Part shown: positions 1-64,000 of the stretch, piece by piece
Numbering within the stretch: the stretch's first letter is position 1
Layout: every line of letters begins with the position of its first letter
Origin: Escherichia coli
GTDB taxonomy: Bacteria; Pseudomonadota; Gammaproteobacteria; Enterobacterales; Enterobacteriaceae
Reading direction: 5' to 3' (one strand)
NCBI RefSeq assembly: GCF_022846255.1
Contig: NZ_AP025682.1
DNA: 64,000 nt
Notes under the pieces: generated by a model
Database searches by the model: none
What the model saw: only the letters and a program-made list of their open reading frames with translations
Told to the model about the DNA's origin: nothing
Position numbers and translations under genes: made by a program

Positions 1-759
1 GCCGTTGTGCTGGTGGGTAGTAACCCTGCATCGCAAATTTATGTCGCAAGCAAACGCAAGGCTTGTGAAGAAGTCGGGTTCGTCTCCCGCTCTTACGACC
101 TCCCGGAAACCACCAGCGAAGCGGAGCTGCTGGAGCTTATCGATACGCTGAATGCCGACAACACCATTGATGGCATTCTGGTTCAACTGCCGTTACCGGC
201 GGGTATTGATAACGTCAAAGTGCTGGAACGTATACACCCGGACAAAGACGTAGACGGTTTCCATCCTTATAACGTCGGTCGCCTGTGCCAGCGCGCGCCG
301 CGTCTGCGTCCCTGCACCCCGCGCGGTATTGTCACGCTGCTTGAGCGTTACAACATTGATACCTTCGGCCTCAACGCCGTGGTGATTGGCGCATCGAATA
401 TCGTTGGCCGCCCGATGAGCATGGAACTGCTACTGGCAGGTTGCACCACCACCGTGACTCACCGTTTCACTAAAAATCTGCGTCACCACGTAGAAAATGC
501 CGATCTACTGATCGTTGCCGTCGGCAAGCCGGGCTTTATTCCTGGTGACTGGATCAAAGAAGGCGCAATTGTGATTGATGTCGGCATCAACCGTCTGGAA
601 AATGGCAAAGTTGTGGGCGACGTCGTGTTTGAAGACGCGGCTAAACGCGCCTCATACATTACGCCTGTTCCGGGCGGCGTTGGCCCGATGACGGTTGCCA
701 CGCTGATTGAAAACACGCTACAGGCGTGCGTTGAATATCATGATCCACAGGGTGAGTAA
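1..759 (+). CDS. folD: Bifunctional methylenetetrahydrofolate dehydrogenase/cyclohydrolase FolD; 5' end truncated by window edge
   Basis: ORF 7..759 translation matches the FolD C-terminal ~250 aa ([22 protein letters not shown] motifs); frame stays open to position 1. Confidence 0.95.
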
Positions 760-760
760 C

Positions 761-973
761 ATGGCGACATTTTCTTTAGGTAAACATCCGCACGTTGAGC
801 TGTGCGACTTGCTGAAACTGGAAGGCTGGAGCGAAAGCGGCGCGCAGGCGAAAATCGCGATAGCAGAAGGCCAGGTGAAAGTCGACGGTGCGGTTGAAAC
901 GCGCAAACGCTGCAAAATCGTCGCCGGTCAGACAGTGAGTTTTGCAGGTCACAGCGTACAGGTTGTTGCCTGA
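761..973 (+). CDS. ybcJ: S4-like RNA-binding protein YbcJ
   Basis: ATG at 761 gives MATFSLGKHPHVELCDLLKLEGW..., 70 aa; the ORF-track upstream extension (707) overlaps folD and is unlikely. Confidence 0.85.
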   Translation: MATFSLGKHPHVELCDLLKLEGWSESGAQAKIAIAEGQVKVDGAVETRKRCKIVAGQTVSFAGHSVQVVA

Positions 974-981
974 TCCCTTTC

Positions 982-1013
982 CCGGCCTGTAACAACAGGC
1001 CGGTTCTCTTTTC
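982..1013 (+). terminator. Rho-independent terminator after folD-ybcJ
   Basis: Inverted repeat ccggcctgt/acaggccgg followed by a T-rich run. Confidence 0.5.
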
Positions 1014-1080
1014 AGACTGTTGCCCTCTACGCCCCGTTCATCCATGCTGATAGCATCGACATTTTGCCGAAGCGACCATC

Positions 1081-1602
1081 ATGCCAACCGTTATTACGCA
1101 CGCCGCCGTTCCCCTTTGCATTGCTTTAGGGTTGGGTTCGAAAGTCATCCCTCCGCGCCTGTTATTTGCCGGAATCATCCTGGCGATGCTGCCCGATGCC
1201 GACGTCTTGTCGTTTAAATTTGGCGTTGCTTACGGCAATGTTTTTGGTCATCGCGGGTTTACCCATTCGCTGGTGTTTGCGTTTGTTGTCCCGCTGTTAT
1301 GTGCGCTGATTGGACGCCGATGGTTCAGGGCTGGGCTGATTCGCTGCTGGCTGTTTTTAACCGTCTCGTTGCTATCGCACAGCTTGCTGGATTCGGTAAC
1401 CACTGGCGGTAAAGGCGTTGGCTGGCTGTGGCCGTGGTCAGATGAACGCTTTTTCGCCCCCTGGCAGGTGATTAAAGTCGCGCCGTTTGCATTGTCTCGT
1501 TACACCACAGCGTACGGGCATCAGGTGATTATTTCTGAATTGATGTGGGTGTGGTTGCCGGGGATGCTACTGATGGGAATGTTGTGGTGGCGCAGACGAT
1601 AA
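1081..1602 (+). CDS. ybcI: Inner-membrane metal-dependent hydrolase family protein YbcI (DUF457)
   Basis: 173 aa hydrophobic ORF at the conserved position between ybcJ and cysS. Confidence 0.9.
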   Translation: MPTVITHAAVPLCIALGLGSKVIPPRLLFAGIILAMLPDADVLSFKFGVAYGNVFGHRGFTHSLVFAFVVPLLCALIGRRWFRAGLIRCWLFLTVSLLSHSLLDSVTTGGKGVGWLWPWSDERFFAPWQVIKVAPFALSRYTTAYGHQVIISELMWVWLPGMLLMGMLWWRRR

Positions 1603-1626
1603 CCGGATGCGAAAACTCGCATCCGG
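1603..1626. terminator. Bidirectional hairpin between convergent ybcI and cysS
   Basis: ccggatgcg-aaaact-cgcatccgg perfect inverted repeat between the two stop codons. Confidence 0.5.
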
Positions 1627-1637
1627 CAATTGCGCAA

Positions 1638-3023
1638 TTACTTACGACGCCAGGTGGTCCCTTGTGGGCCATCTTCCAGCACGATCCCCATCTCGTTAAG
1701 ACGGTCACGCGCCGCATCTGCCGCCGCCCAGTCTTTCGCTTTACGGGCATCCAGACGCTGTTGAATTAACGCTTCAATCTCAGCCACTTCGCTGTCGTCT
1801 GCCTGCGCGCCGCTTTGCAGGAACGCTTCTGGTTCTTGCTCCAGCAGGCCCAATACGGCGGAAAGTTTACGCAGATGAGACGCCATTGCGTTCGCCGCTG
1901 CCATATCTTCTGCTTTCAGACGGTTCACTTCACGGGCCATATCAAACAGCACGGAATAGGCTTCCGGGGTGTTGAAATCGTCGTCCATCGCTTCAATAAA
2001 GCGCGCTTCAAACGCTTCGCCACCGGCAGGCGCAACAGTTTTATCTGTGCCGCGCAGCGCAGTGTAGAGACGCTCCAGCGCCGCACGCGCCTGCTTCAGG
2101 TTCTCTTCGCTGTAGTTCAGCTGGCTGCGATAGTGGCCCGACATCAGGAAGTAACGCACGGTTTCAGCATCGTAGTATTTCAGCACATCGCGCACGGTAA
2201 AGAAGTTACCCAGCGATTTGGACATCTTCTCGCGGTCAACCATCACCATTCCGGAGTGCATCCAGTAGTTCACATACTGACCATCATGGGCACAGGTGGA
2301 CTGCGCGATTTCGTTTTCGTGGTGCGGGAACATCAGGTCAGAACCGCCGCCGTGGATATCAAAGTGGTTACCCAGCTGCTTGCAGTTCATTGCCGAACAT
2401 TCAATGTGCCAGCCAGGACGGCCCGCGCCCCACGGAGACGGCCAGCTCGGTTCGCCCTCTTTCGACATCTTCCACAGAACGAAGTCCATCGGGTTGCGTT
2501 TGTCGTCGACCACGTCAACGCGCGCGCCTGCCTGCAGCTGGTCGAGATCCTGACGCGACAGCACGCCATATGTCGGATCGGTCGGTACGTCAAACATCAC
2601 GTCGCCGTTGTCCGCCACATAAGCGTGACCTTTGGCGATCAGTTGTTCAGTGAGTTCAATAATTTCTGCGATATGGTGCGTCGCGCGCGGCTCCATATCC
2701 GGGCGCAAAATGTTCAACGCATCAAAATCTTTATGCATTTCGGCGATCATGCGATCCACCAGCGCCACAAAGCTTTCGCCATTTTCATTGGCGCGTTTGA
2801 TGATTTTGTCGTCGATATCAGTAATGTTGCGCACATACTTCAGCTTATAGCCGAGGAAACGCAGGTAGCGCGCGACCACGTCAAAGGCAACAAAGGTACG
2901 CCCGTGACCGATATGACAGAGATCGTAAACGGTGATTCCACACACGTACATGCCGACTTCCCCGGCGTGAATAGGCTTAAATTCCTCTTTTTGGCGTGTC
3001 AGAGTATTGAAGATTTTTAGCAT
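1638..3023 (-). CDS. cysS: Cysteine--tRNA ligase
   Basis: 461 aa; class I aaRS HIGH (CHIGHGRT) and KMSKS motifs present in the translation. Confidence 0.97.
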
Positions 3024-3196
3024 CGAAGATTCCGTTTAGACATGTGTGGGTAATTGAGTTGCGTATAATACCCATATTTCCCGCGCGAATCAGCATACAT
3101 TGCGTGATGATCCGATCGTGCGGTTATGCTATAACACCACCCTATATATGACCCGAACCGGGTTGAAGCACCAATCAAACGGAACAGGATGCAAAA

Positions 3197-3691
3197 ATGG
3201 TTACTTTCCACACCAATCACGGCGATATTGTCATCAAAACTTTTGACGATAAAGCACCTGAAACAGTTAAAAACTTCCTGGACTACTGCCGCGAAGGTTT
3301 TTACAACAACACCATTTTCCACCGTGTAATCAACGGCTTTATGATTCAGGGCGGCGGTTTTGAGCCGGGCATGAAACAAAAAACCACCAAAGACCCGATC
3401 AAAAACGAAGCCAATAACGGTCTGAAAAATACCCGTGGTACGCTGGCAATGGCCCGTACTCAGGCACCGCACTCTGCAACTGCACAGTTCTTCATCAACG
3501 TGGTTGATAACGACTTCCTGAACTTCTCTGGCGAAAGCCTGCAAGGTTGGGGTTACTGCGTGTTTGCTGAAGTGGTTGAAGGCATGGACGTGGTAGACAA
3601 AATCAAAGGTGTTGCAACCGGTCGTAGCGGTATGCACCAGGACGTGCCAAAAGAAGACGTTATCATTGAAAGCGTGACCGTTAGCGAGTAA
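3197..3691 (+). CDS. ppiB: Peptidyl-prolyl cis-trans isomerase B (cyclophilin)
   Basis: 164 aa [27 protein letters not shown]... cyclophilin fold. Confidence 0.97.
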
Positions 3692-3693
3692 TC

Positions 3694-4416
3694 GTGGCGA
3701 CACTCTTTATTGCAGATCTTCATCTCTGCGCGGAAGAACCGGCGATCACCGCCGGTTTTCTGCGTTTTTTAGCGGGGGAGGCCCGCAAGGCCGATGCGCT
3801 GTATATTCTTGGCGATCTGTTTGAAGCCTGGATCGGCGACGACGATCCCAACCCGCTCCATCGCCAGATGGCGGCAGCGATCAAAGCGGTGTCCGATTCC
3901 GGCGTTCCCTGTTATTTCATTCATGGCAACCGTGATTTTCTGCTCGGCAAACGCTTTGCCCGTGAAAGCGGCATGACGTTATTGCCGGAAGAAAAGGTGC
4001 TCGAACTTTATGGTCGTCGGGTGTTGATTATGCATGGCGACACGCTGTGCACCGATGACGCGGGTTATCAGGCTTTTCGTGCCAAAGTCCACAAACCCTG
4101 GCTGCAAACGCTATTCCTCGCCCTGCCGTTGTTTGTGCGCAAACGCATTGCCGCGCGAATGCGCGCGAACAGTAAAGAAGCCAACAGCAGTAAATCGCTG
4201 GCGATCATGGACGTTAACCAAAACGCGGTGGTCAGTGCGATGGAAAAACATCAGGTGCAATGGCTGATTCACGGGCATACCCATCGCCCGGCAGTACATG
4301 AACTTATCGCCAATCAGCAACCTGCTTTCCGCGTCGTGCTGGGTGCCTGGCATACGGAAGGTTCAATGGTGAAAGTCACGGCGGATGACGTTGAGCTGAT
4401 TCATTTTCCGTTTTAA
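3694..4416 (+). CDS. lpxH: UDP-2,3-diacylglucosamine pyrophosphohydrolase LpxH
   Basis: 240 aa calcineurin-like phosphoesterase (DLHL, GNRD, GHTH motifs); GTG start 3 nt after the ppiB stop. Confidence 0.93.
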
Positions 4417-4445
4417 ATACCCGCAACTTTGCTGATTTCACAGCC

Positions 4446-4461
4446 ACGCAACCGTTTTCCT
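4446..4461 (+). promoter_or_regulatory. Candidate PurR operator upstream of purEK
   Basis: acgcaaccgttttcct resembles the PurR box consensus (aCGCAAACGTTTtCnT) and lies ~70 nt upstream of the purE start. Confidence 0.5.
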
Positions 4462-4532
4462 TGCTCTCTTTCCGTGCTATTCTCTGTGCCCTCTAAAGCC
4501 GAGAGTTGTGCACCACAGGAGTTTTAAGACGC

Positions 4533-5042
4533 ATGTCTTCCCGCAATAATCCGGCGCGTGTCGCCATCGTGATGGGGTCCAAAAGCGACTGGGCTACCAT
4601 GCAGTTCGCCGCCGAAATCTTCGAAATCCTGAATGTCCCGCACCACGTTGAAGTGGTTTCTGCTCACCGCACCCCCGATAAACTGTTCAGCTTCGCCGAA
4701 AGCGCCGAAGAGAACGGTTATCAGGTGATTATTGCGGGCGCAGGCGGCGCAGCGCACCTGCCTGGCATGATTGCCGCCAAAACGCTGGTGCCGGTGCTGG
4801 GCGTGCCAGTACAGAGCGCCGCACTGAGCGGTGTCGATAGCCTCTACTCCATCGTACAAATGCCGCGCGGCATTCCGGTGGGTACGCTGGCGATTGGTAA
4901 AGCTGGCGCGGCAAACGCGGCGTTACTGGCAGCACAAATTCTTGCGACTCATGATAAAGAACTGCACCAGCGTCTGAATGAATGGCGCAAAGCACAAACT
5001 GATGAAGTGCTGGAAAACCCGGACCCGCGAGGTGCGGCATGA
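4533..5042 (+). CDS. purE: N5-carboxyaminoimidazole ribonucleotide mutase PurE
   Basis: [20 protein letters not shown]...; ATG at 4533 (the ORF-track start at 4506 is an upstream extension). Confidence 0.93.
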
Positions 5043-6106
5043 AACAGGTTTGCGTCCTCGGTAACGGGCAGTTAGGCCGTATGCTGCGTCAGGCAGGCGA
5101 ACCGTTAGGCATTGCTGTCTGGCCAGTCGGGCTGGACGCTGAACCGGCGGCGGTGCCTTTTCAACAAAGCGTGATTACCGCTGAGATAGAACGCTGGCCG
5201 GAAACCGCATTAACCCGCGAGCTGGCGCGCCATCCGGCCTTTGTGAACCGCGATGTGTTCCCGATTATTGCTGACCGTCTGACTCAGAAGCAGCTTTTCG
5301 ATAAGCTCCACCTGCCGACCGCACCGTGGCAGTTACTTTCCGAACACAGCGAGTGGCCTGCGGTGTTTGATCGTTTAGGTGAGCTGGCGATTGTTAAACG
5401 TCGCACTGGTGGCTATGACGGACGCGGTCAATGGCGTTTACGCGCCGATGAAACCGAACAGTTACCGGCTGAATGCTACGGCGAATGTATTGTCGAGCAG
5501 GGCATAAACTTCTCAGGTGAAGTGTCGCTGGTTGGCGCGCGCGGCTTTGATGGCAGCACCGTGTTTTATCCGCTGACGCATAACCTGCATCAGAACGGCA
5601 TTTTGCGCACCAGCGTCGCTTTCCCGCAGGCCAATGCACAGCAACAGGCGCAAGCTGAAGAGATGTTGTCGGCGATTATGCAGGAGCTGAGCTATGTGGG
5701 CGTGATGGCGATGGAGTGTTTTGTCACCCCACAAGGTCTGCTGATCAACGAACTGGCTCCGCGTGTGCATAACAGCGGTCACTGGACGCAAAACGGTGCC
5801 AGCATCAGCCAGTTTGAGCTACATCTGCGGGCAATTACCGATCTGCCGTTACCGCAACCAGTAGTGAATAATCCGTCGGTGATGATCAATCTGATTGGTA
5901 GCGATCTGAATTATGACTGGCTGAAACTGCCGCTTGTGCATCTGCACTGGTACGACAAAGAAGTCCGTCCGGGCCGTAAAGTGGGGCATTTGAATTTGAC
6001 CGACAGCGACACATCGCGTCTGACCGCGACGCTGGAAGCCTTAATCCCACTGCTGCCGCCGGAGTATGCCAGCGGCGTGATGTGGGCGCAGAGCAAGTTC
6101 AGTTAA
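5039..6106 (+). CDS. purK: N5-carboxyaminoimidazole ribonucleotide synthase PurK
   Basis: 355 aa ATP-grasp protein; start overlaps the purE stop (ATGA). Confidence 0.95.
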
Positions 6107-6123
6107 TTGATGCTCATTTTCTT

Positions 6124-6309
6124 GCCGGATGCGGCGTGAACGCCTTATCCGGCCTACCGTTCCAACACCGCCTGTAGGCCTGATAAGATGCGCCAGCATC
6201 GCATCAGGCATGGTGTGCCGATTGCCGCATGCGGCGTGAACGCCTTATCCGGCCTACCGTTCCAACACCGACTGTAGGCCTGATAAGACGCGCCAGCATC
6301 GCATCAGGC
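6124..6309. repeat. REP/BIME cluster; two tandem ~100 bp units
   Basis: gccggatgcggcgtgaacgccttatccggcctac and its inverted partner gtaggcctgataaga...gcatcaggc occur twice in tandem. Confidence 0.8.
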
Positions 6310-6338
6310 TAGATGTGCCAATTGCCTGGTGCCCATCA

Positions 6339-7232
6339 CTACAGCGAAATACAAGTCCCCGCTTCGCCCGCCAGCGTCTCTTCAATCCGCGATAACGCCC
6401 CAATCCACGCGGGTTTACCACGGCTTCTGACATAGCCACTCACCGCCGTTACCTTCGGCCCCATCGAACCATCGGCTTTGGCAAATGGCGCTAACTCATC
6501 CGGTGTGGCATGGCGAATGGCACGTTGCTGCGGCGTTCCCCAGTTTTCATATACCGCATCAGCATCGGTGAGGATCACCAGTCCATCGGCATTAATCTGC
6601 TCGGCGAGCAACGCAGCGGCGAGATCTTTATCAATCACCGCTTCACTCCCTGCCCCGTCTTCCGTCACAGGCACACCGCCGCCGCCACTGCAAATCACCA
6701 CATGCCCCTCTTTGAGCAACAACTCGATGGCTTCGCTGTCGAGAATTTTACGCGGTTGCGGAGACGCCACCACCCGGCGTAAATATTTACCATCACGTTT
6801 CATCTGCCAGCCGTAAGCCGCTTCCAGTGCCTCTTGTTCTTCTGGCTGATAAACCGGACCAATAAATTTCTCTGGCTGTAAAAACGCCGGATCATCAGGC
6901 GAAACCTCAATGCGCGTCAGCACCGTCGTGACAGGCGGCATCTGCGGCTGTGCGCTCAAGCTCTGCGCCAGCATATAGCCAATCATCCCCTGGCTTTCCG
7001 CCACCAGTACATCCAGCGGATACGGTTCTACCTCTTTCCACGCCAGATTCTGTAACGCCAGCAGCCCCACCTGCGGTCCGTTGCCGTGAACAATCGCCAG
7101 CCGATAAGAACGGGCCAGGCGCGCCAGCGCGGGTACAGCACTGGCAATATTGCGATATTGATTTTTTGCCGTCAGCGCCTCACCGCGCTGGAGTAAGGCG
7201 TTGCCCCCAAGAGCCACAACCAGTGTTTTCAT
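6339..7232 (-). CDS. ybcF: Carbamate kinase-like protein (allantoin/oxamate pathway)
   Basis: [18 protein letters not shown]... amino-acid kinase family; ATG at 7230-7232 (the ORF-track start at 7346 is an upstream extension). Confidence 0.9.
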
Positions 7233-8044
7233 GGTTTCCCTTGTAATAATTGTTGGCCAAGCCAGAACCCCAGCAGCGTATCGGCCCCTGACGTATGCCC
7301 CAGCGCCAGCAGCGAATCGATCGCCGCTGCGGTACGTTTCGGGCAACTCAGAGCATGAACAAAGTGCAGGAGTGGCGAGGCGAAATATCCTTGCGCGGCA
7401 TAACGTAAATAACTGACGCTCACCGCAGTGGTAACGAGTTGAAGATTGTCGGAACAGGCAAAAAACGGGCGACCGGAGCGCGCATCTAAAGCACCATAAT
7501 ACCAGGCCGCCAGCAGCATTCCGCTCAGCGTGTCATCATGACTTGGCGTTAATCCGGGGCCTTTACCCAGCCAGTGCCGCCAGTCGGTCTTAACGCCATT
7601 GAGCGCGGCCTGAAAACAGTGACGAAACTGGCGTAATTCAGCAGGCAGCGGATCGCTTGCCGCCAATGCCAGTGGCCCGAAAAGCCCGGTTTCCTCCGCG
7701 CGTTGCATCCATGCAACGGCAAGCGGTTGAGGATGCGCAGGCGGCGTAATACGTAGCAAACAATAACGCTGTGGCTGTTTAACCGTGAAACGCCCGAGAC
7801 GAATCCCTTGTGCCACAACCTGTGGTCGTTCATTGCCGCATAATCCACCGCATAACGCATCGAATTGCGCGCGGCGAAGCACCCATCCGCCGGGGCCGAA
7901 ACCACTCCCCTGACGATGCAGCGTTAACAGTTCGCCGCTTTCCGTCATCAGGTTAATCGCCCGCCGCCACACTCCCGCTAACCGCCAGGACTGGCGATAA
8001 TTCGGTGCGCTACGGCTGGCAAGTAGAGGATGGATGATCGTCAT
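7229..8044 (-). CDS. ylbF: YlbF, DUF2877 protein of the fdrA-ylbE-ylbF-ybcF operon
   Basis: [20 protein letters not shown]..., 271 aa; ATG at 8042-8044; stop overlaps the ybcF start. Confidence 0.85.
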
Positions 8045-8054
8045 TGTGCGTTCC

Positions 8055-9314
8055 TCAACCAATCCCCATGCTTTCAGCCAGTGCTTCCAGCGCCTGTTCA
8101 AAGCACGCCAGCGGTGCCCGCACGGTGCCTGCGCCAATCTGCCCGATCCCCGCCTCTTTATGGGCGATACCGGTATTGATGAGTGGCGTAATGCCGGTTT
8201 CTACCACGCGACGAATGTCCAGCCCCAGGCACGCCCCCTGGAAATCCCAGCCGGGGATCTGCAATTGCATATTGCGTTCAAGGTAAATTTCCGCCATCTC
8301 TTCAGATACCGCTCTGGCCGCTTCCATGCCACCCGCACCGACAAAGCGCGTTACGCCAGGCGCTGCGATCATTGCCGCACCTCCGATACCAAAGGTTTCG
8401 GTAATCGCGCTATCGCCCATATCCGGGTTCGCCTGCTCCTGCGAGAAGCCGGTGAAAAACAGACCTTGCGGAGTGTTTACAGGCGCAGTAAACCAGCGTT
8501 CACCCAGCCCGCTTACCCGAATCCCGAACATATTGCCGTTGCGGGTCATAGCCGTAACGATGCTGCCTGCGCGGATCATCGCGCCTGCATCCATCGCCGC
8601 CTTGCAGTAGGCCATCGCGAGATTGAGGAAGAACTGATCGGTCACGCTGAGGAAATCCATCACTTCGGCGATGTGCTGTTTATCATGATCGAGGCGAGCA
8701 ATTTGTGGGGCCAGCGCACGCATTAACAGTGCAGAGGAAGCAATATTGCGTTGATGGAACTCATCGCCCATGGTAATGCCCTGCGCCATCATTGCCGTGA
8801 GATCGATACCGCGCTCCATGCGCCCCAGCGCCGCGCTTAATACTGGCATTAACACATCGCGCATCCAGCGATGGCGAGTCAGGACATCTTCGCCGTAAGC
8901 GCCAAAACGCATCACTTTGCCGATACCTTCGTTGAGGTTGCAGTACGCCCGGTTGCCGTCGGTCACGTTCTCGACCACCAGCATCGGCATACTGGCAGAA
9001 GTAATGCCACCCATTGGCCCGACGGCATTCACATGGTGACAAGGAATGAAGTTCACTTCCCCCTGCTCCAGTATTGCCAGCGCCTGCGCTTCATCTTTCG
9101 CCCAGCCTTCGAACAGACATGCGCCCACGCACGCCCCTTTCATGGGTCCGGTCATCTCCTGCCAGCGCATTGGCGGCCCGGCGTGAAGCAGTGTTTTGCC
9201 CTTGTTTAGTTCGCTGATAAGTGAAGAAGCCGGTTGCACATCCAGCCAGTGTGGACGAGCGCGACGAATTTGTTCGATAACCGCAGCATTGGCTTGCGCC
9301 ACTGATGTAAACAT
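8055..9314 (-). CDS. ylbE: YlbE, DUF1116 protein; intact 419 aa
   Basis: Uninterrupted 419 aa ORF between fdrA and ylbF. Confidence 0.85.
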
Positions 9315-9323
9315 GGGAACCCC

Positions 9324-10991
9324 TTATTGCAAACGTTCTAATAAACGAGCCAGTTTTTTATTGCCGCCGGCGACTGGCGACCATTGGTAATGCACAACCG
9401 GTTTGCTGGCGCTTTGTAGCTCCAGCGCAAAGCTGCGTAATCCGATGTTAATCACGGCGACGTTTTCCAGTAATGACGGTGTGTGTTGCTGTGTGGCAGG
9501 CGAGAGCGGATGAATTAATGCCGCCGCCAGCAAGGTGGCTTCCGGTAGCGAACTCACTACCGCGATCCCCGCATCTTCCAGCGTGGCAATTTGCTGCGAG
9601 CGACATTGCGGATCACGTTCAGTGCCTGTCACCGTGGCAATGGCATACAGTGGTTGATTGTCTGAACGCGCGGCACAGGCTTTTTGCCAGGCGCTCACCA
9701 GCGAGGCGGCAGGATCGGCGGTCGCACCGAAGCCAATCACGACATCAAGCAGCAACACGCGCACTTGCGGTTTAGCGCCGAGATCGGCAATTAACAGGTT
9801 GCGTAAGGTCGGGTCGATCATCGGATGGGGACGCCCGACGGTGTAAAAATCATCGCCCAGGTCGAGGATCTGATGTCCGTCGGCGTCCAGCATCATGCCA
9901 TGTTGATGGGTATCGTCGGCTTCCACGCCAAGGTGTCCGGCAAGTAATCCCGCCGCTTCAGCAGCCAGCGTACCGCCGGTATACAAACCGCAAATAAATC
10001 CGCTGCTGACAGGCGCTATCGCGTTACGTCGCGCAGTGACGCGTGAAAGCAGACAAGCCAGACGAGCGGCCTCATCCAGCGAGGAGGCAAACCAGACATT
10101 CTCGTCGCGGGCCACCGCTGGGGTATAACCTAAAAACAGCGCCACCGTCGGTTTGCCAGTTGCTTTCATGGCATTAACAATTTTCAGACGCACAGTTTCG
10201 GCAGGTGGTTTTGAAACAAATGCCAGCACTTCGCTTTTCTCGTCTGCACTGAGCATTTCCAGCGCCGTTAGCGCACTGATGCCGCCCACTTCACGGCTGA
10301 GATCGCGCCCGCCAAGACCAATCGCGTGAGTAATTCCCTCCCCTGCCAGCGCAATCTGTGAGCACAGCTCCTGAATCCCGGTACCGGAAGCGCCTATGAC
10401 GCCAATGTTGCCTTCCGGCATCACGTTAGCAAAAGCCAGCGGCGTGGCGGCAATCATCGACGTACCGCAGTCTGGCCCCATCACCAGCAAGCCTTTTTCC
10501 CGCGCGCGCGTTTTAAGTTGGATTTCATCTTCCAGCGTGACGTTATCGGAGAACATCATCACGTTGAGGTTGCGATCCAGCGCCTGGTTCGCCAGCTCCG
10601 CCGCATACTCACCAGCCACTGAAATCAGCGCCAGATTGGCATCGGGTAATTTCTGACTGGCACTGTCCCAGCGACGCACCTGCGTCAACGCCTGGCTGCT
10701 GCCTGAACCCTGCGCCAGTTGTTTTAGCGCCTCTTCAAGCTGCTGCATAACCGCCTGCGCGATCCCCGCATCCGCCGCTTCGCTACGAATTGCCACGCAA
10801 ATATCGTTCGGCGTGGCGTTATTAAAATCGTCATGCCAGAAACCTGTAGTATCTAATAACGCTTTATTGGCGGGCGTACCCATCATTACGGAAACATCAT
10901 CAACATTTTCTGATTCGCTGAGTTTTCGTGAAATAATCATTAAACTGACCGAATCCTGAAAACACCCTTTTTTAATAAAGGCGTGGATCAT
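9324..10991 (-). CDS. fdrA: FdrA, succinyl-CoA-ligase-alpha-like protein
   Basis: 555 aa with CoA-binding/ligase-like Gly-rich segments; ATG at 10989-10991. Confidence 0.9.
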   Translation of the reverse strand: MIHAFIKKGCFQDSVSLMIISRKLSESENVDDVSVMMGTPANKALLDTTGFWHDDFNNATPNDICVAIRSEAADAGIAQAVMQQLEEALKQLAQGSGSSQALTQVRRWDSASQKLPDANLALISVAGEYAAELANQALDRNLNVMMFSDNVTLEDEIQLKTRAREKGLLVMGPDCGTSMIAATPLAFANVMPEGNIGVIGASGTGIQELCSQIALAGEGITHAIGLGGRDLSREVGGISALTALEMLSADEKSEVLAFVSKPPAETVRLKIVNAMKATGKPTVALFLGYTPAVARDENVWFASSLDEAARLACLLSRVTARRNAIAPVSSGFICGLYTGGTLAAEAAGLLAGHLGVEADDTHQHGMMLDADGHQILDLGDDFYTVGRPHPMIDPTLRNLLIADLGAKPQVRVLLLDVVIGFGATADPAASLVSAWQKACAARSDNQPLYAIATVTGTERDPQCRSQQIATLEDAGIAVVSSLPEATLLAAALIHPLSPATQQHTPSLLENVAVINIGLRSFALELQSASKPVVHYQWSPVAGGNKKLARLLERLQ

Positions 10992-11307
10992 AACAACTCC
11001 TTAAAAATTGCACCCATGGCAATTGCACGAGCAGTGTTAATGTGGCGATTACGGTATCGATGACAACGAGTAAATAAGGTGATGAATATCACACGTGGAT
11101 TATTAACAAAAGAATTCAAATAACCGCCAGACTATTACGCGTTATTTTTTAATAAGCATGGTTGTTTTAAAAACCAGGTTAAAAGCACGAAGATTATCAA
11201 ATAAATTCTAACTATATTTTTTTGCCTGTCTGGATCACATAATCCAGATATTTTCCCTGTATGTTAATTGCAGTCATGCTTCACACCGTCGTTAAAAAGG
11301 AAGACAG

Positions 11308-12357
11308 ATGAAAATCAGTCGGGAAACACTCCACCAGCTAATCGAGAATAAACTCTGCCAGGCTGGGTTAAAACGTGAGCACGCTGCAACCGTGGCTGAA
11401 GTATTGGTTTACGCCGATGCCAGAGGGATCCACTCTCATGGCGCGGTGCGCGTTGAATACTACGCCGAACGCATTTCAAAAGGCGGCACCAACCGCGAAC
11501 CGGAGTTTCGTCTTGAGGAAACCGGACCGTGCTCGGCAATTTTACATGCCGACAATGCCGCCGGACAGGTCGCGGCGAAAATGGGTATGGAACATGCCAT
11601 CAAAACCGCCCAGCAAAAAGGCGTTGCGGTGGTCGGTATCAGCCGGATGGGTCACAGCGGCGCAATCTCTTATTTTGTGCAGCAGGCTGCCCGCGCCGGA
11701 TTGATTGGCATTTCGCTGTGCCAGTCCGATCCAATGGTGGTGCCGTTTGGCGGCGCGGAAATTTACTACGGCACTAACCCACTGGCCTTTGCCGCGCCGG
11801 GAGAAGGCGACGAGATCCTTACCTTTGATATGGCGACTACCGTACAGGCATGGGGAAAAGTGCTCGACGCCCGCTCGCGCAATATGTCTATCCCGGATAC
11901 CTGGGCAGTCGATAAAAACGGTGCACCAACAACCGATCCGTTCGCGGTACATGCTCTGCTCCCCGCCGCTGGGCCGAAAGGGTATGGCCTGATGATGATG
12001 ATTGACGTCCTCTCAGGCGTCTTACTCGGCTTACCGTTCGGGCGACAGGTTAGTTCGATGTATGACGATTTACACGCCGGGCGTAATTTGGGGCAATTAC
12101 ATATAGTTATTAACCCGAACTTTTTCTCCTCCAGCGAATTATTCCGTCAACATCTTAGCCAGACCATGCGCGAATTAAATACCATTACCCCCGCGCCCGG
12201 TTTTAATCAGGTTTATTATCCCGGACAGGATCAGGATATTAAACAACGCAAAGCCGCCGTCGAAGGCATCGAAATTGTTGATGATATTTACCAGTATTTA
12301 ATTTCCGACGCGCTTTATAACACGTCATACGAAACGAAAAATCCCTTTGCGCAATAA
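11308..12357 (+). CDS. allD: Ureidoglycolate dehydrogenase
   Basis: 349 aa MKISRETLHQLIENKL... (Ldh_2 family); RBS aaggaag upstream. Confidence 0.93.
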   Translation: MKISRETLHQLIENKLCQAGLKREHAATVAEVLVYADARGIHSHGAVRVEYYAERISKGGTNREPEFRLEETGPCSAILHADNAAGQVAAKMGMEHAIKTAQQKGVAVVGISRMGHSGAISYFVQQAARAGLIGISLCQSDPMVVPFGGAEIYYGTNPLAFAAPGEGDEILTFDMATTVQAWGKVLDARSRNMSIPDTWAVDKNGAPTTDPFAVHALLPAAGPKGYGLMMMIDVLSGVLLGLPFGRQVSSMYDDLHAGRNLGQLHIVINPNFFSSSELFRQHLSQTMRELNTITPAPGFNQVYYPGQDQDIKQRKAAVEGIEIVDDIYQYLISDALYNTSYETKNPFAQ

Positions 12358-12378
12358 TTATTGAGACAGGACTTTCTT

Positions 12379-13614
12379 ATGATTACACATTTCCGTCAAG
12401 CTATAGAAGAAACGCTGCCCTGGCTTTCCTCTTTTGGCGCTGACCCAGCGGGTGGGATGACCCGTTTACTTTATTCGCCGGAATGGCTGGAAACCCAGCA
12501 GCAGTTTAAAAAAAGAATGGCAGCAAGCGGGCTGGAAACACGTTTCGATGAAGTGGGGAATTTATACGGTCGCCTGAGTGGCACCGAATATCCACAGGAA
12601 GTGGTTCTGAGCGGTTCGCATATCGATACCGTGGTTAACGGCGGTAACCTCGACGGGCAATTCGGTGCGCTGGCGGCGTGGCTGGCAATTGACTGGCTGA
12701 AAACGCAATACGGCGCGCCGTTACGTACGGTCGAAGTGGTGGCGATGGCAGAAGAAGAAGGCAGCCGCTTCCCGTATGTCTTCTGGGGCAGTAAAAATAT
12801 CTTTGGGCTGGCGAATCCTGACGACGTGCGGAATATCTGTGATGCCAAAGGAAATAGTTTTGTCGATGCGATGAAGGCTTGCGGATTTACTCTGCCGAAC
12901 GCCCCACTAACTCCGCGTCAGGATATTAAAGCCTTTGTCGAACTGCATATCGAACAGGGCTGTGTGCTGGAAAGTAATGGGCAGTCAATTGGCGTGGTGA
13001 ATGCAATTGTCGGGCAACGTCGCTATACGGTGACGCTGAACGGTGAATCAAACCATGCAGGCACCACGCCGATGGGTTATCGTCGTGATACGGTTTACGC
13101 TTTCAGTCGCATTTGCCATCAGTCTGTCGAAAAAGCGAAAAAGATGGGCGACCCGCTGGTTCTGACCTTTGGCAAAGTAGAGCCGCGCCCGAATACGGTG
13201 AATGTAGTGCCGGGTAAAACCACGTTCACCATTGATTGTCGTCATACCGATGCTACCGTGCTGCGCGATTTCACCCAACAGTTAGAAAACGACATGCGGG
13301 CGATTTGCGATGAAATGGATATTGGTATTGATATCGATTTATGGATGGACGAAGAACCCGTGCCGATGAATAAGGAGCTGGTCGCCACCCTGACAGAATT
13401 GTGTGAAAGCGAAAAACTGAATTACCGGGTGATGCACAGTGGTGCCGGGCACGACGCGCAAATTTTCGCGCCTCGCGTGCCGACCTGCATGATTTTCATT
13501 CCCAGCATCAACGGGATCAGCCATAACCCGGCGGAACGCACCAATATTACCGACCTTGCCGAAGGGGTCAAAACGTTGGCACTCATGCTTTATCAACTTG
13601 CCTGGCAGAAATAA
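12379..13614 (+). CDS. allC: Allantoate amidohydrolase
   Basis: MITHFRQAIEETLPW... M20 peptidase family; ATG at 12379 preferred over the in-frame upstream ATG at 12361. Confidence 0.9.
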   Translation: MITHFRQAIEETLPWLSSFGADPAGGMTRLLYSPEWLETQQQFKKRMAASGLETRFDEVGNLYGRLSGTEYPQEVVLSGSHIDTVVNGGNLDGQFGALAAWLAIDWLKTQYGAPLRTVEVVAMAEEEGSRFPYVFWGSKNIFGLANPDDVRNICDAKGNSFVDAMKACGFTLPNAPLTPRQDIKAFVELHIEQGCVLESNGQSIGVVNAIVGQRRYTVTLNGESNHAGTTPMGYRRDTVYAFSRICHQSVEKAKKMGDPLVLTFGKVEPRPNTVNVVPGKTTFTIDCRHTDATVLRDFTQQLENDMRAICDEMDIGIDIDLWMDEEPVPMNKELVATLTELCESEKLNYRVMHSGAGHDAQIFAPRVPTCMIFIPSINGISHNPAERTNITDLAEGVKTLALMLYQLAWQK

Positions 13615-13624
13615 GGAGTTATAA

Positions 13625-14410
13625 ATGGGATATTTAAATAACGTCACCGGTTACCGCGAAGATTTACTGGCTAACCGTGCGATTGTTAAACACGGTAATT
13701 TCGCACTGTTAACACCAGACGGTCTGGTAAAAAATATTATTCCGGGCTTTGAAAATTGTGACGCGACAATCCTCTCCACGCCAAAGCTGGGTGCCTCTTT
13801 TGTTGATTATCTGGTCACACTGCATCAAAACGGCGGCAACCAACAGGGTTTCGGTGGCGAAGGCATTGAAACGTTCCTGTATGTGATCTCTGGAAATATC
13901 ACTGCCAAAGCCGAAGGGAAAACATTTACCTTAAGTGAAGGTGGCTATCTTTATTGCCCGCCAGGCTCCTTAATGACGTTTGTTAACGCCCAGGCCGAAG
14001 ACAGCCAAATCTTTTTATATAAGCGTCGCTATATTCCGGTAGAAGGTCATGCGCCGTGGCTGGTTTCTGGCAATGCCAGCGAACTGGAACGCATTCATTA
14101 TGAAGGCATGGACGATGTTATTCTGCTGGATTTTCTGCCCAAAGAGTTAGGTTTTGATATGAACATGCATATCCTCTCTTTTGCACCAGGTGCCAGCCAC
14201 GGTTATATCGAAACCCACGTTCAGGAACACGGTGCCTATATTCTTTCCGGTCAGGGGGTTTATAACCTCGACAATAACTGGATCCCGGTGAAAAAAGGCG
14301 ATTACATCTTTATGGGCGCTTATTCTTTACAGGCTGGTTATGGCGTAGGGCGTGGTGAAGCGTTCAGCTATATTTACTCGAAAGATTGCAACCGCGACGT
14401 AGAGATTTAA
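13625..14410 (+). CDS. allE: (S)-ureidoglycine aminohydrolase (cupin)
   Basis: 261 aa bicupin protein directly downstream of allC. Confidence 0.9.
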   Translation: MGYLNNVTGYREDLLANRAIVKHGNFALLTPDGLVKNIIPGFENCDATILSTPKLGASFVDYLVTLHQNGGNQQGFGGEGIETFLYVISGNITAKAEGKTFTLSEGGYLYCPPGSLMTFVNAQAEDSQIFLYKRRYIPVEGHAPWLVSGNASELERIHYEGMDDVILLDFLPKELGFDMNMHILSFAPGASHGYIETHVQEHGAYILSGQGVYNLDNNWIPVKKGDYIFMGAYSLQAGYGVGRGEAFSYIYSKDCNRDVEI

Positions 14411-14452
14411 GTCATACCACTCGCCTGATTATTTTTAGCTATGTTGGATTTT

Positions 14453-14479
14453 GCCACGGTTTATACCGTGGCTTTTTTT
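14453..14479 (+). terminator. Rho-independent terminator of the allDCE operon
   Basis: gccacggt-ttat-accgtggc hairpin followed by TTTTTTT. Confidence 0.55.
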
Positions 14480-14494
14480 GTAGTCAATTCAGGT

Positions 14495-14521
14495 AAAAAA
14501 AGATGCGATATAAATCGCATC
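14495..14521 (-). terminator. Rho-independent terminator after glxK
   Basis: On the minus strand: gatgcgat-ttat-atcgcatc followed by a T-run (A-run on the plus strand). Confidence 0.5.
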
Positions 14522-14538
14522 CGCTTTAAAGGTAATAG

Positions 14539-15684
14539 TCAGTTTTTAATTCCCTGACCTATTTTAATGGCGCAGGCAATATTTCGCGCACTGTTGAAGA
14601 GATTGGTTTCACCGCTGGCGAGCACTTCGGCTAAAGGTGCCAGACGTGGCAAAATGCTGAATACCGCATCAATGCCGTACTGGTGCACCACTTCCACGCC
14701 ATCACCCAATACGCCAGCAATCCCAATCACCGGGACATTAAACTGCTTCGCCACCGACGCCACGCCCAGCGGAGCTTTACCGCCTGCCGTTTGCGAGTCG
14801 ATGCGCCCTTCCCCGGTGATCACCAGTGCTGCACCCTGCACCGCCTGCGCCAGATTGACCGCATTCAACACAATCTCAATACCCGGTTTAATATCCGCAT
14901 TGAGGAATACCGCCGCCGCAATGCCCATACCGCCCGCAGCGCCGCCGCCCGCCATCTGGCAGACATTAATTTCAGTTTGCTGTTGTAAAACACGGGCGTA
15001 ATTTTGCAGCCCCTGTTCCAGTTCTTCGACCATTTCCGGCGTTGCCCCTTTTTGCGGACCAAACACCGCCGCCGCGCCGCGTGCCCCTACCAGCGGGTTA
15101 TCAACATCACATGCTACTTCAATATGGCAGTTCGCCAGACGCGGATCGCATTCATCCATCTCAATGCTTGCCACGCGCGCTAAATTGCCGCCGTTAGCCG
15201 CCAGCACCTGACCGTCAGCATCAAGGAAACGCACACCGAGCGCCTGCGCCATGCCCATACCGCCGTCGACCGTCGCACTGCCGCCAATGCCGAGAATAAT
15301 ATGGCGAATGCCGTTATCCAGCGCATGGCGAATTAACTCCCCCGTACCAAAACTGGAGGCCAGCAACGGATTACGCTTTTCAGGCGCGACCAGCATCAGG
15401 CCACTTGCTGCCGCCATCTCAATCACCGCCGTTTTCCCGTCGCCGGTAATGCCATAAAAAGCTTTCACTTTTTCGCCCATCGGCCCGCAGACTTCAAGCT
15501 TCACGATGTTACCGTCCGTCGCGGCGACCATCGCCTCCACCGTCCCTTCGCCGCCATCCGCTATCGGCAAACAGATATAGTGCGCATCGGGAAAGAGGGT
15601 CGAAAACCCGGCTTTAATTGCCTGACAACATTTTTCTGCACTTAAGCTCTCTTTAAAAGAGTCTGGCGCAATGACAATCTTCAT
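14539..15684 (-). CDS. glxK: Glycerate 2-kinase
   Basis: [18 protein letters not shown]... glycerate kinase family; ATG at 15682-15684 (the ORF track begins at an upstream TTG). Confidence 0.92.
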
Positions 15685-15705
15685 TATCAATCCTTTTTCA
15701 ACAAA

Positions 15706-17013
15706 TTATTCGATGCGTTCCCACGGAATAAGGTTATCCATAAGAACAGCCAGTAAAATTCCGACCAGTAAGCCGTTACTGAGCAGAGGACGAAGCGTTA
15801 ATGGAAGGTCTTGCAGATACACAGGCGGTAATGCCATTAAAAATATGCCGACAAATAACGGCAATGCGAGTCGATAAATATTGCGAGCGGTAAACGTTAT
15901 TTGCTGGCTAAACACCAGCGCGGAAAAGAGTAAAGGCAGATAAGAAACCAGCATGACCGCACTACTCACGGGTAAAGGGATACTGCAAAACAGTCGCGTG
16001 AGTGCCGGAACCAGCGCCACCAGCAGGCAAATAACGCTGCCATAAATAAACGAACGCCGCGTGTAATCGCCAGTCTGGGTTAATAAACCAATGGATGAAA
16101 CAAACGGTGAAAATGGAATTACCGCCAGCGGCACGGTTATCAGTGTCATAAATCCGGTCGCCACAAAGCTGCGACGATAACGCGTATTCCCCGCGCCCTG
16201 CTGCGGATAAAAAACATCCGTGCCCCGAATCGCACCGTAGGTATTGCTGATATTTACCAGACCTGTAATCACCGCCGTCAGAATAATCCCCGGCGACAAA
16301 GCACCGCCACTGCCGAGCGGGAACCACTGCCAGTGCAACTCACCGGAGAGCGAATGCGAAGAAGGAAAGCAAAAGTACCACAACAACCAGCCGGTTATCG
16401 TACCGACCAGCAGGCCGTAACGGGCAAAACGTTGTGGCAGGAAAATAATCATCGCCAGTACCAGGCACATCACCGCCACCGAGAGCGCGAACGGCGGTAA
16501 TTGAATTTTAAAATTCGGGTCGGCTATGCCAAACGGCAGCCCGAGCATACCTTTGAAAAAGATAGTGGTCAGTTGCGCACCCAGCATCAACATAAACAAG
16601 ACCATCACCGACGGCGTAAATAACCGTGCCAGGCGATGGCCTAATCCGCTAAAACCAATCAACATCGTCAGCACGCCGGAGAGCGCAATCCCCACCGCCA
16701 GACTGGTAGCGATATCGTTGATCGGTGTCCCGCGCGATGCTTCGCCAAGGGTGATAGTCAGGATGGTTCCCCACCACAGGCCGCCCGGCCCCTCCATAAT
16801 AGCGCGACGATGACCGCAGAACGCCTGAGCGAAGCAGGCCAGTGCGGTAGCAAGAAAAGCATATTGCGTGAGCGTAAGCAGGCTACTTTGCGGCAACTGA
16901 AAAGCAGAAAGTAGCGTAGGAGGAACCACAACCGTGTTGCAAAAAATAAAGAAAAACCACTGAAATCCTGATAACAGGCTTTCGCGGCCCACTGCAAAAT
17001 TGAACATAAACAC
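15706..17013 (-). CDS. ybbY: Putative purine/nucleobase permease YbbY
   Basis: 435 aa polytopic membrane protein at the conserved position in the gcl operon. Confidence 0.88.
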   Translation of the reverse strand: MFMFNFAVGRESLLSGFQWFFFIFCNTVVVPPTLLSAFQLPQSSLLTLTQYAFLATALACFAQAFCGHRRAIMEGPGGLWWGTILTITLGEASRGTPINDIATSLAVGIALSGVLTMLIGFSGLGHRLARLFTPSVMVLFMLMLGAQLTTIFFKGMLGLPFGIADPNFKIQLPPFALSVAVMCLVLAMIIFLPQRFARYGLLVGTITGWLLWYFCFPSSHSLSGELHWQWFPLGSGGALSPGIILTAVITGLVNISNTYGAIRGTDVFYPQQGAGNTRYRRSFVATGFMTLITVPLAVIPFSPFVSSIGLLTQTGDYTRRSFIYGSVICLLVALVPALTRLFCSIPLPVSSAVMLVSYLPLLFSALVFSQQITFTARNIYRLALPLFVGIFLMALPPVYLQDLPLTLRPLLSNGLLVGILLAVLMDNLIPWERIE

Positions 17014-17062
17014 ACCTTAACCGGAGAATGCCCGCCACAAGGACGGGCATTGCAGGGCCAGA

Positions 17063-18424
17063 TTACTGCTGATGTTTAAGGATAAATTGACCTTTCGGCG
17101 CAACAGGGAAGCCCTGTTCGATATCGTAAATCACATCACCACGTAAGATGGTTTTCGTGATACGCGCGCCAATAGTACGGCCAACATACGGGCTGACTTT
17201 GTGGCGATATTCCAGATCGTCATTGGTAAGAACATAGCTGCTATTCGGCTGAATGAAGACGAAGTCGGCATCTTTTCCTGGGGCGATACGGCCTTTTTGC
17301 TGCAGACCGAAAATATCTGCTGCGTTAGTCGCCATTAATTTGCCGAACATTGGCAGAGACATTCCGCGTTTCTGTACCGCTTCATCGAACATCACGTCCA
17401 TGCAGCTTTGCAGACCAGCGATACCGCCCCACGCTTTCATGATGTTACCGGCTTTCATTTCCGGCGGGCATGGAGAGTGGTCGGAAACCAGGCAGTCTAT
17501 TTCACCGTTAAACAGTTTTTCCCACATGCCTTTCTGGTTTTCCAGATCGCGGATCGGCGGTGAACACTTCGCCAGAGTACCGATTTCTTCGAACTGATCG
17601 GTATCCAGCACAAAGTAATGCGGGCAGGATTCACAAGTAACATCCTGACCTTCCTGACGTGCACGAGTCACTTCCTCAACACCTTCCGGGCTGCTGACGT
17701 GGCAAACGTGCAGACGGCAACCAGCGACTTTCGCCAGGTACAGTACGCGGCGAATCGCTTCCACTTCGGTAAATACCGGACGCGAAGCCACATAGTCATG
17801 GGCAGTTACGCGACCTTCACGCTTCGCTTCTTCGCCCAGTGCGTCACAGATCAGCGCGTTTTCGCAGTGCACCAGCACCGGCTGGCCTAGTTCACCCAGC
17901 TTCTGCGCGCCTTTGAAGAATTGCCAGTCATTGACGTCACGGAAGTCGTTGTCGATACCGCGATCGCCACAGGTCGCAACGAAGCATTTGAAACCGACAA
18001 CACCCACTTCATCCAACTCATGCAGACGGTCAATGTTGTAAGACACCAGGCCACCGAGTTGTGCCGCATCGATAGTCAGCTTTCCTTTAGCGGCATCGAA
18101 CTTCAGTTCAATTGAGGCGCGGTCAACCGTTGCAGGCAGCTGGTTGAGCGGCATTTCGATCATGGTGGTGATACCACCTTTTGCTGCTGCGCGAGTACCG
18201 GTTTCATAACCTTCCCAGTGGCTGCGACCCGGTTCAGAAATATGGGTGTGCGCATCAACCATGCCCGGCGAAACCACCAGACCAGACGCATCCATAACGT
18301 CTTTTGCATCGCCCAGATCCTGGCCGATAGCAGCAATTTTTCCGTCTTTAACGGCGATATCTACAACGCGAGCTTCGTTTTCTAAAATAACGGTGCCGTT
18401 TTTAATGATTAAATCAAAAGACAT
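17063..18424 (-). CDS. allB: Allantoinase
   Basis: 453 aa cyclic amidohydrolase with metal-binding DAHTH motif. Confidence 0.95.
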
Positions 18425-18483
18425 AACAAACTCCTTGTAAAATACAGATTGGTTTTTAACTCAATGTTCAATATCGTGATTAA

Positions 18484-19938
18484 TTAACCTATGGTTTTTT
18501 GTTCTCCTGTTTTTTCTGCTGTTGTACGTTTCTTTAATAAGGCGTAGGCCGCAAAGGCGACGATGACGCCGACAAACCATGAAACACGTGATAACGGTTC
18601 CATAAAGGGAATAAACTTACCGCCAAGAGATAAAATAACGGCCACCAGAGTTACTGAAAACGCGGTGAGGTTAAAACCGTTATCGTAATATTTATAATCG
18701 CCAGGTGCGGTGTACAGTTCATCAAGATTAATTTGCCCACGCATCACCACAAAATAATGCGCCATCATCACACCAATTACCGGACCAAGCATTCCGCCGA
18801 TAATATCGAGGAACAGATAAATACTGTCCTGATTTTCCATTAATTTCCACGGGCAGATCAGCAGGCTGATAATACTGGCAATCAGTACGCCGTTTTTATA
18901 GGTCAGTTTCGTCGGTGCAATGGCGGCAATCTGATAACCAGCCGGAATAATATTACCGGTGGCGTTAGTAGAGATAGTCGTCATCAGAATAACCAGTACC
19001 GCAAAGAACGAGGCGAACAGGCTGTCCCAACGCTGAACAATATCCAGCACGTTCCAGGTGTCAGCGCCGTAATGAATACTGGCTCCGGCAATAATACATA
19101 CCCCGGCGACCGCAAACAGAATATAGGCCACAACTAAACCCAGCGTTTGCCCCAGCGCCTGCTCACGAAACGAGTGGGCGTTTTGCGTAAAGTCGGATGC
19201 GCTCACCGCCGGTGCCGCCCAGACCGCAACCACCGCGTTTATCACCACCAGAAACAGGAAGCCACTGTTTTCTGCTTTCTGAATACCGCCCGGAATGTAG
19301 TCAAAGATTGGACCGATCCCGACCAGCGAAATCGCCCAAATCGCCATACCGCCGAAAACGATATAGATGCACGGGTTAAGAATGGCAGTGAATTTATTTA
19401 AAACTTTTCCGCCGCCAAAACCAATACCAACGTTAACCAGCCAGAAGAGTAAAAAAGTAATTAATCCCGGTAGAGAAAGGCCTAACAGCGTGAAATCGCC
19501 ACCGAGAGTCAAAAATCCCGGCCAGATTTTGCCAATCAGAATCAAGCAGGCCAGTGACCCCGCGTAACATTGCAGGCCAAACCACATAATGGCAGCAATA
19601 CCGCCTCTTAATAATCCGGGAAACAGTGCACCACGTACGCCGTAAGAAGCACGCAGGATCATGGCAAACGGTACGCCGTATTTACTGCCCGCAGCACCGT
19701 TTAATACCATTACCGCGGCAATGAAAAAGGCACTGAGGATAATTGCCAGCATAATACTAAAGGTAGACAAGCCGAGAATAAAAAAGCCGCCAACCATCAC
19801 ATAATTGGGAACGTTATGAACCGAACCCATCCATAAGGTAAAATAGTTAAATGTTTTCCAGGTCCGCTGACTTTGCGTTTTCGGCAGTAGATCTTCGCTA
19901 TAGCCGCGTTGCTGGAATAGTTTTCTCTGATGTTCCAT
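18484..19938 (-). CDS. ybbW: Allantoin permease (NCS1 family)
   Basis: 484 aa 12-TM transporter, MEHQRKLFQQRGYSEDLLPK... Confidence 0.92.
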   Translation of the reverse strand: MEHQRKLFQQRGYSEDLLPKTQSQRTWKTFNYFTLWMGSVHNVPNYVMVGGFFILGLSTFSIMLAIILSAFFIAAVMVLNGAAGSKYGVPFAMILRASYGVRGALFPGLLRGGIAAIMWFGLQCYAGSLACLILIGKIWPGFLTLGGDFTLLGLSLPGLITFLLFWLVNVGIGFGGGKVLNKFTAILNPCIYIVFGGMAIWAISLVGIGPIFDYIPGGIQKAENSGFLFLVVINAVVAVWAAPAVSASDFTQNAHSFREQALGQTLGLVVAYILFAVAGVCIIAGASIHYGADTWNVLDIVQRWDSLFASFFAVLVILMTTISTNATGNIIPAGYQIAAIAPTKLTYKNGVLIASIISLLICPWKLMENQDSIYLFLDIIGGMLGPVIGVMMAHYFVVMRGQINLDELYTAPGDYKYYDNGFNLTAFSVTLVAVILSLGGKFIPFMEPLSRVSWFVGVIVAFAAYALLKKRTTAEKTGEQKTIG

Positions 19939-20107
19939 AAATCCCTCTTAATTTCACGTATCGAATAACGTTGTTTTAATCTAGCTATGAGGAACAAATA
20001 AAATAAAAATATTATTTTTAATACTGAAGCAACATCTTTGGCTGCTTTCTTTTTTTAATATTGCTGGCCGATTCATTTTCTGATATCGGCCATTTTTATT
20101 GCGGGTA

Positions 20108-20986
20108 TCAGGCCAGTTTATGGTTAGCCATTAATTCCAGCGCCTGCACTAATGCAGAGTGATCCAACTGGCTGCCACCGTTTGCCGCACAGGTATTAAA
20201 CAATTCCTGGCAGGTCGCGGTGTTTGGCAGGTTCAGCGCCAGTGCTTTCGCACTTTGCAGTGCCAGGTTGAGATCTTTCTGGTGCAGCGCAATTTTGAAA
20301 CCTGGATTAAAGGTGCGTTTAATCATGCGCTCACCGTGAACTTCCAGAATACGTGAGGAAGCAAAGCCGCCCATCAGCGCCTGGCGCACACATACCGGGT
20401 CCGCACCGGCTTTTGAAGCAAACAACAAGGCTTCAGAAACCGCTTCAATATTGAGCGCCACGATAATCTGATTTGCCACTTTGCAGGTTTGACCGTCGCC
20501 GTTACCGCCCACGAGAGTGATATTTTTACCGAGCAGTTCAAACAGCGGTTTTACACGTTCAAATACTGCTTCATCACCGCCAACCATAATCGATAACGTC
20601 CCTTCACGCGCGCCGATTTCACCGCCGGAGACTGGCGCATCGAGATAATCGCCGCCCAGTTCATTCACCTGACGAGCGAAACGTTTAGTTTCAATCGGGG
20701 AAATGGAGCTCATATCAACAATGGTTTTGCCCTTCAGCGAGGCTTTGGTACAACCATTTTCACCAAACAGAACGTCTTCAACCTGCGGTGTATCCGGCAC
20801 CATAATAAAAATGATGTCCGATGCATCTGTTACCTGGCGCGCAGTTTCAACACTAACGGCGCCCAGTAACAGTAATTCATCAGCAACCGGACCAATGGTT
20901 GTGACATGCAGTTGATGACCGGCACGCGCCAGATTAATGGCCATCGGTGTACCCATAATGCCTAAGCCAATAAATCCCAGTTTCAT
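20108..20986 (-). CDS. glxR: Tartronate semialdehyde reductase 2
   Basis: 292 aa with NAD-binding GLGIMG motif. Confidence 0.95.
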   Translation of the reverse strand: MKLGFIGLGIMGTPMAINLARAGHQLHVTTIGPVADELLLLGAVSVETARQVTDASDIIFIMVPDTPQVEDVLFGENGCTKASLKGKTIVDMSSISPIETKRFARQVNELGGDYLDAPVSGGEIGAREGTLSIMVGGDEAVFERVKPLFELLGKNITLVGGNGDGQTCKVANQIIVALNIEAVSEALLFASKAGADPVCVRQALMGGFASSRILEVHGERMIKRTFNPGFKIALHQKDLNLALQSAKALALNLPNTATCQELFNTCAANGGSQLDHSALVQALELMANHKLA

Positions 20987-21085
20987 AATTAACCTCTTTT
21001 AAATTTCGCTTTTCCTGAATTCAGACAACACGATCCCCTGCCAACTTAGCGGCCTAAAAAAGCATTGTCTGAATAGCGTTACGTT

Positions 21086-21862
21086 TTAACGGTACGGATC
21101 CATCCAGCCTAAACCGGCTTCCGTGGTGGTTTGGGGTTTATATTCACAGCCAACCCAACCGTTGTAGTCAGAATTTTCAATTACCGTAAAGAGATATTCG
21201 TAATTAATTTCTCCGGTTCCCGGTTCGCCGCGATGCGGATTATCAGCGATTTGCAGGTGACCAATTTTATCGGCCCACTGAGTCATGGTATTAGTTAATT
21301 CACCTTCCATCCGCTGCATGTGATAAATGTCATACTGAATTTTCAAATTGCAGCAACCAACATCGTCAATCAGTTTCAGTGCCTGCCGGGTTCCGGTGAG
21401 ATGGAAACCAGGAATATCAAAATGGTTGATAGGTTCAATCAGTAATAAAATATCTTCTTTCATCAGCATATTCGCGGCATAACGCAGGTTTTCTACAAGC
21501 GTTGCGTGAATCTGTTCACTGCTGAAACCAGCTGGCATTTTACCGACCAGACAGTTAATTTTTTTATTACCCAGCGCACGAGCATAACGAATAGCTGCTG
21601 CTACGCCATCCCGAAACTCTTCTTCACGGCCAGGAATACAGGCAATACCCCGCTCGCCCACCGCCCAGTCACCTGCCGGTAAATTGTGCAGCGTATGTTC
21701 GAGTTTATTACTCGCCAGCACCTGTTTTAATTCTTCAATGTCGTAGTCATAAGGGAACATAAATTCAACGCCGCGAAAACCACACTGCGCAGCTTTCTCA
21801 AAACGGGCGAGAAAATCATATTCACCAAATAACATCGATAAATTAGCAGAGAAACGTAACAT
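21086..21862 (-). CDS. hyi: Hydroxypyruvate isomerase
   Basis: 258 aa xylose-isomerase-like TIM barrel protein. Confidence 0.95.
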   Translation of the reverse strand: MLRFSANLSMLFGEYDFLARFEKAAQCGFRGVEFMFPYDYDIEELKQVLASNKLEHTLHNLPAGDWAVGERGIACIPGREEEFRDGVAAAIRYARALGNKKINCLVGKMPAGFSSEQIHATLVENLRYAANMLMKEDILLLIEPINHFDIPGFHLTGTRQALKLIDDVGCCNLKIQYDIYHMQRMEGELTNTMTQWADKIGHLQIADNPHRGEPGTGEINYEYLFTVIENSDYNGWVGCEYKPQTTTEAGLGWMDPYR

Positions 21863-21874
21863 TATTTATCTCCC

Positions 21875-23656
21875 TTATTCATAGTGCATGAAACAGGTTT
21901 CAGTCGGTGCGTCCGCTGCGTTATCGGCGATATCTTCAAATTCCATGACGTTATCCAGTTCACTGCCCATCGAAATATTGGTCACACGCTCGAGAATAAC
22001 TTCCACGACTACCGGTACCCGATATTGCGCCATTAAGACTTTCGCCTGTTCAAAGGCTGGTGCAATATCTTCCGGTTTGAAAACGCGAATTGCTTTACAA
22101 CCTAAACCTTCCGCTACTTTTACGTGGTCGACGCCGTAACCGTTCACTTCGCTGGAGTTGATATTCTCGAAAGCGAGTTGCACGCAGTAGTCCATGTCAA
22201 AGGCGCGTTGTGACTGACGAATCAGGCCGAGATAGGCGTTATTCACCAGCACATGGATGTACGGAATGTTGAACTGCGCGCCAACGGCTAACTCTTCAAT
22301 CAGGAACTGGAAGTCGAAGTCACCGGAAATCGCCACCACATTGCGCTCTGGATCAGCGGCACACACGCCCAGCGCCGCCGGAATGGTCCAGCCCAACGGG
22401 CCTGCCTGCCCACAGTTGATCCAGTGGCGGTCTTTAAAGACATGCAGCATTTGTGCCGCAGCGATTTGTGACAGACCAATGGTGGTGACATAACAAACAT
22501 CGCGACCAAAGGCTTTGTTCATCTCTTCATACACGCGCTGCGGTTTCACCGGCACGTTGTCGAAGTGGGTTTTGCGCAGCAAAGTGCGTTTGCGCTGCTG
22601 GCAGTCGGCGACCCATTCTTTACGACACGGCAGACGACCCGCTTTTTGCATCTCCTGCGCCACTTCAACCAGTAGTGTCAGCGCCGCTTTAGCATCAGAG
22701 ACAATGCCGAGATCCGGACACAGCACGCGGCCAATTTGCGTCGGCTCAATATCGATATGAACGATTTTGCGCCCTTCGGTGTATTTCTCTACCGAACCGG
22801 TATGACGGTTAGCAAAACGGTTACCGATACCAAACACCATGTCGGACGCCAGTAGCGTTGCGTTACCGTAACGATGCGCGGTTTGCAGACCCACCATCCC
22901 GGCCATCAGTTCATGATCGTCGGGAATACAGCCCCAGCCCATCAGCGTTGGGATCACCGGAACGCTGGTCAGTTCAGCAAACTGTTGTAACAGTGCAGCT
23001 GCGTCAGCATTAATTACCCCGCCCCCGGCAACAATCACCGGACGTTCGGCCTGGATTAACATTTCTACAGCTTTTTCGATCTGCATACGGCTGGCAGCAG
23101 GTTTGTAGACCGGCAGCGGTTCGTACATGTCAGGATCAAACTCGATTTCCGCAACCTGAACGTCGAACGGTAAATCCACCAGTACCGGACCCGGACGACC
23201 AGAACGCATCAGGTGAAATGCCTGTTGCAGCACGCGAGGCACCAGCGCCGCTTCACGAACTGTAACCGCCATTTTGCTGACCGGTTTAGCAATTGCTTCA
23301 ATATCAACGGCCTGGAAATCTTCTTTATGCAGACGGGCGCGCGGAGCCTGGCCGGTAATACACAGAATAGGAATGGAATCAGCAGAAGCGGAATAGAGCG
23401 CGGTGATCATGTCCGTGCCCGCAGGACCGGAAGTCCCCAGACATACGCCGATATTCCCTGCCGTTGCGCGGGTATAACCTTCCGCCATGTGCGAAGCACC
23501 TTCCACATGACGCGCCAGAATGTGACGAATACCGCCGTGCTTACGCATCGCTGAGTAGAACGGATTGATTGCAGCTCCCGGAACGCCGAAGGCGGTGGTG
23601 ATACCTTCTTTCTCCAGCACATACATTGCCGCGTCAACGGCTCTCATTTTTGCCAT
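21875..23656 (-). CDS. gcl: Glyoxylate carboligase (tartronate-semialdehyde synthase)
   Basis: [27 protein letters not shown]... ThDP enzyme; ATG at 23654-23656 with gaggtagg RBS (the ORF track is over-extended to 23746). Confidence 0.95.
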
Positions 23657-23676
23657 TTTATTCCTACCTCTATTAA

Positions 23677-23693
23677 TTGGAAAAATTTTCCAA
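23677..23693. promoter_or_regulatory. AllR operator in the gcl promoter
   Basis: Palindrome ttggaaaaattttccaa between allR and gcl. Confidence 0.7.
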
Positions 23694-23708
23694 CTTTCAA
23701 ATTTTGTC

Positions 23709-23733
23709 AAAAAAACCCGCTCCGCAGAGCGGG
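23709..23733 (-). terminator. Rho-independent terminator after allR
   Basis: On the minus strand: cccgctc-tgcg-gagcggg followed by a T-run. Confidence 0.6.
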
Positions 23734-23745
23734 ATGCGACAGACA

Positions 23746-24561
23746 CTATGGATGTGCTTTCAGTCCCAACGCCGTGCTGATATCGCGGGCGGTGTCTCTG
23801 ACCAGCTCACCCTGGCTGACAAAACGATCTTCTGTCAGTCTTGATGAAGGCCCGGAGATGGAGATAGCGGCAACAACACTACCTACATCATCGTAAATTG
23901 CTGAAGCTATACAATTCAGGCCGACAACATGCTCTTCTTTATCTACGGTATAGCCCAGTTCACGCGCTTGTTCCAGGTCCTTCAGCAAGGTGGGCATATC
24001 CACAAGCGTCGTTGGCGTAAACTGCTGCAAACCGGTTTGCAGAATGATGCTCATCAACTCTTCTTCCGCCAGCGGATAAAGCAGCGCCTTGCCCGCTCCG
24101 GAAGCATGCAGCGGCAGACGACTGCCCAGCGGCGCACACATTCTGACCATCGATTTACACTCTAACTGACCAATTAATACCGCTTCATTGCCGTTACGGA
24201 TCGCGACATTGACCGTTTCGCCGGAAAGTAACATCAGGCGGCGCATAAACGGCCCGGCGACGGAGAGGACATCGCGGTTATGGATGTACGCTGCACCGAC
24301 GTTAAAGACACCTAATCCTATATGCCACCAGCCTAACTGACTGTCCTGATAGACAAAATCCGCTGCCTGTAAAACCTTCAGCAAGCGAAAGGTCGTGGAG
24401 AGCGGCAAATCCAGATTGAGAGAGATATCGCTAACCGACGAACTTCCCCCACTTTTTTCCAGATATTGCAGAATCGCAATTCCCCGCTCTAACGCCTGTG
24501 CACCCTTCTGTGCCACAGGCTCCGCCTGTCCTGGCCTGCCGCGCCGTCTAACTTCCGTCAT
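23746..24561 (-). CDS. allR: IclR-family repressor of the allantoin regulon
   Basis: 271 aa with N-terminal HTH and IclR effector domain. Confidence 0.95.
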
Positions 24562-24638
24562 ACCTACGTTAACTCCGACCTACAAATGAGCATAAACAAT
24601 GAACAATTCGTTTATCTTATGCAAGTCGGTTGCAGGCG

Positions 24639-25121
24639 TCACGCAAAACAGAGTTCCTGTTCAGGAATACTTTCAACATCACAGTTGTCACTGCCGCCGC
24701 GATCGATGGTCAGAAAATCGGTGACGCGCTGCCAGGCGAAAAGTGGGTGATGCCAGACGTTACGATGGTAATTCACTCCCTGTTCGCCATTGGTAATAAA
24801 CGCCCGCAGGGTTGACAGGTCTGGTTTGTCGTCACCTAACGCCACCACCACCACAAACACTTCACCTTTCATCGGGATAAACGCCTGTGTACCCAGCGGA
24901 TGACGTTCGAGTTCGTGAATAGTCAGCGGCAGATTCGCCGGTTGCGCGCGGTTAATGCTGATAAGCGTACGGTCTTGCTCAAGAATCTCAACCAGCGCCA
25001 AATCGTGGTAACGCTCCACCAGTCCATTGTTAATATGGAAAAAATCCCGTTTCTGCGTTTCGATTACGTCGCCATAAGCACTAAAGGCTTCCTGACTTAA
25101 CGGTAATACCTGAAGTTTCAT
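24639..25121 (-). CDS. allA: Ureidoglycolate lyase
   Basis: 160 aa [21 protein letters not shown]... Confidence 0.95.
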
Positions 25122-25226
25122 CTTTTTGTCCTTGTAACATAATTCCGTTCAACCACCGCCGACCGGTCAGCTTGGTTTCAATAACAGGCAATCTAAAACC
25201 TTAAGAGAACAACATCAATACAAAAG

Positions 25227-25243
25227 TTGGAATATTTTTCCAA
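25227..25243. promoter_or_regulatory. AllR operator in the allA-allS divergent region
   Basis: Palindrome ttggaatatttttccaa, nearly identical to the gcl operator. Confidence 0.65.
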
Positions 25244-25350
25244 AACTAGATTTAGTCCACAAATTGAACAGGGTTATCATGTAAAAATACTGATAAATCA
25301 GAGGATAAGAAAATCACGCAACTTGCGGATTTAAAAGGGGATACCTGAAG

Positions 25351-26277
25351 ATGTTCGATCCAGAAACCTTGCGGACTTTCATTGCGGTTGCTGAAACAGG
25401 AAGTTTTTCAAAAGCGGCAGAACGATTATGTAAAACCACGGCGACGATCAGTTATCGCATTAAACTTCTGGAAGAGAATACCGGAGTGGCGCTGTTTTTC
25501 CGCACGACTCGCAGCGTGACGTTGACGGCGGCTGGCGAGCATCTACTTTGTCAGGCCAGAGACTGGCTGAGCTGGCTGGAAAGTATGCCCAGCGAGTTAC
25601 AACAGGTGAATGATGGCGTGGAACGCCAAGTGAATATCGTCATCAACAACCTGCTCTATAACCCCCAGGCCGTTGCCAGGCTGCTGGCGTGGCTAAATGA
25701 ACGTTACCCGTTTACCCAATTTCACATCTCCCGACAAATCTATATGGGCGTCTGGGACTCGCTATTGTACGAAGGTTTTTCACTGGCTATCGGCGTCACG
25801 GGAACCGAGGCGCTGGCAAATACCTTTAGTCTTGATCCCTTAGGATCGGTGCAATGGCGCTTTGTCATGGCGGCGGAGCATCCGCTGGCGAACGTTGAAG
25901 AGCCGCTAACAGAAGCACAGTTGCGGCGCTTTCCGGCGGTCAATATTGAAGACAGCGCCCGCACCTTAACCAAACGCGTCGCCTGGCGATTGCCGGGGCA
26001 AAAAGAGATTATTGTTCCCGATATGGAAACGAAAATCGCCGCCCATCTGGCGGGCGTTGGCATTGGTTTTTTGCCAAAATCACTTTGCCAGTCAATGATC
26101 GATAATCAACAACTGGTCAGCCGGGTAATCCCAACGATGCGCCCTCCTTCGCCATTGAGTCTGGCATGGCGCAAATTTGGCAGCGGCAAAGCGGTAGAAG
26201 ATATTGTGACCTTGTTTACCCAGCGCAGGCCGGAAATCAGCGGATTTTTAGAAATTTTCGGCAACCCACGCAGTTAA
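25351..26277 (+). CDS. allS: LysR-family activator of allDCE
   Basis: 308 aa with LysR HTH at the N-terminus; divergent from allA. Confidence 0.93.
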
Positions 26278-26330
26278 AAATCAAGTTTCCTTGCGCGTTG
26301 GCGCGTAAAATAGCGCGCAAGCTGATTTGA

Positions 26331-27440
<1,110 letters not shown>

Positions 27441-27466
27441 TGGGGGATTCTGTGCACGCTGTTCAT

Positions 27467-27668
27467 GCCGGATGCGGCGTGAACGCCTTATCCAGCCTAC
27501 AGGTGAGTGCTGTTTCGTAGGCATGATAAGACGCGCCTGCGTCGCATCTGGCATCGGCGCACAACTGCCAGATGCGGCGTAAACGCCTTATCCGGCCTAC
27601 ACAATCTTGCAAAATCAATATATTGCTCGATCCTCGTAGGCCTGATAAGCGAAGCGCATCAGGCAATC
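27467..27668. repeat. REP/BIME cluster
   Basis: Several gccggatgcggcgt(g/a)aacgccttatccggcctac-type palindromic units in alternating orientation. Confidence 0.8.
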
Positions 27669-27680
27669 TAACGCCTGTCA

Positions 27681-30095
27681 TCATCCCGCAAACTGCCTGA
27701 ACAGCGCCTTACCCTTAACCAGTCGCGCACCCAGCCAGCCGCCGCAAAGCGACAGCAGCAGCGCACCGCTGCACGGCAGAACAATCCACAATCGCCAGTC
27801 TGGCTCCCACGGGAAATCAAACACTTTCGATTGCAGTACCGCCAGTGCCGTTTCCGCACCAATTGCGGCCACCAGGCCAGAAACAAACCCGATCATGGCG
27901 AACTCACACCACAATGTCGTGCGCAGTAGTTTTTTCCCCGCACCGAGTGTGCGCCACACCACCAGCTCCTGATGACGCTGACGCATTCCCACCTGCACCT
28001 GTGCCAGCAACAGCAACATACCGCAGGCGGTGACCAGCACCACCATCACTTCCAGCGCCCGACTTACCTGCTCCAGCACCTGACCGACCTGTTTTAAAAT
28101 CGCGCCAATGTCTAACAGGCTAATGGTAGGGAACTGGCGGTTGAGTTGCGTCAACATGCCGTTGCCATTCTCCCAGCGGAAACTGGTAAGCCAGCTCTGC
28201 GGTTGCCCGTCTAATGCCCCTTCCGGGAAAATAAAATAGAAATTAGGCCGCAGACTTTCCCAGTCCACTTTGCGCAGGCTGGTCACTTTAGCGCGGAACT
28301 CCTGGGTATCGCCCATAAAGGTGACTGTATCGCCGAGGCCAACGTTTAAGCGTTTCGCCAGCCCCTCTTCCATCGACACTTCATCGGCTTTTGGCGGCCA
28401 GTTACCGGCGACAATCGGATTATGATCGGGCCGCGTATTTTGCCAGGTAAGATTGAGTTCGCGGTTAAGCGCCTCATCTTCATTGCCTTCTGTCGGCTTG
28501 TCGTTAATCGCCGTCAGTCGCGCCCGCACCACCGGATAAAATGATTCCGGGACTATCTGATGTTCCGCGAGGAACGTTTTTAGCGGCGTAACCTGTTCTG
28601 TGGCGATGTTGATTAAAAAGTAGTTCGGGCTTTCTGGCGGTAGCTGCTGTTGCCAGCGGTCGAGCAGATCGCCACGCAATACCAGCAACAGCGCCAGCAG
28701 CATAAAGGAGAGCGAAAATGCCGAAAGCTGGCTTAACGTTGACCACGGCTGACGTAACAGGCGGCTAACCGCCAGGCGCAGAGGTAGCGATTTCAGCGTC
28801 ATGCGGCGAAGTACATTCAGCAGCATCCAGCCCAGCACACCGCACAGCAAAGCCAGTACTACCGCGCCCGCCAGCACCGCCCAGAGCAGCATACTGCCGC
28901 CCATTAATCCGGCGAGCAGCAGCACAACCACCACACTGACAATCGGCAGATAAAACTTCAGCGGCCAGACGTTCGCGACCACATCATTACGCAATACGCG
29001 TAAAGGCTGCGTTGCCAGCAACAAGCGGTACGGTCGTAGCCCCACCAGCAGCGAGATGACCGTCATGGTGCCCAGCGCCCACAGCCACGGCCAGAGGCTG
29101 GCTGGCGGTAGTGCAGCAGGCAGAACGGGCTTGAGCAGCACCATCAACACGTTTTCGAACAACAGGCCTATCGCCCCACCGGTAACGGCTGAAAGCGTCA
29201 GCACCATCAACCACTGACCGACGATTAGCTTACGCAGTTGCGCTCGCCCTGCCCCCAGCGTTTTGAGGATCGCCACCAGATCGTAGCGACTGCGACAGTA
29301 ATGATTCATCGCTACCGCCACCGCTGCCACTGCCAGCAGCAAGGTCAGAAGCGCCGAAAGTAGCAGGAACTGTTGCGAACGTTCCATCGAGCGCCCCAGC
29401 GCGCCTTCGTCCTGTTCCAGACCGTACCAGCGTTGTTCGGGTTTAAGCTGGGGTAACAACCATTTCTCATAGCCGTCGAGCTGGTTCTCGTTGCCGCCGA
29501 ATTTATAGCGCCAGGTGACCCGACTTCCCGGCTGCACGGCTCCGGTTTTATCAACATCCGCCAGATTCATCATCAGGCGTGGGGCTATCTGGAAAGGATT
29601 AAAACCGGAATCCGGTTCCTGAATCACTTCTCCGGCAATCCGCAAGGTGGCATCGCCCACGTCAATGGTGTCGCCCGTTTTCAGGTTAAGCAGTGCCATC
29701 AGGCGTGGGGCCAGCAATACGCTGCCCGCCTGTGGTTTCAGGCCAGGGGGATTGGTTTGCAGATCGCCATACATCGGGTAGATATCATCCACCGCTTTGA
29801 CGTTCGCCAGTTGCGGCGTATCGCCCGCAAAAGTCATCGTGGCGAAAGTCAGCTGCTTGCCGACTTTCAGGCCGCGCTTTTGCGCTTCCTCCAGCCATGC
29901 TTGCGGCACTTCGCGCGAACTGCGCAACGCCCGATCGCCCGCCATAAACTCCCGGCTTTGCTGGCTTAAGCCCTTCTCCATGCGATCGCTGATGTTGCCC
30001 AGCGCCAGCACGCAGGCCACCGCCAGGCTTAGCGCCAGCCAGACAATTAACAGCGACGGCGAGCGCCATTCGCGCCAGAACCAACGTGCAATCAT
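27681..30095 (-). CDS. ybbP: ABC transporter permease (FtsX-like, two permease domains)
   Basis: 804 aa polytopic protein; start overlaps the ybbA stop (ATGA). Confidence 0.9.
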   Translation of the reverse strand: MIARWFWREWRSPSLLIVWLALSLAVACVLALGNISDRMEKGLSQQSREFMAGDRALRSSREVPQAWLEEAQKRGLKVGKQLTFATMTFAGDTPQLANVKAVDDIYPMYGDLQTNPPGLKPQAGSVLLAPRLMALLNLKTGDTIDVGDATLRIAGEVIQEPDSGFNPFQIAPRLMMNLADVDKTGAVQPGSRVTWRYKFGGNENQLDGYEKWLLPQLKPEQRWYGLEQDEGALGRSMERSQQFLLLSALLTLLLAVAAVAVAMNHYCRSRYDLVAILKTLGAGRAQLRKLIVGQWLMVLTLSAVTGGAIGLLFENVLMVLLKPVLPAALPPASLWPWLWALGTMTVISLLVGLRPYRLLLATQPLRVLRNDVVANVWPLKFYLPIVSVVVVLLLAGLMGGSMLLWAVLAGAVVLALLCGVLGWMLLNVLRRMTLKSLPLRLAVSRLLRQPWSTLSQLSAFSLSFMLLALLLVLRGDLLDRWQQQLPPESPNYFLINIATEQVTPLKTFLAEHQIVPESFYPVVRARLTAINDKPTEGNEDEALNRELNLTWQNTRPDHNPIVAGNWPPKADEVSMEEGLAKRLNVGLGDTVTFMGDTQEFRAKVTSLRKVDWESLRPNFYFIFPEGALDGQPQSWLTSFRWENGNGMLTQLNRQFPTISLLDIGAILKQVGQVLEQVSRALEVMVVLVTACGMLLLLAQVQVGMRQRHQELVVWRTLGAGKKLLRTTLWCEFAMIGFVSGLVAAIGAETALAVLQSKVFDFPWEPDWRLWIVLPCSGALLLSLCGGWLGARLVKGKALFRQFAG

Positions 30096-30778
30096 GCTTC
30101 CTCCTGCAACTGCCCGTTCACCAGCCGTAAGCAGCGGTCACAGCGTGCCGCCAGTTGCAGGTCGTGGGTCACCATAATCAACGTGGTGCCATGTTCACGG
30201 TTGAGGGAAAACAGCAGGTCGGCAATTTTATCGCCCGTCTGGCGGTCAAGGTTGCCGGTGGGTTCGTCGGCAAACAGCACATCAGGCCGACCGTTAAAGG
30301 CACGCGCCAGCGCCACTCGTTGCTGTTCGCCGCCGGAAAGCTGTGCCGGAAGATGATCAAGACGTTTACCCAGCCCTAACTGTTCGAGCAACGCTTTCGC
30401 CCCGTTACGACTTTCTGCGCTACTCTCACCACGCAGCAGCGCCGGAAGCTCGACGTTTTCCAGCGCGTTAAGGGTAGGAATTAACATAAATGACTGAAAA
30501 ACAAAGCCTACGTGCTTCGCGCGCAACTTTGCCCGCGCTTCTTCGTCCATATTATGTAGCGGTTGTCCCACCAGATTTACTTCGCCACTGCTGCCGTCAT
30601 CCAGTCCGGCGAGGATCGCCAGCAACGTTGACTTACCCGATCCCGACTCGCCCACCAGCGCGATGGTCTCGCCACGTTTGACAACCAGCTCAACTCCGGT
30701 GAGGATGGAGAGTTCATGCTCCCCCTGACCGACGGACTTCTTAAGATGATGAACTTCAACAATGTTTTCCGCTGGCAT
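30092..30778 (-). CDS. ybbA: ABC transporter ATP-binding protein
   Basis: 228 aa with Walker A GESGSGKST, signature LSGGEQQR and Walker B. Confidence 0.92.
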   Translation of the reverse strand: MPAENIVEVHHLKKSVGQGEHELSILTGVELVVKRGETIALVGESGSGKSTLLAILAGLDDGSSGEVNLVGQPLHNMDEEARAKLRAKHVGFVFQSFMLIPTLNALENVELPALLRGESSAESRNGAKALLEQLGLGKRLDHLPAQLSGGEQQRVALARAFNGRPDVLFADEPTGNLDRQTGDKIADLLFSLNREHGTTLIMVTHDLQLAARCDRCLRLVNGQLQEEA

Positions 30779-31372
30779 TTGCCCTTCCTGTTCCTGGTCC
30801 TGTTAACCTTCCGTGCCGCCGCAGCGGACACGTTATTGATTCTGGGTGATAGCCTGAGCGCCGGGTATCGAATGTCTGCTAGCGCGGCCTGGCCTGCCTT
30901 GTTGAATGATAAGTGGCAGAGTAAAACGTCGGTAGTCAATGCCAGCATCAGCGGCGACACCTCGCAACAAGGGCTGGCGCGCCTTCCGGCTCTGCTGAAA
31001 CAGCATCAGCCGCGCTGGGTGCTGGTAGAACTGGGCGGCAATGACGGTTTGCGTGGTTTTCAGCCACAACAAACCGAGCAAACGCTGCGCCAGATATTGC
31101 AGGATGTCAAAGCCGCCAACGCTGAACCATTGTTAATGCAAATACGTCTGCCTGCAAACTATGGTCGCCGTTATAATGAAGCCTTTAGCGCCATTTACCC
31201 CAAACTCGCCAAAGAGTTTGATGTTCCGCTGCTGCCCTTTTTTATGGAAGAGGTCTACCTCAAACCACAATGGATGCAGGATGACGGTATTCATCCCAAC
31301 CGCGACGCCCAGCCGTTTATTGCCGACTGGATGGCGAAGCAGTTGCAGCCTTTAGTAAATCATGACTCATAA
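30746..31372 (+). CDS. tesA: Periplasmic thioesterase I / lysophospholipase L1 (SGNH hydrolase)
   Basis: MMNFNNVFRWHLPFLFLVLL signal peptide followed by the GDSLS motif; ATG at 30746. Confidence 0.93.
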   Translation: MMNFNNVFRWHLPFLFLVLLTFRAAAADTLLILGDSLSAGYRMSASAAWPALLNDKWQSKTSVVNASISGDTSQQGLARLPALLKQHQPRWVLVELGGNDGLRGFQPQQTEQTLRQILQDVKAANAEPLLMQIRLPANYGRRYNEAFSAIYPKLAKEFDVPLLPFFMEEVYLKPQWMQDDGIHPNRDAQPFIADWMAKQLQPLVNHDS

Positions 31373-32171
31373 AGCAACGGAGATCCTGACAGGTAAAGTT
31401 ATGCAAAAATCGGTCTTAATTACCGGATGTTCCAGTGGAATTGGCCTGGAAAGCGCGCTCGAATTAAAACGCCAGGGTTTTCATGTGCTGGCAGGTTGCC
31501 GGAAACCGGATGATGTTGAGCGCATGAACAGCATGGGATTTACCGGCGTGTTGATCGATCTGGATTCACCAGAAAGTGTTGATCGCGCAGCCGACGAAGT
31601 GATCGCCCTGACCGATAATTGTCTGTATGGGATCTTTAACAATGCCGGATTCGGCATGTATGGCCCCCTTTCCACCATCAGCCGTGCGCAGATGGAACAG
31701 CAGTTTTCCGCCAACTTTTTCGGCGCACACCAGCTCACCATGCGCCTGTTACCCGCGATGTTGCCGCACGGTGAAGGGCGTATTGTGATGACCTCATCGG
31801 TGATGGGATTAATCTCCACACCGGGTCGTGGCGCTTACGCGGCCAGTAAATATGCGCTGGAGGCGTGGTCAGACGCACTGCGCATGGAGCTGCGCCACAG
31901 CGGAATTAAAGTCAGCCTGATCGAACCTGGTCCCATTCGTACTCGCTTCACCGACAACGTCAACCAGACGCAAAGTGATAAACCAGTCGAAAATCCCGGC
32001 ATCGCTGCCCGCTTTACGTTGGGACCGGAAGCGGTGGTCGACAAAGTGCGCCATGCTTTTATTAGCGAGAAGCCGAAGATGCGCTATCCGGTAACGCTGG
32101 TGACCTGGGCAGTAATGGTGCTTAAGCGCCTGCTGCCGGGGCGCGTGATGGACAAAATATTGCAGGGGTGA
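31362..32171 (+). CDS. ybbO: Short-chain dehydrogenase/reductase YbbO
   Basis: 269 aa with TGCSSGIG cofactor-binding motif and YAASK active site. Confidence 0.9.
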   Translation: MTHKATEILTGKVMQKSVLITGCSSGIGLESALELKRQGFHVLAGCRKPDDVERMNSMGFTGVLIDLDSPESVDRAADEVIALTDNCLYGIFNNAGFGMYGPLSTISRAQMEQQFSANFFGAHQLTMRLLPAMLPHGEGRIVMTSSVMGLISTPGRGAYAASKYALEAWSDALRMELRHSGIKVSLIEPGPIRTRFTDNVNQTQSDKPVENPGIAARFTLGPEAVVDKVRHAFISEKPKMRYPVTLVTWAVMVLKRLLPGRVMDKILQG

Positions 32172-32189
32172 GTTGAAGCGCGCGCTTAA

Positions 32190-33086
<897 letters not shown>

Positions 33087-33113
33087 TTTTCCGTTGAAAT
33101 GCGATGTGCTGGT

Positions 33114-33262
33114 TTGTAGGCCTGATAAGACGCGCCAGCGTCGCATCAGGCATCCGCACATAGCCGCCGGATGCGGCGTGAACGCCTTATCCGGCCTACC
33201 AAACCGTGCTAATTCAATACATTGCAGGTGCCATGTAGGTCTGATTAGACGCATCAGGCATC
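33114..33262. repeat. REP/BIME cluster
   Basis: gtaggcctgataagacgcgccagcgtcgcatcaggc and gccggatgcggcgtgaacgccttatccggcctac units. Confidence 0.8.
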
Positions 33263-33265
33263 GCA

Positions 33266-34045
33266 TTATTTCTTCTTCAATTGCGTCACCACCAACTGGT
33301 GGCGCGAATTATAAAATTTACGATAGGTTAAATAGCAGGCAATAATGGTCGACAGGCTGGCAGTTGAGAGCAGCATAAAGGTCACCATAATCTGATATTT
33401 AATCGCCTTCACCGGATCAATCCCGGCAAATATCAGCCCGGACATCATTCCTGGTAAACTCACTAAGCCAACCGTTTTTGCTGAATCGACCGTCGGAATT
33501 AAAGCCGCGCGAATACTGTCGCGAATCAATATCGCTGAAGCCTGTTTCGGCGTCGCGCCAAGACTCAGTTTCTCCTGAATCTGTTGCTGTTCGCTAATCA
33601 CGCGTTGCCCTAAATTGTTGTAACACAACCCCACCGCTACCATGGCGTTACCGGCTATCATCCCGGCGATAGGGATCACCTGCATCGGGATAAATTCAAT
33701 CGACCCTGAGAGAATCAGCACCGCCAGGGTAATTCCCGCCCCGACCGTAATGGCAATAAACGATGAGATAAAAGCTTTAGCAATATATTTACTGCGTTTT
33801 TGCGCGTTCCACGCCGCATTAAAGCAGATAAATAACACCATCAATAATGTCAGGCTGGCATCATCCACGCTGAAAATATACTTCAGCACATAGCCGACAA
33901 TAATCAGCTGAATTATCGCGCGCCCGACGCTCCAGAGAATATCTTTCTCCAGCGCCAGTTTTTCTTTATGGCTAATTAAGATTGCCACCACCACCAGCAT
34001 TAATGCCAGTGCCAATGATTCGTTAGTAATATTATGCGAGTTCAT
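33266..34045 (-). CDS. fetB: Iron export ABC transporter permease FetB
   Basis: MNSHNITNESLALALMLVVVAIL... polytopic; ATG at 34043-34045. Confidence 0.88.
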   Translation of the reverse strand: MNSHNITNESLALALMLVVVAILISHKEKLALEKDILWSVGRAIIQLIIVGYVLKYIFSVDDASLTLLMVLFICFNAAWNAQKRSKYIAKAFISSFIAITVGAGITLAVLILSGSIEFIPMQVIPIAGMIAGNAMVAVGLCYNNLGQRVISEQQQIQEKLSLGATPKQASAILIRDSIRAALIPTVDSAKTVGLVSLPGMMSGLIFAGIDPVKAIKYQIMVTFMLLSTASLSTIIACYLTYRKFYNSRHQLVVTQLKKK

Positions 34046-34709
34046 AGCGTGCTTCCTGCATTTCTCCGGCATGCGGTTGCAGTGTAATCACTTTATCCGC
34101 ATGATTAATTTCGTCTTTATCGTGTGTCACCCACAGCACGGCAATATTTTGCTCGTGCACATAACGATGGATCATCTCATTAACGTTATGTTTATTACTT
34201 TCATCCAGCGCACTGGTGATTTCATCCAGCAATAAAACCTTCGGCATAAATTGCAGGTTACGAATCAATGAGATGCGTTGTTTTTCACCCCCAGATAGCT
34301 CGGCGATATTTTTCGTCAAAATGGTGTCCGGCAAAGCGAAGCGTTCGAGAAAATCGAGAAAAATGGCTGGGTCAGGCTGCTGGTTACGGATCTGCCAGGG
34401 AAAGATCAGATTATCGTATACCGTATCGCCAAACAGCGTCGGCGTCTGGGCGCAGTAAGAGACTTGCTGGCGGTAGATTTCTGGCTTTAGTGTGCTGACA
34501 TCCTCACCTTCAAACAGTAACGTTCCGCTGGTTGGGCTGATCAATGAAGCAACTATTTTTAGCAGCGTACTTTTGCCACAACCAGAAGGACCGGTAATTA
34601 ACTTAAATTCGCCAGCACGCAGCGAAAAATTGATGTTATTAAGAATCTTCGCATCACCCGCCAGATATCCTACGTTTTGTAGCTGAAGCAAAGGACTATT
34701 TTCCTGCAT
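34032..34709 (-). CDS. fetA: Iron export ABC transporter ATPase FetA
   Basis: Walker A GPSGCGKST and signature LSGGEKQR; overlaps the fetB start. Confidence 0.9.
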   Translation of the reverse strand: MQENSPLLQLQNVGYLAGDAKILNNINFSLRAGEFKLITGPSGCGKSTLLKIVASLISPTSGTLLFEGEDVSTLKPEIYRQQVSYCAQTPTLFGDTVYDNLIFPWQIRNQQPDPAIFLDFLERFALPDTILTKNIAELSGGEKQRISLIRNLQFMPKVLLLDEITSALDESNKHNVNEMIHRYVHEQNIAVLWVTHDKDEINHADKVITLQPHAGEMQEARYELA

Positions 34710-34854
34710 CACTGTTCCCTTTTTCTGATTTTTACTAAAAACAGTTTATCCTTCGCAGGAATAAGGGGGAACTCTCTTTCAGTAATCAGGTATAATTTGT
34801 TTAATCAAGCAGCAATTTTGCTGATTATGGACGGTACAACAGGAGGTTTTTCCG

Positions 34855-35772
34855 ATGCTTATCTTTATCCCTATTCTCATTTTTGTCGCGCTGGTCATTG
34901 TTGGCGCGGGCGTCAAAATCGTGCCGCAGGGCTATCAGTGGACAGTAGAGCGTTTTGGTCGCTATACCAAAACGTTACAGCCAGGTCTAAGCCTGGTGGT
35001 GCCCTTTATGGATCGCATTGGTCGCAAGATCAATATGATGGAGCAAGTGCTCGACATCCCTTCCCAGGAAGTTATCTCGAAAGATAACGCCAACGTTACC
35101 ATCGACGCCGTGTGCTTTATTCAGGTGATTGATGCCCCGCGCGCCGCCTATGAAGTCAGCAATCTGGAGCTGGCGATCATCAACCTGACCATGACTAACA
35201 TCCGTACCGTGTTGGGTTCAATGGAACTTGACGAAATGCTCTCTCAGCGCGACAGCATCAACTCACGCCTGCTGCGTATTGTCGATGAAGCCACTAACCC
35301 GTGGGGGATTAAAGTCACCCGTATTGAAATTCGCGACGTGCGCCCACCGGCAGAGCTTATCTCTTCAATGAACGCGCAGATGAAAGCGGAACGTACCAAA
35401 CGCGCTTACATCCTTGAAGCGGAAGGGATCCGTCAGGCGGAAATCCTCAAAGCCGAAGGTGAAAAACAGTCGCAAATCCTGAAAGCGGAAGGTGAACGTC
35501 AGTCGGCATTCTTACAGGCCGAAGCGCGTGAACGTTCTGCCGAAGCGGAAGCCCGCGCCACCAAAATGGTGTCTGAAGCCATTGCCTCCGGCGATATTCA
35601 GGCGGTGAACTACTTCGTAGCACAGAAATACACCGAAGCGTTACAGCAGATCGGTTCCTCCAGTAACAGCAAAGTAGTGATGATGCCATTAGAGGCCAGC
35701 AGCCTGATGGGGTCGATTGCCGGGATTGCCGAGCTGGTGAAAGACAGCGCCAACAAACGGACTCAGCCATGA
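34855..35772 (+). CDS. qmcA: SPFH/stomatin-family protease QmcA
   Basis: 305 aa with N-terminal TM segment and band-7 domain. Confidence 0.93.
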
Positions 35773-36227
35773 TGGAGTTAATGGTCGTTCATCCACATAT
35801 TTTCTGGCTCAGTCTCGGCGGGTTGCTGCTGGCAGCCGAGATGCTGGGCGGAAATGGTTATTTGTTGTGGAGCGGCGTGGCAGCGGTGATTACCGGTCTG
35901 GTGGTCTGGCTGGTGCCGCTGGGTTGGGAGTGGCAAGGGGTGATGTTTGCCATTCTGACACTGCTCGCCGCCTGGTTGTGGTGGAAATGGCTGTCGCGGC
36001 GGGTGCGCGAACAAAAGCACAGCGATAGTCATTTAAACCAGCGCGGGCAGCAGCTGATTGGCCGACGTTTTGTGCTGGAATCTCCGCTGGTCAACGGGCG
36101 CGGTCATATGCGCGTCGGTGACAGTTCATGGCCTGTCAGCGCCAGCGAGGATCTCGGTGCAGGTACGCATGTTGAAGTCATTGCGATAGAAGGGATAACG
36201 CTGATCATCCGTGCGGTCATCGCCTGA
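35769..36227 (+). CDS. ybbJ: NfeD-like membrane protein YbbJ
   Basis: 152 aa; start overlaps the qmcA stop (coupled SPFH/NfeD pair). Confidence 0.9.
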
Positions 36228-36312
36228 TGCGACGCTGACGCGTCTTATCATGCCTACAAAATATGCCCGAATCGTAGGCCAGATAAGGCGCTTGCGCCGC
36301 ATCCGGCATATA
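36222..36312. repeat. REP element pair
   Basis: gcctgatgcgacgctgacgcgtcttatcatgcctac ... gtaggccagataaggcgcttgcgccgcatccggc. Confidence 0.75.
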
Positions 36313-36329
36313 GCCGAGTAGAGGCAAAA

Positions 36330-36692
36330 TTACTCTTCCCGGCCTTTACCCATACTTTTTTGGTCTTCATCCGGATAGTGTTTTTTTAGATATTCCAGGA
36401 CGTTTTTATTGACCTTGTGTTGGGTATACACCCACCCTTTCCAGTAATCAGGTTGGTCCAGGTAAACTTCTGGCGGAATGGTGAAATCAGAAAGCGTTAA
36501 CCATTCGGCTAACAGATCGGGGTTTCGTTTCTGGATCAACTGCAACAGCATGATCAGCGACATGGCAGAGGCAGGAGCCGTACTATCGCCGCTTAAATAC
36601 TTCCACACTGTCGACCGGTTCGAACGAAAAAGGATCGGTAGCAATGCCCGGTCCAGATTCATTTCATTAAAAATCTTCTCAAATTCATTCAT
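36330..36692 (-). CDS. Hypothetical 120-aa protein, possible Cro/C1-like HTH; not recognised as a K-12 gene
   Basis: Clean ORF with caggaaa RBS 7 nt upstream of the ATG; the segment RSTVWKYLSGDSTAPASAMSLIMLLQL resembles an XRE-type recognition helix; divergent from the adhesin gene. Confidence 0.55.
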   Translation of the reverse strand: MNEFEKIFNEMNLDRALLPILFRSNRSTVWKYLSGDSTAPASAMSLIMLLQLIQKRNPDLLAEWLTLSDFTIPPEVYLDQPDYWKGWVYTQHKVNKNVLEYLKKHYPDEDQKSMGKGREE

Positions 36693-37057
36693 TTAAATTT
36701 CCTGCCTGGCGTAAACCTCTTAAAAATTGAGATTTATCAAAGAAACGCATTTTAGCACACATCAGGAACCGCTTCACGTTTAGTCCAGAAACAGAATTTA
36801 TTTCGCTTATCAAAACAAGTCTTTACTCTTTTTTACATTGAAAGAGCACGAAATAATTTCCTTTTTTATTTATATAAGAAACTATTTTTGTTTCTTATTG
36901 GTGGTGTTTACGCTTACACAATACAAAAATGCGCTTTACATCACACAAATGGCGGCGTAGATTTCGATCAAATTGCAACGCAGTTTATTTCTTAAAACAA
37001 TATTATTTGTTTCTTATAGAAACATTAATGCGACTTATTTTGAACAAGAGAAAATGA

Positions 37058-38074
37058 ATGAAAACTGTAAACGTAGCTTTACTGGCACTCATAATTTCAG
37101 CAACATCCAGCCCTGTTGTTTTAGCTGGTGATACCATTGAAGCGGCGGCAACAGAGCTTTCAGCCATTAACTCCGGCATGTCGCAATCGGAGATTGAGCA
37201 GAAGATTACCCGCTTTTTAGAACGCACAGACAACAGCCCCGCTGCGTATACCTATTTGACTGAACATCACTACATCCCTTCTGAAACACCTGATACCACT
37301 CAGACTCCCACTGTCCAGACAGATCCTGACGCAGGACAAAAAACCGTTGCCGCTACAGGTGATGTACAGACAACCGCCCGTTATCAGAGCATGATCAACG
37401 CCCGACAGTCTGCGGTAACTGACGCCCAGCAAACGCAAATTACAGAGCAACAGGCGCAGATCGTAGCCACACAAAAAACGCTCGCCGCGACTGGAGATAC
37501 GCAAAATACCGCGCATTATCAGGAGATGATTAATGCCAGGCTGGCGGCTCAAAATGAGGCTAATCAGCGCACTACCACGGAACAAGGGCAGAAAATGAAT
37601 GCACTGACAACCGATGTGGCAGCACAACAGCAAAAAGAAAGGGCTCAATACGATAAACAAATGCAAAGTCTGGCGCAGAAGTCTGTCCAGGCACATGAAC
37701 AAATTGACAGCCTGTCACAAGACGTAACCCAAACGCATCAGCAGTTAAGCAACACGCAAAAACGAGTAGCGGATAATAGCCAACAGATTACTACGCTCAA
37801 TAACCATTTCAGTTCGCTGAAAAACGAAGTTGAGGACAACCGTAAAGAAGCCAATGCGGGAACTGCATCAGCCATCGCTATCGCCTCACAACCACAGGTG
37901 AAAACCGGTGACGTGATGATGGTGTCAGCGGGAGCGGGAACGTTCAACGGTGAATCTGCGGTGTCTGTAGGAACATCTTTTAATGCCGGAACGCATACGG
38001 TACTTAAAGCAGGTATTTCTGCGGATACACAATCTGATTTCGGTGCGGGTGTCGGCGTGGGATATTCGTTCTAA
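37058..38074 (+). CDS. Short head-less trimeric autotransporter adhesin (type Vc, YadA-like C-terminal anchor)
   Basis: Signal peptide MKTVNVALLALIISATSSPVVLA|GD; Q/T-rich coiled-coil stalk with a 45-aa tandem repeat; C-terminus ...SAVSVGTSFNAGTHTVLKAGISADTQSDFGAGVGVGYSF fits the 4-strand YadA anchor ending in an aromatic residue. Confidence 0.75.
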   Translation: MKTVNVALLALIISATSSPVVLAGDTIEAAATELSAINSGMSQSEIEQKITRFLERTDNSPAAYTYLTEHHYIPSETPDTTQTPTVQTDPDAGQKTVAATGDVQTTARYQSMINARQSAVTDAQQTQITEQQAQIVATQKTLAATGDTQNTAHYQEMINARLAAQNEANQRTTTEQGQKMNALTTDVAAQQQKERAQYDKQMQSLAQKSVQAHEQIDSLSQDVTQTHQQLSNTQKRVADNSQQITTLNNHFSSLKNEVEDNRKEANAGTASAIAIASQPQVKTGDVMMVSAGAGTFNGESAVSVGTSFNAGTHTVLKAGISADTQSDFGAGVGVGYSF

Positions 38075-38127
38075 TTTTAACAGCAATTTCTTATTCGCAA
38101 TTTTCCGCACATTATTTAAGGTTAACA

Positions 38128-38550
38128 ATGATGAATAGCTCCATTAAATCGTTTTCCCTGCTGGCGGTTATATTACTGGCTGGCTGTAGCTCACCCGCTT
38201 CCCGCATCGCAGATTGCCAGGCGCAGGGCGTCAGTCATGACACCTGTTACCTCGCAGAACAGCAGCGTCAGTCGGCTATTTTAAGTGCATCCGAAGCGCA
38301 GGCATTTAAAAATGCAGATGCCGCACAACATGCCCAGGCGGCAAAGAAAGCCATTTATAAAGGATTTGGCATGACCTTTAGAATGAGCAGTAAAAACTTT
38401 GCTTATCTCAATGATTCATTATGTGCAATTGATGAAGACAATAAAGATGCCACTGTTTATCAGTCAGGTCTGTATAACGTCATTGTTTATCACCATACGG
38501 GAAAAGTCGCCTTAATGAAGGAAGGTCAGTTTGTGGGTTATTTAAAATGA
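38128..38550 (+). CDS. Hypothetical lipoprotein (lipobox LLAGC, +2 Ser)
   Basis: MMNSSIKSFSLLAVILLAG|C signal/lipobox; aagg RBS; lies 53 nt downstream of the adhesin gene on the same strand. Confidence 0.65.
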   Translation: MMNSSIKSFSLLAVILLAGCSSPASRIADCQAQGVSHDTCYLAEQQRQSAILSASEAQAFKNADAAQHAQAAKKAIYKGFGMTFRMSSKNFAYLNDSLCAIDEDNKDATVYQSGLYNVIVYHHTGKVALMKEGQFVGYLK

Positions 38551-38750
38551 AGGAGCAAAGGAAAATCCCCCTGACGCATATTATGATTATCGGTGCGTTT
38601 ATTTTTGCCTTCTTGCAAGTGGTGTTATTAGCCTCCCTGGTTCACGCTGTGAATGTTAACAACGAAATCCAGGAAGGCTTATTTCAGTCGGGGCGCATTA
38701 TGGTAGAAAGTTTGCAGCATATTCTTTCGGTGCAAACGGAGATTAACTGA
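38547..38750 (+). CDS. Hypothetical 67-aa single-pass membrane protein
   Basis: Start overlaps the lipoprotein stop (ATGA); one hydrophobic helix IMIIGAFIFAFLQVVLLASLV; stop lies 3 nt from the cueR stop. Confidence 0.5.
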   Translation: MKEQRKIPLTHIMIIGAFIFAFLQVVLLASLVHAVNVNNEIQEGLFQSGRIMVESLQHILSVQTEIN

Positions 38751-38753
38751 TTT

Positions 38754-39161
38754 TCACCCCGCCCGATGATGACAGCAGCCGGAGAGATTTTCGATAATCG
38801 GGCAGTCGGCGCTGTCATCGCCAGGGCAGGCATTCGCCAGCGCCAGTAGCTGGTTGCGCATGGATTGCAGTTCTTCGATATGCCGTTCGATCTCCGCCAC
38901 CTTCTCCAGCGTACGACGTTTGACGTCGGCACTATGACGCTGCGGATCGTTAAACAGATTCACCAGTTCGCCGCTCTCCTCCAGGTTAAAGCCCACCTGG
39001 CGTGCCTGGCGCAGTAAGGTCAGTTCGTTGAGATGCTGCTGCGTGTAGGTGCGATAACCGTTTTCGCTGCGCATCGGCGGCGTCACCAGCCCCTTCTCTT
39101 CATAGAAGCGAATGGCTTTGCTGGTCAGGCCGGTAATTTTTGCTACATCGCTAATGTTCAT
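38754..39161 (-). CDS. cueR: MerR-family Cu(I)-responsive regulator CueR
   Basis: 135 aa with N-terminal MerR HTH and C-terminal metal-binding Cys residues. Confidence 0.95.
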
Positions 39162-39285
39162 CGTTCGCGCAACGCCTCCTGTGCTTTGTTAAAGGGTTTC
39201 AACAAATATTCAAGCACGTTTTTTTGCCAGTGCGAATATCGACCGCCACCACAATAATACAGGAAGTACTGCGCACAGAGAGATG

Positions 39286-40578
39286 TTATACGGTTTTATT
39301 GCGCTTCATGACCATTGCCACAATAAGGCTGAGTAAGATTGCACCAATAATCCATATCAACGCACGGCTGCCCTGGGACCACAGGCTGTAGATAAAGCCA
39401 ACGATCACCAACAACATCACCAACGTACCAACGATAAGAATCGGCAACGAGGCGTGAATATCATGACGTAGGCGGATCGCCACCACAAACACCGCCAGAT
39501 AGCAGATCAAAAAGGTGGCGCTGGCAACGCTGGCGAGTGAGCCTAAATTCAGCGCCGCCGTCATCAGCATAATCAGCACCACGACAATGATGTTGCCCCA
39601 GGTACTCTGCCGCCACAGGGATTTATTCATTAGCTTCGGCAGTTCGCGTTCGCTGCCCATGTTGTCCATGATGTTAAACACGGCGAACAGGTTCGCGTTA
39701 ATGGCTGAAGCCGTCGCCAGTAAAGCGCCGATGACGACGATCACATAACCCACATGCCCGAGCAGCGGAGAAGCAGCCTGCGCTACGGCGGTATCGGCAT
39801 ATTTTTCTAACTCTAATGCCGATACATCGCTAAGCAAAACCAGCGCCAGCGAGATATAAAGCAACGTGGTAACGCCAATCGCCACCAGAAACGCCCGTGG
39901 CATTATGACCTCCGGATCTTTCACTTTATCCGCCGCGTTCGCCATCATGCCAAAGCCCGCATAGGCAAGGAAGGTTATCCCGATACAGGAGAAGAACGCC
40001 CCGGAGCTGGGGGGCGCAGAAACGGAAATATGCGCCGGTTGCAGCGACCAGACACCGGCAATAATCAGCAATAACAGGATCATCATTTTAATTCCGACGA
40101 GGATCACTTCCAGCCGCCCTACCGCATGGTTGCTTAAGGAGTTGAAAAGCGTCATCACCGCAATGATCCCCAACGCGTAGAGCAAAATAAGGTGCTCCTC
40201 CTGGCTGCCTTCATGCAAAAACTGCACGGCATAAGCGCCAAAAGCACGGGCGACCATGGCGATACTCACCGCCAGCGTCAACAGGTACAATAACGAGAGC
40301 GCCAGCGAAAAAACGCCGTTGCCTAATCCGCGACGAAAGAAGTCGATAATACCGCCATTGCTGGGATAGCTCGCCCCCAGACGCGCATAGGCATAACCGG
40401 AAAACATCGCCACAATACCGCCAAAAGCAAAGGCGACCCAGGTCGAGGCTTCCATTAGCAACGCAGCCTGCCCCAGCAGCGCGAAGATCCCCGCCCCCAC
40501 CATTGCCCCAATGCCGATGGAAACGACGTTCCATAGACCGAGGGGTTTGTTACCGTTATTACCTTCCGTGTTCATCAT
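39286..40578 (-). CDS. ybaT: APC-family amino-acid permease YbaT
   Basis: 430 aa 12-TM transporter downstream of glsA. Confidence 0.9.
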   Translation of the reverse strand: MMNTEGNNGNKPLGLWNVVSIGIGAMVGAGIFALLGQAALLMEASTWVAFAFGGIVAMFSGYAYARLGASYPSNGGIIDFFRRGLGNGVFSLALSLLYLLTLAVSIAMVARAFGAYAVQFLHEGSQEEHLILLYALGIIAVMTLFNSLSNHAVGRLEVILVGIKMMILLLLIIAGVWSLQPAHISVSAPPSSGAFFSCIGITFLAYAGFGMMANAADKVKDPEVIMPRAFLVAIGVTTLLYISLALVLLSDVSALELEKYADTAVAQAASPLLGHVGYVIVVIGALLATASAINANLFAVFNIMDNMGSERELPKLMNKSLWRQSTWGNIIVVVLIMLMTAALNLGSLASVASATFLICYLAVFVVAIRLRHDIHASLPILIVGTLVMLLVIVGFIYSLWSQGSRALIWIIGAILLSLIVAMVMKRNKTV

Positions 40579-40580
40579 GA

Positions 40581-41513
40581 TCAGCCCTTAAACACGTTAT
40601 AGCCGAGTTGCTTAGCGACCGATGCCACCATTTTTTGACCGCGAACACTGTTGCCTTCTTCGTCCAGCGGTGGTGAAAACGCGGCAATTCCCATCACGCC
40701 AGGAACGACCGCCAGAATACCGCCACCTACACCGCTTTTGCCCGGTAAACCAACGCGATACGCCCAGTCACCGGAGCGACCATACAGCCCTTCCATCATC
40801 ATTTCGGCCAGAATGTACGGCACATTGTCGGCCTGAAGAACGCGTTTATGCGTCAGCGGATTCACACCACCCGCCGCCAGCGTCGCGCCAAGCGTTGCCA
40901 GTTCAATAGTATTGATGAGCGTGGAGCACTGACGGGTGTACACGTCACAGGCTTCCATTGCATCACAATAGAGATATCCGGCGGAGTACAGCAGCCAGGC
41001 AATGGCCCGGTTATGGAAGTTGGTTGTTTGTTCCGACTGGTTGACTTCATCAGAGAGCGCTACCTGCTCACCAGCCAGTTGTTGTTGGATATGTAAAATT
41101 CGCTGCCAGCGTTGTTCAGTATTTTCAGCGTTAATCAGGCTGGTGGTGGCAATAGCGCCAGCATTTACCAGTGGCGAAAGCGGTTTGCCGCCATGCAACT
41201 CTAAGGCGATAACTGAGTTAAAGGGCAATCCGGTCGGGTCAGCGCCAACTTTGTCCTGTACCGTCTGCGGGCCGACATCTTCTAACGCAAGGGCTAACGT
41301 ACAGACTTTCGAGATGGATTCCAGCGCAAAGCGGTAATCACTGTCACCCGCACTATAGACGTTGCCATCGCTGGTCACGATAGCCACTGCCGCCAGTTGA
41401 CCAGGGACATTCGCCAGAAAGGGAATGTAATCGGCATTTTGTCCGCCGTTAAGTGAGTGAAATTGGGTGTAAGCCTGATCCACTGCCTGCTGTAATTTGT
41501 TTGCATCTAACAT
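40581..41513 (-). CDS. glsA: Glutaminase 1
   Basis: 310 aa serine-dependent glutaminase family. Confidence 0.92.
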   Translation of the reverse strand: MLDANKLQQAVDQAYTQFHSLNGGQNADYIPFLANVPGQLAAVAIVTSDGNVYSAGDSDYRFALESISKVCTLALALEDVGPQTVQDKVGADPTGLPFNSVIALELHGGKPLSPLVNAGAIATTSLINAENTEQRWQRILHIQQQLAGEQVALSDEVNQSEQTTNFHNRAIAWLLYSAGYLYCDAMEACDVYTRQCSTLINTIELATLGATLAAGGVNPLTHKRVLQADNVPYILAEMMMEGLYGRSGDWAYRVGLPGKSGVGGGILAVVPGVMGIAAFSPPLDEEGNSVRGQKMVASVAKQLGYNVFKG

Positions 41514-41704
41514 CTTTTGTTAACTCCTTTTTATAGATGCGGGAGGTAATTCCTCACCCCGGTGCCGATTTTCATGCATCCTGATTTAACTTAGCACCCG
41601 CAACTTAACTACAGGAAAACAAAGAGATAAATGTCTAATCCTGATGCAAATCGAGCCGATTTTTTAATCTTTACGGACTTTTACCCGCCTGGTTTATTAA
41701 TTTC

Positions 41705-41735
41705 TTGACCTTCCCCTTGCTGGAAGGTTTAACTT
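41705..41735 (+). promoter_or_regulatory. copA promoter with CueR operator
   Basis: -35 ttgacc followed by the dyad ccttcc-ccttgct-ggaagg in an extended spacer typical of MerR-type promoters. Confidence 0.75.
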
Positions 41736-41774
41736 TTATCACAGCCAGTCAAAACTGTCTTAAAGGAGTGTTTT

Positions 41775-44279
41775 ATGTCACAAACTATCGACCTGACCCT
41801 GGACGGCCTATCCTGCGGTCACTGCGTTAAACGCGTGAAAGAAAGTCTCGAACAGCGCCCGGATGTTGAACAGGCGGATGTGTCTATCACTGAAGCGCAC
41901 GTTACCGGGACTGCCAGTGCAGAACAGCTGATCGAAACCATCAAACAAGCGGGTTATGACGCATCTGTAAGCCACCCAAAGGCTAAACCGCTGGCGGAGT
42001 CATCAATCCCGTCGGAAGCACTGACAGCGGTTTCTGAGGCGCTTCCGGCAGCGACCGCCGATGACGATGACAGCCAGCAGTTGCTGCTGAGCGGCATGAG
42101 CTGCGCCAGCTGTGTCACCCGCGTACAAAATGCGTTGCAAAGCGTACCGGGCGTCACTCAGGCACGGGTAAACCTGGCGGAGCGTACTGCGCTGGTGATG
42201 GGCAGTGCCTCCCCACAAGATTTAGTGCAGGCGGTGGAAAAAGCGGGCTACGGCGCGGAAGCGATTGAAGATGACGCTAAACGCCGCGAGCGCCAGCAAG
42301 AAACCGCCGTCGCTACGATGAAGCGCTTCCGCTGGCAGGCAATTGTCGCGCTGGCGGTGGGTATCCCGGTGATGGTCTGGGGGATGATCGGCGATAACAT
42401 GATGGTCACCGCTGACAACCGCAGCCTGTGGTTAGTTATCGGCCTGATAACCCTGGCGGTAATGGTTTTCGCCGGCGGGCATTTTTACCGCAGCGCATGG
42501 AAAAGCCTGCTGAACGGTGCGGCGACGATGGATACGCTGGTGGCGCTGGGAACGGGTGTTGCGTGGCTCTATTCGATGAGCGTCAACCTGTGGCCGCAGT
42601 GGTTCCCGATGGAAGCACGGCATCTTTACTATGAAGCCAGTGCGATGATTATCGGTCTGATTAATCTCGGTCATATGCTGGAAGCGCGCGCACGTCAGCG
42701 TTCTTCAAAGGCGCTGGAGAAATTACTCGATTTAACTCCGCCGACGGCGCGCCTGGTTACTGACGAAGGTGAAAAAAGCGTGCCGCTGGCGGAAGTGCAG
42801 CCAGGTATGTTGCTGCGCCTGACGACCGGCGATCGCGTACCGGTAGATGGTGAGATCACCCAGGGCGAAGCGTGGCTGGATGAAGCGATGCTGACGGGCG
42901 AACCTATACCGCAGCAAAAAGGCGAAGGCGATAGCGTCCATGCCGGGACAGTGGTGCAGGACGGTAGCGTGTTGTTTCGCGCCAGTGCGGTTGGCAGCCA
43001 TACTACGCTGTCGCGGATTATTCGTATGGTGCGCCAGGCCCAGAGCAGTAAGCCAGAAATCGGTCAGCTGGCGGATAAAATCTCAGCCGTATTTGTGCCG
43101 GTAGTGGTGGTGATTGCGCTGATCAGTGCGGCAATCTGGTATTTCTTTGGTCCGGCACCGCAGATTGTCTATACCCTGGTGATTGCCACCACGGTGCTAA
43201 TTATTGCCTGTCCGTGTGCGCTGGGGCTGGCGACGCCGATGTCGATTATTTCGGGCGTCGGGCGGGCGGCTGAGTTTGGCGTGCTGGTACGGGACGCCGA
43301 CGCGCTGCAACGCGCCAGTACGCTCGATACCGTAGTGTTCGATAAAACCGGGACGCTGACCGAAGGGAAGCCGCAGGTTGTCGCAGTAAAAACATTTGCT
43401 GATATTGATGAAGCGCAAGCATTGCGTCTGGCGGCGGCGCTGGAGCAAGGTTCCAGCCACCCTCTGGCACGGGCGATCCTCGATAAAGCAGGTGATATGC
43501 AGCTACCGCAGGTCAACGGTTTCCGCACATTGCGCGGGCTGGGCGTGAGCGGTGAAGCTGAAGGTCATGCGTTATTGCTGGGCAATCAGGCGCTGTTAAA
43601 TGACCAACAGGTCGATACCAAAGCAATTGAAGCAGATATTTCAGCTCAGGCATCGCAAGGGGCAACGCCTGTGCTGCTGGCGGTTGACGGGAAAGCGGTA
43701 GCCCTGCTGGCTGTACGCGATCCGTTGCGTAGTGATAGCGTGGCGGCGCTGCAACGCCTGCATAAAGCGGGATATCGCCTGGTGATGCTAACCGGGGATA
43801 ACCCGACCACCGCCAATGCGATCGCTAAAGAAGCAGGGATTGATGAGGTGATAGCCGGCGTGCTGCCGGACGGTAAAGCCGAAGCGATCAAACGTCTGCA
43901 AAGTGAAGGACGTCAGGTAGCAATGGTGGGCGACGGCATTAACGATGCGCCAGCGCTGGCTCAGGCGGATGTCGGTATTGCGATGGGTGGCGGCAGTGAT
44001 GTTGCCATTGAAACCGCGGCGATTACCCTGATGCGCCATAGCCTGATGGGTGTTGCGGATGCGCTCGCAATTTCCCGCGCAACGCTGCGCAACATGAAGC
44101 AGAACCTGCTCGGTGCGTTTATCTACAACAGTATCGGTATTCCGGTCGCCGCCGGTATTTTGTGGCCGTTCACCGGTACGCTGCTTAACCCGGTGGTTGC
44201 CGGAGCGGCAATGGCGCTCTCGTCGATTACCGTAGTGAGTAACGCCAACCGATTGCTGCGGTTTAAACCGAAGGAATGA
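41775..44279 (+). CDS. copA: Cu(I)-exporting P1B-type ATPase
   Basis: 834 aa with two N-terminal GxxCxxC metal-binding domains, CPC, DKTGT and GDGINDAP motifs. Confidence 0.97.
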
Positions 44280-44707
44280 TTGGTATTTACTTAATGCGTT
44301 TGTGAGATCCAGTTCTTGTTGCGCTCCTTTTATGAGTAATGCCATATAAAGTGACTGGCGCAAGGAGCGCGCAGGGGGCGGCCAATCGCCGCCGCCCCCT
44401 GCACCCCCGGGCTCTGGCGAACAAAATCGCCGCTGCGCGGTACCCTCGGCTTATCCCTTGCGGCTACCGGGTCGGGCGCGAGGTAACATCCCTGTAAAAC
44501 GCGCCCTCAGCCCACATCCATGTGGGCTGCCCCGGCCTTCAGGGAACGCCTCGGCGATTTTGACGCCACCAACACCCGTGCAGTCTTTCGTTTCAAAGCA
44601 AAAACAATTTTTCGATCATATTTAAGCTACCACTGAACAAGCCTCATAACTCCATTTGCGCCATCCCTCCCCGCGCGCTAGCATGATATTTCACAAAGGG
44701 AGGTCGT

Positions 44708-45502
44708 ATGGATCTGTTGTACCGGGTAAAAACGCTTTGGGCCGCGCTGCGCGGTAATCATTACACCTGGCCTGCTATCGATATCTCTCTTCCCGGCAAT
44801 CGCCATTTTCATCTGATTGGCAGTATTCATATGGGCAGCCACGATATGGCTCCCCTGCCCACCCGTTTGCTCAAAAAGCTCAAAAACGCCGATGCGCTGA
44901 TCGTCGAGGCGGATGTTTCCACCAGCGATACGCCTTTTGCTAATTTGCCTGCCTGCGAGGCGCTGGAAGAGCGCATTAGCGAGGAGCAATTACAAAACCT
45001 GCAGCACATTAGCCAGGAGATGGGCATTTCTCCGTCGCTCTTTTCTACCCAACCGCTGTGGCAAATCGCGATGGTTCTTCAGGCGACGCAGGCGCAAAAA
45101 CTGGGGCTGCGGGCAGAATACGGTATCGATTACCAGCTATTGCAGGCGGCGAAGCAACAACATAAACCCGTGATTGAACTGGAAGGGGCAGAAAACCAGA
45201 TTGCCATGTTGCTCCAGCTCCCTGACAACGGACTGGCGCTGCTGGACGATACGCTGACCCACTGGCACACCAATGCACGGTTGCTGCAACAAATGATGAG
45301 CTGGTGGCTGAATGCGCCGCCGCAAAATAATGAAATAACGCTGCCTAATACGTTCAGTCAGTCGCTGTACGATGTGCTGATGCATCAGCGAAATCTCGCC
45401 TGGCGGGACAAATTATGCGCCATGCCGCCGGGGCGCTATGTGGTCGCAGTCGGTGCACTACACCTGTATGGAGAAGGGAATTTGCCGCAGATGTTGCGCT
45501 AA
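44708..45502 (+). CDS. ybaP: TraB-family protein YbaP
   Basis: 264 aa MDLLYRVKTLWAALRGNHYTWPAIDISLPGN...; strong RBS aagggagg. Confidence 0.9.
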   Translation: MDLLYRVKTLWAALRGNHYTWPAIDISLPGNRHFHLIGSIHMGSHDMAPLPTRLLKKLKNADALIVEADVSTSDTPFANLPACEALEERISEEQLQNLQHISQEMGISPSLFSTQPLWQIAMVLQATQAQKLGLRAEYGIDYQLLQAAKQQHKPVIELEGAENQIAMLLQLPDNGLALLDDTLTHWHTNARLLQQMMSWWLNAPPQNNEITLPNTFSQSLYDVLMHQRNLAWRDKLCAMPPGRYVVAVGALHLYGEGNLPQMLR

Positions 45503-45584
45503 AAAAATGGCCAATATCGCTATTGGCCCGTCAAAGAGGAATTTCATATTTTTATTATTATGCCGTCACTTTAAGCGACGGTGT
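45501..45584 (-). ncRNA. chiX: ChiX (MicM/SroB) small regulatory RNA
   Basis: Minus-strand sequence acaccgtcgcttaaagtgacgg...ttgacgggccaatagcgatattggccattttttt matches the remembered ChiX sequence, including the terminator hairpin and U-tail, in the ybaP-ybaK spacer. Confidence 0.8.
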
Positions 45585-45705
45585 AACTCGATTGTCGCTC
45601 AATCTCACCATCCTGCCAATACTCTTAGGCAAGATGACTCTTTTTTTTGGACCGCCATCAGGCGTATGCTTGCTTCGTTTTTTTGTTTAAGGCAGGAAAA
45701 TTACC

Positions 45706-46185
45706 ATGACACCCGCAGTTAAATTACTCGAAAAAAACAAGATTTCGTTTCAAATCCATACCTACGAGCACGATCCGGCTGAAACCAATTTTGGCGATGA
45801 AGTCGTCAAAAAATTAGGTTTGAATCCGGATCAGGTCTACAAAACGCTGCTGGTCGCAGTGAACGGTGATATGAAACACCTTGCCGTGGCCGTTACGCCG
45901 GTTGCAGGTCAACTGGATCTTAAAAAAGTAGCAAAAGCGCTGGGTGCCAAGAAAGTTGAGATGGCCGATCCGATGGCCGCGCAGCGTTCAACGGGATACC
46001 TGGTTGGGGGGATTAGCCCACTGGGGCAGAAAAAACGTCTGCCAACGATTATCGACGCCCCCGCACAAGAATTTGCCACTATTTATGTTTCCGGCGGCAA
46101 GCGCGGACTGGATATCGAACTGGCGGCAGGCGACCTGGCAAAGATCCTCGATGCCAAATTTGCTGATATCGCCCGCCGCGATTAA
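45706..46185 (+). CDS. ybaK: Cys-tRNA(Pro)/Cys-tRNA(Cys) deacylase YbaK
   Basis: 159 aa [23 protein letters not shown]... Confidence 0.93.
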
Positions 46186-46190
46186 GCATT

Positions 46191-46214
46191 GTGCCGGATG
46201 CAAATATCCGGCAC
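46191..46214. terminator. Bidirectional hairpin between convergent ybaK and ushA
   Basis: gtgccggat-gcaaat-atccggcac inverted repeat. Confidence 0.5.
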
Positions 46215-46221
46215 TTTCGGA

Positions 46222-47874
46222 TTACTGCCAGCTCACCTCACCTTTCGGTTCATAGACACTCACATCCAGCGGCGAGCTCTTCTGGATATACGCTTTCAGC
46301 ACTTCGGCATCAATAAAGCCGGTATTCACATAGCCCGGTTTGTTATCAAGGCGCGGATAGCCATCACCGCCGGTGGCATTGAAGTTTAATGTCGCCATAC
46401 GATAAGTTTTCGCCGGATCGACCGGTTCGCCTTTGATTTTAAGGTCGTCCAGTTTGCCGCCTTTCGCCACAAAGCTAACGTTAGCAAATTGCGGGTAGGC
46501 ACCTGAATCTGGCTTCATCTGCGCGACGGCGGTCAGGTAATCAATCACCTCTTTCCCGGTCATGTCGGCATACACCACCACATTGCCGAATGGCTGCACT
46601 TTCAGCACGTTTTTATAGCTGATATCGCCTGCTTCGATAGAATCACGAATTCCGCCTCCACTCATCACCGCAAAGTCAGCACCAGTGCGATCCATTTGGG
46701 CTGCCAGAATCAACCGCCCCATATTGGTCTGTACAAAACGCACTTTGTCACGATCGCCTTCCAGACGACCATTGGTTTCGCCTATTTTCACGTCCAGCTG
46801 CGCTTTGCCTTTGTTCTGGAACGGCGATAACAGCGAGATCATTTGCTGGTTTTCAGCGATTTCAGGAGTGTAAAGCACGCGCTCGCTTTTCCCGTCTTCC
46901 CAGGTCACTTTCTTCTTCAGGTTCACCGGAATCAGCTGGTAGTTAACCATTTTCATTTCGCCATTACGAAACTCAAAATCAGCCCGTCCCACGTATTTGC
47001 CCCACTCATGCGCCTGCACAATCCAGATGCCGTTTTGTTGATCCGGTTTGCATGGCGTACCCGGCACGTAATCGACCTGTTTTTTATTTTCTGCCGCCAT
47101 ACAGACTGGATCTTGCGAGTGACCTCCGACGATCATCGCCAGCGATCCGGCAGGCAGCGCGCGCGCCATCTCCACATCGCCCGGTGCGTTAGAGCCGTGC
47201 TCACCATTGTCGTAATGCCCCATATGGGTCGCCGCGATAATAATGTCTGGCTTTTCTGTCTGTTGCAGCTCCTGAATCACCAGCTTCGCTTCATCGGCGG
47301 GCTTACGGAACTCAATATCGGTGAAGTTTTCTGGGTTGCCTAACTTCGCTGTATCATCCGTCGTCAGGCCAATAACGGCAATTTTCAGATCCTGACGCTT
47401 AAACAGCGCCCATGGTTTAAACAGGCGCTCGCCGGTACTTTTCTGGTAGATATTGGCAGAAAGTAACGGGAACTTTGCCCACTTTTCCTGCTGGCGTAAT
47501 ACGGTGAGCGGGTTATCAAATTCATGATTACCGATTGCCATCGCATCGTAGCCCACCAGATTCATGCCGCGAAAATCAGGTTCGGCATCCTGTAAGTCAG
47601 ACTCGGGCACGCCAGTGTTAATGTCGCCACCGGAAAGTAGCAGCACGCTACCGCCTTCAGCCGCAACCTCTTTGCGGATACCATCCACCAGCGTTTTTTG
47701 CGCCGCCAGACCATATTCGCCATATTCATTGCGCCAAAAATGCCCATGATGATCATTGGTATGCAGAACTGTAATTTTGTAGGTTTTATCCTGCTCATAC
47801 GCCAGAGCAGCTTCACTCGCCAGTGTAAATGTGGTTAACAGTGCTAACGCCACGCCCCGCTGCAATAATTTCAT
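46222..47874 (-). CDS. ushA: Periplasmic UDP-sugar hydrolase / 5'-nucleotidase
   Basis: 550 aa with signal peptide and metallophosphatase motifs. Confidence 0.95.
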   Translation of the reverse strand: MKLLQRGVALALLTTFTLASEAALAYEQDKTYKITVLHTNDHHGHFWRNEYGEYGLAAQKTLVDGIRKEVAAEGGSVLLLSGGDINTGVPESDLQDAEPDFRGMNLVGYDAMAIGNHEFDNPLTVLRQQEKWAKFPLLSANIYQKSTGERLFKPWALFKRQDLKIAVIGLTTDDTAKLGNPENFTDIEFRKPADEAKLVIQELQQTEKPDIIIAATHMGHYDNGEHGSNAPGDVEMARALPAGSLAMIVGGHSQDPVCMAAENKKQVDYVPGTPCKPDQQNGIWIVQAHEWGKYVGRADFEFRNGEMKMVNYQLIPVNLKKKVTWEDGKSERVLYTPEIAENQQMISLLSPFQNKGKAQLDVKIGETNGRLEGDRDKVRFVQTNMGRLILAAQMDRTGADFAVMSGGGIRDSIEAGDISYKNVLKVQPFGNVVVYADMTGKEVIDYLTAVAQMKPDSGAYPQFANVSFVAKGGKLDDLKIKGEPVDPAKTYRMATLNFNATGGDGYPRLDNKPGYVNTGFIDAEVLKAYIQKSSPLDVSVYEPKGEVSWQ

Positions 47875-48091
47875 ACTTCTCTCCCTGACCTGATTTCAAC
47901 GTGTTGAAAAATAGTATGACGCGACATCATAGACAAGTCTGCGTCCGGTGAAGATAAATCTGCATCCAGATTAGAAATTCTGTATTCAGCGTTGAGACTT
48001 CCTTCAGGCGACGCATACAGGTATGTTAGTCGGGTAATAATCACAAATAAGATCATTCTTTACATCGCAACCCTGAAAAAGTGACTTTCCT

Positions 48092-49312
48092 ATGGCAATG
48101 AGTGAACAAACCCAGCCTGTGGCGGGCGCGACTGCGTCAACGACCAAGGCCCGAACATCGTTTGGTATTTTAGGTGCTATCAGCCTCTCACATCTGCTGA
48201 ACGACATGATCCAATCGCTGATTCTGGCGATTTATCCGCTGCTTCAGTCCGAATTTTCTCTGACATTTATGCAGATTGGCATGATAACCCTCACCTTCCA
48301 GCTCGCCTCTTCGCTACTGCAACCAGTGGTCGGCTACTGGACCGATAAATATCCGATGCCGTGGTCGTTGCCAATTGGCATGTGCTTTACCTTAAGTGGT
48401 CTGGTGCTGCTGGCGCTGGCGGGCAGTTTCGGCGCAGTTCTGCTGGCAGCGGCGCTGGTCGGTACCGGTTCATCGGTCTTTCATCCGGAATCTTCTCGCG
48501 TGGCCCGTATGGCTTCCGGCGGGCGTCATGGCCTGGCGCAATCTATATTTCAGGTCGGCGGCAACTTTGGCAGTTCCCTGGGCCCCTTGCTGGCGGCGGT
48601 GATTATCGCGCCTTATGGCAAAGGCAACGTTGCCTGGTTTGTGCTTGCGGCACTGCTGGCGATCGTGGTGTTGGCGCAAATCAGCCGTTGGTACTCGGCA
48701 CAGCACCGAATGAATAAAGGAAAACCCAAAGCGACGATTATCAATCCACTGCCGCGCAATAAAGTTGTTCTGGCGGTCAGCATTCTGTTAATCCTCATTT
48801 TCTCGAAATATTTCTATATGGCGAGCATCAGCAGCTATTACACCTTTTATCTGATGCAAAAATTCGGATTATCTATCCAGAATGCTCAGCTTCATTTGTT
48901 TGCCTTCCTGTTTGCCGTTGCGGCAGGTACGGTGATTGGCGGGCCTGTAGGGGATAAAATTGGACGGAAATATGTGATTTGGGGCTCTATCCTCGGCGTT
49001 GCGCCGTTTACGCTGATTTTACCCTACGCCAGCCTGCACTGGACGGGGGTTTTAACGGTGATTATTGGATTTATCCTCGCTTCGGCATTCTCTGCCATTC
49101 TGGTCTATGCCCAGGAGCTGCTTCCGGGACGTATCGGTATGGTTTCTGGACTATTTTTCGGTTTTGCTTTCGGCATGGGAGGTCTGGGGGCGGCAGTTCT
49201 GGGGCTTATCGCCGACCACACCAGCATAGAGTTAGTCTATAAAATCTGTGCTTTCCTGCCACTATTGGGGATGTTGACCATATTCCTGCCTGATAACCGG
49301 CATAAAGACTGA
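48092..49312 (+). CDS. fsr: Fosmidomycin-resistance MFS transporter
   Basis: 406 aa 12-TM MFS protein divergent from ushA. Confidence 0.92.
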   Translation: MAMSEQTQPVAGATASTTKARTSFGILGAISLSHLLNDMIQSLILAIYPLLQSEFSLTFMQIGMITLTFQLASSLLQPVVGYWTDKYPMPWSLPIGMCFTLSGLVLLALAGSFGAVLLAAALVGTGSSVFHPESSRVARMASGGRHGLAQSIFQVGGNFGSSLGPLLAAVIIAPYGKGNVAWFVLAALLAIVVLAQISRWYSAQHRMNKGKPKATIINPLPRNKVVLAVSILLILIFSKYFYMASISSYYTFYLMQKFGLSIQNAQLHLFAFLFAVAAGTVIGGPVGDKIGRKYVIWGSILGVAPFTLILPYASLHWTGVLTVIIGFILASAFSAILVYAQELLPGRIGMVSGLFFGFAFGMGGLGAAVLGLIADHTSIELVYKICAFLPLLGMLTIFLPDNRHKD

Positions 49313-49319
49313 TTTCATT

Positions 49320-49352
49320 GCAGCCAAAGGCAAACTTTGGCTGCATCGTTTT
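49320..49352 (+). terminator. Rho-independent terminator after fsr
   Basis: gcagccaaag-gcaaac-tttggctgc hairpin followed by atcgtttt. Confidence 0.5.
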
Positions 49353-49550
49353 ACAGTCGCCATAAGCCTTTCCTCTGTTAAACCGCCTTCTGTTTTCCGA
49401 TCCGTGCTTTTTTTTGCAGCTAATTCCATTTTTCTGCAAAATTCAACAATTATTCATAAACATCATCAATGAAATTGTCATAAACTATTACCTGTAATTT
49501 TGGTTTTCCCGGCCAAAAATGGACAATAACCACCAGGAAAAGGAGACGGA

Positions 49551-51227
49551 ATGCATCACGCCACCCCGCTTATCACCACCATTGTTGGCGGCCTTGTGCT
49601 CGCCTTTATCCTCGGCATGCTGGCCAATAAACTACGTATTTCTCCTCTGGTGGGATATCTGTTAGCGGGTGTGCTGGCAGGACCATTCACTCCGGGCTTT
49701 GTTGCCGATACCAAGCTTGCGCCGGAACTGGCTGAACTGGGCGTTATTTTGCTGATGTTCGGCGTCGGTTTGCATTTTTCGCTCAAGGATTTGATGGCGG
49801 TAAAGTCCATCGCCATTCCCGGCGCGATCGCCCAGATAGCCGTGGCGACGCTGCTGGGTATGGCGCTCTCCGCCGTGCTGGGCTGGTCGTTAATGACCGG
49901 TATCGTGTTCGGCTTATGTCTTTCCACCGCCAGTACCGTGGTGTTACTGCGCGCACTTGAAGAACGGCAATTAATTGACAGTCAGCGTGGGCAAATCGCC
50001 ATCGGTTGGTTGATTGTGGAAGACCTGGTGATGGTCCTGACGCTGGTATTGCTACCCGCGGTAGCAGGAATGATGGAACAGGGCGATGTGGGCTTTGCCA
50101 CTCTTGCAGTCGATATGGGGATCACCATCGGCAAGGTGATCGCATTTATCGCCATTATGATGCTGGTAGGTCGCCGTCTGGTGCCGTGGATTATGGCACG
50201 CAGCGCAGCAACCGGTTCCCGCGAGCTGTTTACCCTGTCGGTGCTGGCGCTGGCGTTAGGGATTGCCTTTGGTGCGGTAGAGCTGTTTGATGTCTCCTTT
50301 GCACTCGGTGCGTTCTTTGCCGGGATGGTACTGAACGAGTCTGAACTGAGTCACCGTGCCGCCCACGATACGCTGCCATTGCGCGACGCGTTTGCGGTGC
50401 TGTTTTTTGTCTCCGTCGGGATGTTGTTTGATCCGTTAATTCTGATTCAGCAACCGCTGGCAGTGCTGGCGACGCTGGCGATTATTCTGTTTGGTAAGTC
50501 GTTAGCCGCGTTTTTCCTGGTGCGACTGTTTGGTCACTCCCAACGTACGGCATTAACTATCGCCGCCAGCCTGGCGCAAATTGGTGAGTTCGCGTTTATC
50601 CTGGCGGGACTGGGCATGGCGCTGGATCTATTGCCGCAAGCCGGGCAGAACCTGGTACTGGCAGGGGCGATTTTGTCGATTATGCTCAACCCGGTCCTGT
50701 TTGCGCTGCTGGAGAAATATCTGGCGAAGACCGAAACGCTGGAAGAGCAGACGCTGGAAGAGGCTATCGAAGAAGAGAAGCAGATCCCAGTGGATATTTG
50801 CAACCATGCGCTACTGGTAGGTTACGGTCGTGTAGGCAGCCTGCTGGGGGAGAAATTGCTCGCCTCTGATATTCCGCTGGTGGTGATTGAGACGTCACGA
50901 ACCCGTGTTGATGAACTGCGAGAGCGCGGGGTCCGCGCAGTATTGGGCAATGCGGCGAACGAAGAAATTATGCAACTGGCGCATCTGGAATGTGCTAAAT
51001 GGCTGATCCTGACGATTCCCAACGGTTATGAAGCGGGCGAGATTGTGGCATCTGCCCGCGCGAAAAATCCGGATATTGAGATTATCGCCCGCGCCCATTA
51101 TGACGATGAAGTGGCGTATATCACCGAACGTGGTGCAAATCAGGTAGTGATGGGTGAGCGTGAAATTGCCCGTACTATGCTGGAACTGCTGGAAACGCCA
51201 CCGGCGGGTGAGGTGGTGACGAGGTAA
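49551..51227 (+). CDS. ybaL: CPA2-family cation/proton antiporter with C-terminal RCK/TrkA-N domain
   Basis: 558 aa; N-terminal Na+/H+ exchanger membrane domain and C-terminal NAD-binding-like domain (VGYGRVG). Confidence 0.92.
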   Translation: MHHATPLITTIVGGLVLAFILGMLANKLRISPLVGYLLAGVLAGPFTPGFVADTKLAPELAELGVILLMFGVGLHFSLKDLMAVKSIAIPGAIAQIAVATLLGMALSAVLGWSLMTGIVFGLCLSTASTVVLLRALEERQLIDSQRGQIAIGWLIVEDLVMVLTLVLLPAVAGMMEQGDVGFATLAVDMGITIGKVIAFIAIMMLVGRRLVPWIMARSAATGSRELFTLSVLALALGIAFGAVELFDVSFALGAFFAGMVLNESELSHRAAHDTLPLRDAFAVLFFVSVGMLFDPLILIQQPLAVLATLAIILFGKSLAAFFLVRLFGHSQRTALTIAASLAQIGEFAFILAGLGMALDLLPQAGQNLVLAGAILSIMLNPVLFALLEKYLAKTETLEEQTLEEAIEEEKQIPVDICNHALLVGYGRVGSLLGEKLLASDIPLVVIETSRTRVDELRERGVRAVLGNAANEEIMQLAHLECAKWLILTIPNGYEAGEIVASARAKNPDIEIIARAHYDDEVAYITERGANQVVMGEREIARTMLELLETPPAGEVVTR

Positions 51228-51242
51228 AACATTGATTCCATT

Positions 51243-51278
51243 GCCGGATGCGATGCTGACGCATCTTATCCGGCCTAC
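51243..51278. repeat. REP element
   Basis: gccggatgcgatgctgacgcatcttatccggcctac palindromic unit. Confidence 0.7.
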
Positions 51279-51310
51279 GGATGCCATCGTCGTCCGGCCT
51301 GGTCGATAAC

Positions 51311-52615
51311 TTAACGATCCCAGTAAGACTCTTCCAGGCTGTCTTCACGCTCCGGCAAGCCGCGCGTTAAACGAGGTGAATGCTGGTTCAGTACCTGATA
51401 GCTCACACGGTTAGCATATTTACACACCTGCGCTAACGATGAATAAGTTAACCAGGTGAATTTATGTTTGCTGGAGTTTGGTACGTTGCTACGGTGGTAG
51501 CTGTTGGCGGTAATGTCATGCAGCAACGCTGCCAGTGCGCCATCCCCTGCTCCATTAGTGTTCATGATTTTTTCCGGCCCGCCCATGTACGGCGCAATGT
51601 GCGAATAGACACGCAGCGGATTCTGGCAATCCTTGTGGCGCATGGCGCGGCTAAACTCATACTGGTTAAATTCCGCTATAGCACCCGGCAGCAGCGGATG
51701 CTGGGTTTTACGTTTCGCTTCGTCTTCGGTAAAGCCTGCCATATACAAGCCGATTGGCCCGGCGGTGCACAGCACCAGATCTACCCAGTCCAGCGCCTTG
51801 TCAGATGCCAACAACGGATCGCTTTCTCCGGTCAACGCTTCGGCTTCATCTTCGTTCATCGCAAGGATAGAGACGTGGTCTTTGAGGAATTGCTGCCACC
51901 ACTGCGGATTCTCGGCAATGACAAACTTGGTGCCCAGCGTCAGCACCACCGGTACGTTATATTTCTTCGCGTACTCAATGGCTTTCATGGTTGCTTCCGG
52001 CATGGGTTCACCCGGCTTGCAACGCACCAGATAAGAGGTGAGAACCAGTGCCGAGGCTCCGGCAATCACATCTTCCGGAATACTTTCAGCCCGCAGCTGG
52101 TTCATGTGGCCGGGGCTGATAGCAAAGGTACGTTCCCCGGACTCGCCAATCAGCGTAAAGCAACGACCAATTGGGCCATCCACGCCTTGTAGATAGTTAA
52201 GATCGGTACGGCTGGAGGTGTTACACAGGTAACGATAGGCATAGCTGCCAATTTCAATATTGCTGCACATGACGCCCAGCAGCACCGAACGGTCGTCCGC
52301 GAGCACCGAGTAGTTGTGCATGGTGTTACCAATGGTGCCACCCGCAAACTGATGGGTAATCAGGTTTTTCTGTTTTAGTTCCTGATAAAGCGCTTCGGCA
52401 ACGTCATCCTCAATCACCAATGAATGCCCGGCGCTTAATCCATAACGCTCAATGAATTCATCATCCACTTTCGCTTCAATATCGACCAGCGTTTGATCGA
52501 TACCCACTACCCAGGCGGCGCTGGTTTCGTTTTCTGGCTGGAATTGCTGAAGCAGCGGATCGCGTGCATTTACGGGGAAGTAATGTTTGGATTTACGTTT
52601 ACCGGGAAATTTCAT
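51311..52615 (-). CDS. gsk: Inosine-guanosine kinase
   Basis: 434 aa PfkB-family kinase. Confidence 0.95.
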   Translation of the reverse strand: MKFPGKRKSKHYFPVNARDPLLQQFQPENETSAAWVVGIDQTLVDIEAKVDDEFIERYGLSAGHSLVIEDDVAEALYQELKQKNLITHQFAGGTIGNTMHNYSVLADDRSVLLGVMCSNIEIGSYAYRYLCNTSSRTDLNYLQGVDGPIGRCFTLIGESGERTFAISPGHMNQLRAESIPEDVIAGASALVLTSYLVRCKPGEPMPEATMKAIEYAKKYNVPVVLTLGTKFVIAENPQWWQQFLKDHVSILAMNEDEAEALTGESDPLLASDKALDWVDLVLCTAGPIGLYMAGFTEDEAKRKTQHPLLPGAIAEFNQYEFSRAMRHKDCQNPLRVYSHIAPYMGGPEKIMNTNGAGDGALAALLHDITANSYHRSNVPNSSKHKFTWLTYSSLAQVCKYANRVSYQVLNQHSPRLTRGLPEREDSLEESYWDR

Positions 52616-52766
52616 GGTTGTTTTTACGGGTGGTTAACTGAGCGGCGAATGTTAACACAATCTGACGGGAGCGCGCGAGACGCAGCCAGTTTCAATATCA
52701 GCAGGCGGGATCGCATTTTCATGGCAGTGGTTCCTTACAATGACGTAATTTGAAAGGAGTTTTTGC

Positions 52767-53735
52767 ATGAAGCCGGAAAACAAATTACCCGTTCTGGACC
52801 TTATCTCTGCTGAAATGAAGACCGTTGTGAATACTCTTCAGCCGGATTTACCGCCCTGGCCTGCAACGGGAACGATTGCTGAGCAACGACAGTATTACAC
52901 GCTTGAGCGCCGATTCTGGAATGTGGGCGCTCCAGAAATGGCAACCAGAGCTTACAGGGTTCCAACAAAATATGGGCAGGTGAAAACACGTATCTTTTAT
53001 CCGCAGCCAGATAGCCCGGCGACGCTATTTTATTTGCATGGAGGCGGTTTTATTCTCGGCAATCTCGATACCCACGATCGCATCATGCGCCTGCTGGCAA
53101 GCTACAGCCAATGTACGGTGATTGGCATTGATTACACCCTTTCACCTGAAGCGCGTTTTCCGCAAGCGATAGAGGAAATTGTGGCTGCCTGTTGTTATTT
53201 CCACCAGCAGGCGGAGGATTATCAAATCAATATGTCCCGCATTGGTTTTGCTGGTGATTCCGCAGGTGCCATGCTGGCGCTCGCCAGTGCGTTGTGGTTG
53301 CGCGATAAACAGATCGATTGCGGTAAAGTTGCGGGCGTTTTGCTGTGGTATGGGCTTTACGGATTACGGGATTCCGTGACTCGTCGTCTGTTGGGTGGTG
53401 TCTGGGATGGCTTAACGCAACAGGATTTGCAGATGTATGAAGAGGCATATTTAAGCAACGACGCGGACCGCGAGTCGCCATATTACTGCCTGTTTAATAA
53501 TGATCTCACTCGAAATGTGCCGCCCTGTTATATCGCCGGGGCGGAGTTCGATCCACTGCTGGATGACAGCCGTCTGCTTTACCAGACGTTAGCGGCACAC
53601 CAGCAACCTTGTGAGTTCAAACTCTACCCAGGCACGCTGCACGCCTTTTTGCATTATTCACGGATGATGAAAACCGCCGACGATGCTCTACGCGACGGTG
53701 CTCGATTCTTTAGCGATAGGCTGCAACAAGATTAG
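52767..53735 (+). CDS. aes: Acetyl esterase (HSL family alpha/beta hydrolase)
   Basis: HGGGF oxyanion motif and GDSAG nucleophile elbow. Confidence 0.93.
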
Positions 53736-54672
53736 CCATCATTTCGATATGCTCCGGTGTAGCATTAAGCGCCGGAATATATTCGTATTTTTTCCCGCCA
53801 GCGCCGAGGAAGACTTCACGGTTTTGCTCGGCAATCTCTTCCAGCGTCTCCAGACAATCCGCAGCAAAGCCCGGGCACATCACCTGAATATGACCCACGC
53901 CTTTTTCTCCGAGCATTTTCAGCGTTTCGTCGGTATAAGGCATCAGCCAGGGTTCCCGGCCAAAGCGCGACTGAAAGGTCATCATCACTTTTTCCGGTGC
54001 CATCTCCAGTGCGGAAGCGAGTTCGCGAGTTGTTGTGCGGCAACGTTGCGGGTAATCATCGCCTTCATCTGCATAACGCTGGGGAATGCCATGATAAGAG
54101 AGCAACAGCAGATCCGGTTCGCCATGTTTGGCAAAAGAAGCACGTACGCTGTTCGCCAGTGCATTAATATAATCGTGGTTATCGGCGTAATCACGAATAA
54201 ACGATATCCCCGGAATGCTACGTTTGCGCGCCAGAATGCGTGCCAGTTCATCCCATACCGCACCGACCGTTGAACAGGAGTATTGCGGATAAAGCGGCAG
54301 CACCACAATATGATCTACATGCTCTGCCAGAAGTTCATCTACGGCGCTTTCCAGTGATGGCGAGCCGTAGCTCATTCCCAGCGCTACGGGCGTCTCCGGT
54401 AAACGTTGTGCCAGCGCCTGCTGTTGCTGGTGGCTGTAAACCATCAGTGGCGAGCCACCTTCCATCCAGACAGAAGCATACAGCTTCGCCACACGCGGCG
54501 AGCGCAGTGGCAAAATCACGCCGCGCAGCAATGGCCACCATAACAACCGTGAGGTATCAACCACACGTCTGTCGCTTAAAAATTGTTTCAGATAGCGTTT
54601 TACCGCTTCAGGTGTGGGGGCATCGGGCGTCCCCAGGTTTGCCAGCAGGATACCGGTTTTAGTCTGACGCAT
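53710..54672 (-). CDS. hemH: Ferrochelatase
   Basis: 320 aa; 3' end overlaps the aes 3' end by 26 nt (convergent). Confidence 0.95.
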
Positions 54673-54819
54673 TACCGCCTCTTATCGATTCAACTTGTTG
54701 ATAATTGTAGCGGAAAAGTGAAGAAGAAGAACTAATTGCTGTGAGAGGTATTGCCTGAGGAGGATGAGCAGACCTGCCCGAAAGCAGATCTGCCCGAGAG
54801 CAGATCTGCGGCGGCTTGA

Positions 54820-55536
<717 letters not shown>

Positions 55537-55612
55537 TCAAGAAAGGCACCTGAGGCTGAAACGGTTAATGGCAAGATAATTTGCGGAAAGTGCAGATGAA
55601 GAAAAGAAAAAT

Positions 55613-55638
55613 GCCGGATGACACGAAGGTCATCCGGC
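55613..55638 (-). terminator. Rho-independent terminator after htpG
   Basis: gccggatgac-acgaag-gtcatccggc hairpin followed by a T-rich tract on the minus strand. Confidence 0.5.
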
Positions 55639-55644
55639 ATGACA

Positions 55645-57519
55645 TCAGGAAACCAGCAGCTGGTTCATACGACGAATAAACAGGTTCGGATCTTCCAGCG
55701 TACCGCGTTCTGCCAGCAGCGCCTGATCCAGCAGCAGTTCTACCCACTCGCTGAACTTCGCTTCATCTTCAGTATCCGCCGCACGTTTCACCAGTACGTG
55801 ATCCGGGTTCAGTTCGAAGATGTATTTCACTTCTGGCACTTTCTGGCCCGCCGCAGCGAACAGTTTCGCCATCTGAGTGCTCATTTCGTCCGCGTCGGTC
55901 GAAACGATCGCTGGCGTATCGGTCAGACGGTGAGTCAGACGGACATCTTTCACGCGCTCGCCGAGCAGGGCTTTCACACGGTCGATGAACGGAGTCAGTG
56001 CTTTCTCCGCTTCTTTCGCGCTCTCATCAACTTCGTCAGCCAGTTTTTCCAGCGACTCGTCAACTTTAGACACAGACTGGAACGGTTTACCGTCGAACTC
56101 AGTCAGATAGTTCATCATCCACTCATCGATGCGGTCGGAAAGCAGCAGAACTTCGATGCCTTTCTTACGCAGCAGTTCCAGGTGCGGGCTGCTCTTCGCT
56201 GCCGCGTAACTGTCTGCGGTGATATAGTAGATTTTCTCCTGCCCTTCTTTCATGCGGGAAACGTAGTCTTCCAGAGACACGGTCTGCGCAGAAGAATCGG
56301 TATGGGTAGAAGCAAAACGCAGCAGTTTGGCGATCGCTTCCTGGTTAGCGAAATCTTCCGCCGGACCTTCTTTCAGTACCAGGCCAAACTGTTGCCAGAA
56401 GGTCTGGTATTTTTCCGCGTCGTCTTTCGCCAGTTTTTCCAGCATTTGCAGCACACGCTTGGTCAGCGCATTGCGCAGGTTACGCGTTACCGTGCTGTCC
56501 TGGAGGATTTCACGGGAAACGTTCAGCGGCAGATCGCTGGAGTCAATCAGACCACGCACGAAGCGCAGATAGTTCGGCATGAACTGTTCTGCGTCGTCCA
56601 TGATGAACACACGCTGAACATACAGTTTCAGGCCGTGTTTATGATCGCGGTTCCACATATCCCACGGAGCCTGGGACGGGATGTACAGCAGGCTGGTGTA
56701 CTCCTGCTTACCTTCAACGCGGTTGTGGCTCCAGGTCAGCGGATCGTTAAAGTCGTGGGCGATGTGTTTGTAGAACTCTTTGTACTCTTCATCGGTGATT
56801 TCCGACTTGTTACGAGTCCATAGCGCCTGCGCTTTGTTGATTTTCTCCCAGGAGATAACGGTTTCGCCGTCTTTCTCTTCGCGTTTTTCGATCTCTACCG
56901 GCAGCGCGATATGGTCGGAGTATTTGCTGATGATGGAACGCACGCGCCAGTCATCGAGGAACTCGTCTTCGCCTTCACGCAGATGCAGGGTGATTTCAGT
57001 ACCACGATCTTCTTTGGTGATGTCGGCAACGGTGTATTCACCTTCACCAGCCGATTCCCAGAAAACACCGTTTTCTGGTTTTTCGCCTGCCGCGCGAGTA
57101 CGCACGGTCACTTTGTCGGCCACGATAAACGCAGAGTAGAAACCAACACCAAACTGACCGATCAGCTGGCTGTCTTTCGCCTGGTCAGAACCCAGGGATT
57201 CGAGGAATGATTTGGTGCCGGATTTAGCGATAGTCCCCAGATGGTCAATCACTTCGTCGCGGGTCATCCCCACGCCGTTATCGGAGATGGTCAGCGTGCG
57301 CTTGTCTTTATCGAAAGAGACACGAACGCGTAGTTCACCATCACCTTCGTACAGGTCCGGGTTAGAGAGCGCGCGGAAACGCAGCTTGTCCGCCGCATCG
57401 GAGGCGTTAGAGATAAGCTCACGCAGGAAGATTTCTTTATTGGAATAGAGAGAATGGATCATCAGGTGCAGAAGCTGCTTCACTTCTGACTGAAAACCAC
57501 GAGTTTCTTGTCCTTTCAT
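55645..57519 (-). CDS. htpG: Hsp90-family chaperone HtpG
   Basis: 624 aa with GHKL ATPase N-domain. Confidence 0.97.
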
Positions 57520-57570
57520 GTAGGTCTACCTCAATAATGCCATTTTAAGGTTAAAAACAGGATGAGGGAG

Positions 57571-57599
57571 AGATGGGGACAAGGGGGAATAATTTCAAG
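57571..57599 (-). promoter_or_regulatory. Sigma-32 heat-shock promoter of htpG
   Basis: Minus strand reads CTTGAAA-(13 nt)-CCCCATCT, matching the sigma-32 -35/-10 consensus upstream of htpG. Confidence 0.7.
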
Positions 57600-57628
57600 C
57601 GAGAGCAGGTGATCCTGCTCTCGTTTGC

Positions 57629-58233
57629 TTAAAAACGAATCTTATGACGCCCGGCAAGGGAGTGTGACAGCGTGGTGCCATCGACCATTTCCAGTTCGCC
57701 GCCAACCGGTACGCCATGAGCGATTCGGCTGGCTTCCACGTCATATTGCGCGCAAAGCTCGGCAATGTAGTTAGCGGTAGCTTCACCTTCAACCGTGGGG
57801 TTGGTGGCGAGGATCACTTCAGTGATTTTTTCCTCTGCCAGACGCTGTTCCAGACGATCAAGCCCGATATCATCCGGACCGATGCCGTCCAGCGGTGACA
57901 GGTGCCCCATCAACACAAAATAACGGCCTGAAAACTGCCCCGTCTGCTCAATGGCGTAGATGTCCGCCGGACTCTCCACCACGCAGATTTGACCGTTTTC
58001 CTGACGACGCGGATTCGAACAGATGTTACATACTTCCTGTTCGGTGAAAGTGCGGCAATCGGCGCAGTGGCCGATTTCCGACATCGCCCGGGTGAGCGCC
58101 TGCGCCAGACGCATCCCGCCGCTACGATCGCGCTGAAGCAGCGTGAACGCCATACGCTGCGCCGACTTCGGGCCAACGCCCGGCAGACAGCGCAGTGCTT
58201 CCATAAGCTGTGTTAACAGCGGGCTGGTTTGCA

Positions 58234-58234
<1 letters not shown>
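57629..58234 (-). CDS. recR: Recombination protein RecR
   Basis: 201 aa with C4 zinc finger CxxC...CxxC and Toprim domain. Confidence 0.95.
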
Positions 58235-58578
<344 letters not shown>

Positions 58579-58615
58579 TCACGTTAAGGATGACGAACGT
58601 AAGCTGTGCTTACGA

Positions 58616-60547
58616 TCAAATGGGGCGGATACTGTCTTCATCCAGCTCCGCATCGAAGAACCGACGCAGGGTCTGAATATTATTATCCGCAATAATGGAC
58701 TCGCGCGCCTGCGCAAGTTTTTCTTCGTATATCGCCTGACGCCATTCCAGCGGCGTACGCACCGCGGGATTATCATCTTCAACGATAGTCAGTTCAACCG
58801 TTGAACCTTTTAACGTGCTCAACGCTTCAGCCAGTTTTTGCTGTGCACCGCGGTTGTTCAAATGCCGCTGAGAGGAGCGCAAATGCAGACATACTGCGTT
58901 GTCGCTCTCCTCTTTCCAGGCATTTAACGCCACCTGTTCGACCAGTTTTGGTAGCGAAAGTTGACTCACCTGTGCCGCCCACGGGTCGCGCTCAATGGCT
59001 TCTGCCGCCAGCTTCGCCGCCAGTTCCGGCGTTTTTTCATGTTCCAGCGCTTTTTTCAGCGCCTTCGGCGTGGCGACCACTTCTTTTTGCTGCATCACTG
59101 GAGTGGTCGCCTTCCAGCGATACGCTTCTTTTTTAGCTGGCGCTTTTTCCAGCGCCGATGGCACCGGGCGCGCCTGAACACGATCGGTGACCGAAGCCAG
59201 TCTTTCCAGCGCAGCGTTATTCACCGGCCGCGCGCGGGTAGCGGCTGCCGGTTCACTCTTTTTTGCTTTGGTTGCTCCCTGCACGCGCTGCAACTGCTGG
59301 CGCGCCGCCAGCACCTGGCTGGTGGTTTCCGGGAGCGGTACAGTCGGTGCCTGCTGCGGCGCTGATTGCGGTTGCGGCGGCACCTGTGTTGGCGTCATTA
59401 CTGCCGTTGGCGCGACGGGCGCAAAGGACTGGCGTGGCACTTCTGGCTCAGGCAGCGGCATACGCGGATGGAACGCCAGCGCGCGAAGCAGCGTCATCTC
59501 AACGCCCATACGGCGGTCTGGCGCATACGGTAATTCTTTGCGACCAATCAACAGCGTCTGATAGTAAAGCTGAATATCCGTCGGCGGTATGGTGCGCGCC
59601 AGTTCACGCATCCGCAGCTCGATGGCAGCCATATCGTTGCCAAGTGCAGCAGGCGAAAGTTGTACCATCGCAATACGATGCAACAGACCGAGCATTTCCA
59701 CCAGCAACGCTTCCCACTCGATACCACGGGCAGCGGCTTCATTAATCAGCGCCATTACGCGCTCGCCGTTGGCCTCGACCATCGCTTCAACCAGCGACAG
59801 CGCCTGATCATCGTCAAGCGTACCCAGCATCGCACTGACCGCCTGGGTTGAAACCTGGCCGTCACCGCTGGCAATCGCCTGGTCGGTCAGACTTAAGGCA
59901 TCTCGCAGGCTGCCTTCAGCGGCGCGTGCCAACAATTGCAGCGCCCGCGGCTCGTGAGCGATATGTTCTTCGTTGAGGATGTGCTCAAGCTGATGGCGAA
60001 TTTGCTCGACATCCAGCGCCTTGAGATGAAATTGCAGACAGCGTGACAAAATCGTCACCGGCAATTTCTGCGGATCGGTCGTCGCCAGCAAAAACTTAAC
60101 GTGCTCTGGCGGCTCTTCAAGGGTTTTTAACAGTGCGTTAAAGCTGTGGCGCGACAGCATATGCACTTCGTCGATCAGATAAACTTTGAAACGACCACGC
60201 GCCGGAGCGTACTGGACGTTATCCAGCAGGTCGCGAGTGTCTTCAACTTTAGTGCGCGAGGCGGCGTCGATTTCAATCAGATCGACAAAGCGCCCCTGCT
60301 CGATTTCACGACAGTTATCGCACACGCCGCACGGCGTCGCGGTAATGCCGGTTTCGCAGTTTAGCCCCTTCGCCAGCAGTCGGGCGATAGAGGTTTTTCC
60401 GACGCCACGGGTACCGGAAAAAAGATAAGCATGATGAATACGCCCTAACGACAAGCCGTTCGCCAGTGCGGTCAGCACATGTTCCTGGCCGACGACGTCA
60501 GCAAAGGTTTGTGGGCGCCATTTTCGGGCTAAGACCTGATAACTCAT
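58616..60547 (-). CDS. dnaX: DNA polymerase III subunits tau and gamma
   Basis: MSYQVLARKWRPQTFADVVGQEHV... AAA+ clamp-loader subunit; ATG at 60545-60547. Confidence 0.95.
   Translation of the reverse strand: MSYQVLARKWRPQTFADVVGQEHVLTALANGLSLGRIHHAYLFSGTRGVGKTSIARLLAKGLNCETGITATPCGVCDNCREIEQGRFVDLIEIDAASRTKVEDTRDLLDNVQYAPARGRFKVYLIDEVHMLSRHSFNALLKTLEEPPEHVKFLLATTDPQKLPVTILSRCLQFHLKALDVEQIRHQLEHILNEEHIAHEPRALQLLARAAEGSLRDALSLTDQAIASGDGQVSTQAVSAMLGTLDDDQALSLVEAMVEANGERVMALINEAAARGIEWEALLVEMLGLLHRIAMVQLSPAALGNDMAAIELRMRELARTIPPTDIQLYYQTLLIGRKELPYAPDRRMGVEMTLLRALAFHPRMPLPEPEVPRQSFAPVAPTAVMTPTQVPPQPQSAPQQAPTVPLPETTSQVLAARQQLQRVQGATKAKKSEPAAATRARPVNNAALERLASVTDRVQARPVPSALEKAPAKKEAYRWKATTPVMQQKEVVATPKALKKALEHEKTPELAAKLAAEAIERDPWAAQVSQLSLPKLVEQVALNAWKEESDNAVCLHLRSSQRHLNNRGAQQKLAEALSTLKGSTVELTIVEDDNPAVRTPLEWRQAIYEEKLAQARESIIADNNIQTLRRFFDAELDEDSIRPI
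59224..59264 (-). promoter_or_regulatory. dnaX programmed -1 ribosomal frameshift site (slippery heptamer plus downstream stem-loop)
   Basis: mRNA-sense A AAA AAG (plus-strand cttttttg at 59258-59264) at about codon 428, followed in the mRNA by a GC-rich hairpin (59224-59250) and a -1 frame stop after KKE. Confidence 0.8.
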
Positions 60548-60675
60548 TGGCAGGCTCTGAAACACTGGAAGGTGGATTCACGAAGGGGTAATGCTAACAC
60601 AGCCCCGTCAGAACGGCGAGGCTGAATGCACATCTTGTGCTGTCCGTAGCGTGGGCAGCACAAGACTGGCGATAA

Positions 60676-61227
60676 TTAATGGCCCGGGAACGGAACAAGG
60701 CTGTAGCTGGTAATGCCCTGTTTTTCGAGACGCTGTTCGCCGCCGAGATCGAACAGGTTGATAATGAACGCAGCATCAGCCACTTCACCACCCAGACGAC
60801 GGATCAGTTTAACGGTCGCTTCGATAGTGCCGCCGGTTGCCAGCAGGTCGTCCACCACCAGAACTTTGTCGCCCGGTTTGATGGCATCAACGTGGATTTC
60901 CAGCTGATCGGTGCCGTATTCCAGGTCGTAAGTTTCACTGATGGTTTCACGCGGCAGTTTGCCCGGTTTACGGACCGGCACAAAGCCAACGCCCAGACCC
61001 AGAGCTACCGGAGCGCCAAACAAGAAGCCACGCGCTTCGGTGCCGACAACTTTGGTAATGCCCGCATTTTTGTAACGCTCAACCAGCAAGTCGATGCTGA
61101 GAGCGTAAGCTTTCGGGTCTTCCAGTAAGCTGGTGACATCGCGGAAAAGAATGCCGGGTTTTGGGTAGTCCTGAATGCTTTTGATGCTATTTTTGAGATA
61201 CTCAAGCTGCTGTGCAGTCGCGGTCAT
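60676..61227 (-). CDS. apt: Adenine phosphoribosyltransferase
   Basis: [32 protein letters not shown]...; ATG at 61225-61227. Confidence 0.95.
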
Positions 61228-61379
61228 AAGTGTATGCCTGCTTGTTACGGTGGTACTCACGGCGCGTTTTAAACGTATCAAAAGTAACAGTTGTTTAACC
61301 TTTGACCGCCTGCGCCTGTGCTCGAAAACGCCAGAATGTACTGGCTGTACGCAATAATTGCAACTGCGATTGTTGTGCT

Positions 61380-61757
61380 TCAGTGCTTTTCTTGCTTTTC
61401 ATCAATCACCGGAATTCGCCACATATAGAAAAGCAAACAGGCGAGAATTACCAGCAACATGATGCGCACCCATGGCATCTGGACGAACCACAGAGAAATG
61501 GCAAACGTGAGCAAAATAAGCAAAATCGCCCGCGGTTTGACGCCGCGCGGCATCGCATGATGTTTCTGCCAGAAACGTAGATAGCTGCCAAACCATGAGC
61601 GGTACAGCAACCAGGCATGAAAGCGCGGGGAAGAACGGGCAAAGCACCAGGCCGCCAGCAGGATAAACGGCGTCGTCGGTAATACCGGTAATACCACGCC
61701 CAGCGTACCCAGCACTACCGCCAGCCAGCCAATGATGATTAAAATGATTCGTTGCAT
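61380..61757 (-). CDS. ybaN: Inner membrane protein YbaN (DUF454)
   Basis: 125 aa hydrophobic ORF divergent from priC. Confidence 0.88.
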
Positions 61758-61826
61758 ATTGAGTGTTGTCAGCTTACAGAGTTGCTACTTTAGCATAACA
61801 ATTATCATTTTCATTGAGGTCTTATC

Positions 61827-62354
61827 GTGAAAACCGCCCTGCTGCTGGAAAAACTGGAAGGACAGCTCGCCACGCTGCGCCAGCGTTGTGCCCCGGTAGC
61901 GCAATTTGCCACGCTAAGTGCCCGCTTTGACAGGCACCTTTTTCAGACCCGTGCGACAACACTACAGGCTTGTCTCGATGAGGCGGGCGATAACCTAGCT
62001 GCGCTTCGTCATGCGGTTGAGCAACAGCAACTGCCGCAAGTCGCCTGGCTGGCAGAACATCTGGCGGCGCAACTGGAAGCCATCGCGCGTGAAGCCACAG
62101 CCTGGTCGCTACGCGAGTGGGACAGCGCGCCACCAAAAATTGCCCGCTGGCAGCGTAAACGTATTCAGCATCAGGATTTTGAGCGGCGGCTACGTGAGAT
62201 GGTAACCGAACGTCGAGCCCGCCTGGCGCGGGTGACCGATCTCGTGGAACAGCAAACGCTGCATCGTGAAGTGGAAGCCTATGAAGCGCGCCTGGCACGC
62301 TGCCGCCATGCGCTGGAAAAAATCGAAAACAGGTTAGCGCGTTTAACCCGCTAG
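61827..62354 (+). CDS. priC: Primosomal replication protein N'' (PriC)
   Basis: 175 aa Arg/Gln-rich basic protein at the conserved locus. Confidence 0.9.
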
Positions 62355-62367
62355 CAATGGAGAGAGT

Positions 62368-62529
62368 ATGTCACTGGAAAATGCCCCTGACGATGTCAAA
62401 CTGGCTGTCGATTTGATTGTGCTGCTGGAAGAAAATCAGATCCCAGCGCGCACCGTGCTGCGCGCGCTGGATATTGTAAAACGCGATTATGAAAAGAAAT
62501 TAACGCGCGATGATGAGGCGGAAAAGTGA
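62368..62529 (+). CDS. ybaM: Small protein YbaM (DUF2496), 53 aa
   Basis: ATG at 62368 with ggagag RBS gives [53 protein letters not shown]; below the ORF-track length cutoff. Confidence 0.75.
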
Positions 62530-62583
62530 AAAATAAATGGGGCCGCTAAATGTCCCCTAAGATTGCGGGCAAACGCAAAACTG

Positions 62584-62680
62584 CCTGATGCGCTACGCTT
62601 ATCAGGCCTACACCGCTCCTGCAATATATTGAATTCTTGCGGTTTCGTAGGCCGGATAAGGCGGTCACGCCGCATCCGGC
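62584..62680. repeat. REP element pair
   Basis: gcctgatgcgctacgcttatcaggcctac ... gtaggccggataaggcggtcacgccgcatccggc. Confidence 0.75.
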
Positions 62681-62740
62681 ATGAACAACGCGCACTTTGT
62701 CAGTAATCTCGGGGCAACTAAATGTCGCCCCCTTTGGTTA

Positions 62741-64000
62741 TTACCCAACCGCTGGTGTCGGATCGTCGCCTTTGTAGTCGCGTTTTACTTCCGTCACCTC
62801 ATCGCCCTTCTCGTTGTGCAGATGCACTTCAAGCTGGTTAAAGGCAATGTTGATGTCGTTTTCACGGCACAGCTGATCGATAGTACGGTTCAGCTCATCG
62901 ACAGTACGACTACGGTCACGCAGTTCACGCACATACAGACGCAGCTCATGATCCAACGTGCTGGCACCAAACGCCGTAAAGAAGACTTCCGGCATTGGTT
63001 CGTGCATCACCCTTGGGTGCTCAGTCGCCGCCTTCAGTAACACTTTACGCACTTTTTCCAGATCGGAGCCATAGGCCACGCCGAGACGGATCACCAGACG
63101 CGTAGTAGTGTCAGTCAACGACCAGTTGATTAGACGCTCGGTAACAAACGCTTTGTTCGGGATGATCACTTCTTTGCGATCGAAATCGGTAATCGTTGTC
63201 GCACGAATACGGATCTTACTTACCGTCCCCGAGAAGCTACCAATGGTTACCGTATCGCCAATGCGCACCGGACGTTCGAACAGAATGATCAAACCGGAGA
63301 CGAAGTTACCGAAAATTTCTTGTAAACCAAAACCAAGACCTACGGATAATGCTGCGGCCAGCCACTGGAGTTTATCCCAAGAGACGCCCAGCGATCCGAA
63401 CACCGTCATCGCACCAACGGCAATAATGATGTAGTTAAGGATGGTAGTAATGGCATACGACGCGCCCTGGCGCATATTCAGTCGCGAGAGCACCAGCACT
63501 TCCAGTAAACCAGGCAGGTTGCGAATCAACGCCCAGGCCACCATTGAGGCGATAATCGCAAACAACAGACTGCCCATGGTGACGTTTTTCACCACCGCAG
63601 CGCCAGCTTCAGTGCCGTTGTAATGCCAGAGCGTGATGCTGTCCAGATAGCTGAACACGGTGATCAAATCGGACCAAATTGCCCAGAACATGACACCGAA
63701 CAGCGCAAACATCAGCAACATGGTAATACGCAGCGTCTGCTGGTTAACCTGCTCCAGTGCAATGGTGGGTTCTTCCGGCGGTTCAGCACCTTCTGCGCCC
63801 TCTTTCACCAGATTCTGCCGACGCGCCAGCGCACGACGCCAGGCGATACGCCGCGCCGCTACGCTTAAGCCACGCAGTACTGTCTGGTACAGCAGGTTCC
63901 AGATGATCACCAAATAAACGGTTTCAATCCAACGCCCGGAGAGGCGCAGCGTGGTGTAGAAATAACCCGTGGCGGTCAGCACCATCAACGCAATCGGGAT
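62741..64000 (-). CDS. mscK: Mechanosensitive channel MscK (KefA), C-terminal part; 5' end beyond the window
   Basis: Translation contains the MscS-like channel domain; the frame continues open to the window edge. Confidence 0.9.
   Translation of the reverse strand: MPIALMVLTATGYFYTTLRLSGRWIETVYLVIIWNLLYQTVLRGLSVAARRIAWRRALARRQNLVKEGAEGAEPPEEPTIALEQVNQQTLRITMLLMFALFGVMFWAIWSDLITVFSYLDSITLWHYNGTEAGAAVVKNVTMGSLLFAIIASMVAWALIRNLPGLLEVLVLSRLNMRQGASYAITTILNYIIIAVGAMTVFGSLGVSWDKLQWLAAALSVGLGFGLQEIFGNFVSGLIILFERPVRIGDTVTIGSFSGTVSKIRIRATTITDFDRKEVIIPNKAFVTERLINWSLTDTTTRLVIRLGVAYGSDLEKVRKVLLKAATEHPRVMHEPMPEVFFTAFGASTLDHELRLYVRELRDRSRTVDELNRTIDQLCRENDINIAFNQLEVHLHNEKGDEVTEVKRDYKGDDPTPAVG

Follow-up and report, generated by a model that had tools for sequence, protein, structure and literature searches.

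A TRIP1 Repeat in the copA–ybaP Spacer of Escherichia coli and Its Modest Link to the TwoAYGGAY RNAs

The copA–ybaP Spacer and Its Published Repeat

What occupies the spacer between copA and ybaP in an Escherichia coli genome that does not carry ybaQ there, and to what does it owe its many inverted repeats? In the window (the whole stretch of DNA that was analysed, 64 kb), copA (41775-44279) and ybaP (44708-45502) both lie on the plus strand and are separated by 428 bp (44280-44707). The initial annotation, considering the gene order of K-12, had expected ybaQ in this spacer; it reported a GC-rich tract instead and proposed that this was a structured noncoding RNA, a distinct repeat family or the scar of a rearrangement that removed ybaQ. 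The observations behind these proposals were confirmed. MG1655 does have REP units and ybaQ between ybaP and copA. The G+C content of the tract was 0.63-0.74 over 44350-44600, compared with 0.39-0.43 in the flanks on both sides, and all four inverted repeats that had been listed were found at their places (table 1). No open reading frame (ORF) of at least 60 aa was wholly contained in the spacer, where the biggest internal ORFs were 45-55 aa; an ORF of 191 aa antisense of copA (43788-44363, minus strand) merely enters its edge. The tract was also correctly separated from the REP repeats, since the REP units of K-12 matched other sites in the window but never this one.

When the window was aligned with the copA–ybaP region of K-12, homology ended at the copA stop codon (44277) and restarted at 44636, 72 bp upstream of the ybaP start, and K-12 did not have the same sequence between these points. 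YbaQ gave no tblastn match anywhere in the 64-kb window. The allele of the window was carried by 346 of 5426 complete E. coli genomes. The site is polymorphic, with three kinds of alleles: a toxin gene together with ybaQ, an orphan ybaQ with REPs, and TRIP1e. Most E. coli genomes have ybaQ at this site with a variable number of REP units, and the toxin gene found beside it in some of them is of the RelE/ParE family. The entire intergenic cassette differs between these alleles, and the proposed scar of a ybaQ loss was not demonstrated. A remnant of ybaQ or another gene in the spacer was rejected on the missing YbaQ match and on the ORF sizes given above. A small ORF behind the Shine-Dalgarno-like AAGGAG of the minus strand was rejected too: where an ATG follows, as in several copies, the peptides are 3-27 aa long and unrelated, and in the window and TRIP1d copies this ATG is missing.

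The GC-rich, hairpin-dense tract is, by sequence and position, a copy of the published repeat TRIP1e. The TRIP1 family was described by Rudd (1999) and re-surveyed by Li et al. (2024; PMC10888264), who recognized five types (TRIP1a-e), each with its own locus. The fifth, TRIP1e, was reported from 232 of 6725 genomes, at a site 38 bp past the copA stop and 124 bp ahead of the ybaP start (PMC10888264). Transferred to the window, this position is 44318-44583, an exact match to the present element, and it is bracketed by the homology that we measured (44314-44584). BLAST against the reference copies of TRIP1a, TRIP1b and TRIP1c from K-12 gave matches over at least 80% of their length. Identity was 94.9% over 272 bp with K-12 TRIP1a (98.6% in the core) and 88.5-93% with other copies. 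The 62-65% G+C and very stable fold that characterize TRIP1 were found as well (0.63-0.74 across the core; z = -6.4, see below), and the ensemble energy of the minus strand was -153.2 kcal/mol, compared with -149.6 kcal/mol in the published work. In membership of the sequence family (91-95% identity over about 270 bp), in locus and in G+C range, the element resembles TRIP1a-e throughout, and as to identity it does not differ from the published TRIP1e. Of the initial proposals, a distinct repeat family was therefore the right one.

When the GC-rich part was searched by megablast in the 5426 complete E. coli genomes, virtually every genome had it, with 1-8 places in each (median 3); no annotation lay beneath any match. 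The initial annotation had allowed for a common annotated repeat, and the repeat is indeed common and published, but it is unannotated in RefSeq. The three copies of K-12 are all at loci other than copA–ybaP. The copy sites in E. coli include aqpZ–lysO, dusC–yohP and putP–efeU, the last with an internally deleted form. At copA–ybaP, TRIP1e is found in about 3-6% of the strains, while most carry ybaQ and REPs. A second TRIP1 copy was not found in the window with the family model (R1, filters off). The score of this model at the core (172.8 bits) is uninformative, since the window sequence is in its seed alignment, and only the absence of other copies in the window is informative.

What the element is, where it sits and how stably its RNA is predicted to fold are thus already on record (2024), and the family has been known since 1999. 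TRIP1 elements are known substrates for megabase inversions, and beyond this mediation of chromosomal inversions no function was given by Li et al. (2024; PMC10888264). The wider enterobacterial range, the covariation, the likeness to TwoAYGGAY and the two-armed form described below are absent from the published work, which is limited to E. coli. With REP/BIME (Rfam naRNA4) and other intergenic repeats of E. coli, TRIP1 shares an intergenic position after stop codons, high G+C content, palindromes and polymorphism between strains. However, a TRIP1 unit has about seven times the length of a REP and its fold is branched; a genome has 1-8 places with TRIP1 rather than hundreds, and the sequence is unrelated; a REP/BIME identity was rejected on this lack of sequence similarity. 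Other Rfam families gave only matches at chance level.

A Fold Kept on the Minus Strand

The minus strand of the element was predicted to fold at -150.4 kcal/mol (z = -6.4) and the plus strand at -129 kcal/mol (z = -4.7), and none of 200 shuffles was as stable in either case. RNAalifold, applied in the minus-strand sense to a MAFFT alignment of 36 nonredundant copies, gave 49 pairs, 25 of which had changed on both sides. For a 77-pair structure on the MAFFT alignment, 87% of the cells were paired and 40 pairs had changed on both sides, compared with 27.9 in column shuffles (0 of 500 reached the observed number) and 19-24 with slid partners; the covariation score of this structure was 0.268, versus 0.07-0.09 in the controls. 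A covariance model of the 146-nt core found 116 copies in the fetched loci. On the alignment fitted by this model, 93% of the cells were paired, and both sides had changed in 37 of 48 pairs, against 11-13 with slid partners. Compensation can also be seen by eye: where E. coli has the hairpin CAGCCCACAU...AUGUGGGCUG, Klebsiella has CCCGCAU...AUGCGGG and Citrobacter has CCAGCAU...AUGCUGG, all with one and the same loop.

The two senses were not equivalent. The alifold energy was -61 kcal/mol in the minus-strand sense and -39 kcal/mol in the other, and G-U was found at 25 pair positions (106 cells) while A-C was found at 12 (46 cells). These better energies, the excess of G-U over A-C and the strand of the Rfam match (see below) all point to the minus strand as the RNA sense. 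Comparison of the copies shows that the TRIP1 sequence is constrained to keep one predicted fold, read on the minus strand of the window. The initially proposed structured noncoding RNA is plausible, given the compensatory changes and the minus-strand bias, but no promoter or terminator was found in the spacer of the window.

The conserved fold consists of a closing stem, a three-way junction with two hairpins (loops AUGGAU and A-N-GGA-Y) and then two further hairpins. Positions of its parts are given in table 1, and most of them have their own comparative support. In the closing stem P1, 96% of the cells of the MAFFT alignment were paired and four of eight pairs had changed on both sides, with which the model-aligned copies agree. 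The stem of P3 covaries (A-U, G-C and U-A variants) around a constant loop. The CA-N-GGA-Y-G of the P4 loop was conserved in copies that had not been selected on the loop, including the second arms of other genera. In P5, CCGC/GCGG alternates with UUGC/GCAA and CCAC/GUGG, and in the helix of the GC-rich hairpin on the 3' side of the core 13 of 18 pairs had changed on both sides. In the minimum-energy fold of the single E. coli sequence, P1 and the outer stem form one long closing helix. A 10-bp P1 (AAAAUCGCCG/CGGCGAUUUU), suggested by the E. coli sequence alone, was rejected, as covariation favours an 8-bp P1 with a separate CCGC/GCGG hairpin.

Table 1. Features of the copA–ybaP spacer in window coordinates (sequences of stems and loops in the minus-strand RNA sense)
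Feature	Position	Strand	Description
Allele-specific cassette	44280-44635		Takes the place of 725 bp of K-12 (REPs and ybaQ), from the copA stop to the ybaP promoter region
TRIP1e repeat unit	44318-44583	-	Homology to other TRIP1 copies measured over 44314-44584, about 271 bp
Inverted repeat I7	44321-44329 with 44362-44370		9 nt, 100% complementary
Inverted repeat I3	44371-44382 with 44391-44402		12 nt, 100% complementary
Inverted repeat I5	44508-44517 with 44520-44529		10 nt, 100% complementary
Inverted repeat I1	44422-44437 with 44547-44562		16 nt, 88% complementary
Terminal hairpin	44321-44370	-	GCGCUCCUU...AAGGAGCGC with variable loop; stem conserved in E. coli and Klebsiella copies
GC-rich hairpin 3' of core	44371-44402	-	Perfect 12-bp stem, 8-nt loop
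Core TwoAYGGAY-like domain	44420-44565	-	Closing stem P1, irregular P2, three-way junction with P3 and P4, side hairpin P5
Closing stem P1, 3' strand	44422-44429	-	RNA CGAUUUUG; partner 44555-44562
Small hairpin P5	44430-44440	-	CCGC-GCA-GCGG
Third conserved GGA segment	44450-44457	-	RNA GGGAUAAG, within stem P2; columns nearly invariant in two alignments (A3, A4)
Hairpin P4	44474-44506	-	Stem GGGCGCG/CGCGCCC; loop region UUACAGGGAUGUUA; loop AGGGAU (plus-strand 44488-44493)
Hairpin P3	44508-44529	-	Stem of 9-10 bp; loop AUGGAU (plus-strand ATCCAT, 44516-44521)
Closing stem P1, 5' strand	44555-44562	-	RNA CAAAAUCG; based on inverted repeat I1 and pair counts
AT-rich arm	44585-44635		5' side of the RNA sense strand

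The TRIP1a core of E. albertii and its K-12 orthologue were 95.3% identical, and the adjoining lysO coding sequence 88.8%; the higher similarity of TRIP1a suggests either constraint or homogenisation. Substitutions at paired positions of orthologous copies kept the pairing in three cases and broke it in four in one comparison, and kept it in one and broke it in three in another. With pairing lost roughly as frequently as it is preserved in these few substitutions, the covariation lies mostly between subfamilies. It proves that the fold matters to whatever maintains or spreads the family, which is no proof that each resident copy serves its host.

Relatives in Other Genera and Likeness to the TwoAYGGAY RNAs

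A pattern scan of species-representative genomes, in which the covarying stem positions were tolerated, found 71 loci in Citrobacter, Klebsiella, Enterobacter, Kluyvera, Raoultella, Pluralibacter, Pseudescherichia, Pseudocitrobacter, Mangrovibacter and several Escherichia species. Sequence comparison thus places the TRIP1 family in at least ten enterobacterial genera, across the Enterobacteriaceae. One further match, in a Rhizobium metagenome-assembled genome (L072), had unrelated flanks and was regarded as a chance match. Distant BLAST against plasmid records yielded Klebsiella and Citrobacter copies with 77-86% identity. K. pneumoniae has copies at about 13 places per genome; TRIP1-like copies of Klebsiella are embedded between REP-like units, and some copies carry nested insertions. 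Identity was 86-96% within one genome and 51-79% between genera, a pattern that is that of a repeat amplifying or being homogenised inside lineages.

In Citrobacter, Enterobacter, Pseudescherichia, Kluyvera, Pseudocitrobacter and Mangrovibacter, the family model found beside each copy a second, diverged one at a distance of 68-165 bp on the opposite strand, with the 5' ends of the two copies facing each other. This two-armed form is a dyad of about 600 bp made up of two divergent arms. The complete C. freundii element forms an inverted repeat, whose 255-nt arms are 71% complementary and flank an AT-rich centre of 92 nt. When each arm of the dyads is read outward, fold and GGA loops are both preserved, and G-U positions outnumber A-C positions in both arms. 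Since fold and G-U bias follow the outward sense of each arm, two divergent transcripts fit the dyads better than one DNA strand does. A promoter or terminator was not found in the central spacer of the Citrobacter dyad, and manual inspection of the upstream flanks gave no convincing conserved -35/-10 pair. The TRIP1 copies of E. coli, including that of the window, are single arms. Their AT-rich side (44585-44635 in the window) weakly resembles the corresponding flanks of other copies as well as the central spacers of the dyads, and it may be what remains of such a central spacer from the two-armed form.

Of the known RNA classes, TwoAYGGAY (RF01731) is the one that TRIP1 resembles. Its published description comprises two neighbouring hairpins with AYGGAY loops and a closing P1 stem that is often very long (Weinberg et al. 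2010). TRIP1 and TwoAYGGAY have in common a three-way junction, the long stem that closes it and a pair of adjoining GGA-loop hairpins (CAUGGAUG), and in TRIP1 the closing P1 surrounds the two-hairpin junction, with junction and hairpins supported by covariation; both are multicopy and neither is tied to 5' UTRs. The loop motif of TRIP1 is shared with TwoAYGGAY RNAs of Psychromonas and has been reported in Clostridia. The Rfam model matched the window copy at 44424-44563 on the minus strand with 30.2 bits (E = 0.025), which is below the gathering cutoff of 43, and other E. coli copies scored 30.6-33.1 bits. In contrast, the two copies of Pluralibacter gergoviae reached 51.9 and 46.3 bits, above this cutoff, and they also align with TRIP1 over the full length and score more than 105 bits with the family model. 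The first loop of the window copy, AUGGAU, fits AYGGAY, while the second, AGGGAU, has a purine where Y is expected; the copies of Kluyvera and Pluralibacter have AUGGAU in both loops. TRIP1 differs from TwoAYGGAY in that its second loop is usually A-G/A/C-GGA-Y, in its much higher G+C content, in its extra side hairpin and two 3' hairpins, and in the 30-33 bits of its E. coli copies. No E. coli sequence was found in the portion of the 2010 TwoAYGGAY alignment that was compared. Considering the shared architecture and the Pluralibacter homologues above the cutoff, we regard TRIP1 as a putative GC-rich enterobacterial branch of the TwoAYGGAY class, a branch in which the window copy itself fails the Rfam score. 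Overall, the repeat is a known one, and what is new is a modest connection with an RNA class.

Spread of the Element and Candidate Partners

We consider it rather probable that the TRIP1e copy belongs to a dispersed noncoding repeat that works as a TwoAYGGAY-like single-stranded element, with a minus-strand RNA as its likeliest form and GGA loops as docking sites, and that it came to the locus as a swapped cassette. Under this account, the element would act or spread as a single-stranded molecule, most likely the minus-strand RNA. The comparison of alleles bears on the last part. At aqpZ–lysO (K-12 and an O157 strain) and at dusC–yohP (K-12 and strain M1/5), the repeats have opposite orientations and different AT-rich junctions, and collinear homology restarts only at or next to the flanking stop codons. 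At alx–sstT, the K-12 allele is "empty" but contains another kind of repeat, and the differences extend even into the two final codons of alx. The alternative alleles of four loci differ over the entire spacer, from or beside the stop codons, and a clean empty site was not found at any of the four; hence a target duplication cannot be read. With no clean empty site, no duplication and no terminal repeats, exchange of whole cassettes is the simplest reading, and the copA–ybaP copy would have arrived by replacement of the intergenic cassette through recombination in the flanking genes, without clean insertion.

The main rival to the RNA account is a purely selfish DNA repeat. According to this assumption, TRIP1 is a nonautonomous mobile or recombining repeat, MITE- or REP-like, whose hairpins would be important to a trans-acting enzyme when the DNA is single-stranded and which would have no function for the host; the copA–ybaP copy would be a passenger. 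Much of its distribution agrees with this: the families are multicopy and lineage-specific (with the within-genome and between-genera identities given above), presence and orientation are polymorphic at fixed loci, Citrobacter has a foldback dyad with 255-nt inverted arms and several other genera have dyads, Klebsiella copies sit between REP-like units, some copies have nested insertions, no coding gene travels with the element, and substitutions in place do not clearly preserve pairing. As copies within a genome are more alike than those between genera, the covariation could largely reflect selection on the propagation of a selfish repeat rather than host function. Nevertheless, as alleles differ across the whole spacer, neither an empty site with clean borders nor a target-site duplication nor a terminal repeat can be defined, and 99% of the E. 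coli copies are at five loci, which gives no sign of recent movement. MITEs have terminal inverted repeats, and here the two-armed form has inverted arms (255 nt, 71% complementary), while E. coli TRIP1 has one arm; a recurrent nonsyntenic neighbour protein that could be the partner enzyme of a MITE was not found around 80 copies in the fetched loci. The dyad arms, which each keep fold and GGA loops outward, fit two divergent RNAs better than one DNA strand, and the loop motif shared with Psychromonas and reported in Clostridia also speaks against a purely selfish repeat. We rate this explanation as a possible one that is on balance not favoured.

Other origins received no support. The sole recurrent neighbouring "proteins" were spurious ORFs across the repeat itself, so a conserved neighbouring protein was rejected. 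A phage origin was rejected, with no match. A plasmid-borne parent was rejected likewise: the matching plasmid records were chromosome-sized or chromosome-like records filed as plasmids, all nonmobilizable, and no feature lay beneath the matches save one "uncharacterised protein."

Returning to the reading of TRIP1 as a TwoAYGGAY-like RNA, the GGA loops raise the question of a protein partner. The SELEX consensus of CsrA is RUACARGGAUGU with GGA in a hairpin loop. The CA-N-GGA-Y-G of both conserved hairpin loops matches this binding consensus, and in the window the loop sequences UUACAGGGAUGU and CCACAUGGAUGU agree with it at 11 and 9 of 12 positions, respectively. TRIP1 thereby resembles CsrB and CsrC, with GGA motifs that fit the SELEX consensus in hairpin loops and two sites about 27 nt apart, and one CsrA dimer is reportedly able to bridge about 27 nt between sites. 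McaS is also an sRNA that sequesters CsrA. However, CsrB has many more CsrA sites than the two or three of TRIP1, for which neither a promoter, a terminator nor known regulation was found, nor a peak in the CLIP-seq list of K-12. The two GGA loops would offer a docking site to a dimeric RNA-binding protein, and CsrA appears to be the best candidate for it.

TwoAYGGAY RNAs have been proposed as CsrA-binding sRNAs (Gardner and Eldai 2015), as repeated in a 2021 preprint. CLIP-seq lent no support to CsrA binding by TRIP1 in K-12: the TRIP1 sequence was in no peak of the K-12 CsrA list (Potts et al. 2017, Supplementary Data 1), no peak lay at the TRIP1a and TRIP1c coordinates searched, which as one data set is a weak negative, and dusC and ybjE were marked "No" in all four target columns (Potts et al. 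2017). The more specific proposal would be that the TRIP1 elements are the E. coli members of TwoAYGGAY, are transcribed on the minus strand, bind a CsrA dimer through the GGA loops and descend from a divergently transcribed two-armed element. As a whole we hold this proposal to be doubtful.

A third explanation places the role of the element in cis at the end of the gene, where the GC-rich hairpins would be a barrier to transcription or exonucleases for the copA mRNA, or the edge of the element would provide a promoter for ybaP. Every E. coli copy sits just past a stop codon, and in the window allele copA has no other terminator-like structure, but no U-tract follows any of the hairpins, and a scan of the spacer found neither a sigma-70-like promoter nor an intrinsic terminator on either strand. 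The promoter of ybjE (lysO) in K-12 was given as TTGACG-19-TGTAAT in an RNA-polymerase genomic SELEX study, and these hexamers lie on the outer edge of TRIP1a, reading towards lysO. The window keeps the -35 hexamer TTGACG (44560-44565); however, the position of TGTAAT reads CTTTCG. TRIP1 can face either way with respect to its neighbours, and this varies even within one locus, which argues against a fixed cis-regulatory role; with orientation flipping between strains, no given gene is consistently faced by one order of the hairpins or by the promoter edge. A general cis function of this kind has little to recommend it, and a role at the copA end or as a promoter donor at this locus is unlikely.

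The GGA-loop RNA reading, at the strength given to it above, bears on two families at once. For TRIP1, no function has been put forward in 25 years, and for TwoAYGGAY the CsrA hypothesis of 2015, so far untested, is the only one on offer. RefSeq annotation leaves these structured elements of roughly 270 bp unmarked. If the CsrA proposal were true, TRIP1 would add to the Csr system a dispersed component or target that has been overlooked, and its two-armed ancestor would be the form transcribed from the AT-rich centre in Citrobacter, Enterobacter, Kluyvera and related genera. If TRIP1 and TwoAYGGAY are one class, kept by covariation across the Enterobacteriaceae, K-12, with its three copies, easy genetics and existing Csr tools, would be a tractable system in which the role of TwoAYGGAY RNAs could be tested.

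Arrangement of the fold in other genomes

Outside E. coli, the TRIP1-like element was found to be a dyad, in which two diverged copies of the fold (arms), one on each strand, are separated by an AT-rich centre of 68-165 bp towards which both 5' ends point. The E. coli TRIP1, in contrast, corresponds to one such arm. Besides the Citrobacter freundii dyad listed in the table, paired matches were present at L039, L074, L040, L038, L073, L085, L032, L071, L048, and other loci. The domain was also arranged in tandem or triple: in Raoultella terrigena (L066, 189-594) the search pattern matched twice, at overlapping sites 150 bp apart, and in Mangrovibacter (L022, 860-1660) three covariance-model matches lay on alternating strands.

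In several copies (L025, ~3368-3516; L064, ~8489-8637; L037, ~7676-7825; and L041), the closing stem was disrupted at one common position in its 3' strand. L025 and L064 are interrupted there by ~70-100 bp of inserted sequence (CAAAAUUGCCGGGAGCAAUUUUG... and GC-rich hairpins), which may be another small repeat nested within the TRIP1-like element, and L037 shows a gap. REP-like units (GCCGGGTGGCGGCTGCGCCTTACCCGGCCTAC) flank the Klebsiella pneumoniae copies (L077-L082, L011, and L012) on one or both sides, so these copies sit within REP clusters. Copies nearly identical to those of Klebsiella or E. coli were also found on short contigs of metagenome-assembled genomes of unrelated taxa, namely Desulfacinum (L023), Sporobacter termitidis (L051), and Proteobacteria (L031); these most likely represent enterobacterial contamination of the bins.

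Promoter-like hexamers and Rfam matches

At the outer edge of TRIP1a, the K-12 copy between aqpZ and lysO (ybjE), the hexamers TTGACG...TGTAAT read outward (L008, 2509-2540, minus strand), and published RNA-polymerase genomic SELEX identified them as the constitutive ybjE (lysO) promoter. TRIP1e, the copy in the copA-ybaP spacer of the window, retains TTGACG (44560-44565), with no -10 hexamer after it.

The naRNA4, dnaX, and STnc480 matches were obtained by an Rfam scan of the window at gathering level. The sroB (ChiX) gene lies between ybaP and ybaK, as it does in K-12.

Dyad at L014 and Rfam matches in the window
Feature	Location	Strand	Source or details
TRIP1-like dyad	L014 2395-2996		Citrobacter freundii torD-yeiP spacer; arms 255 nt, 71% complementary
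sRNA sroB (ChiX)	window 45501-45584	-	Rfam, 81.1 bits
naRNA4 (REP/BIME-derived)	window 6177-6254	-	Rfam
naRNA4 (REP/BIME-derived)	window 27520-27597	-	Rfam
naRNA4 (REP/BIME-derived)	window 33119-33196	-	Rfam
dnaX frameshift element	window 59219-59283	-	Rfam
STnc480	window 14417-14483	-	Rfam

Alleles of the copA-ybaP locus

The copA stop codon (44277-44279) is TGA in the window and TAA in K-12, which places the allele boundary exactly at the stop codon. Similarly, the final two alx codons were not the same in the two alx-sstT alleles (L086 and L087). In some E. coli strains (25POL, ESBLEC_HM50; records H103 and H104), ybaQ is accompanied between copA and ybaP by a gene for a RelE/ParE-family toxin. 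Considering this pairing, the ybaQ of K-12 appears to be an orphan antitoxin, and at least three alleles occur at the locus.

Follow-up and report, generated by a model that had tools for sequence, protein, structure and literature searches.

The repeat array that lies between adk and hemH in the window (the whole 64-kb stretch of E. coli DNA that was analyzed) is most likely a rare and unremarkable three-arm allele of the ordinary Escherichia adk gene-end stem-loop. Array copy number is fixed at two among strains, and the window allele was a singleton in all of the collections searched. With origin and function taken jointly, we consider it probable that the array is an adk transcript-end stem-loop that acquired its third arm by unequal recombination.

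Layout and copy number of the array

The array is flanked by genes carried on the minus strand. The coding sequence of adk (55464..54820; 214 aa; stop codon TAA at 54822-54820) was delimited from the open reading frame list and its translation; matching E. coli records annotate its counterpart as adk, and the protein is identical to Adk of strain CU42ET-1 (WP_001313630.1). The ferrochelatase gene hemH (54672..53710) and htpG (57519..55645), also on the minus strand, were taken from the same list. An earlier note on this DNA had placed three tandem 16-bp palindromic repeats directly past the adk stop codon and upstream of hemH, and both the position and the repeats were confirmed. Positions 54762-54809 comprise three 16-bp units, each opening with a 10-bp palindrome (GCAGATCTGC twice and GCAGGTCTGC once), and read in the gene sense as TAA-TCAAGCCGCC-(GCAGATCTGC TCTCGG)(GCAGATCTGC TTTCGG)(GCAGGTCTGC TCATCC), starting 10 nt past the adk stop. 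Tandem Repeats Finder reported 54767-54809 with a period of 16, 2.7 copies, 92% matches, and a score of 72, and a repeat search placed three in-phase core copies at 54768-54777, 54784-54793, and 54800-54809. The latter two form a perfect 10/10 inverted repeat. Both GCAGATCTGC cores are perfect palindromes, and one core is imperfect, the hemH-nearest GCAGGTCTGC (gene strand) having one departure. Allowing one mismatch, the GCAGATCTGC core matched at six places in the 64-kb window versus 2.6 expected; three of the six are the array copies, and the remaining three are scattered with one mismatch each. Given this excess and the common phase of the cores, the cluster of three is not due to chance. 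Similarity between units is essentially limited to a core of 10-11 nt, and the "16-bp unit" is thus a core plus a 6-nt spacer that acts as a hairpin loop.

A 48-aa open reading frame crosses the array, and an exact-protein look-up with it returned no record. RNA folding also gave a 5-bp hairpin, CGGCU-AAUCA-AGCCG, around the adk stop codon (54812..54826, minus strand). On the plus strand, a terminator scan gave the dyad CGGCT-TGATT-AGCCG (54812-54836) followed by AGAATTTTTT a terminator-like score for antisense transcription; in the adk sense, the A-run comes before the dyad, and the K-12-type allele is without it.

Distribution of the array was analyzed with a 351-nt spacer query, which matched 5,424 of 5,426 complete E. 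coli genomes, none of them without gaps. The matches fell mainly into two bands. In 2,496 genomes identity was 90-95%, and each match inspected spanned 335 bp, the query minus 16 bp; in 2,918 genomes identity was 95-99%, and each match inspected, K-12 included, spanned 439 bp with 80% query coverage. By alignment, the shorter spacer allele carries two units, GCAGATCTGC-TTTCGG-GCAGGTCTGC. Exactly two units were present in all 41 other Escherichia hairpin-type spacers that were read, those of E. albertii and a second Escherichia species included. The three-unit array occurred in 0 of the 5,424 complete E. coli genomes and in neither of the two other Escherichia species, and no second genome with this allele was found among the collections searched. 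Synthetic one-unit and four-unit queries recovered the two-unit allele alone from complete E. coli genomes (record span, 149 bp). When metagenomes were scanned for pairs of perfect cores separated by 6 nt, four contigs matched, all at unrelated loci, and a three-unit adk allele was not among them. Unrelated metagenome contigs also carried a textbook bidirectional terminator, AAAAAAGA-GCAGATCTGC-ATCGTG-GCAGATCTGC-TTTTTT (L087, 861-886), and a cluster of several GCAGATCTGC copies within longer repeats (L088, ~880-1010).

The comparison of copy number across E. coli genomes that the earlier note had proposed was thus run, and no variable-number array emerged: two units are the fixed state, and only the window has a third. 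Copy number did not differ among strains as it does at a VNTR or contingency locus. The many copies per genome that mark REP/BIME or other dispersed repeats were likewise absent, with no excess copies in the 64-kb window; the repeat query matched each E. coli genome at one place, always adk, in searches where blastn would miss copies shorter than ~20 nt.

Two main spacer types separate adk from hemH in E. coli, the spacer of the window occupying 54673-54819. The hairpin type is 131 nt long and occurs in ~2,500 genomes (~46%); the K-12 type is 235 nt long and occurs in ~2,900 (~54%), exceeding the two-unit allele by 104 nt and the window allele by 88 nt. By alignment, the insert of the K-12 type consists of the unrelated sequence GGGGAGAGGGTTAGGGTGAGGGG followed by a terminator-like hairpin, GGCCGGATATTCATTCGGCC-TTTT. 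This element is named HPGQ15 or REPt45 in the literature. It resembles the array in its place between the adk stop and the hemH promoter block and in having dyad symmetry, and it occupies the spacer in K-12 and ~2,900 other complete genomes. It differs from the array in sequence, to which it is unrelated, and in belonging to a multi-copy family of G-quadruplex/hairpin repeats. A rare spacer type, for which RMDEC465 was compared, contains an extra REP element and a 573-bp hypothetical open reading frame. In all E. coli spacer types, the common sequence restarts at CACAGCAATTAG, the hemH promoter block.

Origin of the third unit

Comparison of the window with two-unit alleles indicated that the third unit very probably arose by out-of-register recombination between two such alleles. 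Two-unit alleles vary at two markers, namely the base ahead of arm 1 (A or C) and the loop (TTTCGG or TCTCGG). The Nissle 1917 allele has C and TCTCGG, and the FEX669 allele has A and TTTCGG, then ...CTCTCACAGC. In the window, arm 1 (GCAGATCTGC, 54800..54809, minus strand) is a perfect palindrome containing GATC. On these markers, arm 1 and the C ahead of it (54810) belong to the left-hand allele, that of the Nissle type. Loop 1 (TCTCGG, 54794..54799, minus strand) is the variant of Nissle 1917, E. albertii, and others. Arm 2 (GCAGATCTGC, 54784..54793, minus strand) is the extra arm and, lying between loops 1 and 2, the putative site of the crossover. Loop 2 (TTTCGG, 54778..54783, minus strand) is the variant of FEX669, STEC299, and others, and arm 3 (GCAGGTCTGC, 54768..54777, minus strand) is the same in all Escherichia alleles seen. 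The window array can therefore be written as a Nissle-type left part, GCCGCC GCAGATCTGC TCTCGG GCAG, and a FEX669-type right part, ATCTGC TTTCGG GCAGGTCTGC TCATCC...CTCTCACAGC, joined one unit out of register with zero unexplained bases. The three-unit junction, ...TCTCGGGCAGATC... (as a 21-mer, GCTCTCGGGCAGATCTGCTTT), is absent from both parental types.

The sequences flanking the array carry the same signature. A tract identical to FEX669 extends over 52683..54793 and includes aes, hemH, the hemH promoter, and units 2-3, its adk-side end falling within the array. Positions 52760-54793 are 100% identical to 12 complete genomes (FEX669 and 11 others), the next-best genome reaching 98.9%. Mismatches between the window and FEX669 number 0/2041 at 52753-54793 and 11/829 in adk, and they start at 54829. 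The corresponding counts are 39/2041 on the hemH side and 4/829 in adk for Nissle, and 33/2041 and 3/829 for STEC299. A Fisher test of 0/2041 versus 13 mismatches in ~875 bp of the adk side gave p = 1.7e-7, the 13 mismatches being the count for the L085 allele, which is very similar to FEX669. On these alignments, the nearest relative of the window switches within the array, between loop 1 and loop 2. Beyond the tract, the window differs from FEX669 by 1-43 mismatches per kb (1-kb bins), ~1.5% overall; such patchy divergence, 0-43 mismatches per kb with the tract included, indicates a mosaic and poorly sampled lineage. A metagenome scaffold that encodes the rare YbaL protein allele of the window has a two-unit array of the Nissle type. 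HemH, Aes, HtpG, and DnaX of the window are common alleles by exact-protein look-up, and their carriers all have two units.

Several further observations concern this region. The YbaL allele of the window was found in 11 metagenomic or Logan contigs alone, one of which (Logan DRR322657, 6.7 kb) is identical at the DNA level and ends ~3.5 kb short of the array. None of the complete E. coli genomes is close to the window, the best reaching 98.4% over 10 kb. The aes gene (52767-53735) encodes 322 aa in the window and in FEX669-type genomes, with a 26-nt overlap with the convergent hemH; in Nissle, STEC299, and most others it encodes 319 aa and the overlap is 4 nt. Polymorphisms that distinguish the window-type haplotype from the Nissle/STEC299 type are densest at 53513-53815, around this overlap. 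In strain 2014C-3338 (CP027452.1; L110, 9029-10904), htpG is split into two called genes of 391 and 211 aa, an apparent frameshift or pseudogene.

In the sequence of events that we propose, homologous recombination would have carried aes, hemH, and the hemH promoter into the window genome on a FEX669-like donor tract. The end of this tract would have fallen inside the stem-loop, with resident arm 2 pairing with donor arm 1, so that a resident allele of the Nissle type and the donor allele were joined one unit off to give three units. Such out-of-register pairing is possible because each arm is palindromic, so that the arms repeat one another in direct as well as in inverted orientation. For the resident parent, the closest adk-side matches reached 99.5-99.6% identity and none was exact, and the order of events (a misaligned crossover, or slippage followed by conversion) is for this reason a matter of parsimony. 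The outcome resembles unequal exchange at VNTRs and minisatellites in that a unit was gained at the junction, the flanking haplotypes differ, and the units bear markers of both parents. It differs in that the homology extends over a 10-nt arm and no further, what looks like a tandem repeat is a hairpin, and copy number is fixed, at two, in ~2,500 genomes.

Replication slippage could instead have duplicated one 16-bp unit, with the differences between units and the haplotype switch arising separately. Short tandem duplications commonly form in this way, the arms provide a direct repeat of 10-11 nt, and the resident parent allele lacks an exact match. We nevertheless consider slippage unlikely, since it needs either two more substitutions or a recombination end that coincidentally lies within about 16 bp of the duplication, whereas a single unequal exchange accounts for every base. 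The ~2,500 element-bearing genomes contain no 1-, 3-, or 4-unit products, and slippage is thus rare at this locus. An artefact, whether a PCR or template-switch chimera or a misassembly, would fit the occurrence of the three-unit allele as a singleton in every collection searched. We give this very little credence. The whole array measures 48 bp, far below read length; the junction occurs in neither parental type, so merging the reads of two strains cannot produce it, nor can graph misjoining at the usual k-mer sizes; and the flanking 2-kb recombinant tract is of genome scale rather than read scale. Finally, it is hardly credible that three units are ancestral and the TCTCGG-loop and TTTCGG-loop forms are single-unit deletions: deletion of unit 2 would yield the TCTCGG allele exactly, and deletion of unit 1 the arms and loop of the TTTCGG allele with C as the preceding base (as in CU42ET-1) and not A (as in FEX669), but the three-unit form was found in 0/5,424 E. 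coli genomes and 0/2 other Escherichia species, and a haplotype switch at the array is not predicted.

RNA folding and the end of the adk transcript

As judged from its predicted folds and from the sequences found at this place in related species, the array is most likely a stem-loop specific to Escherichia with which the adk transcript ends. In its normal form, two 10-nt arms enclose a 6-nt loop. The two-unit RNA is predicted to form one hairpin, at -17 to -19 kcal/mol and a pairing probability of 0.999, in which two of the 11-12 bp are G.U and the loop is UUCG or CUCG. Loop 2 (TTTCGG) gives a UUCG tetraloop closed by a U.G pair. In the three-unit RNA, the alternative hairpins that the earlier note had anticipated were borne out by partition-function calculation. 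Arm 1 pairs with arm 2, followed by UUUCGGG, with a probability of 0.51; it pairs with arm 3, in a longer fold (about -25 kcal/mol) that encloses a small fold of arm 2, with a probability of 0.43; and arm 2 pairs with arm 3 with a probability of 0.06. The 91-nt array region folds at -34.5 kcal/mol (z = -3.9 versus shuffles).

The sense strand folds more stably than the antisense strand (-19.4 versus -14.8 kcal/mol) because of the two G.U pairs; at the G of arm 3, adk-sense RNA has a G.U pair where antisense RNA has a C.A mismatch. This asymmetry favors a function at the RNA level on the adk-sense strand. Among nine distinct two-unit alleles, none of 20 arm positions was variable, versus 15 of 40 other spacer positions (p = 0.001). 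The arms of Escherichia are thus invariant, with zero compensatory changes, a sign of constraint that equally fits a role at the DNA level. An Rfam scan of 54300-55300 (E <= 10) returned only sub-threshold chance matches, the best being STnc370 at 23 bits versus a gathering threshold of 54.

We read the sequence after adk in representatives of 80 enterobacterial species, 79 of which had enough downstream sequence. A hairpin of -14 kcal/mol or lower was present within ~50 nt of the adk stop in 79/79, with a median of -18.8 kcal/mol and a median offset of 9 nt. Shuffled controls had a median of -9.65, and 17% reached -14. The hairpin sequences are unrelated between genera, and among the 80 species the GCAGATCTGC pair occurs in Escherichia only. 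Since all 79 species have a hairpin while its sequence is not shared, the presence of a hairpin is the conserved post-adk feature. Enterobacter, Klebsiella, and Kosakonia have TCTCACCCGG...CCGGGTGAGA, Citrobacter and Kluyvera have REP elements at this position, Serratia and Pectobacterium have GC stems with T7-8, and Pantoea and Erwinia have GC stems with shorter T-runs. In many species of Enterobacter, Klebsiella, Kosakonia, and Pluralibacter, the TCTCACCCGG-loop-CCGGGTGAGA past adk is followed by AAAWTTCTCAT (loci L010-L012, L015-L018, L025, L026, L031, L032, L034, L036, L038, L041, L049, and L056). There, GAGAA...TTCTC after the hairpin can pair as a second, overlapping hairpin, and this post-adk sequence may itself be a conserved element with alternative structures.

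A terminator role, which the earlier note had suggested, held up in part. A role at the transcript end is reasonable, given a hairpin in 79/79 species; the array is not a canonical intrinsic terminator. The array resembles intrinsic terminators in having a GC-containing stem-loop directly past the coding sequence, with an 11-12 bp stem in the adk sense 10 nt past TAA. It differs in the tail. A U-rich tract (about five or more U in 8 nt) was not found 3' of the stem, where the tails are UCAUCCUC (two-unit allele or arm 3) and UUUCGGGC (arm1:arm2). A promoter and terminator consensus scan of 54400-55100 called neither a minus-strand terminator at the array nor a promoter of the sigma-70 consensus. 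Textbook intrinsic terminators (GC stem and T7-8) do follow adk in Serratia, Pantoea, and Pectobacterium, and the K-12-type allele has GGCCGGATATTCATTCGGCC-TTTT. Given the poor U-tract, termination at the hairpin of the array itself is doubtful.

From arm 3 downstream, a C-rich, G-poor untranslated tract extends for ~100 nt (54683..54780, minus strand). Its C/G ratio is 2.4-2.75 in 78-nt windows between 54780 and 54683 versus ~1.0 in adk and hemH, and by composition it would resemble a Rho-loading site. The likely -10 hexamer of the hemH promoter, TACAAT (54704..54709, minus strand), was assigned from the alignment and from the spacers of the 80 species. It lies within the block CACAGCAATTAG...GCTACAATTATC that is common to all E. 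coli spacer types and many genera. In the literature, hemH has its own transcription unit with a known promoter, and adk and hemH of K-12 are listed as separate single-gene operons. A literature search on the array hairpin returned nothing.

Gene-end stem-loops are known to form and protect mRNA 3' ends, as in REP sequences and at the processed ends of Rho-terminated transcripts. The array is like these protective structures in having a stable hairpin (-17 to -19 kcal/mol) near the stop codon, with no U-tract and then a C-rich tract. It is unlike REP-type stem-loops in being confined to a single locus, in lacking a REP consensus, and in that each arm is self-complementary; it is known here from sequence. 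In the model that we propose, to which we assign a somewhat better than even chance, the hairpin would mark and protect the 3' end of adk mRNA. Transcription would probably stop weakly at the hairpin, or through Rho within the C-rich tract that follows it, and 3' exonucleases would then trim the adk transcript back to the hairpin, with hemH expressed from its own promoter. The three-unit allele would keep a hairpin at the same place, formed either by arm1:arm2 or by the longer arm1:arm3 fold (about -25 kcal/mol), and the effect of the third unit is probably close to neutral.

Regulatory alternatives and significance

The earlier note had also raised an attenuator, in which alternative hairpins (1:2, 2:3, and 1:3) would switch adk read-through into hemH. 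The three-unit allele does have alternative folds of similar probability, and its arm1:arm2 fold, followed by UUU, is slightly more terminator-like than the two-unit tail. Nothing else indicates attenuation. With only two arms, the normal allele has one fold (P = 0.999), and alternative pairing is therefore not characteristic of the element in the species; being a singleton, the three-unit form is not a regulatory design favored by selection. A U-rich tail is absent, the terminator scan made no call, and no leader peptide, riboswitch, or Rfam match was found. Moreover, hemH is listed as an operon separate from adk, with a promoter of its own. A regulated terminator or attenuator is accordingly quite improbable in our estimation.

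ALTERNATIVES

The palindromes could serve as iterated sites for a dimeric DNA-binding protein, or for Dam/SeqA via GATC, that would act on the hemH promoter ~65-120 bp downstream. The cores are 10-bp palindromes, and by our reckoning a self-palindromic hairpin arm is expected by chance about once in 1,000. The arms are invariant while the flanks vary, and the hemH promoter block lies downstream of the array. Recognition by a dimeric protein could account for arms that are both palindromic and invariant. An iterated binding site, as proposed in the earlier note, nevertheless appears very unlikely, as ~2,900 E. coli genomes swap the whole element for unrelated sequence and retain the hemH promoter block. 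The array is therefore not kept wherever the promoter is kept, and the motif was not found at other promoters, as an iteron or operator would be: it occurs at one place per genome, the adk locus, and elsewhere in the window not beyond chance. In addition, the 16-bp spacing sets adjacent sites on roughly opposite faces of the helix, and the G.U asymmetry points to the RNA-level, sense-strand function already described. We know of no E. coli operator consensus that matches the array palindromes.

The importance of the array is modest: what looks like a tandem array is the hairpin that ordinarily follows adk in non-K-12 Escherichia, in a rare expanded state. It also offers a base-resolved example of a recombination tract that ended in a 10-nt repeat and changed the number of repeats. 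adk is one of the seven Achtman MLST loci, and recombination breakpoints fall right at the 3' end of this locus. The adk-hemH spacer of E. coli is documented here in two unrelated forms, a dimorphism that is useful for annotation. K-12, the strain used for most mapping of transcript 3' ends, is without the array element, and because the two forms are unrelated, K-12 transcript-end data are not applicable to about half of the species. A further and rather speculative idea, to which we attach a low likelihood, is that a hairpin with self-complementary arms expands by misaligned recombination, and that the competing folds of the three-arm allele (1:2 followed by UUU versus a long 1:3 hairpin) could alter how the 3' end of adk mRNA forms or how much transcription reads through into hemH. 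If true, the expansion of such arms would offer a simple and observable way for gene-end structures to arise, lengthen, and become regulatable.

Follow-up and report, generated by a model that had tools for sequence, protein, structure and literature searches.

A terminator-like hairpin repeated on both sides of a BIME-1 unit between rsmS and mscK of Escherichia coli: a probable target duplication

Organization of the rsmS-mscK spacer

The stretch of E. coli DNA analyzed here (the window, 64,000 nt) ends in the priC-rsmS(ybaM)/mscK region, in which rsmS, annotated as a pleiotropic regulator, and mscK are transcribed towards each other. The following features were delineated between and around their stop codons:

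62368..62529, plus strand: rsmS (ybaM) coding sequence, 53 aa, stop TGA (from the ORF list and the annotation of matching E. coli records)
62530..62538: A-rich tract AAAATAAAT, left flank of the putative ancestral bidirectional terminator, matching AAAAAATAAA to the left of the hairpin of the empty allele; a U-tract if read in the direction of mscK (minus strand)
62539..62557: direct repeat copy 1, GGGGCCGCTAAATGTCCCC, a decayed terminator hairpin with one base of the 3' arm lost
62558..62582: left terminus of the BIME-1, TAAGATTGCGGGCAAACGCAAAACT, 25 nt, its outer part an inverted repeat of the right terminus, with which it pairs in the RNA fold
62583..62611, plus strand: REP-Y, GCCTGATGCGCTACGCTTATCAGGCCTAC (pattern match; inverted repeat with the Z REP)
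62612..62646: L linker, 35 nt, with the IHF-consensus-like site ATTCAATATATTG on the minus strand at 62622-62634 (12/13 to WATCAANNNNTTR)
62647..62681, plus strand: REP-Z1, GTAGGCCGGATAAGGCGGTCACGCCGCATCCGGCA, inverted relative to REP-Y (pattern and inverted repeats)
62682..62710: right terminus of the BIME-1, TGAACAACGCGCACTTTGTCAGTAATCTC, 29 nt, shared by every BIME-1 site that was sampled
62711..62731: direct repeat copy 2, GGGGCAACTAAATGTCGCCCC, an intact terminator-type hairpin, whose 8-bp stem is perfect in K-12
62732..62740: T-rich tract CTTTGGTTA (CTTTCGTTTTT in K-12), right flank of the putative ancestral terminator, matching TTTATTGTCC in empty alleles; the U-tract for the plus-strand rsmS transcript
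62741..64000, minus strand: 3' part of mscK, stop TAA at 62741-62743, convergent with rsmS (ORF list and annotation of matching records)

A sequence-only reading of the window had reported two similar motifs, at 62539-62557 and 62711-62731, bracketing a REP pair. Both were recovered exactly there as a real direct repeat, 172 bp apart: the repeat search returned 62539-62557 and 62711-62729 with 84% ungapped identity, and the use of one 1-nt indel gave 18 matching positions (GGGGC / CTAAATGTC / CCCC). Local alignment of the 60-nt outer flanks scored 23, a value attained by none of 2000 shuffles and by 11 of 3000 random 60-nt pairs with similar spacing from the same window; for 70 non-cognate pairs of flanks taken at other BIME-1 sites, the mean was 11.6 (sd 2.1, max 17). 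The statistics obtained within the window are above chance and only moderately strong; the repeat is considered solid because both copies and their loop orientation are kept across Escherichia lineages. An alternative in which the left module (copy 1 and its left flank) is an inverted copy of the right one is permitted by the stems and was rejected, since the identical orientation of the CTAAATG loop in all Escherichia lineages favors a direct rather than an inverted repeat.

That the motifs bracket the REPs proved true; what they adjoin, however, are not the REPs but the 25-nt and 29-nt termini of a complete 153-bp BIME-1/RIP unit, which is more than a bare REP pair. The direct repeat adjoins the element immediately on either side: copy 1 runs up to 62557, next to the left terminus at 62558, and the last position of the element, 62710, is followed by copy 2 from 62711. 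The unit is extragenic, located between the stop codons of the convergent genes, and has the composition of a BIME-1, i.e., one Y and one Z1 REP, inverted, in a single unit. Both REPs have GTAG/CTAC feet, the inverted repeat that they form is 93% complementary, and the whole unit was predicted to fold as one long RNA hairpin built from the two inverted REPs. Rfam gave only sub-threshold REP-like matches here, to the REP-derived naRNA4. The outer parts of the two termini (roughly 15-17 nt) are mutually inverted, with AGATTGC.G.CAAA at one end and TTTG.CAG.AATCT at the other. The linker site at 62622-62634 is, by its consensus match, a putative IHF-like site; the same L linker is present at other BIME-1 loci, and an IHF site is a frequent feature of the L linkers of BIME-1 (PMC3333891).

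The limits of the element were traced through the genomic distribution of its flanks. Of the 5,426 complete E. coli genomes, 4,059 contain the left module, each at one place, and as it does not recur, the possibility that the hairpin is itself part of the element was rejected. The right flank is repetitive (median of 4 places per E. coli genome), and three of its other places (cueO-gcd, entD-fepA, and tcdA-mltA) hold the same kind of unit with the same ends, the left terminus being truncated at tcdA-mltA. The left-terminus type adjoins REP-Y also at cueO-gcd, entD-fepA, yqjG-yqjF, uvrB-yvcK, and fdhE. Because the same flanks are found at other loci, they are best described as the termini of the 153-bp BIME-1 (RIP/RIB); for the same reason, the idea that the inner flanks (62558-62582 and 62682-62710) are target sequence or the ends of an unknown MITE was dismissed.

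In E. coli F2_407_2_2, a copy of the IS110-family element IS621 lies inside the REP-Y of this BIME-1 (locus positions 1195-2510, corresponding to 62583-62611 of the window), with the junctions ...TTATCAGGCCT / IS / ...CT ACACCGC, and the BIME-1 is therefore also an IS621 target in some strains.

Filled and empty alleles in E. coli and related genera

The filled allele is carried by about 75% of the 5,426 complete E. coli genomes, and the remaining roughly 25% include a sampled class that is 170 bp shorter; megablast of the region retrieved 3,880 genomes at full length together with this shorter class. In O157:H7, MS6198, and M7424, the whole block is missing and exactly one hairpin is left, AAAAAATAAA-GGGCGGCATCACTGTCGCCC-TTTATTGT (hairpin sequence AAAAAATAAAGGGCGGCATCACTGTCGCCCTTTATTG), bordered by an A-tract to the left and a T-tract to the right. 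Its folding energies on the two strands are -21 and -16.9 kcal/mol (z = -6.5 and -4.6), so that a stable G+C-rich hairpin followed by a U-tract, as is characteristic of intrinsic terminators, was found on both strands, and folding predicts it to be a strong bidirectional intrinsic-terminator-like structure between the convergent genes. The filled allele has the A-tract to the left of copy 1 and the T-tract to the right of copy 2, which is the footprint expected when a hairpin is duplicated around an insertion.

The hairpin of the empty allele is identical to neither copy (its loop is TCAC vs. TAAAT in the filled copies), and the two alleles further differ over roughly the last 45 nt of rsmS, the gene measuring 165 nt in the empty and 162 nt in the filled allele. 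These differences mark the empty allele as a haplotype that diverged long ago and does not itself represent the sequence before insertion; it could be either ancestral or introgressed. A synthetic junction query detected no precise-excision product of the filled haplotype in 5,424 E. coli genomes.

In one empty-type allele (GCA_030013345.1, locus positions 565-965), an IS200-like element with a Y1 transposase (Pfam Y1_Tnp) was found in the A-tract beside the hairpin position, at the junction between GAGTAAAATAAA and TATCCTCCGGCATAGCCGGAGG, and represents a second hairpin-associated mobile element at the same spot.

In order to cover other species, RsmS was scanned for in one genome per species, which returned 80 loci (E. 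fergusonii was not among them). E. albertii, E. whittamii, and two further Escherichia lineages are all filled and have both copies with the same loop orientation, copy 2 of E. whittamii being a perfect GGGGCGGC-TAAAT-GCCGCCCC hairpin; both hairpin copies and both BIME-1 termini are also kept in a genome labelled E. coli E69, which is a separate species representative. The insertion of the BIME-1 at rsmS-mscK appears to predate the split of E. coli and E. albertii. Outside Escherichia the spacer is highly variable, with other REP pairs, BoxC-like repeats, or an rpn (YhgA-like) gene in some genera. A single GGGGCGGC...GCCGCCCC hairpin follows directly after the mscK stop codon in Raoultella, Trabulsiella, and Klebsiella spallanzanii, and the presence of one hairpin at this position in several outgroup genera makes it the likely older state.

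The sequence-only reading had named a comparison of this spacer between strains with and without the REP pair as a check, and had held that both copies persisting unchanged in strains that lack the pair, or motifs without any conservation, would refute its interpretation. The sampled strains without the REP pair have one hairpin instead of two and the motifs are conserved across the genus Escherichia, an outcome that favors this interpretation.

Several rearrangements of the same spacer were noted in passing. In E69, the REP-Y/L/REP-Z core is replaced (about 1610-1900 of the locus) by a G/C-rich BoxC-like palindrome of roughly 150 bp (CCCCTCGCCC...GGGGTGAGGG...CCCCTCACCC). A gene of the rpn type (YhgA-like, MERLPTTPHDAVFRQMLTQKEVARDFLQIHLP...) lies between rsmS and mscK at loci from Citrobacter, Salmonella arizonae, the Klebsiella oxytoca group, and Trabulsiella, and remnants of it were seen in Citrobacter sp. 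FP75, Trabulsiella guamensis, and K. spallanzanii. At ten loci of Enterobacter and relatives, the rsmS frame enters BoxC-like repeats just past position 1630, and the C-termini of the Enterobacter-type RsmS vary through these repeats (...SPEGRG or ...PHPNPLPQGEGK); one of these loci (L087) has a unit of about 115 bp, composed of the rsmS 3' end and a BoxC-like repeat, duplicated in tandem.

Hairpin repeats at other BIME-1 sites

Metagenomic contigs were scanned with an exact pattern that joins the end of REP-Z1 to the right terminus and is blind to the outer flanks, and the contigs retrieved clustered into 8 genomic sites with this BIME-1 subfamily. Four of the 8 are bracketed by a locus-specific terminator-like hairpin repeat (4/10 with two sites added later); if rsmS-mscK is excluded, the footprint is present at 3/7 sites first sampled and at 3/9 with the two later additions. 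The repeat copies at the four sites are:

rsmS-mscK: left copy GGGGCCGCTAAATGTCCCC, right copy GGGGCAACTAAATGTCGCCCC
tcdA-mltA: left copy GGGCGAGGTTATCCCTCACCC, right copy GTGAGGTTACCCCTCACCC
yqjG-yqjF: left copy AACGAGGAGCGTTTCTCCTCGTTTT, right copy AACGAGGAGCTTCCCCCTCGTTTT
uvrB-yvcK (one allele type): left copy GCCGGAATGTTTTTCTGGTTT, right copy GCCGGAATGTTCTTCCGGTTT

The cognate flanks of these sites score 23-35, in comparison with a maximum of 17 for non-cognate ones, and the four repeated hairpins are all different (GGGGC..CTAAATG.., GGGTGAGG.., AACGAGGAG.., and GCCGGAATG..); as the sequence of the repeat varies by site, it comes from the target and not from the element. Natural empty alleles exist at all four sites, each with exactly one hairpin, which is nearly identical to the right-hand copy at yqjG-yqjF and tcdA-mltA and a diverged homologue at rsmS-mscK. 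The yqjG-yqjF site is filled in only 78 of 5,425 genomes, pointing to gain rather than loss. Two of the three repeat-bearing sites other than rsmS-mscK lie between tandem, not convergent, genes. At every repeat-bearing site, the duplicated stretch extends from stem foot to stem foot and includes a few tract bases, hence its length tracks the size of the palindrome and is variable (19-26 bp).

The flanking repeat is absent at 6 of the 10 sampled sites (cueO-gcd, entD-fepA, fdhE, and the L154 site among the 8, and, from outside that scan, the ybbP BIME at 27450-27690 of the window and yhjE-yhjG of MG1655), which means that the duplication is either not obligatory or decays. In the K-12-type allele of uvrB-yvcK, the left copy is reduced to about 5 nt. 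A relaxed search of 1.27 Mb of contigs, one random 50-kb stretch of MG1655, and a viral-contig scan yielded no new sites of the subfamily.

Two filled alleles of uvrB-yvcK, from MC1061 and from a metagenome contig, are about 86% identical over 584 bp, and the left hairpin copy measures about 5 nt in one filled allele and is full-length in the other, which suggests that one hairpin received independent insertions or that the left copy has decayed. The copy on the REP-Y side carries more changes than the one on the REP-Z1 side at all four repeat-bearing sites, by comparison with the empty allele for tcdA-mltA, yqjG-yqjF, and uvrB-yvcK and from the state of the hairpins for rsmS-mscK. The ybbP BIME is an atypical second BIME within the window (27450-27690, minus strand, downstream of an 804-aa ORF ending at 27681) without a flanking direct repeat, in which four REPs (Y-L-Z1 followed by Y-Z) lie between similar outer termini (GATGATGACAGGCGTTAGATT ... 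TGAACAGCGTGCAC) and which occupies the entire spacer of two convergent genes.

The probable target duplication, its alternatives, and possible consequences for termination

Defined element ends, a locus-specific hairpin duplication, and empty sites with one copy are together the signature of an insertion with target duplication. We consider it quite likely that the two motifs are the two copies of such a duplication, i.e., that the whole terminator hairpin was duplicated around the 153-bp BIME-1, apparently as the latter inserted between rsmS/ybaM and mscK. The sequence-only reading had offered two options, related terminator hairpins for ybaM and mscK or a duplicated target around an inserted REP unit, and these are parts of one answer. 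The second is supported by the one-hairpin empty alleles, the arrangement of the tracts, and the recurrence at three other loci. Concerning the first, the motifs are copies of one hairpin, but only copy 2 is still a good one (-13.3 kcal/mol on the plus and -17.7 on the minus strand here, -15.7 and -14.3 in K-12), while copy 1 (-6.7 and -6.9 kcal/mol, z of about -0.6 and -0.8) folds no better than shuffles; a simple assignment of one terminator to each gene does not hold, as the U-tract of each gene is now on the far side of the element.

The main rival is a duplication without transposition, in which a polymerase stalled at the terminator hairpin would have switched templates, copied a BIME-1 from elsewhere, and re-entered upstream, or in which gene conversion took place; the footprint would then be real, but no element-specific integrase would have set it. 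Palindromes stall replication and promote template switching, and both the variable length of the duplication (19-26 bp) and its absence from 6/10 sampled sites agree with such events. What makes this account rather improbable in our view is that the ends of the element are constant at independent sites, (TCTGA)TTGCTGACAAAC on the left and GTCAGCAATCT(GA) on the right, which fits defined, enzyme-made ends and is unexpected from template switches at microhomologies, and that no sequence from the flanks of a donor was carried along.

Two separately maintained terminators, one for rsmS and one for mscK, could also resemble each other through a shared functional constraint or because of an ancient local duplication that had nothing to do with the BIME. 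In favor of this are the convergence of the genes, the stability of the copy 2 hairpin, and the AUUUAUUUUU that follows copy 1 on the minus strand, yet each hairpin is distal to the gene whose U-tract it carries, the fold of copy 1 is indistinguishable from that of shuffles, and an identical CTAAATG loop is unnecessary for termination. Moreover, one hairpin suffices in empty alleles and in other genera, and the same bracketing is seen at three unrelated BIME-1 sites, two of them between tandem genes, all of which renders separate terminators very unlikely. Chance similarity between two motifs with G/C ends and an A/T center is the least credible option, with hardly any probability left to it. 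It could draw on the random pairs within the window, 11 of 3000 of which reach the score, and on the 64 kb that had been scanned in the sequence-only reading; the shuffles never reached 23, though, non-cognate pairs stopped at 17, both copies are conserved across Escherichia species, and the repeat sits precisely at the ends of an element that is polymorphic for its insertion, so that the comparative data effectively refute chance similarity.

For the target duplication, the following course of events can be proposed. The ancestor would have had one bidirectional intrinsic terminator between the convergent rsmS and mscK, consisting of an A-tract, a GGGGCGGC-TAAAT-GCCGCCCC-like hairpin, and a T-tract. 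The 153-bp BIME-1, with its terminal inverted repeats, REP-Y, L linker with the IHF-like site, and REP-Z1, would have come between two copies of the whole hairpin, the A-tract remaining with the left and the T-tract with the right copy. The joints may have been made at the two feet of the folded target palindrome (as a cruciform, or as hairpins in single-stranded DNA), which are near in space and a palindrome length apart in the duplex; repair would then duplicate the whole hairpin, and joints placed in this manner would explain why the duplication length tracks hairpin size. The enzyme may be the REP-associated Y1 transposase, cutting between C and T near REPs, and a CT dinucleotide is indeed found at or beside most junctions of the sampled BIME-1 sites. 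TnpA_REP cleaves single-stranded DNA between C and T near REPs (PMC3333891), its locus is in the yafL-fhiA region (PMC3333891), outside the window, and Y1 (IS200/IS605) elements are known to transpose without duplicating their target (PMC3333891, PMC2817692), so that a duplication of hairpin length requires an additional step or another geometry. As a general rule, we put forward only tentatively, at somewhat less than even confidence, that BIME-1/REPIN units insert in a structure-directed manner at the feet of folded terminator palindromes and duplicate the entire hairpin (19-26 bp), the repeats of about 20 bp making the insertion scarlessly reversible.

Several known systems share part of this footprint. 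Like MITEs and classical IS, the rsmS-mscK unit is small and non-coding and has inverted-repeat ends, a locus-specific direct repeat, and clean empty sites, but their duplications have a fixed length of 2-14 bp, whereas that of BIME-1 has the size of the palindrome and is far from being present at nearly all copies (4/10 sites). The unit resembles REPINs in having two inverted REPs in one long hairpin. REP hairpins are recognized substrates in the IS200/IS605 and RAYT (TnpA_REP) systems, and the CT that TnpA_REP requires for cleavage occurs at or near most BIME-1 junctions; the single-strand 'peel and paste' of IS200/IS605, however, leaves no target duplication, unlike the BIME-1 footprint. 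Spacer integration by Cas1-Cas2 duplicates the palindromic CRISPR repeat through staggered attacks on its ends, assisted by IHF in E. coli. The likeness (insertion between two copies of a palindromic unit of roughly 20-30 bp, with joints at both palindrome borders) is an analogy only, as rsmS-mscK has no cas genes, leader, or array, and the terminator that is duplicated around BIME-1 changes from locus to locus. Precise excision of Tn10/Tn5 proceeds by slipped mispairing between the target duplications and is stimulated by inverted repeats. For this, rsmS-mscK offers a classic substrate, with direct repeats of about 20 bp, spaced by 172 bp, on both sides of a long palindrome; a single terminator would again be left after excision, a product absent in the 5,424 E. 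coli genomes.

Among the non-coding repeats of E. coli, REPs and BIMEs are the most abundant. For BIME-1, the composition, the IHF site, the location at 3' ends, and the presence or absence in strains were already known (PMC3333891, PMC1187871), the last from Bachellier 1997 as cited in PMC1187871. The rsmS-mscK unit has the composition of the reported BIME-1/RIP/RIB, and its presence/absence ratio of about 75%/25% matches the reported polymorphism, but the BIME-1/RIP/RIB descriptions searched contain neither inverted-repeat termini of 15-17 nt outside the REPs nor a flanking target duplication. A review states that REPs lack MITE signatures (PMC3184786), and the way in which REPs/BIMEs spread to new sites is still called unknown (PMC3333891; bioRxiv 10.64898/2026.03.23.713779). 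No description of inverted-repeat termini with hairpin-length target duplications for BIME-1 was found in the literature searched, which did not reach Bachellier et al. 1997. This Genetics paper reportedly sequenced BIME-1 'excisions', and if older literature already records the hairpin-duplication footprint, the present finding is a well-documented example of it.

At a single locus, this is a tidy, explainable footprint; its recurrence at independent sites bears on the mobility of REPs/BIMEs and is moderately interesting. Defined ends, a duplicated terminator hairpin, and one-hairpin empty alleles provide a testable handle on BIME insertion; the footprint predicts a preferred target (terminator palindromes), a joint geometry (the two stem feet), and a route of scarless loss. 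If true, structure-directed insertion would be a first sequence-level constraint on a mechanism that has been open for 40 years, and it would explain why BIME-1 are found at the 3' ends of transcription units and are gained and lost cleanly from strain to strain.

The insertion would also affect termination at the present-day locus, as it splits a bidirectional terminator and each convergent gene now reads through a REP pair with an IHF-like site before its U-tract. On the plus strand, copy 2 forms a good hairpin followed by CUUUGGUUAUU (the tail is CUUUCGUUUUU in K-12), which was not called by the consensus terminator scan; on the minus strand, copy 2 lacks a U-tract and copy 1 has one behind a weak hairpin. 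The rsmS transcript would therefore cross the BIME and then end at copy 2 and the T-tract (U-rich tail). The mscK transcript would meet copy 2, without a U-tract, just past its stop codon, its old U-tract now following the decayed copy 1, and for ending and protection it would have to rely on the REPs, on Rho, or on the decayed copy 1 with this U-tract; REPs have a known role in the protection of 3' ends and in aiding Rho-dependent termination (PMC6061677). As a result of the split terminator, strains with the filled and the empty allele may differ in 3'-end formation and mRNA stability of rsmS and mscK.
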